Shown here: one piece after another, positions 1-64,000 of the stretch | Position numbering within the stretch: position 1 is the stretch's first letter | Layout of the letters: each line of letters starts with the position of its first letter | NCBI GenBank assembly: GCA_964016885.1 | Contig: OZ024740.1 | Coordinates: forward strand, 201,686,001 to 201,750,000 | Reading direction: 5' to 3' | DNA length: 64,000 nucleotides | Source of the DNA: Eledone cirrhosa | Taxonomy: Eukaryota | The notes under the pieces: generated by a model | What the model was told of the DNA's origin: nothing | The model's database searches: none | What the model saw: only the letters and a program-made list of their open reading frames with translations | Program-made: the position numbers and the translations under genes

Positions 1-402
1 CAAGAAAAAGTGGACAGGGGCATTTTTGTCCACATTTTCTCATTTCCAAGGGAACTTGACCCAATTTTCTCTTATTTTTAATGATTAACTTATCATTATC
101 GTCATTTGCATTGATACACACACATTTCAAATTTATATATATATATACATACATCCACACAATATAGCAGAGAAATGTTTGTTGGTTGGTTCCTTCATGC
201 ATCACACAAAAATGAAAGCTGACAATCAAAAAGTAAGTACACCAATGGAATAAGGGTATACCCAGGAACGTTTATTAATACTAATTTTTTTTTAAATGCT
301 GACTGCTATTTCTAGTAGGTTGGGAATCAATCATAATGGATTCTCTTTAAACATTAGTTAATGATCGTGTTTCGTGGCCAGCATCTCCGATTCGAACGCT
401 GG

Positions 403-455
<53 letters not shown>

Positions 456-996
456 CTTAAATCATTTTACTTTTATTAACATCATTTCCTGCAGACAAAA
501 CTACTAAAACATTTCCGCGGACAATGGTCAGCAAAACCTGCTGCAACAGCCACCCCACCCTGTGGGGCTCCTGATGTTACTATCTACAGTATATCTCCTT
601 ATAATATATAACCAGCAATTTCTCTGTTTGTCTATCTGTCTGTCCGACAGTGGAAACACGTGCGCGCGTGCGAATGTTTTTTGCGCACGCGTAGAAAGAG
701 AGTGAGAGTGAAAGAAAGAGACTACAAGAGGGGGATAGCGGGAGGGAGAGAGGGGGGAATTGAGGAGTGCTACAGAAACATATATACATTTCTGTGTGTG
801 TGTAATATATATATATATATATATACACACACAGAAATATATATATATACACACAGAAATATATATACATTTGTGTGTGTAATATATATATGTATATATA
901 TATATATACACACACACAGAAATGTATATACATTTCTGTGTGTGTAATATATATATAAACTAGCAGAAAACCACTCGTTGGGCGGTTTTCTGCTAG

Positions 997-2103
997 TCTA
1001 TATATATAAAACTGAGGTTGTCTGCCTGTCTGTCAACTAACACCTTCGGCACACATCTCCTCCTAAACTGTACGTTCAAATTTCGGTGAAATTGCTACAC
1101 TTATAGATGAAGGTCCGGCGGAGATATCGGTCAAAGAAATTTTCAAATCGACCCACGCCAAGGGCAAAAATCGAATTTGTAATGTATTGATTTTTCAGTT
1201 CAAATGTATAAATAGAGATGAGAGACGAGTTATTTCCCTTTTATGGCGTCATTTGCTTATCTATTTATGTTACGTATAAACGACGCGGTGGACCGAGAAG
1301 AACAATTTCATGCAAAGACAAGACCAAGTTTATGGAGTAAATGGAGTCGTTAGACAAATATTCTATTTAAAATAACCGAATGATTTCCAGCCCCGGAGTT
1401 TAAGAATAATGTTAATAAAATTGTAAACGAAAATGACAGGTTATTAAAATAGTTGCTTCTACTTTTGGCACAAAGCCAGCAATTAACCAGTACATTACTG
1501 GTACTTTATTTTATGGACCCCAAATGGATGAAAGGCAAAGTTAACCTTGACGGGATTTTAACTTTGCCTTAAAATAGTAAAAGTAAATAGTGAAGATTTA
1601 GGCCAGTACATACATATGCGCCGACGGACATACACATACATACGTGTGCGTGTGTGTGTGTGTGTGTGTGCATAAACCTTATGCATTTCTACAGTATTTT
1701 CACCAAACTTAAGACACAGGTTACTTATGTACTCCGGATGGTCATGGGCACTTTCATTTTTCCAGATATTGATTATAGGGCCTCCAGGTAGATAACCCCC
1801 GTTAACCACTTCCTTGGAGTCGACTGAAGCACTGCAGTGCAATGCAAAAAAAGTCATATCTTCTGGAGTTCGAAACCGATTTTCACAAAACTTGACACAT
1901 GGGCTACGTTTGTTCTACAAATGAATGTGAACTCTCAGAATTGGCACATATTGAGTAGGGGACCCCTGGGGGCAGGAACCCCCTTTTGGAAAAAGCCGAT
2001 GATTTTGTAAAAGTATAGTTTTCCAAGCAGCACTGAAGTATAGACATAAATGGTATACATAACTGGTATTTAATACCTGAGCAACGCCGGGTACCTCTGC
2101 TAG
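997..2103 (+). mobile_element. Non-autonomous Helitron-like element (contains a SINE fragment at about 1450-1562)
   Basis: 5' TCtatatatataaaactgaggttgtctgcctgtctgtc; 3' GC-rich hairpin cctgagcaacgccggg followed by CTAG|t. Confidence 0.75.
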
Positions 2104-3319
2104 TTACTATATAAATATATCAATAAAACCCTAGTCAATGAAACATTGGCATTATCTTCATGAGAATGCTCAGCCTTTTCAATGATTGCAGTTTGTAAAT
2201 GAAGGCAATACACAATTGGATCTCTCTCCCACCTTTGTCTCTCTACCTCAGACAAACATCCTTTGTCCTCATTATTATTATTATTATTGATGTTGTTATC
2301 ATTATAATTGCTATTATTTTCTACCATTTTCCTGCTTTCTATATAACTCCTTCATGTATCCAGTGTTGTTGTATAACAGGTTTTCTCCATCAGGCCTTCT
2401 CTACCACTGACACCTTAACCAACACCACCATCACATTGCTAATCTCCCAATACATTCTCATTATGTGTGGAATGTACAACTTCCTTAATCTACAAAACAA
2501 TGCTTATAACTCACACATGCACACACATGTGCATGTGTGAGTGTATGTGCATGCACACACAGACACACACACACTGTACCTATCTCCATGTGGTTCATGT
2601 ATATTGTTTTCTAAAGCATAATAAAACAACAACTAACCCTTATTGATACACACATACACACTGACACATTGTTGATATGTTTAGAAACAGTAAAAGCTAA
2701 TCTATAATTTCGCGCGCGCGTGTGTGTGTGTGTGTGTGTGTCTTTTTTACTCACTATCATATATATATGTGTGTGTGTGAGAAAGGGAGATTGTACCTTC
2801 AACTACAAAAACATATATATTAGAAAGAGTAAACAAGAAACAGAGAGAATGAGAGATAGGGGGGAAAGATGTGTGTGTGTGTGTGCATGTATATACAGAT
2901 TTATGTTTGATTGCCTATGGTTGTCTATCAAATACACATGCACACATACACACACACACACACACACAAAGATACACCTACAGAAATGCACCATCTGTTG
3001 GTTTCAACAATAGTATTGATCAACTGGACTACCTACTTATTGAACTATAAATGGCTGAGTTTTCCAGACATGTGTACCTAAATAATCAACATGACACAGT
3101 TAGTGAGCAAAGGCTGCACCTCAGAATTACAGATACAATCCAGCCAATGGACTTCAACACAGTGTCTTTTCTACACCATTCCATGCACAAAGGCAAAAAT
3201 AAGAGACACTTTCCCAAGATATCATGCAGTGAGATAGAACATAGTACTTCATGTTTACAAACTTATTAACTACTTTTCTATGCTTGCACCACTCATACAT
3301 ATACATACATTTTACATAT

Positions 3320-4508
3320 CATCATCATCATCATCACCACTGTTTTACGTCCGTTCTTCCACGCTAGCATGGGTTAGACGGGTTGTCCTGTTGTGGGCAG
3401 TGTCTGGTCGACTGACCATGCCTTGCTCATACAGGAACTGATTTGGCTTGATTTCTACAGCTGGATGCCCTTCCTAACACCAACCTCATTTACAGTGAGT
3501 GCTGGGTGCTTTTTCCGTGGCGCCTACACGTCCACTTTACAGTGTGGGCTGGGTGCTTTTTTGCCGTGGCACCTCCACGACCACCTTGCAGTGGGAGGGT
3601 GTGGGGCATATTGTCTATATGCTTCAGCTTGTACCCATGGGAGGTCGGGTACTCTGTATTACTGCGTGACGCCAGAGGTCACGGTCGTGTGTGATCGCCT
3701 TTGAGAGGTGTAATTGGGTAAGGTCGGCTTTTATCACCTCATCCCAGGTCATCTTGGGTCTCCCCACTCCGCGGTTTCCATCGACTTCTAGTGCTCTGCA
3801 CCTTTTTATGCAGCTGTCATCCTTCATACGCATCACATGTCCATACCAATGCATCCGCTTCTCCTACACACAGCATTTGATTCCTCTTATGCTCAGTCTC
3901 TCTCAATTCATTTATGTTTTGCCGTTTGCGTATATTACTATTACACATCCATCGAGCATGCAGGCTTCGTTTCTATCTAATCTACGTAAGTCTTCCACCT
4001 TCAGCACCCAGGTCTCACTACCATGTAACATTGCTGTTCGTATACACGCATCATACAGACTGCCTTTCATTTTGAGGGAGAAGCCTTTTGCAGCTAGCAG
4101 TGGCAGTAGTTCCCTGAACTTCTTCCATCCCGTTCTTACCCTAGTTATTGTACTTTCTGAACACCCACCTCCGCTGCTAATTCGGTCACCTAGGTAGCAG
4201 AAGCTGTCTACTGTTTCTACAGAGCCCTCCCAGAGAGAGATTGGTGGTACTTGTTTCCTGCTTGCTGTCTCAGTACAGCTGCTGCATGTGAAGCCTACAT
4301 TCTTAATGAGATCCCGCTACATCTCTTGTGTACCCATTGTTTGCATTTGGGGCAGAGAATGGAGTTCCTACCTACACCTTTTCTACATACTGAGCAAGGC
4401 CATTTCCCTGGGGGGATCTGGGTTCTGTTTTCTCGTCTACTTACAAGGACCTTAGTCTTTGTCATGTTGACTTTGAGACCCTTTCTTTCTAGTCCCTTTC
4501 TTTCTAGT
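3320..4508 (-). mobile_element. RTE-clade LINE (subfamily B), 5'-truncated, with about 61-bp flanking direct repeats
   Basis: Reverse complement of the 59036 copy. (CAT)n tail at about 3320. Direct repeats at 3259-3319 and 4519-4579. Confidence 0.93.
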
Positions 4509-5579
4509 TTATATATATAAACTTATTAACTACTTTTCTATGCTTGCACCACACATACATATACATACATTTTACATATATATAAACTTATTAACTACTT
4601 TTCTATGCTTGCACCACACATACATACATATATATACAGAAACAAGTACAAATATGTATCTTTGTATTTAAACAAATTTGTATATACACATCTGCATGCA
4701 TATATGCTTACACATGCATATATAAACACATGTCTAACCCATATTAGCGTGGAAAGGGAACATATAATAATGATGATGTGTACAGATATACATAATACAC
4801 ATATATACACATACATACAGCACTTTAGATTATGGTTATAAGTCTGCTGAATAAGAGTTGACCCGAGGTTAAACAACTATATCACTCATAATTGAGAATG
4901 ACTTGGTAGTATGTATCATGGTTTCACTAAGGGTTTTAGGTGTTTATGCAGTTACAAGCAAATACAAACACCTTCTCATGCTTCCTCCTCCTTCGGTCCA
5001 GTAGAAAGGGCTACAGCACTGGGATGGTACTTTATCGACCCAGAAAAAATGAAAGTTAAATTGTATTTCGGCAGAACTTGAACTCAATACCCAGTGTTCT
5101 GTCTGCCAAATACTATACACATATTCATACAGGATCATACCTGGAAAGTGTACCATCCAAATAGAAAACCTGTGAAGAGTGGGGTGGCAGACTTATTTTA
5201 ACAAATGAGGTGTGTGGATAAGAAACCAAGGGAAACTATAAGTTACAAAGAAGACGTGGTGGCTGAACAACAAAACCAACTAGTGTTTAGTGCTAAAGCA
5301 GGGGTTAGCTTTGTGAGCCCCGTAACAACACTCTGGCTTCCATTTCCTCCCCATCATTTTTATCTATGTCTCTCCTGGTCTTCCCCTTCTATTAGAGAGG
5401 TGGATAGTATGGATATAAAGAAGCAGATTGTGCAGATTATTCTAATATATTAGATATTTTATATTGGTAGAGTGCGAGATATTTGTCATGTGTGGCTAAA
5501 ATCTGTTGAACATACTCCAATAGATAGCTCAAAATTATTGTATAGGGATAGTTTGAACTTGGAAGCATGTGAGGAAAAC

Positions 5580-5835
5580 ATGACCATCTATATATTGACC
5601 TTTGAGGGATAGGTATAGCTGACTACTTCTATATATTGATTTTATGAGAAGTAAAACTGTCCATCTGTATATTGGAGAAGTGAGAGCTGAACCTGCCAAT
5701 CTGTATACTGAAGGGATGAAAACTGAACTTAACCATCTATATATTGGAGAAGTGAGAGCTGAAGCTGCCCAACAGTATATTGGAGGAACAAGAGATAAAG
5801 TTGTTCAGCTGTATATTGAAGACGTGAGAGCTGTA
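5580..5835. repeat. Diverged 39-bp minisatellite (ccatctgtatattggagaagtgagagctgaa...)
   Basis: The tatattg motif recurs about every 39 bp. Confidence 0.75.
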
Positions 5836-7084
5836 GCTGGTGTTGCTTGCTTTAAACGAGAGTATTTGTAGATACACTAACTCCAAGATTGAACTCATGA
5901 CCAACAGGTAGATTATCACACTTAACTCTTAACCAATGATTATACTGACTATGCTAGTATCCTGTAGGCATTGCTTTGAACAAAGAATCAGTTTAAAATT
6001 CTGAATACATTGTTAAATGCAACAAGCACTTAAAGAATGCCAGAAGGTACAACAGCCAAAAGGTGACTTTAACAATGAAGATCATGACTTTAGCCTGAAT
6101 ATATCAGTTAATAGTGTGTGTGTGTTGGACCTCCATCAGTCAGACATGTGCAGATACAACTCATTATTGCCAGGTAAGTGGACTGAAATAATATGAAATA
6201 AAGGATTTTGCTCAAAGACAATGTGACTGCAAAAATCAAACTCACAACCTGACAATCATGGGCCAAACACCTTAAACCACTAACCCACATACACACACAT
6301 ATACATTTTTTGTGACTACATATGATTATTTAAGTAGTTGTATTTGATTTAATTTGATTAGAATAATCAAATATTAGCGATGCAAGACTGATATGTAATA
6401 CGTACGATGAAACACATGTAAGTCATACTCAATTATGAGTGATATAGTTGTAGAGGTGCCTACTGACTGTAGGTTTAAGTTTGTATGCAAGGGAAGGCAG
6501 GTCTTCTGTATAACTGCATAGCGCCAAAGATCATCATCATCATTTAGCGTATATGTGTGTGTAGAGAGAGAGAACAAATATCTGAAGAAGTTCAGAAGAT
6601 ACAATGACCAACATGTGGCAACTATACCAACCAAGATGACACTAGTGTCAATATATCTTTAGATATTTGTCTTACAATAATATATAGAAAAACAAACAAA
6701 ACAAACACCAATCTAGACCAGATGATGTATTATATCATGGAATATACTGCATCAGCTGTATTGTAGATGGGAAATTACAACAAACACTCAGACTTACTAC
6801 AGAGCCTGAAAGGTAGGTAGGTATACGGAGGTAATACAAACATTAACACGGTATAGTGTGTGTGTACGTACACACACAAAAACATGCATACATATATGTA
6901 TCATCATTTAATGTCCATTTTCCCTGCTAGCAAGAGTTGGACTATATACATACATGCATACATACATACATACATACATGCATGCATACACACATACATC
7001 ATGTAATTGGCAATTGTACAAGAATACAAGAATTACTGTGAAATAAGGAGGGTTGGATGATGGTAACATAGCAATGGTATCATG

Positions 7085-8490
7085 ACAATGGTGATGGTGG
7101 AGATGGCTGTGTTGGGGGTGTTGGCTGTAGTGGTGGTGGTGATGGTGGTGGTGGTGATGGCTGTGGTGGTGGTGATGGCTGTAGTGGTGGTGGTGATGGC
7201 TGTAGTGGTGGTGATGGCTGTAGTGGGGGTGTTGGCTGTAGTGGTGGTGATGGCTGTAGTGGGGGTGATGGCTGAGTTGGGGGTGTTGGCTGTAGTGGGG
7301 GTGTTGGCTGTAGTGGTGGTGGTGATGGTGGTGGTGATGATGGCTGTGGTGGTGGTGATGGCTGTAGTGGTGGTGGTGATGGCTGTAGTGGTGGTGATGG
7401 CTGTAGTGGGGGTGTTGGCTGTAGTGGTGGTGATGGCTGTAGTGGTGGTGATGGCTGTAGTGGGGGTGATGGCTGAGTTGGTGGTGATGGCTGAGTTGGT
7501 GGTGATGGCTGTAGTGGTGGTGGTGATGGCTGTAGTGGTGGTGATGGCTGTAGTGGGGGTGTTGGCTGTAGTGGGGGTGTTGGCTGTAGTGGTGGTGATG
7601 GCTGTAGTGGTGGTGGTGATGGCTGTAGTGGTGGTGATGGCTGTAGTGGGGGTGATGGCTGAGTTGGTGGTGATGGCTGTAGTGGTGGTGGTGTTGGCTG
7701 TAGTGGTGGTGATGGCTGTAGTGGTGGTGATGGCTGTAGTGGGGGTGTTGGCTGTAGTGGGGGTGTTGGCTGTAGTGGTGGTGGTGATGGCTGTAGTGGT
7801 GGTGATGGCTGTAGTGGGGGTGTTGGCTGTAGTGGTGGTGATGGCTGTAGTGGGGGTGATGGCTGAGTTGGTGGTGATGGCTGTAGTGGGGGTGTTGGCT
7901 GTAGTGGGGGTGTTGGCTGTAGTGGTGGTGATGGCTGTAGTGGTGGTGGTGATGGCTGTAGTGGTGGTGATGGCTGTAGTGGGGGTGTTGGCTGTAGTGG
8001 GGGTGTTGGCTGTAGTGGTGGTGATGGCTGTAGTGGGGGTGATGGCTGAGTTGGTGGTGATGGCTGTAGTGGTGGTGGTGGTGATGGCTGTGTTGGTGGT
8101 GATGGCTGTAGTGGTGGTGGTGGTGATGGCTGTGTTGGTGGTGATGGCTGTAGTGGGGGGGGGGGGGGCTGTGTTGGTGGTATTGGTGGTGATGGCTGTA
8201 GTGGAAGTGATGGTGGTGATGGCTGTAGTGGTGGTGGTGATGGCTGTGGTGGTGGTGATGGCTGTAGTGGTGGTGATGGCTGTGGTGGTGGTGATGGCTG
8301 TAGTGGGGGTGATGGCTGAGTTGGTGGTGATGGCTGTAGTGGGGGGGGGGCTGTGTTGGTGGTATTGGTGGTGATGGCTGTAGTGGAAGTGATGGTGGTG
8401 ATGGCTGTAGTGGTGGTGATGGTGGTGTTGGTGGTGGTGGAGATGTTGGTGATGGTGGAGATGGCTGTAGTGGTGGTGTTGGTGGTGAGA
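7085..8490. repeat. G/T-rich minisatellite, 15-18-bp units (gtggtgatggctgta and variants)
   Basis: Roughly 90 units whose lengths are multiples of 3, which explains the low-complexity ORFs on both strands. Confidence 0.95.
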
Positions 8491-9789
8491 GAAGGATGAA
8501 GAGGTGTGTAAAGGGGAAAAATAAAGGTTAGGGGAGGTGTGCAGAACATTGTGATAGAAACCAGACAACCATAACCAATAGTTTCAGTGTAGAGACAGAA
8601 AATATATGTTAGAAATGATAGAGATTGAATTCTAGGAGATAGATTTACCTACTTGGAAGGAAAACAATTTATTTATTTATTCTTCTCATGCTCGGTGGTT
8701 TCTAGTACTCCTTCTCTCTCTCTCACACACACACACATATATATATATATCCATTTATCTATCTATACTTTCTGCTAAATCATTACAGGATGTTAAGAGT
8801 TAATAGAGTAAAGTATACAAGGCCTACTGAAGTATATTAAAAGAATGGCTGGTGAATGAAGTATGAGCCTGCTGTGATAGGCTGCAGAGGGTTAGCAGAC
8901 CAATCCCTCAACCTACAAGATCCTGGACATCACAAGATGCTTAGTAGGTGAAGGGCTATCAAGTTGTAGAGATTGCTTCAAGGAAACTATGGTTCAGGAG
9001 AGTTGATTCACTGGGTAAGTGATAGTGCTACCTGGACATAAGCTGGGGCTTTTATCAACCTTAGTTGGGCCACATGAAGCAGAGGTGTATTAAAATACCT
9101 GATGAACACCTTTTTGAATTCCATGTCTAACACCTATACTTACAAAATCAGAAAACAGTACAACTCCCATGACTTTTGGAAACATTTTATCATACTCAGA
9201 GTTGCTGAAGCATGATAAAATGCACTTTATTTATAACTAATTTCATTGCAGTACCACTTTTAAGGCATTTGGTCATTCATATTGATGGATATTGACCCTA
9301 GTACTTATTTTTCTCTAAATGCTAAATTAAGGGACATAGGCATAGACACTAATGTAACCCACCCACCCCCACACAAAATGGGCTTCTGCAGTTTCTGTAA
9401 TTTCACCAACATGTGTACTTGTTGCTGTTATGGCTTGCACCTATGTTAGTTTCATGAGTCTCTTTTGATATTTCATCTCATAGGATATTTCTTGGGTGTT
9501 TTAGTGATAGGGGGCCCCAGTCATGATAGAACTAATGTCATGATTTTTGAAGGGTGACAGAAAGTAGGATTTGAATTTAGAACACACAGTGTCATAACAT
9601 ATCACAAAGGAACGCTTTAGGTACTCAACAATTCTGCCAATTCACCATTCTGGCCTGGTACTTAGTTTATCCCTGAAAGGGTAATAGATGAACCTGATTT
9701 TAGTGGGAACCCAGAAAGCCAGAACAAGCACCACGAGTCATTTAATCTGATTCATTAATGAAGTATGTTACAGTTGACAACTAATGTTT

Positions 9790-10085
9790 GTGTGCATGAA
9801 CGATGTAGCATGGATGAGCTGAGGGAAAAAAACTGGGCATAAGAGAATTCAGGTGCAGTGTATAAGAAGCTTCTGCTGGTATGGACATACAATGCATAGA
9901 AATGATGATCATTGCTTGATGAAGTTGTACCAGGAAATTGTAGATGAGGAAACTGAAGGCGGCCTAAGTGTTGATGGTGAGAGCTGATCTCAACATACAC
10001 AGAAGATGACAAAGCAACACAAGCCGAGGGAAGCTGTGCTGGAAAAGACCCATCTAAACCATACAAGGATGGAAATGATGATGAT
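9790..10085 (+). mobile_element. Highly degenerate RTE 3' fragment
   Basis: agggaaaaaaactgggcataagagaattcaggtgcagtgt...ctgctggtatggacat resembles the EKLGIRGIRC...LRWYGH region; ends in a (GAT)n tail. Confidence 0.6.
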
Positions 10086-10754
10086 ATGGTAAGAGAGAGA
10101 TAAAAACAAAATAGCAGAGCCTAACAGTGAATTTTAGAAAATGGTGGTCTAAATATAGTTGTTTTAAGCAATAGATATGAGATTAATATACAAATGCATT
10201 GAAGTAATTTTGTGATCACCACAGTGTTATTGTAATCAATGATTGAATACAGTGGCAACAGTCAATGGAGGGTTTTTGTAGAGAACTAGTCAACCATGTC
10301 AACCACTATTAGCACTTAATATTATCACTAGCAACTGGTAGTTCACAGACAGGTAGGTGTACACACACATACAAAGACACATGTACACATACACATATAT
10401 GCACAAACAAACACACACATCAATAATGTTTGCGCTTAATTAGTTTCAGTAAAGTCAAGCACATAATACAGCTGGTGTGAGGCAAAACTTGTTTTCAAAC
10501 ATAATTCAGTCTCAATAATTAGTATGTGGTGGTGGATTGGCAGTATCAGTAGAGGGTTGAACACCATACTTTGCAACATAGAGTTATGACCCTTTATGAT
10601 CTGAGTTCAAATCCCGCCAAGGTGGAAGATAGACGTTAAACGATGATGATGATGATAGTTTTGCCGTTCATCTTTATGAGGGTTGATAAAATAAAGTACC
10701 AGTAATGCACTGGGGTAATTGCTGGCCTTGCACCAACAGCAGAAACAATTATTA

Positions 10755-11209
10755 GTGTGTGGCAGTATAGAGCAGTGTGTGGCAGTGTAGAGCAGTGTGT
10801 GGCAGTGTGTGGTAGCGTAGAACAGTGCGTGGTAGTGTAGAGCAGTGTGTGGCAGTGTGTGGTAGTGTAGAGCAGTGTGTGGCAGTGTAGACCTGTGTGG
10901 CAGTATGTGGTAGTGTAGAGCAGTGTGTGGTAGTGTAGACCAGTATGTGGTAGTGTAGAGCAGTATGTGGTAGTGTAGAGCAGTGTGTGGTAGTGTAGAG
11001 CAGTGTGTGGCAGTGTAGAGCAGTGTGTGGCAGTGTAGAGCAGTGTGTGGCAGTGTAGAGCAGTGTGTGGTAGTGTAGGGCAGTGTGTGGCAGTGTAGAG
11101 CAGTGTGTGGTAGTGTAGGGCAGTGTGTGGCAGTGTAGAGCAGTGTGTGGTAATGTAGGGCAGTGTGTAGTATTGCAGAACAGTGTGTGGTATTGTAGAA
11201 CAGTGTGTG

Positions 11210-11273
<64 letters not shown>

Positions 11274-11570
11274 CGTGTGTGTGTGTGTGTGTGTGGCAGT
11301 GTAGAGGTATGTAGCAATGTGTGGCAGTGTAAAGCATGGTATAGGAATATAGAGGTTTGTGGCAGTGCATGGAAGTGTAGCCATGTATCAGTGTGTGACA
11401 ATGAGGTGGTGTATGTGGCAATGTAAAACAATGTGTGGCAGTGTATGACAATGTGGTGGTGTATGTGGCAGTGTATGACAATGTGGTGGTGTATGTGGCA
11501 GTGTATGACAATGTGGTGGTGTATGTGGCAATGTATGGCAGTGTGAAGGTGTGTATGGCAGTGTGTAGCA
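10755..11570. repeat. 20-bp minisatellite (gcagtgtgtggcagtgtaga) with (GT)n and a 30-bp derivative
   Basis: Tandem units directly visible. Confidence 0.95.
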
Positions 11571-12811
11571 GATGTAATTAATCCTTTTGATACCATCTCA
11601 CTTGAAGCTGTCCCTGATTTATCTAAAAACCTTCCATCATAATTTTATGTAAGAACATTTGTTCAGTTATGTTCCTAACACCAGTTTAATAATAAAAAAG
11701 TTATATTACTACTAAATTCCTTTGATTTCCTAATTGTTTTCAAGTGGAACAACATTAAATAAAGTGTCTTTCTCAGGGAAATGTCCAGGAATGAAACTCA
11801 CAAACTTGCAATCATGTAACATGCCACTCCATATGGGAATCAACTTCACAACCTTATGATCATGAAATACACTGCCTGAGCAAGGAATCGACCTCACAAC
11901 CTCACGATCATAAACCCAACACTCTAACCTCTAGGCCAAGCATCTTCACTGTTGGTAAAACACACACACACAATCATGAATAGTTATATTGCAGTTTGTA
12001 TACAATGCACCTTTGAGGATTGTTTATTATATATAAAAATATAAAAAAGAAGCCAAGAGCTTTTTCAACAGATGAATCTCGAAGTTTAAGTTAAAATGTT
12101 TCAAATATCAGTGAGATAAGATGTCTTAGAAGGATGAGAACAGACGGAATGGTTGTTTTATGTCTTAGAAGAAAATATAGACAGATTATTGTTCCAAGTG
12201 AGAGGAACAATTAACAAGGATTGTTTAATGAAGAAATGAAGACAGGAATTAGTTGTAAAACACATCAAAAAATCTATTTATTCCTCACAAATGAGATTAC
12301 TGGGATGAATTTGAAAGCAAGCTGCTTTTGAGATGTGTAATGTCTTTAAATAAAACACTACTTCACGAATACATGTGAAAGAGAGAGAGGGAGAGAGTGG
12401 AAGTGAGAGGATGAGGGCAGAGTTAAAGGAGAAATTAAAAGATGGAGAGACCAGGCAAGAGACAGAGAGATGGAAAGAAACAGACAAGGAGTAGAGAGGT
12501 ATGAGAGGTAGACAGAACAAAAAGAAATGGTAAAATACTAATAAAACATACAAAAAAGAGACATGGACTTGAGAAATGTGTGTATACATAAAGAGAAAAC
12601 ACACACACACATATACATACACCATGTGGAAGACACCCACATATACACATACAGACACATATACATACACCATGTGGAAGACACCCACATATACACAGAT
12701 ACAGGCACATATACATACACCATGTGGTAGACACCACATACACAGATTCAGACACATCACCCACATCTACATCTACATTACCAACCAATATACATCATGC
12801 AAAAAGAAAAT

Positions 12812-12850
<39 letters not shown>

Positions 12851-13559
12851 TTGTCTGTCTGTCTGTATGTGTGTGTGTGTGTAAAGCCCTTGCTAGCAGG
12901 GAGCGCAGACATTAAAACAATGGTGATGATGATTATATATATATACATCTAGAACATCTTATACAATATTACAGAGGAGTAGATTACTGTAGAACCATGT
13001 CTCCTTAGAGATAAAAAATGATATCCTCTCAACAGTTTCAAGAATAACTGATAGCCCTTCAATAGATTGATATGGCCATCATTAACACAATGAACTTCTC
13101 TTCAGAGGATTTAATTCTGTAAGGTATAAGAAAAGAAAATAATATATATACCCATTAATAGAATTGTGTTCAATCCTTCATTGAACTAGCATGGTGTAAG
13201 AAATTAATCCTGCACTCCTGCGTAGATCTATCAACAAAGTGAATATTTGTATAAATGGACAAAAGTGACGAGACAATATTACAACTAGAAATAACAGTCA
13301 AATATAGATCGTCTTTCAGCTCATAACCGTATAGGTGCTATTGTATGAGATATTCTATACTATATATATATCCACAAAATCTGTGGACAAAATTTCTGTC
13401 TTGACTTTTTTTGAATTGAGATTGAATTATTTTCCCATATCTTACGTTAAATATTTTCCATCTTGACGTTATAGTCACTTATATATTATGAAATACTGTT
13501 GGCTCCTTGCTCACATTAATTTCTCTATTTCCATTTATATATATATATATACCCCTTTC

Positions 13560-14154
13560 GATGTAAAGCTATGTTGGTACCACAACATCCAGTCCTAAAT
13601 AAATGAGGTTATGTAGGTGTCACGACAAAAAAAACACACAGTCCACGCTGTAATGTGGCTGTGTAGGTAACACGGTAAAAAAACTCCCAGTCCACACTGT
13701 AAACGTGGTTGGTGTTAGGAAGGGCATCCAACCGTAGAAAACCCGCCAGAGAGTCCTGAGCAAAACAACCAATCTTGCCTCAAGTGGGACAACTCCCGTC
13801 CTGACCCATGGTAGCGTGGAAGATGGACGTTAAACGATGATGATGATGATGATGATAAATATATATATATATATATATATACACATACACAAAAGTCAGC
13901 TCAAAAGTGACACAGAGGAGACTGAGGTTAGCTGGACATGCTCACCAACATCCAGAGTTGACATTGCACTCAGTGCTCCTGTGGGAGCCCCAACATGGAC
14001 ACACTGGAAGAGGAAGACCAAGGTTAACGTATGTTAATGCCCTAAGGACAGACACTGGTCTGTTGGAGACGCAGGACATGGCAGCGATAATGAGGGACAG
14101 AGACCGCTGGAGAGAACTCGTCCATGGATCTCGGGAATTTTACCCGCCCTAGAA

Positions 14155-14155
<1 letters not shown>
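13560..14155 (+). mobile_element. RTE 3' UTR fragment (about 13560-13857) followed by the 3' end of a different RTE family (about 13895-14155)
   Basis: The UTR matches subfamily A-type UTRs and has a (GAT)n tail. ORF 13907-14152 reads RRLRLAGH...VLLWEPQHG...GRGRPRLTY...DRDRWR. Confidence 0.8.
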
Positions 14156-14196
<41 letters not shown>

Positions 14197-17064
14197 TGCA
14201 GTCATGGATTTATGATTAAAGAGTTCACTTGCAACCACCTGCTTTCAAGTTCACTCCTCCTGCGTAGCACCTTGGGCTCATGGTTTCTACAATAGCATCA
14301 AGATGGTTAATGCATTATGAGTGAACAGATTGGCTTCGCAAGCAAGGATTATGAAGGGGCAGTCCACATTGGCTGCAGGTACGTTCGTGGCTGTCCAGGC
14401 CAATGCAAGGTAGACAGGTACAGCTGCAGCTGAATGTCTTGTTAGGGTTTGAGATAGAAATATCTCAAATGTTTAGATACAATACTAAAATGTTCAGATA
14501 CCTTTCTAGAGAGAGAGAGAGATATGGACAAAGACCATCAAGGCTTCAACAACAAAGAATAAAAAGTAGACAGAATAGGGGTAAACTGTGTAATAGTAAC
14601 AAATAATGGTATTATGTAGCCACATACTAAAATAGCTTATTGAGATCTATAAATATGTACTCCCACACTACACAAGAGATGCAGCAAGTAGATTTAACAA
14701 GAATAAAAAGTCTGTGAGACAGGGAGAGAAAAGTACAAAAAGAGGTGGGTGGGTAAAAAGGTGGTATCAAAGACACTGTTATTGTTATTTAAGTCAGCTC
14801 CGATCAAACAGACCTATGATCAAAAGACATGACCATCCCATCTTTATGTTTCTCAGGCACAGTCTATTTGGGATATTGTATATCAAACTGCTTCTGGTGC
14901 TATAATACAAAATCATTTATTTTAAAATGTTTATATTTATCTAAAAACCTCCCATCATAATTTTATGTAAGAACCCTTGTCCTGTTCCAAACATCAGCTT
15001 AATAATGAGAAAATTAGCTTTATCACCGAATCCCTCAAAAGTTTTGATTATTTTCACAAAACTTTGAAAATCATAGGCAGAGTATTTCATTGGAAATATA
15101 ATAATGAAAGCACTAATATATCCATTTAGTAAATTGCACTCAATTGACATGGATTGGATATAATTAAAGGGAGTTGAACAATGAGAATGAATGATATGAG
15201 AATGAATGATAATTCTTGCAGGGAATCAAAGAAGGTAGCAAAATTGTTATCTCAGTCCTTTTATATTATTTTCAACTGGAGGGCTATATATCAAGAGTAA
15301 TGCTCCAGAATTAGCTTTTGGAGTTGCTTCCCTCACACCAATTACTTGTCAATACACAAAGGACCACATTATAGAATATATTAATCCTTTTGGAAGAAGC
15401 TGCTCCTGGTTCATCTGTTTAAAAATATTCATATGTAAATTCTAAAATATTCCAATATAATTTTAAGTGAAAAGCTTTTATTAAATAGTGCACCAAGCAC
15501 TTAATATACCTCAAACTATAAGATATTTTATTAAATCTCTTGAAATTATTGATTATTTTCACAATTTAGTGGATCTTAGAACTGTATATTTCTTTTGAAA
15601 TATAATTAAGAGCTTAAGGTAGCATAAACACAAGAATGGTATCTAAACATTTTAGTAAAAATGGTAGTGCACCTTGTACGTTCTGTAAAGTGGTTGTGCT
15701 GGTGACAGGATAAACTGCACTTTGTAAAATGGTTGGTATTAAGAAGGGCATACAGCTATAGAAACCAGACTGAATATGGAATTTAAGAGTAAGATGTGGT
15801 TCTCCGATCCACCTAGTCTCAGACCATAGCAAACCATCCAACCCAAGCTGGCATGGGAAGCAAAAGAAAAATGATGATGAGATCACACATTTAAACTCAG
15901 TCGTAGAGTGTATTATTTACTCATAATTGAAACAGAAATATCTAAAGTATCTGACTTTAAATTCCTGTTTATTTAGAAAAAAATGAATGTAAAGCAAAAA
16001 TGGATGATATAAAAAGTTTGATATTAGACTGTCTGCAATTCAATATTGGCCATGTCTAGCTTAGCTTCTCCTTCTAGTTTGTATATGTGACCTTGTCAAC
16101 AATCCATTGTTGTCAAAGACAGTCTGCTGAGTCTATTTGAAGTTGTTGGAGTTAAAACAAAAAAGATCTTGGAAACAAAAGAATGTCTGTGGGTTGATGT
16201 AGAACTAATAGGAAAAGTAAATCAGTTTGATAACTAGGTAAGTATATACATAATATAATGAGAAATAGTAACAGAACAAATTTGCATATTGTTCATGGAT
16301 CTAATAAAATGCAGGAGACATGGGTTACAAGTTAATGAAATTGTGTGAAGTGTGCAGTACATGTTGCTAAGCAGTGGTGGAAAATGTGAAGTGTATGTTG
16401 CATGTCTTAATAGCTCCTGATGCAACTGATGTGCAATCCTTAGTCAAAGACAATTTAAAAATAAACACAGCAAGCCTTGTTTCATAGAAGATGGTTTAGT
16501 CGCAGATAGGTTGGTATTAACAGAATTAAGAAAATAGCCTCAGCAATGACAAGGTTTTCTCTATTACAGACAATAGTGCTTCAATTTAAAGAACATGCAT
16601 TTAAACTGGCCATATTTGGCCAGAATTCTCTCACCTCTTTCTGTTCAAACTGGCTGTAACTGGCCACTCATACTTGTTAAAGTATTGTTTTCAAAATAAA
16701 TATTAAAATCTCATAGATTCAATATTATGTGAGATAATTATGTGAGGTAAAGCCTTTACCATGAAGATATAATAGTAAAAATAAAGTAATGTAAATGCTA
16801 AAGGGTTAAGGTGGCTAACTGGTAGAGTGATTAAGCGAGTAGATTCATTGCTTTGTGGTATTTATTCCAGCTCGCCATACTCTGAGTTCAAAGACCACTG
16901 TAGTCAACATTGCCTTTTGTTCTTTCGAGGTCAATAAAATAGAGTAACAATTGTTAAAGTATTTCCTGATAGCATTTGTTCTAGTACTTTACTTTCTGAG
17001 TTCAAATCCTAATTTGATATATTTGGGTGGTAGACTTTCCCTTTTGTTGCCTTTAGCAAAGTAA

Positions 17065-17965
17065 TCCAACAAGGTTTTCAAAAAGCTGGAAGAAGCTGAC
17101 GGGGATTCTACAATAGTAGCCAAACATAAGGCACCTGATAAGGGTCCTAATACAATCAGAACACCATAATTTGTATGAGAGGTGCAGAAAGTTATTGAGA
17201 AGAACCCTAGAAAGTCAGTTAGTGCCATTGCTAAGGAGCTCAAGGTTTCAAGGCACACTATGGAAAGAATTGTGCATGAGGACCTTTGATACAAGTAATA
17301 TGTGATGTAGAGAAGCCAATTCATGTTTGTAAAGACAACAGATAACCATCTGATCAACACAAAGCACTTGTTCAGCAAATTGAAATATCAAGAGCCTGGA
17401 ATGATTTGGTTCTTCTCTGATAAGAAAATCTTTGATCAGAAACCAAAAGGTCAACCAAATGAATGACAGATGGTTATTGCAGAGACCCTAATGGCATTAA
17501 AATAGTCATGCACACAAAGTTTCCAGCAACTGTGATGATTCTGGGGGTCATGAACAATGAGGGAGATGTCATGCTTCTTCACGTCTTTCCTTGGAGCTTA
17601 AAGATCAATACTGCTGACTATAAGGAGGTGTTGTGAGGCATTGGATAGAGAGAGAGCATGGGCAAAGGAAGACTGTACACCTACAAACATGACTGAGCCA
17701 TCGCATAAGTCCAAGACAACCTAAGATCAGGTCACTGCAAAAATATGGCCTCCTAGCTCTCTAGACCTGAATCTGTTGGACTATTATGTAAGGGGCATAG
17801 TCAATAGGGAAGTCAATCAGCACCCCTGTGACACTATAAAATCTCTGAAGTCTGCCATAACTAGCACAATGTCTAAAATAATGGTACATGTCAAAATTTC
17901 AGACCTCTTATTGAATCAGTCATCAGTGCCAATGGTGGATTTATTGAAAAGGTGTGTGAAGTAGA
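17065..17965 (+). pseudogene. Dead Tc1/mariner-superfamily transposase (maT/DD37D-like)
   Basis: Translatable pieces NPRKSVSAIAKELKVSRHTMERIVHEDL*, IWFFSDKKIF, HTKFPATVMILGVMNNEG and WPPSSLDLNLLDYYVRGIV, with stops and frameshifts. Confidence 0.85.
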
Positions 17966-19619
17966 AACTCAAGATTATTAATGCCAATTTTTTCTCAAAT
18001 AAAAAATTTCTTTCATAACTTACACATCTTTTACTAAGTTCATGGACATGTCGCCAAAGAACTGAGCAATGTTGTATGTTCTAGTTAGAAAGTAGAAAAT
18101 AAATGTTTAGAGCTCATTACAAGAATTAAATATGTCCCAGGCACTTGCCTTAAATAGACAACTAGATTATGTGATACAGCATGGGGGCAGGTACAGAGAG
18201 AGAGGTGGGAGTGAAAAGAAAGCATACATTTTTCATTCCAAAGAAAAGCTTGAAAATAATCACAATAGATTTATCAAAAACTTATATAAACTGAATGCCT
18301 ACTTTTGTACCATATATATAAATGTTAAAAATCTTGTTTCCTCTCAAGGAAATAGACAGAAAGGTATCTTCAGAGCATGAGGATAGCATTAACTGTTAAC
18401 AGAAGACTGGTTCAAATAATCATTGAGTTTCACAGCAATAGTATCTGTTTTCTGAACGGCATAAATATGTTTGTAAATAAACAAGAGTGCTGACTGGAAA
18501 GTACTAAATTTGATGCAGTAATTAGCTGAAAGTTAATTGGTGTGAACAGAAATACAAACAAACAGACACAAAATACAGAATTACAGATAAGATGCGTGAG
18601 AAAAGAGAAGGTTCTAGAATATACGGATTAGTCCCAAGTGTAGATGACAGGAAGGGAAACTTTAGAAAGGGTTTTCATGTGTTAAAATATATGTTAAAAT
18701 AGGTACAAGCTATTCATAATAGAACAGCAGATGTTCAGAATGAATACAATATTGTTTAAAAAAAGAAAAATATCGACAAAAACATAGATGTATATATGAA
18801 AATATGGTAAGGATTTTTGCTCTGAAATTACATCAATAGAAAAGTAGGTGAAAGCATGGTTGAGGGTTTAAGAAGTTTGCATTGCAACAGCATGGACTTT
18901 AGTTCAATACCACTGTGTGGTGGTGGTGATATGGTGATATTGATGATGATGATGGTGGTGGTGGTGGTGGTGGTGGTGGTGGTGGTGATGAAGACGGAGG
19001 TAGTGGTGAAGAAAAGTTAGCTAAAATCTTAAAAAGTAGTTTAGTAAGTTTCTTTTCCTGTTTACTTTGGAAGTGAATTACTCCTATTTCACTGAAAATT
19101 AGTTATTACTATTTCAGTCAGTTTTTAAAAAAAGAGTTTGTACAGAAGTACATGATGTCATTGAAGAACAGCTGGTTAAAATATATCCAATAACTTGTGA
19201 GGCATTTATTAATTAATCTCCAGTTATATATACTAAATAAAATCATAGGATGTACCACTACTGATAATATTTCTAATACAATTAAGTGTTATTAACCCTT
19301 TCATAACCATATTTCTCATGAAATAATCTAATTTGATTAATTGATAAAGCATTTTTAGGTATTTACTATAATTTAATTTATTTATCAGATAGTAACTTAA
19401 CACATGGTTCTTACGTAAATATTGTTGGAAGATATTGATTTAAATAGGAACCCTTAAAAATGGGTAGTTGAGTTTCATAGAAGGGCTGGTTTGGGCCAGG
19501 TTGGTATCAGTAGGGTTAATTCAACACAAATTACATATGCTAAATAAAATCGCAGCATTATCGTCTTTTTTACCCACTTCTTTTTTTTTGGGGGGGGGGG
19601 GATACCTTCCAGCAGTTTC

Positions 19620-19990
19620 TGCCAGAAGCAACTGTCTCCAATTAATCTGGTTGGATCCCCAAACAAGACCAGCTGAGCTCATGGATGTTATCCAACCATC
19701 TTGCTCAGGGTCTACACCAGGGTCTCCTGCCAGTCGATTTTGCTCATAAAATCTGTCCAGAGATTGTTTACTGAGATATTCTGACCACATGTCAGTAGTA
19801 TCAGAGCAGTGATCCCTCAATTCAGAGAAGTAGCAGCTCTACCTGGGGTGACACCCAGATCTCCGAGCTATGCACTCCATCAAGTAACGTTACTCCAAAG
19901 ACCCTTCGGAGGAACCCCATTTCGGTTGCTTGTATTCACAGTCATATTCTTTCAGTCATTACACAAGGTTCATAACCATAAGTAAGGGTT
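19620..19990 (-). mobile_element. Degenerate RTE-type LINE 3' fragment
   Basis: Remnants of an LxYGxExW...RR..GVT...PLLL..E...LR...H...RP.GRP.TRW-like coding pattern, with stops and frameshifts. Confidence 0.5.
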
Positions 19991-20558
19991 GACATGAATA
20001 CCAAATTGAACATAGCTCACACCTATGCAGGTTTAGCTGGTCAGCTGTGAGGTTTCATCTCGTATGAGGTTTCTCACATATTTTAATAATAGGAGTCCCA
20101 GTCTAATCATGAAAAGCTACATAAAATGAAACATCCTTCTCAAAAACACAACACACCGCCCAGTCCAGGAATCAAACCTACAACCTTGATTGTGCATTCA
20201 ACACCCTAAACACTAGGTCATGTACCTTTACATATAAACCTGATCACTTCTAGAGTATTCTGGCCTATTTGCTACAGAGTTCCCTCCTTAAAAAAGTGAA
20301 TACAGCATAATTGAATAGTTAAGGAGTTCAGTTTGTAATCACCAAGTCCTAGGTTCAATCCCAGCATGTGGCACCTTGGGCATGTATTATTTACCATAGG
20401 TCAACCCAGACTGTGTGGGTGAAATTGGGTAGACAGAAACTGTTTGGAAGCCTGTCAGATAAACTGTACCTATAATTCAATAGGCCAGATTTGTCACACA
20501 CTCTGTCATGGTGAATTTTCCAAAGAGTTATAGTAAGGATGCTTAGTGACGGTTCTAG

Positions 20559-20880
20559 GAAAATTCCCAGTTGGAAAATTGCCAGCCGGAAGATTGCCCG
20601 TGGGAAAATTGCCATTGAGACAATTGCCAGTGCAGAATATTGCCATTGACAAATTAAAAGACACACACACACATTGACACACACACACACTGACACACTG
20701 GCACACGCACACAGACACACACACACACTGACACATATTCCAAAGCAATGTCAGATAAATAGATTCAAAAACTTAAGTAAAACCTAAAGCACTGGCAATA
20801 TTCCTCACTGGCAATTTTCTCAATGGCAATTTTCCCCATGGGCAATCTTCCGCCCGGCAATTATCCAACCGGGAATTTTC
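20559..20880. mobile_element. Foldback-type MITE with about 90-bp TIRs built of 15-bp subrepeats
   Basis: Left arm 20559-20648 (gaaaattcccagttggaaaattgccagccggaagattgcc...) is the inverted counterpart of 20792-20880. Confidence 0.8.
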
Positions 20881-22803
20881 TGTGCACATATATTAATTTC
20901 ATGAGTAGGCTGTTGAATTAATGAAACAACTGGAACCCTCATCATCAAAACCAATGGAAGTGCATTCCATTCCGTTCTATTCCATTCCATCTTTCTTAAC
21001 CCTTTAGCATTTACATTACTCTATATTTAATATTGTATTTTCGCAGTAAAAGCTTTACCTCACATAATATCAAATCTATGAGATTTTGATATCATTTATT
21101 TTGAAAATAATACCTTAACATTAGTATGGGTGGCCAGTTACAGCCAGTTTGAACAGAAAGAGGTGAGAGAATTCTGGCCAGATACGACCGCTTTAAATGC
21201 TAAAGGGTTCAATGTGCCAAGAATCTTCTGCATTACATTTGTAACACATCATTATTGTCTAACCTAGTCTTCATATGGAAATAAATCTTTTTAGTCATGA
21301 AATTATTATTCCATCCAATTTACACTGAACACTTATCAGATTATTTAGGTAAGATAACTCTACCATTTCTCACCAATGTCAGTAATAATTGCTGTGCATA
21401 TACAGTGCAGTTGAACTATGCAGCTAAACTATTCATATTATTAAGCACATATATACATAACCCGATGGATACATCACACCAAAAACACCAATTCAGCAGC
21501 ATTATACACAAAATAGAAGATATATCACACTTGTTTATACATGATATTGTGAATACTTCACACCATTAACACCTACTCAGCAACAATTATGCATGAAATA
21601 GAAGATATAATGTTACTATGTTGATAATGTAACTGAGACAGACCTTATAAATATGCAAAATAGAATGTGGGTCGAGAATTAATTATGTAAATGTGAAGTT
21701 ATAAAATGATTTCGGACTCAAATATGGCTGAATGGTTAAGAAATTTGCTTTGAGGTCATGATATCCCAGTTTGATTCCACTACATGATATATTTGGCAAG
21801 TGTCTTAACCATAGCCTCAGATTAACCCAAACCTTGAGAGTGAAATTAAGTAGACAGAAACTGGGTGAAATCCTGTTAGTTGGACTGTAATTCAAAGGTC
21901 CAACCTTGACACTTGCTGTGTTACACTGATTAAAAGTACACATGTCCATAGATTACTCAGCTATTTACACATTCATTCAATAAATTAGATGTTCAACCCT
22001 TTCAATACTAAACCATCTGAAATGGTTTCAGGTGGTTCTATGATACAAAGCTGTTTATTTGAAAGTTCTTTGATAAAAAGCTGTTTCTTTTAAAATATGA
22101 TAAAAAGCTGTTTATCTTCAAGTTTATGGTACAAAAATGTTATATATTTATCTAAAAACCTTCCACCATATTTTTATGTAAGAACCTTTGTTATGTTCCA
22201 AACACTAGTAATTATATTACTAAATCCCTTCAAAATCTTGATTAATTTCAAAATAATTTGAAAATTATAGTCAGTGTCATACATTAGAAATGACACCTGT
22301 TACAAAAATAAAAATGACTATGGTTTTGATTGTGGTAATGATAATTGTTTCTACTTTTGGCACAAGGCCAGCAATTATCCAGTGCATTACTGATACTTTA
22401 TTTTATCGACCCCGTAAGGATGAAAGGCAAAGTTAACCTCGGCGGGATTTGAACACAGAATGGCAAGGGCTGTAACTCCATGCATCAAAGCATAGCGTCC
22501 GACCCTCTACCGGTACTGCCAATCCAATAATGATAAGTAATTAGGATAAAATGTAGTTAATGGCTTAATAATATTAATTTATGAGTTCCATCAATTTGAA
22601 AAACAAAACAACTAAGTGAAAATTGGATCCATTTCAATAGGTATTGCTCCATGGCAATGTTTTCACCATCTAGTCTGCAGAATGCACCTGAAATAAAATG
22701 TACTGTCCAACTGAGAATATAGAGTTTGCCCACCTCTCCCTTACTTTCCCTTTTTTTACCCCTTTCCACCCTTTTTTTATGAAAGCAAGATATGTGGACT
22801 TAC

Positions 22804-22861
22804 ATTTGATGAGGTTGACAACTTCAATGTGGTTTAAACTTAGTGCCGATGTACCATTCAC
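22804..22861 (-). CDS. ARHGEF11/12-like: Next coding exon (58 nt) of the same PDZ domain: VNGTSALSLNHIEVVNLIK plus 1 nt
   Basis: Minus strand reads tcttgtcctctccag|GTGAATGGT...CTCATCAAAT|gtaagt. The phase 0 acceptor is compatible with the 30936 donor (intron 8074 bp). The peptide resembles VNGTLVTHSNHLEVVKLIKS of ARHGEF11/12. Confidence 0.88.
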
Positions 22862-24374
22862 CTGGAGAGGACAAGAAAAGCAATAATTAAAAAGAAAAAG
22901 AAAGCAATTAATCTTTAGATTGGATCAAGGAAACAGTGTTTTAATTACTGATACTAACTACCAGTTGCAACTCTTAGTAGAAGCATAACCGCTTTTCCGG
23001 TGAAAAGAGGTGGGATTTGAATTCATAATGCACAGAGCAAGAAGAAATAACATATAATATCCTGCCTGATGTTTTAAAAATACAGCCAATCCACCACATC
23101 TGGATTGTTATTCAATTACTAAACTTGAAAAGATGAAAAGCAAAGATGACCTTGACAGAATTTTAACTCAGAGCATAGAGAGCGGAACCAAATGGTGACT
23201 TTATGTCAATTAAACAAGTGGCAATATTTTAGATACCATCTAGGATGTATGTCTGGATTGACATAAATAATAATTGTTTCTACTTTTTGGCACAAGGCCA
23301 GCAATTACCCAGTGCGATGATGATAATATTTACACTTACTCATTTTCGCTGAAAGGCTTATAATCTAAAAAGACTGTAGTTATATTTACTACATCCTCTG
23401 ATATATATGTTGTGCATAAATATTTATTATTTTTTTAAATAAAAGTAAAAGAAAACAAATCATCAATTTCCTAAATCAGTCATGCAGAACCCAAATTTGT
23501 CTGTTTGGTGTGTGGGTGGGTGTGTGGGTGTGGGGGGGGGGGGGGGTTACTCTTTGAGAAGAATCTATAGGGACAAGAAGTTGCCTTTTGATAAAATGGA
23601 AACATATATCTTGTTTTAACATTTACATTACTATATTATTTACATTATTATGATTATATTTTCACAGTAAAGGCTTTATCTCACATATCTCACATAATGT
23701 TGAATCTGAGATTTTGATGTTATTTATTTTGAGAACAATACCTTAACATCAGTATGAGCAGCTGATTATCACAAGTTTGAACAGAAAGAGGTGAGAGAAT
23801 TCTGGCCAGATCTGGCCAGTTTAAATGCTAAAGGGTTAAATAAAATGGTAGACTTTATATGCAGAATAAAAATAACTTTGAAAAGTCTATAACATTTAAA
23901 TGAAAAAACAATGTTGTCTCTGAAACATTTGGCAGATTGTTCAAAAGCTAAATGCAGTAAACATCTCAATATTTTTGTCAAGACTTAAGTGAACTAGAGG
24001 TAAACAAGAAAGCTATGTAAAAAAAAAAAAAGTAACCAATCTTCATATAAGACCCAAATAAAAATGTTTCTATTGTTCTTTCCACTGCTGATACTATCTG
24101 TCGGTCACAACGCCTGACAGAAGAAAGCGAGATTCGAACTCAGAATGCAGAATACCAGATTAGATATTGCAAAACATCCCATCCAACTCTTTACACATTT
24201 GAATAATCTATCACCTCTGGACTGGTACTTTGTTTATCGACCCCGAAAAGATGGAAAGCAAAGTTGACTGTGGCAGGATTTGATTGCAGAGTGTAGTGAA
24301 CTGAAACAAATACCAAAGTATTTAATCCAATGACTTAACAACTATGGCAAATCGCCAACTATAAGATATAACCA

Positions 24375-24905
24375 TATAGGAGCCTAGCTCATCCTATACA
24401 AGTGTGAACCACAATATCAACTGTATATGAGACCAGTTAAACCTACAAAGGTGTGTGGCTCAACACCAACCTTATAGCAGGCCAGTTAAACCTATATAGG
24501 TGTGGCTCAACTACTTTATAACAACTACAACACCAACCTTATGGAAGGCCAGTTAAACCTACATAGGGCTGAGTCACAACGACCACATAGGACATCAGCT
24601 GAACATACGCAGGTATGAGATAAAACAACCACATACTAGGCAAGCTAAACTTAGATAGTTGTGTCCTACAACATCGTTATACCAGACCAACTAAATCTAC
24701 ACAGGGTTGAGTCACAACAACCAGATAGTAGACCAGTTTAACTTATATCGGTGTGACCTACAACAACTTTATACCAGACCAGTTAAACCTACAGAGGGTT
24801 GAGCCACAACAACCACATACAAGGCCAGCTAAATTTATAGGTGTGAACCACAAAAAAAGAAACATATATAAGGCCAGCAAAACCAACAGGTGCAAACCAT
24901 AACAA
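24375..24905. repeat. Diverged about 39-bp minisatellite (ccagttaaacctac...ggtgtgagccacaacaac)
   Basis: About 13 degenerate units. Confidence 0.8.
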
Positions 24906-27900
24906 CAGCAACATTAACAGAACTATGATTGATAGGAATATGATTATGTTCTAAATGTTAACATTTAAATTAACAGTGACAGAAGTTACCACCACATCAT
25001 ACAACATAGTTAATTAACACCTGCTTCTACTATACTGAACTGTTTGTTTTAAAGTGTTTAGATATTTATCTAATAACCTTCCACCATAATTTTATGTAAG
25101 AATCTTTGTTGTGTTCCAAACACCAGCTTAAAAAGTGAGAAAATTAAGTTATATTACCATATACTGCAAAACTCTTGATTATTTTAAATGTTTGAAAATC
25201 ATATACAGTGTCTTTTATTAGAAATAATTGTTTCTATGTTTGACACAAGGCCAGCAATTTTCACGGAAAGGGAAAGTCAAATAAATCGACCCCAGTGTGT
25301 TACTGGTACTTTATTTTATCGATGTTCATCTATTCTAAAGTAAATTCTTTGACAAGATTTAAATCATATTCTTATATATTTGTCATTATTAAAATGGCTA
25401 TAGGTGACAAATTGACAGACATTAGAGCACACATCAAAATACTCTGTGCTGTTTGTTCTGGCTCTCTGTGCTCTGAGTTTAAATCCTGATTAGGTCAACT
25501 TTGCCTTTCATCCTTTCATAATAAAGTACAAGACCAGGGTAGTAAAATTGTTCGAGCAGAGGATGAGATGTTTTGTAATATTTCTTCTGGCATTTTGTTC
25601 TGAATTCAAATCCTGTTGTGGCCTATATCCATCACCCAGTTTAAAACCACCACCTGGTTCTTGGGTGCCTTTAGCAGGGTCCACACTATTGCAAGCATTC
25701 AGATCTGGTCTCTGATTTGAGGATACCTTCCTATCTCACTCCTACCAGTTGTGGAGGCTTTTGAAAATTTCATGGGTACAGACTTTACCTCCCTGTAACT
25801 AAATATATTTGTAATTACGACAAAGCTTCTACTAAAATCTACACCAAACTCAAGCAAGTATAACCCATAAACCTACACTTAACCCCACTCACCAAATACA
25901 TACTGCATAAGACAAAGTAAAAACCTATCACATCCTTTAAAACCATACCTTAACCATTCCAACATAACAACAAACCTGCACTAATAACTGGTATGAGGGT
26001 AACAGGCATCATCACACTGCAGTCGGCATATTACATGCTTTCTAAACAACTATATATTATATATCACAGCAAACTGTTATAAACACACATAGTTGACTTC
26101 AAAGAAATTATAAAAATTTTCTCCACCATTGTTGGAGTAATTGAATTATCTAAATTCATAAATGGAGCTAATGTAAAGTTAACAGTATTATGAGCCATCT
26201 GATGAGATATAAACTTCAACATATGAGAAAATGATAAGCCTATTTTTAACTAACATACTACACCAGACTTTATTGCAATTAGACAATATCAAATTATATG
26301 AACAAATAAGAACAAAAAGTTTTGAGTTCAAAGCAATTTTGTTTTTAAAATCACATCTGAATTGTATATGAGAATAAATAATATATGACAAATCAAATGA
26401 AAGTCGATTGCATTAACACTAAAGGTAGACATGTATCCAATAATGATTGTGTTGGACCTCCGTCACTTCTCAATGAATATTCCAGTTAATTCAATCAACA
26501 AAACAGCCTGCTTATGAAATTAATGTTCAAGAAGCTGAGCATTATGTACATATGTACCTTTAATGTAGTTCTCAGGGAGATTCAGAATGACTGTTGTGGT
26601 GAACACCCGTTTGGCTTTAAAGAAATGGACTCAGCGGCCTATTATAAAGAAGCAACGTGTTCGGTTGGAGTGTTACTTAAAAGTCTCACGTTTTATAGTC
26701 GGAAATTACAGCTGAGATAAAAATGCTAGTACTCCCCACATCATAGAAAATATAACCAGTTCAAAGGGTTATAAAATACACAGTGTGTGATATGGTTATT
26801 CCATTGAATTACAGGCACTACAGGCACAACACTTTTTCCAGCAGAAGGGACAAGAGCAACATGAAATGAAATGCCATGCTCAAGGAAGCAATGCACCACT
26901 GAGAATTAAACTTGTGACCTTACAATCATGAGCTGAACACCCTAACCACTAAGCCATGTGCCTTCACTCTAATCTTATAGTTTAATGGTGGATGGACATT
27001 TTTTTAAATCTTCGCCATGGAACTCAAAATATTCTGAAAAAATGGATAGTAAATGAATATAATGGGGGAAAGATTTATTGAAATTGTTTTTAAAGAATCT
27101 GAAACAACTACATCATCATCAACATCATAATCATTTTACATGTGCTTTCTATACTGGCTGGAGTTGGATTGGTTGTTATGATATGGAGACAGATCAAGTT
27201 AAGATTATCTATTGCTTATGCTTTCCATGTTTTGCATGGTTTCTACAGTCGAATGCCTCTCCTAATGCCAACCACCTGACAGAGTGTACTGGGTGTATTT
27301 GATTGTGGCACCAGCACTACCATTGTATACAGTGTACTATTTAATGTACTTATTGCATTTTATTTTCATGTTTGTTTTAACTCTTAACATCCTCTAGTGA
27401 TTTAGCAGAAAATACCTAAAAACAAGTTTATTAATTCAAATGTTAACAGCATCTATATTAATGGGTAGATCATTAGGGAAATTTGCAGTATTAGAGTAAA
27501 GACTTTCGTTTTTATGTGATGCAGTTAAAGTACTACTATATACTTTTCAAGAAGGATAGGCATCGCGGGCAGTGTCACAGGTGCAGGGATTCCAATGGGT
27601 GCCGAGTGAGTTTGACGCAAGAAAGGTGGAAGAAACTGTCATAGTTAATGCAATTCTTTCCTTTATTGCGCCTGTTGTGATTGGAGCATGAGTGACACTG
27701 ATCAACACCCTATGGGGTGGAAGGCTAAGGAAAGGTGGGGTGGAAGGGTAGGGAGAGGTGGTCATTTTAATTGGCATGTTAGAGGTGGAAGCAGAAAATT
27801 GTAATTAGGGAGAGTACCAGGGAAGTTGGTACATGTGTAGAAGGATAGAAGAAGGGAGAAGTAGAAAGAGAGTGATGGGGGGGGGGGGGATAGCTGTGTG

Positions 27901-28539
27901 GAGAGATAGAGAGAAGGAATGAATGGAAGATTGGATAGGAAGTGCTAGTGAGGATGAGAGGTGGGTGGGTTCTATAAAGGGAGAGAGTATATAGAACTAA
28001 ATTTAATAGGTGGCATTTATTTGGGCGTGCAAGAACTATTTAATATGATAGAGAAATGTTTTCAACAATTTTGCACTTAGAATATTTTAGTAGAGCAAGA
28101 TGGAGATTAGAAGGTAAGAGAAAGTGTGTGATTGAATTAGAAAGGGAGTGAAAGATGTAGGAGAGGCAAGTTAGAGAAAGAAGCAAAGGAGGAATGTTTG
28201 TGTGTATGTGAGTGAGGGGTGGAGAGAAAGGAAGAACAAGAGAGGGAGCTGTGAGAGAAAGAGTATGGTTGAGATAGAAAAAGGGTGAAAAGGATATGAA
28301 GAGTGAAAGATGGTGGTGAGGATGCAGATTAGAGAATGAAGGAAGGGGAGGAAATGTTTGTATGTGAGGGATAGTGGGAGAGAAAACGAAGGAGAACATG
28401 GAAGGAGATGAGAGAAGAAAAGAGGATTAAAAGAAAATAAGAAGCAGGAGAGAGAGAGAGAAACACTATTATAGATTAGCAGTATTATGATTCATAACAG
28501 AGGTGTATATGAAGGAATAGAGGCTATATTTATGTATAA

Positions 28540-29110
28540 CTAGCAGAATGGCCCGCGTTGCTCGGGATTTGCTCTAGTTTTCTTATATATTTGATATATA
28601 TTTATCCTTATCGGGCCTCATGAAATAAATACATTTGTTTATATTTTGTTACTGTGTATGCAAAAATATCTGTACACGAATATATAATTATATAACACAT
28701 TAAAGTTTAAGCAAAGAATCGCTGCTTTCACCCTTAACGGGATCTTCCGAAACTAAAAAAATTCATCTGTGAACGCAGAAGTAAATATTTCGAAAAATGT
28801 TACACAATATATATATATACACACACAGCGACATCATAATGTTGTAATGCAGACAGCCAGACATGCAAACAGATATTATAACGGCACAACGTTATATCTA
28901 TGTATCTATCTAAAAAAAAAGACTAAGAATTATAGAGATCGCTAATGCGGTCCCTAGGGCTTTGAAAATTTGAAATATTTTTTGCCCAAAACACTCACAG
29001 GACCATAATAAGTATTACATGTGTAAAGTTTGAAAACAATCGGTTGGGTGGTTCTCGAGTTTTAGGGAGTCAGACAGACAGACAGACATTCTCTGTTTTA
29101 GATATATAGA
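28540..29110 (-). mobile_element. Non-autonomous Helitron, 571 bp
   Basis: Minus strand a|TCtatatatctaaaacagagaatgtctgtctgtctg...cccgagcaacgcggg ccattctgCTAG|t: AT target, subterminal hairpin, no TSD. Confidence 0.85.
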
Positions 29111-43734: not shown

Positions 43735-43916
43735 ACAGTGAAGTGGCACTATCAGGAGAGGGTTGGACACCATGCTTTCTAGCATAGTTACGTCCCTTTA
43801 CGGTCTGCGTTCAAATCCCGCCGAGGTTAACTTTGCCTTTCATCCTTACGGGGTCGATAAAATAAAGTACCAGTAATGCACTGGGTAATTGCTGGCCTTG
43901 TGCCTAAAGTAGAAAC

Positions 43917-43920
<4 letters not shown>
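43490..43920 (+). mobile_element. Two tandem copies of a tRNA-derived SINE (43490-43680, about 43733-43920); many more copies, e.g. 10528-10752, 22343-22526, 36166-36350, 38590-38728, 39533-39745, 40460-40682, 45545-45722, 55648-55830
   Basis: A-box-like tggcagtattggtagag, B-box gagttcaaatccc and central actttgcctttcatccttacggggtcgataaaataaagtaccag (resembles the Meta-domain / octopus OR-type SINE core as recalled); AT-rich tail. Confidence 0.85.
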
Positions 43921-43981
<61 letters not shown>

Positions 43982-44024
43982 GGAATACTGTTGGCTTTTT
44001 GCTACAATATTTTCTATACCTTTC

Positions 44025-44068
<44 letters not shown>

Positions 44069-44073
<5 letters not shown>

Positions 44074-44870
44074 AAAATTGAATGGGAACAAAACAGAGAG
44101 GCAGTACGAACAAAGGTTTATTAGTTTCACACTCTTGAGAGTGAGGTGGTGGTGGGGAACGACATTTCGGGCATAAGCCCTTCTTCAGGCGAAAAGTGTG
44201 TGGGAAGAGAGTTCCAAGGGTGTGTAGGGGAGTGGGGGAGAGACATTTAGAAAAAAGGGGGTGAGAGGAAACGGTACAAATGAAAGTAAATATAAAAGCA
44301 TAATAAAAATAAACATGAAGTTAAACAAGTGGTGGAAGGGTGTGGGGCGTGTAGGGTGGTGGCGGGTAGAGTGGGGAGAGGGAGGTGGGGTGTCCGAGTG
44401 GGGAGGGCTGAAGGTGGTGTGTGTGTGTGTAGGTGTACGTGTGTGTGTATGTGAGAGTTGGGGGAAGAACGGGGTTGCATGTTCAGGAAAAGGTGTGTGT
44501 GGGGTGGGGTGTAGGTCGGTGTGTGAGCGCGTGCGTGGATGGGGAAGGGTCAGATGGGGGGGGGAGGGTCAGAAGGGGGGGGGGGGGGGTCAGGAGGGGG
44601 GTCAGAGGAGCGGGGTCCCGGAGACTGAGTGTGTAAATATGTGGTGGTACGCACGTGTGTGTTGTGTTTATACGTATTGTGGATGTAGGTGGCGTGTGGG
44701 AAAAAATTTTTTTTGAGTGTATGTCCGTGGATAAGTTCCTAAGGTAGTTCCGTAGAGGATGTGGTGGGATGCCGGATAATTTCCTTGTGATGGAGTTGAT
44801 TCGTGGGAGCGATGTCCAATGTGTGTAATCAGTGGTTGGGTTGGTCGGAAGTGGGGAGAGGTGGGGTATA
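44069..44870 (-). mobile_element. Probable Penelope-like/retroelement 3' remnant with a minimal hammerhead motif at 44161-44188
   Basis: Minus strand gcCTGAAGA a GGGC ttat GCCC GAAA tgtc, followed downstream by AATAAA. Flanked on both sides by TA repeats. Confidence 0.55.
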
Positions 44871-44879
44871 TATATATAT

Positions 44880-45285
44880 CATCATACATCCGCTTTTCCC
44901 TGCTTGCATGGGTGGGACAGGTTTTATTCAGCACAGCATCTCTCCACTTGTCACAGTCCTTCGTCATCTCCACCGTGAGCTTCAGCGATCTGAGGTCTGT
45001 TCTCACCACCTCTGCCCATGTTTTTCGTGGTCTACCTCTACCACGTCTTCCATCAACTGGAATTTCCTGGCACTTCTTCACCCATTGGTCATCCTCCATG
45101 CGCATCACATGCCCATACCACCACAGTCTCCTCTCTCGCACACTACATTCTATCCCTCTCAGACAGAGTTTCTCTCTCAAGACCAAGACATCCATGCTGA
45201 CATTGCACATCCAACGGAGCATGCTTGCCACATTTCTCTCCAGCCGTCGCATATCCTCTGCAGTTGCTGCCCATGTCTCACAGTA
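44880..45285 (-). mobile_element. 3' fragment of a third RTE family, joined to an oppositely oriented RTE 3' UTR (about 45285-45475)
   Basis: ETWAATAEDMRRLERNVASMLRWMC...RERRLWWYGHVMR...GRGRPRKTW in ORF 44668-45303. Confidence 0.85.
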
Positions 45286-45750
45286 AAAAGTTCCCAGTTC
45301 CACACTGTAAATGTGGTTGGTGTTAGGAAGGGCATCCAGCCACAGTAAACCTGCCAGATAGTCCTATATGAGCGAGACATGGTCACCCGACCAACCTTGC
45401 CTCAAGTGGGACAACTCCCGTCTAACACATGCTAGCGTGGAAGATAGACGTTAAACGAAGATGATGATGATGATATATAATATAATATAATATATATATA
45501 ATATAATATAATATAATATAATATATATAATATAATATATATATAATTGTTTCTACTTCTGGCACTAGGCCAGCAATTTACCCAATGTATTACTGGTACT
45601 TTATTTTATTGACCCTGTAAGGATGAAAGGCAAAGTTAACCTCGACGGGATATGAACTCAGATCGTAAAGGGACATAACTACGCTGGAAAGCATGTCTGA
45701 CCCTCTACCAATACTGCCAATTCACATATATATATAATATATATATATAT

Positions 45751-47153
45751 AAGAAATTCCAAACATGGAAGCACGGCCTAGAATCAAAAGGCCTTAAAAT
45801 TAACCTGGCTAAGACTAAAGTTCTAGTTTGTAAGAAAGAAAATAAGGCGGCGGTCCCTTCCGGGAAGTGGCCATGCTCAGTGTGTAGGAAAGGCGTAGGC
45901 AGAAACTCCATTTTGTGTCCCAAATGCAAAGTATGGGTGCATAAAAGATGTAGTGGGATCACAGGTAAGCTAACTAAGAACATAGATTTTACATGTGGCC
46001 GGTGCTCTGGTGCAATAAGTAGCAGCAAGTGCCCACAAATACTAGCTCTTTCAACTGCGTAGAGGGTTCTATAGAAATAGTGGACAGCTTCCGTTACCTG
46101 GGTGACAAAATCAGCAGTGGGGGAGGGTGCTCTGAAAGTACAGTAGCTAGAGTCAGAACTGGATGGAAAAAGTTCAGAGAGTTTATACCACTATTAGCCG
46201 CTAAAGGGTTTTCCCTAAAAATGAAAGCAGGTTATCTGATGCCTGCATACGAACAGCAATGTTGCATGGCAGTGAGACCTGGGCATTGTGTGCAGAGGAT
46301 ATACGCAGACTAGAGAAACGAAGCTTGCATGCTCCGCTGGATGTGTAATAGTAATATACGTGAACGGCAAAGCATAAACGAACTAAGGAAAAAAATAGAA
46401 ATAAGAGGGATCAGATGTTGTTTACTCGAGAGAAGGCTACGTTGGTATGGTCACGTGATGCGCATGAAAGACGATAGCTGTATAACAAAGTGCAGGGCAA
46501 TAAAGATAGACAGTAGCCACGGAATAGGCAGACCCAGAAAAACCTGTTACGAGCTGATAAATTCCGACCTCACACACTTACACCTCACCAAGACAATGTC
46601 ACTGGACCGAGACCTTTGGCGGTACTCAGTAATAGAGAAGACCCACCTTACCTAAATACAAAGTAAAACCTACTACAGTCAGTAGGCATCTCTAACAAAA
46701 TACACCCCCGTCCCACCACCCCCACCCCATCCACACCGCCCCTTTCAATGTAAAGTTATGTTGGTGCCACAACATCCAGGCCGAAACAAATGAGATCGTG
46801 CAAGTGTCACGTCAAAAAACACACAGTTCATACTGTAATGTGGCCGTGTAGGCAACACGGTAAAAACCTCCCAGCCCCACACTGTAAATGTGGTTGGTGT
46901 TAGGAAGGGTATCCAGCTGTAGAAAACCCGCCAGACAGTCCACGCTGTAATGTGGCCGTGTAGGCAACACGGTAAAAACCTCCCAGCCCCACACTGTATA
47001 TGTGGTTGGTGTTAGGAAGGGCATCCAGCTGTAGAAAACCCGCCAGATAGTCCTATGCGAGCAAGATAATCACTCTTGCCTCAAGTGGGAAAACCCCGTC
47101 CAAACCCATGCAAGCGTGGAACACGGACGTTAAACGTTGATGATGATGATGAT
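45751..47153 (+). mobile_element. RTE-clade LINE (subfamily A), 5'-truncated, several frameshifts
   Basis: ORF fragments 45880-46062, 46029-46313 and 46329-46655 match the 61591 copy; (GAT)n tail. Confidence 0.95.
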
Positions 47154-50118
47154 AAATGTAATCTGAGTTTTCCGAATATTAATAATAACATTCGATTCGT
47201 TTGCCATTATGCAAACAAGCCTCAATTTTATAGCCATGTCAGTAGAATGAACACTTCATTCTTGCTCTTGTTTTGGCATTCGAACAGAACTGCAGACACT
47301 AATGTTTCTGGGTATCACCCTTCATCAGTACAGCTCACTGTTCACCTGCCAAACTGTCAGAGCTAGTGAAAATATATGCTATTTTCAAAAATACACAGTG
47401 ACTGATCGGCCTGATTTGCATATTAGCAGACTGGCTGATAATTCAAATCTGCATATTAGCAGATCCACTGATCAACCAGATTTGCATATCAGCAGACTGG
47501 CTTTGCCAAATTCAAATAAAAAAGAAAATTTTGCTCTTCATGGCTGAATACAATAAATGTAATCTGAGTTTTTTTAATATTAATAACATTCGATTCGTTT
47601 GCAACCAAGCTTCAATTTTACAGCCATGTCTTTGTGATTTTTTTTTTTGTGCTCGTCTAGCCGTGTTGTATTCTGTTGCTGTGTAGCGTTGTACATGTGT
47701 GCTCATGTCCATCTTTTTCCATTATTATTAGTTATTATTGGACTACTTTATTTAATCAAAGTTATGGCAAAATCTTTTATTTCAATTTTCAAATGCAGCT
47801 GGGGGGGGGGGGGGGGGCTTTCTTGGTCTGTAGTCTGAAGATGCCTTGTTATTTTTTACACATTTTTCTAGTTCAAATCTACAACCTCACAAAGAAACAT
47901 GGAGTTAATTTAATAGTACCACAGTGAGATAAATTATCTACACATTGCCTGTACAGTTTGTTGACCAAAGCTATACAACAGCAATAGATAGTACAGTATA
48001 TAATGAATTTACTTCAATCTAGACCAGTGGTTCCTAAAGTAGCTTCTGGGGAATTCTAGTGTTCTGTGAAATAATAAAAAATTATTACACAATTTTTTTT
48101 TTTTTTTATATATATATAATAAAGTTAGTTTCTACATAATAAATATTGTTTCATTTAATGTCTTGTTAAAATTAGGATAGGTATTATTAAAAAAATATAG
48201 GAGAGAAAATATCTGCAATATTTTTGAAAAATTATATAAGCGTTAAGTGACAAAATAAATTTGGGCACAACTGCTCTAAACTGTCATAATTTCGTTTCAG
48301 TTAAATTAAAACCTTTCAACATAATTTTATTGAAATATGAATACTTTAAAACAAGCAGTTATATCTGATAAAACCATAGTGGTTTCAGGTTGGTTGCTAT
48401 CAAAAGGGTTAAAATTGTAAATACAAGCAACAATTACAGTTTTAATCATGTCAATATTCTCAGTAACTTTATGCAAGAATTTATCTTTTAACATAATAAA
48501 ATTTGTGTCTTCTTTACTCTTCTAAATTGAAATTCTCTTTAATTACCATATAATTAAATGCCAAAGAGTTTCAGTACAAATTAGAGCATGTATCAATTCT
48601 AAATATCATACACGACACATCAAGAGTTTTAAGGCCATCTTGATTGCTAAAGCAGAGGTTAGCTCTGCAGGACCCTATAACAGGTTTCTCAATTCTAAAT
48701 ATCCAAAATTTAACTATAAATCTTAAGAACTGTTTTCTAGCAGGAAATTAGAATCTATAAAGAAAAAGATAAGGACATTGATATCATCACCATTTTATGT
48801 TTATTTTCTATTTGCACCTTTGATAAGTAGTAGTGCACCTGAGCACTGTATACAATAATTTTCATTATTATAATAATCATAAGCTGGCATCGGTTGGATG
48901 AACCATCACTATCCGAAACCAGACTGGTCAGATAACCATATCTTACTCTCAGGAAAAGAAATAAGCTGATCATCAGATCAGACAAAGGAAACTTTGTTTC
49001 TGTGAGTCTTTCCATTGCTGACACTATATGTTAGTTGCAACCTCTGGTAAAAGCATCACCAATTTTCAAATGACAAGAACTGGCATTTCAACTCAAAATA
49101 CACTACAAAACATCCCATTCCACAGACATATGTACCATTAATATATCAGAGAGCTTCAGCATGACACTGGGAATGATAAGTATAGCCTTTTGAATTAGAT
49201 ACAGTCCATTTCATGGGCTTCAAAACAGTTTCTGTCTACCCAGATTTATTCATAAGGTTTGGGTTCTGACGAGTGTTCTGCTTGATGCCATCAACTGAGA
49301 AAACTGCTTCAGTTGATGTACAAATGTTTTATCATTCCATAGAAATCTGTTTACTTAAAAAAGTTGTATATGTGGTGTGGTAAATACCACATATATAACT
49401 GGTGGTGAGTAGGAAGGTGGTCTTAGAGCCAGATGTCTCCATTTGGGTTGACGTGAGGTTAAGATAAATGACACCCAACTAGCCAGGGACTTTATGATTC
49501 TTAACCCTTTTGTGGACAGAGTATGGTTGAATGTTTAACCTTTTAGCATTTACATTACTCTATATTTACTGTTGTATTTTCACAGTAAAGGCTTTACCTC
49601 ACATAAAATCACATCTATGAGATTTTGATATTATTTATTTTAAGAACAATATCCTAACATCAGTATGAATGGCCAGTTCCAGCCATTTTGAATAGAAAGA
49701 GGTGAGATAATTCTGGCCGGACACAGCCAGTTTAAATAATAAAGGGTTAATATTAATATGGAAATACAATTTCATGATCTTCAACACAGTGTAAGAAGTA
49801 GAGTACAAATGGTTGAATAAAATACAAAGTGCTCTGTTCATCCCCTTTCTCATACAAATAAAAGTAAAGCAACAATAAGCCCAGCCACCTTGTACCAAAT
49901 CCCTGTCACATCATATGACTACCACACTATTATACACAACATACCTTCTACCATACTATCACCTCCTTCACTGTTTAGACACACCCAAATACTTCTTTGG
50001 TTTGAAGCAACAACCCTAATATTAACTTCCTCTACATAAAACATACAAGTGCATTTAGGCCATTATTTATATATATATATATATATCATCATTTTACGTC
50101 CACTCTATATATATATAT

Positions 50119-50151
<33 letters not shown>

Positions 50152-50299
50152 CACACACATACATACATATATATATATATACACACATACATACATACGC
50201 ACACACACACACACGCACACATACACATATATATAAAGAGACAGGGAGGAAGGGAGAGAGATTATATCATCATCACCATTTAAGACACAGCTATGATAT

Positions 50300-50370
<71 letters not shown>

Positions 50371-50375
<5 letters not shown>

Positions 50376-53075
50376 ATAAATGCTCTGAAATAGCGATATA
50401 TATGTGAATATAGACATAGAATATTCGAAAATATTCTGTATGTTTATAATAAACATTTTGAAGACCTAATCGCTATAGAATAGAATACGTCACGTATTAC
50501 AATTAGATTCTCGATAAAAGCAAGGGAAGTAATCTACGCGTTTCATTCTTATTAGAAATCTTCAGGACTACATATCCAGTGCTTTTATCGAGAATGACAC
50601 AGCTAGAGACTTATAGAATACTTAGCTGTGTACAGGAACTGGTTTGAAAGAGCGGTTGCCGGTCCGGCAGAAATTAGAAATTGGAATAAATGCTCTGAAA
50701 TAGCGATATATATGTGAATATAGACATAGAATATTCGAAAATATTCTGTATGTTTATAATAAACATTTTGAAGACCTAATCGCTATAGAATAGAATACGT
50801 CACGTATTACAATTAGATTCTCGATAAAAGCAAGGGAAGTAATCTACGCGTTTCATTCTTATTAGAAATCTTCAGGACTACATATCCAGTGCTTTTATCG
50901 AGAATGACACAGCTAGAGACTTATAGAATACTTAGCTGTGTACAGGAACTGGTTTGAAAGAGCGGTTGCCGGTCCGGCAGAAATTAGAAATTGGAATAAA
51001 TGCTCTGAAATAGCGATATATATGTGAATATAGACATAGAATATTCGAAAATATTCTGTATGTTTATAATAAACATTTTGAAGACCTAATCGCTATAGAA
51101 TAGAATACGTCACGTATTACAATTAGATTCTCGATAAAAGCAAGGGAAGTAATCTACGCGTTTCATTCTTATTAGAAATCTTCAGGACTACATATCCAGT
51201 GCTTTTATCGAGAATGACACAGCTAGAGACTTATAGAATACTTAGCTGTGTACAGGAACTGGTTTGAAAGAGCGGTTGCCGGTCCGGCAGAAATTAGAAA
51301 TTGGAATAAATGCTCTGAAATAGCGATATATATGTGAATATAGACATAGAATATTCGAAAATATTCTGTATGTTTATAATAAACATTTTGAAGACCTAAT
51401 CGCTATAGAATAGAATACGTCACGTATTACAATTAGATTCTCGATAAAAGCAAGGGAAGTAATCTACGCGTTTCATTCTTATTAGAAATCTTCAGGACTA
51501 CATATCCAGTGCTTTTATCGAGAATGACACAGCTAGAGACTTATAGAATACTTAGCTGTGTACAGGAACTGGTTTGAAAGAGCGGTTGCCGGTCCGGCAG
51601 AAATTAGAAATTGGAATAAATGCTCTGAAATAGCGATATATATGTGAATATAGACATAGAATATTCGAAAATATTCTGTATGTTTATAATAAACATTTTG
51701 AAGACCTAATCGCTATAGAATAGAATACGTCACGTATTACAATTAGATTCTCGATAAAAGCAAGGGAAGTAATCTACGCGTTTCATTCTTATTAGAAATC
51801 TTCAGGACTACATATCCAGTGCTTTTATCGAGAATGACACAGCTAGAGACTTATAGAATACTTAGCTGTGTACAGGAACTGGTTTGAAAGAGCGGTTGCC
51901 GGTCCGGCAGAAATTAGAAATTGGAATAAATGCTCTGAAATAGCGATATATATGTGAATATAGACATAGAATATTCGAAAATATTCTGTATGTTTATAAT
52001 AAACATTTTGAAGACCTAATCGCTATAGAATAGAATACGTCACGTATTACAATTAGATTCTCGATAAAAGCAAGGGAAGTAATCTACGCGTTTCATTCTT
52101 ATTAGAAATCTTCAGGACTACATATCCAGTGCTTTTATCGAGAATGACACAGCTAGAGACTTATAGAATACTTAGCTGTGTACAGGAACTGGTTTGAAAG
52201 AGCGGTTGCCGGTCCGGCAGAAATTAGAAATTGGAATAAATGCTCTGAAATAGCGATATATATGTGAATATAGACATAGAATATTCGAAAATATTCTGTA
52301 TGTTTATAATAAACATTTTGAAGACCTAATCGCTATAGAATAGAATACGTCACGTATTACAATTAGATTCTCGATAAAAGCAAGGGAAGTAATCTACGCG
52401 TTTCATTCTTATTAGAAATCTTCAGGACTACATATCCAGTGCTTTTATCGAGAATGACACAGCTAGAGACTTATAGAATACTTAGCTGTGTACAGGAACT
52501 GGTTTGAAAGAGCGGTTGCCGGTCCGGCAGAAATTAGAAATTGGAATAAATGCTCTGAAATAGCGATATATATGTGAATATAGACATAGAATATTCGAAA
52601 ATATTCTGTATGTTTATAATAAACATTTTGAAGACCTAATCGCTATAGAATAGAATACGTCACGTATTACAATTAGATTCTCGATAAAAGCAAGGGAAGT
52701 AATCTACGCGTTTCATTCTTATTAGAAATCTTCAGGACTACATATCCAGTGCTTTTATCGAGAATGACACAGCTAGAGACTTATAGAATACTTAGCTGTG
52801 TACAGGAACTGGTTTGAAAGAGCGGTTGCCGGTCCGGCAGAAATTAGAAATTGGAATAAATGCTCTGAAATAGCGATATATATGTGAATATAGACATAGA
52901 ATATTCGAAAATATTCTGTATGTTTATAATAAACATTTTGAAGACCTAATCGCTATAGAATAGAATACGTCACGTATTACAATTAGATTCTCGATAAAAG
53001 CAAGGGAAGTAATCTACGCGTTTCATTCTTATTAGAAATCTTCAGGACTACATATCCAGTGCTTTTATCGAGAAT
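50371..53075 (-). mobile_element. Tandem array of a 310-bp hammerhead-containing unit (8 full copies + 225 bp); retrozyme / Penelope-pLTR-like
   Basis: Units start at 50371, 50681, 50991, 51301, 51611, 51921, 52231, 52541 and 52851, and are identical by eye. Each has a minus-strand hammerhead motif. No ORF. The left flank is (TA)n. Confidence 0.85.
50507..50595 (-). ncRNA. Type I hammerhead ribozyme motif (first of 9 minus-strand copies, period 310 bp)
   Basis: RNA: AUUCUCGAUAAAAGCA cuggauau GUAGUC CUGAAGA uUUCU aaua AGAAu GAAA CGCG UA/ GAUUAC uucccu UGCUUUUAUCGAGAAU. It has the conserved CUGAnGA and GAAA core, stem I GUAGUC/GAUUAC, a palindromic ACGCGU stem III and a GUA cleavage triplet (predicted cut between 50535 and 50534). 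The first stem II position is U-U (non-canonical). Confidence 0.8.
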
Positions 53076-53079
53076 TTAT

Positions 53080-54058
53080 TTTATTATAAACATACAGAAT
53101 ATTTTCGAATATTCTATGTCTATATTCACATATATATCGCTATTTCAGAGCATTTATTCCAATTTCTAATTTCTGCCGGACCGGCAACCGCTCTTTCAAA
53201 CCAGTTCCTGTACACAGCTAAGTATTCTATAAGTCTCTAGCTGTGTCATTCTCGATAAAAGCACTGGATATGTAGTCCTGAAGATTTCTAATAAGAATGA
53301 AACGCGTAGATTACTTCCCTTGCTTTTATCGAGAATCTAATTGTAATACGTGACGTATTCTATTCTATAGCGATTAGGTCTTCAAAATGTTTATTATAAA
53401 CATACAGAATATTTTCGAATATTCTATGTCTATATTCACATATATATCGCTATTTCAGAGCATTTATTCCAATTTCTAATTTCTGCCGGACCGGCAACCG
53501 CTCTTTCAAACCAGTTCCTGTACACAGCTAAGTATTCTATAAGTCTCTAGCTGTGTCATTCTCGATAAAAGCACTGGATATGTAGTCCTGAAGATTTCTA
53601 ATAAGAATGAAACGCGTAGATTACTTCCCTTGCTTTTATCGAGAATCTAATTGTAATACGTGACGTATTCTATTCTATAGCGATTAGGTCTTCAAAATGT
53701 TTATTATAAACATACAGAATATTTTCGAATATTCTATGTCTATATTCACATATATATCGCTATTTCAGAGCATTTATTCCAATTTCTAATTTCTGCCGGA
53801 CCGGCAACCGCTCTTTCAAACCAGTTCCTGTACACAGCTAAGTATTCTATAAGTCTCTAGCTGTGTCATTCTCGATAAAAGCACTGGATATGTAGTCCTG
53901 AAGATTTCTAATAAGAATGAAACGCGTAGATTACTTCCCTTGCTTTTATCGAGAATCTAATTGTAATACGTGACGTATTCTATTCTATAGCGATTAGGTC
54001 TTCAAAATGTTTATTATAAACATACAGAATATTTTCGAATATTCTATGTCTATATTCA
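53080..54058 (+). mobile_element. Inverted block of the same 310-bp unit (83 bp + 2 full copies + 276 bp)
   Basis: Reverse complement of the forward units; full copies at 53163-53472 and 53473-53782. A 4-nt spacer (ttat) lies at 53076-53079 and the right flank is (TA)n. Confidence 0.9.
53248..53336 (+). ncRNA. Type I hammerhead ribozyme motif (first of 3 plus-strand copies; others at 53558-53646 and 53868-53956)
   Basis: Read directly on the + strand: gtagtc ctgaaga tttctaataagaat gaaa cgcgta gattac, enclosed by attctcgataaaagca/tgcttttatcgagaat. Confidence 0.8.
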
Positions 54059-54928
54059 TATATATATATATATATACATTCCACTGCAAAGTGGTCGTGG
54101 AGGTGCCACGGCAAAAAAGTTCCCAGCACTCACTGTAAATGAGGTTGGTGTTAGGAAGGGCATCCAGCTGTAGAAATCAAGCCAGAATCAGTTCCCGTCC
54201 AACCCTTGCAAGCAGGGAAAAGTGGACGTAAAATGATGGTGATGATGATGATGATGATACACACACATATATATATATATATATACACACATACAAAAAG
54301 AGTGCTCCAAAAGTGTGGTGTCATAAGGTACAAAAGGACACCACTAGGACTTTATTATCTAATTTATTAATTATCAGTTAGTTTATTAGTTACATGTTCA
54401 AATTGTAGAGATGTAAAAACAGATGGAATGTGTGTATGTGTGTGTGTGTATACACGCCTTAATGGTTAAGATGCTTGGTTCACAATTGTAAAGTTGTAAG
54501 TTTGATTCCCCAACTAGGTGTTGCATTGTGTCCTTCAACAGAACAGTTTATTTCATGTTGCTCCAGTCTACTCAGCTGGCAAAAATGAGATGTATCTGTT
54601 AATTCAAGGGTTTAGCCATGTCTCACATTGTGCCATGCTGAATCTCCTTGAGAACTAGGTTAAGTGTGCACGTGTCTGTGCAATGCACAGCCATTTACAC
54701 AATTTCAGGAGCAGCAGTCAATGGTACTGTACTGACTGCTCCTGAAATTGTGTAAATGGCTGTGCATTTGAGTGAGAAAATTTGCTCCGAAAGCATTGCA
54801 TGTGTCCGAAGAACCCACAGTTCTAGAATCAAACAGATCCATACAATGATCGTGTCTCGAGCTATCTGCCGGTGAAACAATTGTAACACACAATAAACTG
54901 AGTCTAGATGCATCACTGATTTTTGTTT

Positions 54929-54959
<31 letters not shown>

Positions 54960-64000: not shown

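What the first reader, a model, noticed from the sequence alone, without database searches (positions are those of the whole stretch)
52851..54075. Tail-out inverted architecture suggests rolling-circle reverse transcription primed from both ends of a (TA)n target
Seen: ribozyme-sense strands point away from the central junction (minus on the left, plus on the right), so both RNA-sense 3' ends abut TA microsatellite. The outer ends are at different unit positions (1 and 35) and so are the inner ends (225 and 83), joined by a 4-nt spacer (ttat). The right end stops beside the unit's own catatatat tract, giving microhomology to the TA target. Known: twin priming creates 5' inversions in LINE-1, and Penelope-like insertions often combine tandem and inverted pLTRs. 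Inference: two cDNAs of about 8.7 and 3.2 turns were made from a circular or multimeric template. Permuted endpoints unrelated to the cleavage site fit a circular template.
Basis: partly seen in the sequence, partly recalled or inferred. Interest (0 to 1): 0.78.

Follow-up and report, generated by a model that had tools for sequence, protein, structure and literature searches.

The report
Back-to-back ribozyme retroposon arrays
This is one of over a thousand genomic insertions of a small repeat with a self-cleaving-ribozyme motif, most of those examined sitting as two back-to-back arrays inside a TA microsatellite; their fixed outer ends and shared variants suggest that a Penelope-type reverse transcriptase likely copied one RNA circle many times from both sides of a DNA break.

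Summary
The described anatomy is exact. It is a non-LTR retrozyme: a 310-bp unit with a minimal type I hammerhead (covariation), at roughly 1,200 or more loci. The tail-out inversion is the family norm, not a curiosity: 100 of 115 insertions examined have two arms. In 97 of 97 fully seen two-arm loci one end lies at the unit's own TA tract and the other 26-42 nt further on. This is the published Penelope-like 'tail', explained by two internal RT start sites. A coding RT/GIY-YIG family in this genome follows the same rule. The conclusion still survives on other evidence: both arms share one haplotype, rare variants are fixed through whole arrays (14 of 75 loci), in-register mosaics are rare (3), and 989 ribozyme junctions show no excess of changes. 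That favours one monomeric circle as template. Uncorrelated inner ends argue against fold-back self-priming. No RNA, partner enzyme or empty allele was shown. Known kind, unusually informative for mechanism.

The parts
50316..50369 (.). left (TA)n target tract
50370..53075 (-). left arm: 8.73 identical 310-bp units, RNA-sense on minus; outer (RNA 3') end at S165, inner end at S250 (S = unit numbered from the predicted ribozyme cut)
50370..50404 (-). PLE-type tail (S131-S165): the 26-35 nt present at this outer end and missing at the other
   Evidence: compare PMC8557442 and PMC11167929
50529..50571 (-). outermost of 9 minimal type I hammerhead motifs of the left arm (repeat every 310 bp)
   Evidence: sequence, numbering, covariation
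53076..53079 (.). TTAT spacer; with the last T of the left arm it repeats the first five bases of the right arm, likely a slippage duplication made at joining
   Evidence: sequence; origin is inference
53080..54058 (+). right arm: 3.16 units, inner end S82, outer end S130 at the unit's own TA tract
53272..53314 (+). first of 3 hammerhead motifs of the right arm: stem I GTAGTC/GATTAC, core CTGAAGA and GAAA, short stem III with palindromic loop, predicted cut after 53308 (then 53618, 53928)
54059..54076 (.). right (TA)9 target tract

Best explanation
The locus is a two-armed insertion of a 310-bp hammerhead repeat into a (TA)n tract, likely made when a Penelope-like RT/GIY-YIG enzyme cut both DNA strands and extended both 3' ends on one RNA template, probably a monomeric circle that each cDNA would travel several times. 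Shown: fixed paired outer ends, scattered inner ends, junction microhomology, one haplotype per locus. Inferred steps: (1) arrays are transcribed, self-cleave and are ligated to 310-nt circles; (2) the enzyme, probably a dimer, starts one cDNA at the unit's AU tract (S130-139, helped by 8-9 nt pairing with the target) and the other 26-42 nt downstream (mostly S165, only about 2 nt of homology); (3) each cDNA rolls for a random length (here 8.7 and 3.2 turns; mean arm about 1.5 kb); (4) the two cDNA 3' ends are joined by microhomology or short templated inserts; (5) repair fills in. A minority of insertions used a longer, mosaic multimer.
For: Paired ends: 97 of 99 two-arm loci have one short and one tail end, the other 2 run out of the fetched stretch, none has two of a kind. 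Of 89 consecutive exact tail ends on contig C1, 83 have an inverted partner arm, 4 are single-armed, 2 run into N gaps. In the set picked without regard to ends, 10 of 14 loci are two-armed. Same rule in a coding family with RVT_1 and GIY-YIG: 7 of 7 simple inverted pairs seen have one short and one long end. Published in vitro: a PLE protein cuts and extends both strands and starts at two internal RNA sites that bound the tail; dimer predicted (PMC11167929). One-monomer template: among 75 two-arm loci with at least 4 units there are 27 haplotypes, the two arms carry the same fixed set, and 14 loci have a variant fixed through both arms and in none of the other 74; single-unit variants run at 0.165 per unit, so copying of linear multimers would give up to about 45 in-register shared variants over 275 shared registers, against 2 seen plus one haplotype switch. 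Genome-wide, one such variant fills whole arrays on two different backgrounds. Circle rather than end-to-end jumping: 6 single changes at the cut/ligation site over 989 crossings, 4.9 expected, none an indel; 1 of 198 inner ends at S1-5, 3.2 expected. Microhomology of 2 nt or more in 39 of 74 joins without insert against 19% by chance, p about 1e-10. Hammerhead under selection: 6 of 10 pairs change on both sides, including C3-G8 to U3-A8; none of 38 multi-unit variants hits the 12 core positions, though only 1.5 were expected.
Against: No RNA, circular or linear, was observed. No coding PLE sharing sequence with the unit was found; the coding family examined has a longer tail (about 62 nt) and shares only a short end motif. 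Three loci (L083, L104, L072) show unit-specific variants in the same register in both arms, which a monomer circle cannot give; several others (L058, L064, L090, L076, L160, L176, L183) are mosaic in one arm or out of register. The figure of 45 assumes donors carried today's variant load, so it is an upper bound. 'Private' variants are private to the sample only: one tested fills 3 arrays on one background. 13 of 115 insertions have a single arm. The published PLE starts at sites without target homology and prefers uncut RNA, unlike steps 1 and 2 here. Most loci were picked by one exact end and nearly all come from one contig.
Confidence: 0.66

Rival explanations
1. Same two-site priming from both target ends, but the usual template is an uncut linear multimer transcribed from a donor array; circles are rare or absent.
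For: L083 has a three-site haplotype switch at the same unit in both arms; L104 and L072 share a single-unit variant in register. Uncut RNA was the dominant substrate in vitro (PMC11167929). Clean junctions and no inner-end pile-up at the cut fit this too.
Against: It cannot fix a new variant through 9-24 units of both arms; 27 haplotypes in 75 loci need at least 26 single-unit bottlenecks, while inherited in-register mosaics number 3. Arms up to about 45 units would need a way to gain units.
Confidence: 0.15
2. Only one arm is made on RNA (rolling); the second target end then primes on the new DNA of the first arm and copies it.
For: Explains one haplotype per locus and the three in-register loci, in all of which the tail arm is the longer one.
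Against: The short-end arm is the longer in 46 of 97 loci, so it cannot usually be a copy of the tail arm; 63 of 114 single-unit variants lie where the other arm has the matching unit and are not shared (first batch; may be later mutations); L064 fits neither direction.
Confidence: 0.11
3. Fold-back self-priming, as proposed for head-to-head Penelope inversions (PMC3846280): the nascent strand folds on itself and is copied back, and the hairpin is resolved by the endonuclease.
For: A few joins are nearly symmetric (7 of 99 within 10 nt). The published proposal rests on palindromes at such junctions.
Against: Inner ends of the two arms are no closer than after permutation (7 observed, 7.07 expected, p 0.57). 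Shared variants in L083 and L104 line up from the outer ends, not from the junction.
Confidence: 0.04
4. Short insertions were expanded and homogenised afterwards by unequal crossing-over or gene conversion, or the palindrome is an assembly artefact.
For: Some long arms carry repeated blocks of variants that look like later duplications (L058, L076, L090). This junction lacks independent read support.
Against: Homogenisation would have to cross the inversion and still leave 0.165 single-unit variants per unit. An artefact would not give paired unequal ends at 97 loci, locus-specific joins, or inversion-type joints in short-read contigs of another sample.
Confidence: 0.04

Closest known systems
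Metazoan non-LTR retrozymes (Cervera and de la Pena 2020, PMC7229834; Li, Clavereau and Pollet 2026, bioRxiv 10.64898/2026.07.22.740005)
   Same: Non-coding tandem unit of 170-400 nt with a type I hammerhead in each unit, dispersed loci; weak stem III with palindromic loop and a U-U at the base of stem II as described for axolotl motifs; circle-templated tandem cDNA and PLE mobilisation were proposed there.
   Different: In the passages and sections read, neither paper describes inverted arms, fixed paired ends, a microsatellite target or haplotype evidence for a monomer template. Expression and cleavage are shown there, not here.
EN+ Penelope-like elements: inverted 5'-truncated copy plus 30-40 bp tail (Craig 2021, PMC8557442; Arkhipova 2013, PMC3846280)
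   Same: Head-to-head inversion, 5' truncation, tail at one end only, (TA)n target bias, microhomology at inner joins.
   Different: No ORF; many turns of a 310-nt unit instead of one partial tandem; the one-tail rule holds in 97 of 97 loci rather than 'often' or 'optional'.
Poseidon element of Anolis carolinensis in vitro (Frangieh 2024, PMC11167929)
   Same: Two internal start sites downstream of the hammerhead that bound the tail; both strands cut and extended; AT-rich target.
   Different: There the start sites lack homology to the target and cleavage is dispensable; here one site overlaps a 9-nt TA tract and the ribozyme is conserved.
LINE-1 twin priming
   Same: Two target ends prime; inner join by microhomology; RNA 3' ends point outward.
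   Different: In LINE-1 the arms are different parts of one linear RNA with a poly(A) end and a variable second site; here both arms repeat the same sequence from two fixed sites and there is no poly(A).

Membership tests
non-LTR retrozyme | tandem non-coding unit of about 170-400 nt | tested here: met
   310-bp unit; no long ORF inside any array scanned
non-LTR retrozyme | type I hammerhead in every unit | tested here: met
   core and stems in sequence; 95% of cells paired, 6 of 10 pairs with two-sided change in 11 variants from this and a sister family (related sequences, so the shuffle is not a probability). No Rfam hammerhead hit.
non-LTR retrozyme | dispersed at many loci | tested here: met
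   1,046 and 1,258 exact outer ends in G000
non-LTR retrozyme | self-cleavage, as monomer or dimer | not testable with these tools
   needs in vitro transcription
non-LTR retrozyme | expressed as linear and circular RNA | not testable with these tools
   no RNA data were available to lay on the unit
Penelope-like element (autonomous) | ORF with RT and GIY-YIG endonuclease | tested here: not met
   none within the insertions scanned; so not filed as a PLE itself
PLE-mobilised insertion | inverted 5'-truncated copy, head to head | tested here: met
   100 of 115 insertions
PLE-mobilised insertion | 30-40 bp tail at one end only | tested here: met
   97 of 97 fully seen two-arm loci; 26-35 nt at the main site, up to 42
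PLE-mobilised insertion | microsatellite target bias | tested here: met
   TA-rich tract beyond the outer ends listed
PLE-mobilised insertion | sequence shared with the pLTR of a coding PLE of the same genome | tested here: inconclusive
   no homology to the four or five coding types seen; the genome holds far more candidates than were scored (21,231 against 150)
LINE-1-type twin priming | non-overlapping arms of one linear RNA, poly(A) end, variable second site | tested here: not met
   overlapping arms, fixed second site, no poly(A)
fold-back self-priming model | palindromic junction with matched inner ends | tested here: not met
   inner ends uncorrelated, p 0.31-0.89 over four thresholds

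The most novel reading that the evidence does not exclude
Double rolling-circle target-primed reverse transcription: one Penelope-type RT dimer holds both ends of a cut (TA)n tract and copies a single 310-nt ribozyme circle from two fixed sites about 30 nt apart, each subunit going round several times. This would be direct genomic evidence that animal retrozymes integrate through circles by PLE machinery, and would explain the PLE inverted-repeat-plus-tail signature without self-priming.
Probability: 0.55. Interest if true: 0.72.

Novelty: new member of a known kind. Interest (0 to 1): 0.55.

Why it matters
The element class and the insertion shape are each in print, so the locus is not a new system. 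Its value is as a test bed. How PLEs form tandem and inverted structures is named as open in PMC8557442, and circle-templated integration of retrozymes is a hypothesis in PMC7229834. A young family with over a thousand loci, marked by variants, lets both be tested by counting: here it supports two-site priming from both target ends, disfavours fold-back self-priming, and points to a single monomer as the usual template. It also names the RNA (310 nt), the two start sites and the target for a reconstitution, which bears on retroelement-based DNA writing from circular templates.

Tried and rejected
Rfam scan of 45000-60000: no hammerhead family among 56 matches, only low-complexity or hairpin miRNA hits below gathering score. 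Folding one motif alone: z -1.7, not significant; whole unit z -3.7. DNA search of G000 with the unit: blank, probably because its words are too common; patterns were used instead. Sequencing runs: no RNA holder listed. Short-read contigs: the TTAT junction was not among listed pieces; an empty allele could not be examined. A second laying on other organisms' contigs gave no result, so whether their copies have the same ends is open. A loose end tried as a lead to a coding partner: 0 matches. Partner sought through 14 sister-family loci, coding PLEs lying in fetched loci and one active coding family: no shared sequence. First junction analysis was confounded by haplotype variants and was replaced. 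Rows left out of counts: the second copy of the duplicated L039 insertion; overlapping fetches of one locus counted once; L039 and L046 left out; variants within 25 nt of inner joins and at S129-139 of short ends ignored; the 11 loci are not in the 115. Rejected: permuted outer ends; run-off at the ribozyme cut; fold-back; LINE-1-like collision. Target-site duplication cannot be read in a TA tract. Earlier findings of the scan: none. No dimer prediction was run, since the mobilising protein is not identified.
Full report
Observation. The array is as described. A script on the window gives a left arm 50371-53075 of 8.73 identical 310-bp units (positions 1 to 225), a TTAT spacer, and a right arm 53080-54058 of 3.16 reverse-complement units (83 to 35), between (AT)28 and (TA)9. 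The left outer end is then S165, the right outer end S130, the inner ends S250 and S82. The spacer plus one T repeats S82-86, which I read as slippage at joining (inference from the sequence).

The unit. Each unit holds a minimal type I hammerhead: stem I, CUGAAGA, stem II, GAAA, a very short stem III with a palindromic loop, GUA cut triplet. The motif definition is recalled; Rfam has no hit. An alignment of 11 variants from this family and a 65-85% identical sister family keeps 95% of cells paired with two-sided changes in 6 of 10 pairs, among them the core C3-G8 pair read as U3-A8 in 5 rows; slid controls pair at 19-50%. None of 38 multi-unit variants falls on the 12 core positions, a weak test since 1.5 were expected. 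Cleavage itself is untested.

The family. The window's haplotype of the core occurs 2,584 times. Exact junctions with TA number 1,046 at S165 and 1,258 at S130/139, so there are at least about 1,200 insertions. Twenty public runs in 17 studies and 18 coded organisms hold 67-100% of the sampled words; one laid contig of a second organism is a 340-nt wrap of the unit with 3 differences over the part laid. The host was not determined.

Architecture across loci. I examined 115 insertions on contig C1, the window included: 14 picked by the ribozyme core, the rest by one exact end. 100 have two arms (99 measured, one with a 7-nt second arm), 13 one arm, 2 run into N gaps. All two-arm loci are tail-out. 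97 of 99 have one end at S128-139 and the other at S160-172 (82 at S165); 2 extend beyond the fetched stretch; none has two ends of one kind. Among the 14 picked without regard to ends, 10 are two-armed and all 10 follow the rule. At short ends C131 is replaced by T in 66 of 108 ends counted (some loci counted twice, and a few haplotypes carry T there anyway), which fits priming by pairing of the target with the AU tract or a start at S130. Inner ends scatter: 1 of 198 at S1-5, no correlation between arms (p 0.31-0.89), microhomology of 2 nt or more in 39 of 74 joins without insert against 19% by chance, inserts in 25 of 99, several copied from the unit. Arm lengths are roughly exponential (mean 1.48 kb, sd 1.51 kb; KS p 0.02; weak correlation between arms, rho 0.23), and the tail arm is longer in 51 of 97.

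What is known. Craig 2021 (PMC8557442; passages) describes for PLEs an inverted 5'-truncated copy, a 30-40 bp tail often at one end only, and (TA)n targets, and calls the mechanism open. Frangieh 2024 (PMC11167929; parts 1-2 of 4, abstract, results and start of methods) shows a purified PLE protein cutting and extending both strands and starting at two internal RNA sites that bound the tail. Arkhipova 2013 (PMC3846280; passages) proposed self-priming for head-to-head inversions. Cervera and de la Pena 2020 (PMC7229834; passages and Discussion) define non-LTR retrozymes and propose tandem cDNA from circles by PLE RT; Li 2026 (bioRxiv 10.64898/2026.07.22.740005; parts 1-3 of 5) link them to pLTRs by sequence. 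PMC8969392 and PMC11722881 were seen as passages only. Supplements were not read; the model figure of PMC7229834 and the preprint's tables may bear on novelty. Six searches showed no paper describing inverted retrozyme arrays; the library lacks most subscription journals.

A coding control in the same genome. A family with RVT_1 and GIY-YIG, at least 150 near-identical copies and many open frames of 775 aa, has a hammerhead-like motif in its 3' region, a 4.68-kb repeat period, TA targets and two ends about 76 and 138 nt past the cut; 16 short, 16 long (one of them internal) and 2 unread among 34 motifs. All 7 simple inverted pairs seen have one of each; one further locus is complex. It shares no alignable sequence with the unit, so it shows the rule, not the partner.

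Template. Among 75 two-arm loci with at least 4 units and at least 1 per arm there are 27 haplotypes, 17 seen once; both arms carry the same fixed set, and 14 loci have a variant in every unit of both arms that is fixed in none of the other 74. Genome-wide checks of 2 of these: one occurs in 46 units at 5 places (three whole arrays on one background, one diverged locus, one single unit); the other in 25 units at 8 places (two whole arrays on different backgrounds, one pair, five single units). A variant that fills 9-24 units of both arms needs a single-unit bottleneck. Copying linear multimers would instead pass on donor mosaics in register: up to about 45 expected at today's load, 2 seen (L072, L104) plus a three-site switch at the same unit in both arms of L083. 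The S310-S1 junction, crossed 989 times, has 6 single changes against 4.9 expected and no indel, which fits a ligated circle better than jumping along a cut monomer. Against: the three in-register loci need a multimer or DNA-to-DNA copying; at least seven loci are mosaic in other ways; the expectation is an upper bound.

Verdict. A non-LTR retrozyme inserted in the PLE manner. Priming from both target ends at two fixed internal sites is well supported (about 0.85); a monomer circle as the usual template is likely (about 0.7); both together 0.66. The enzyme, the RNA, the empty allele and read support for this one junction are missing. Kind known, mechanism evidence new as far as my searches reach; interest 0.55.

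Noticed in passing
L045:6318-6818, L050:1-270, L106-L135: Older sister family (65-85% identical, unit about 313-318 bp) with the same tail-out shape and equivalent ends; its hammerhead has a longer palindromic stem III and often U3-A8 in the core.
   Followed up: partly
L031, L038, L043, L088, L093, L105; window 57439 and 47328 (minus strand): Several unrelated minimal hammerhead families in TA tracts, some as opposite-strand pairs and one in tandem with a period near 490 bp; the genome seems rich in retrozyme or PLE families.
   Followed up: no
L187:717-3026, L218-L222: Young coding PLE family (RVT_1 + GIY-YIG, 775-aa open frames, 4.68-kb period, hammerhead-like motif with U3-A8) with a tail of about 62 nt, longer than the published 30-40.
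   Followed up: partly
L036:188-3688, L073:6039-8399 (minus), L088:2062-4367, L165: Other PLE-like coding frames of at least three types lie near the fetched loci; clade labels were not tested.
   Followed up: no
L083, L176, L064: Blocks of different haplotypes within one arm: template switching between monomers or a mosaic multimer.
   Followed up: partly
L090:1699-1970: A 272-bp foreign sequence sits between the two arms, like a captured insert at the inner join.
   Followed up: no
window 43453-43973: Two tandem copies of a roughly 200-bp SINE-like element separated by TA tracts, period 242.
   Followed up: no
window 54684-54766: Near-perfect 31-bp inverted repeat with a 21-nt loop; scores as miRNA-like below gathering threshold.
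   Followed up: no
window 41983-43071 (minus): 363-aa open frame resembling a LINE reverse-transcriptase fragment by eye; not tested.
   Followed up: no
public runs X1-X20: The unit is held at 67-100% of sampled words in 18 coded organisms: close relatives or recent horizontal spread; not resolved.
   Followed up: partly
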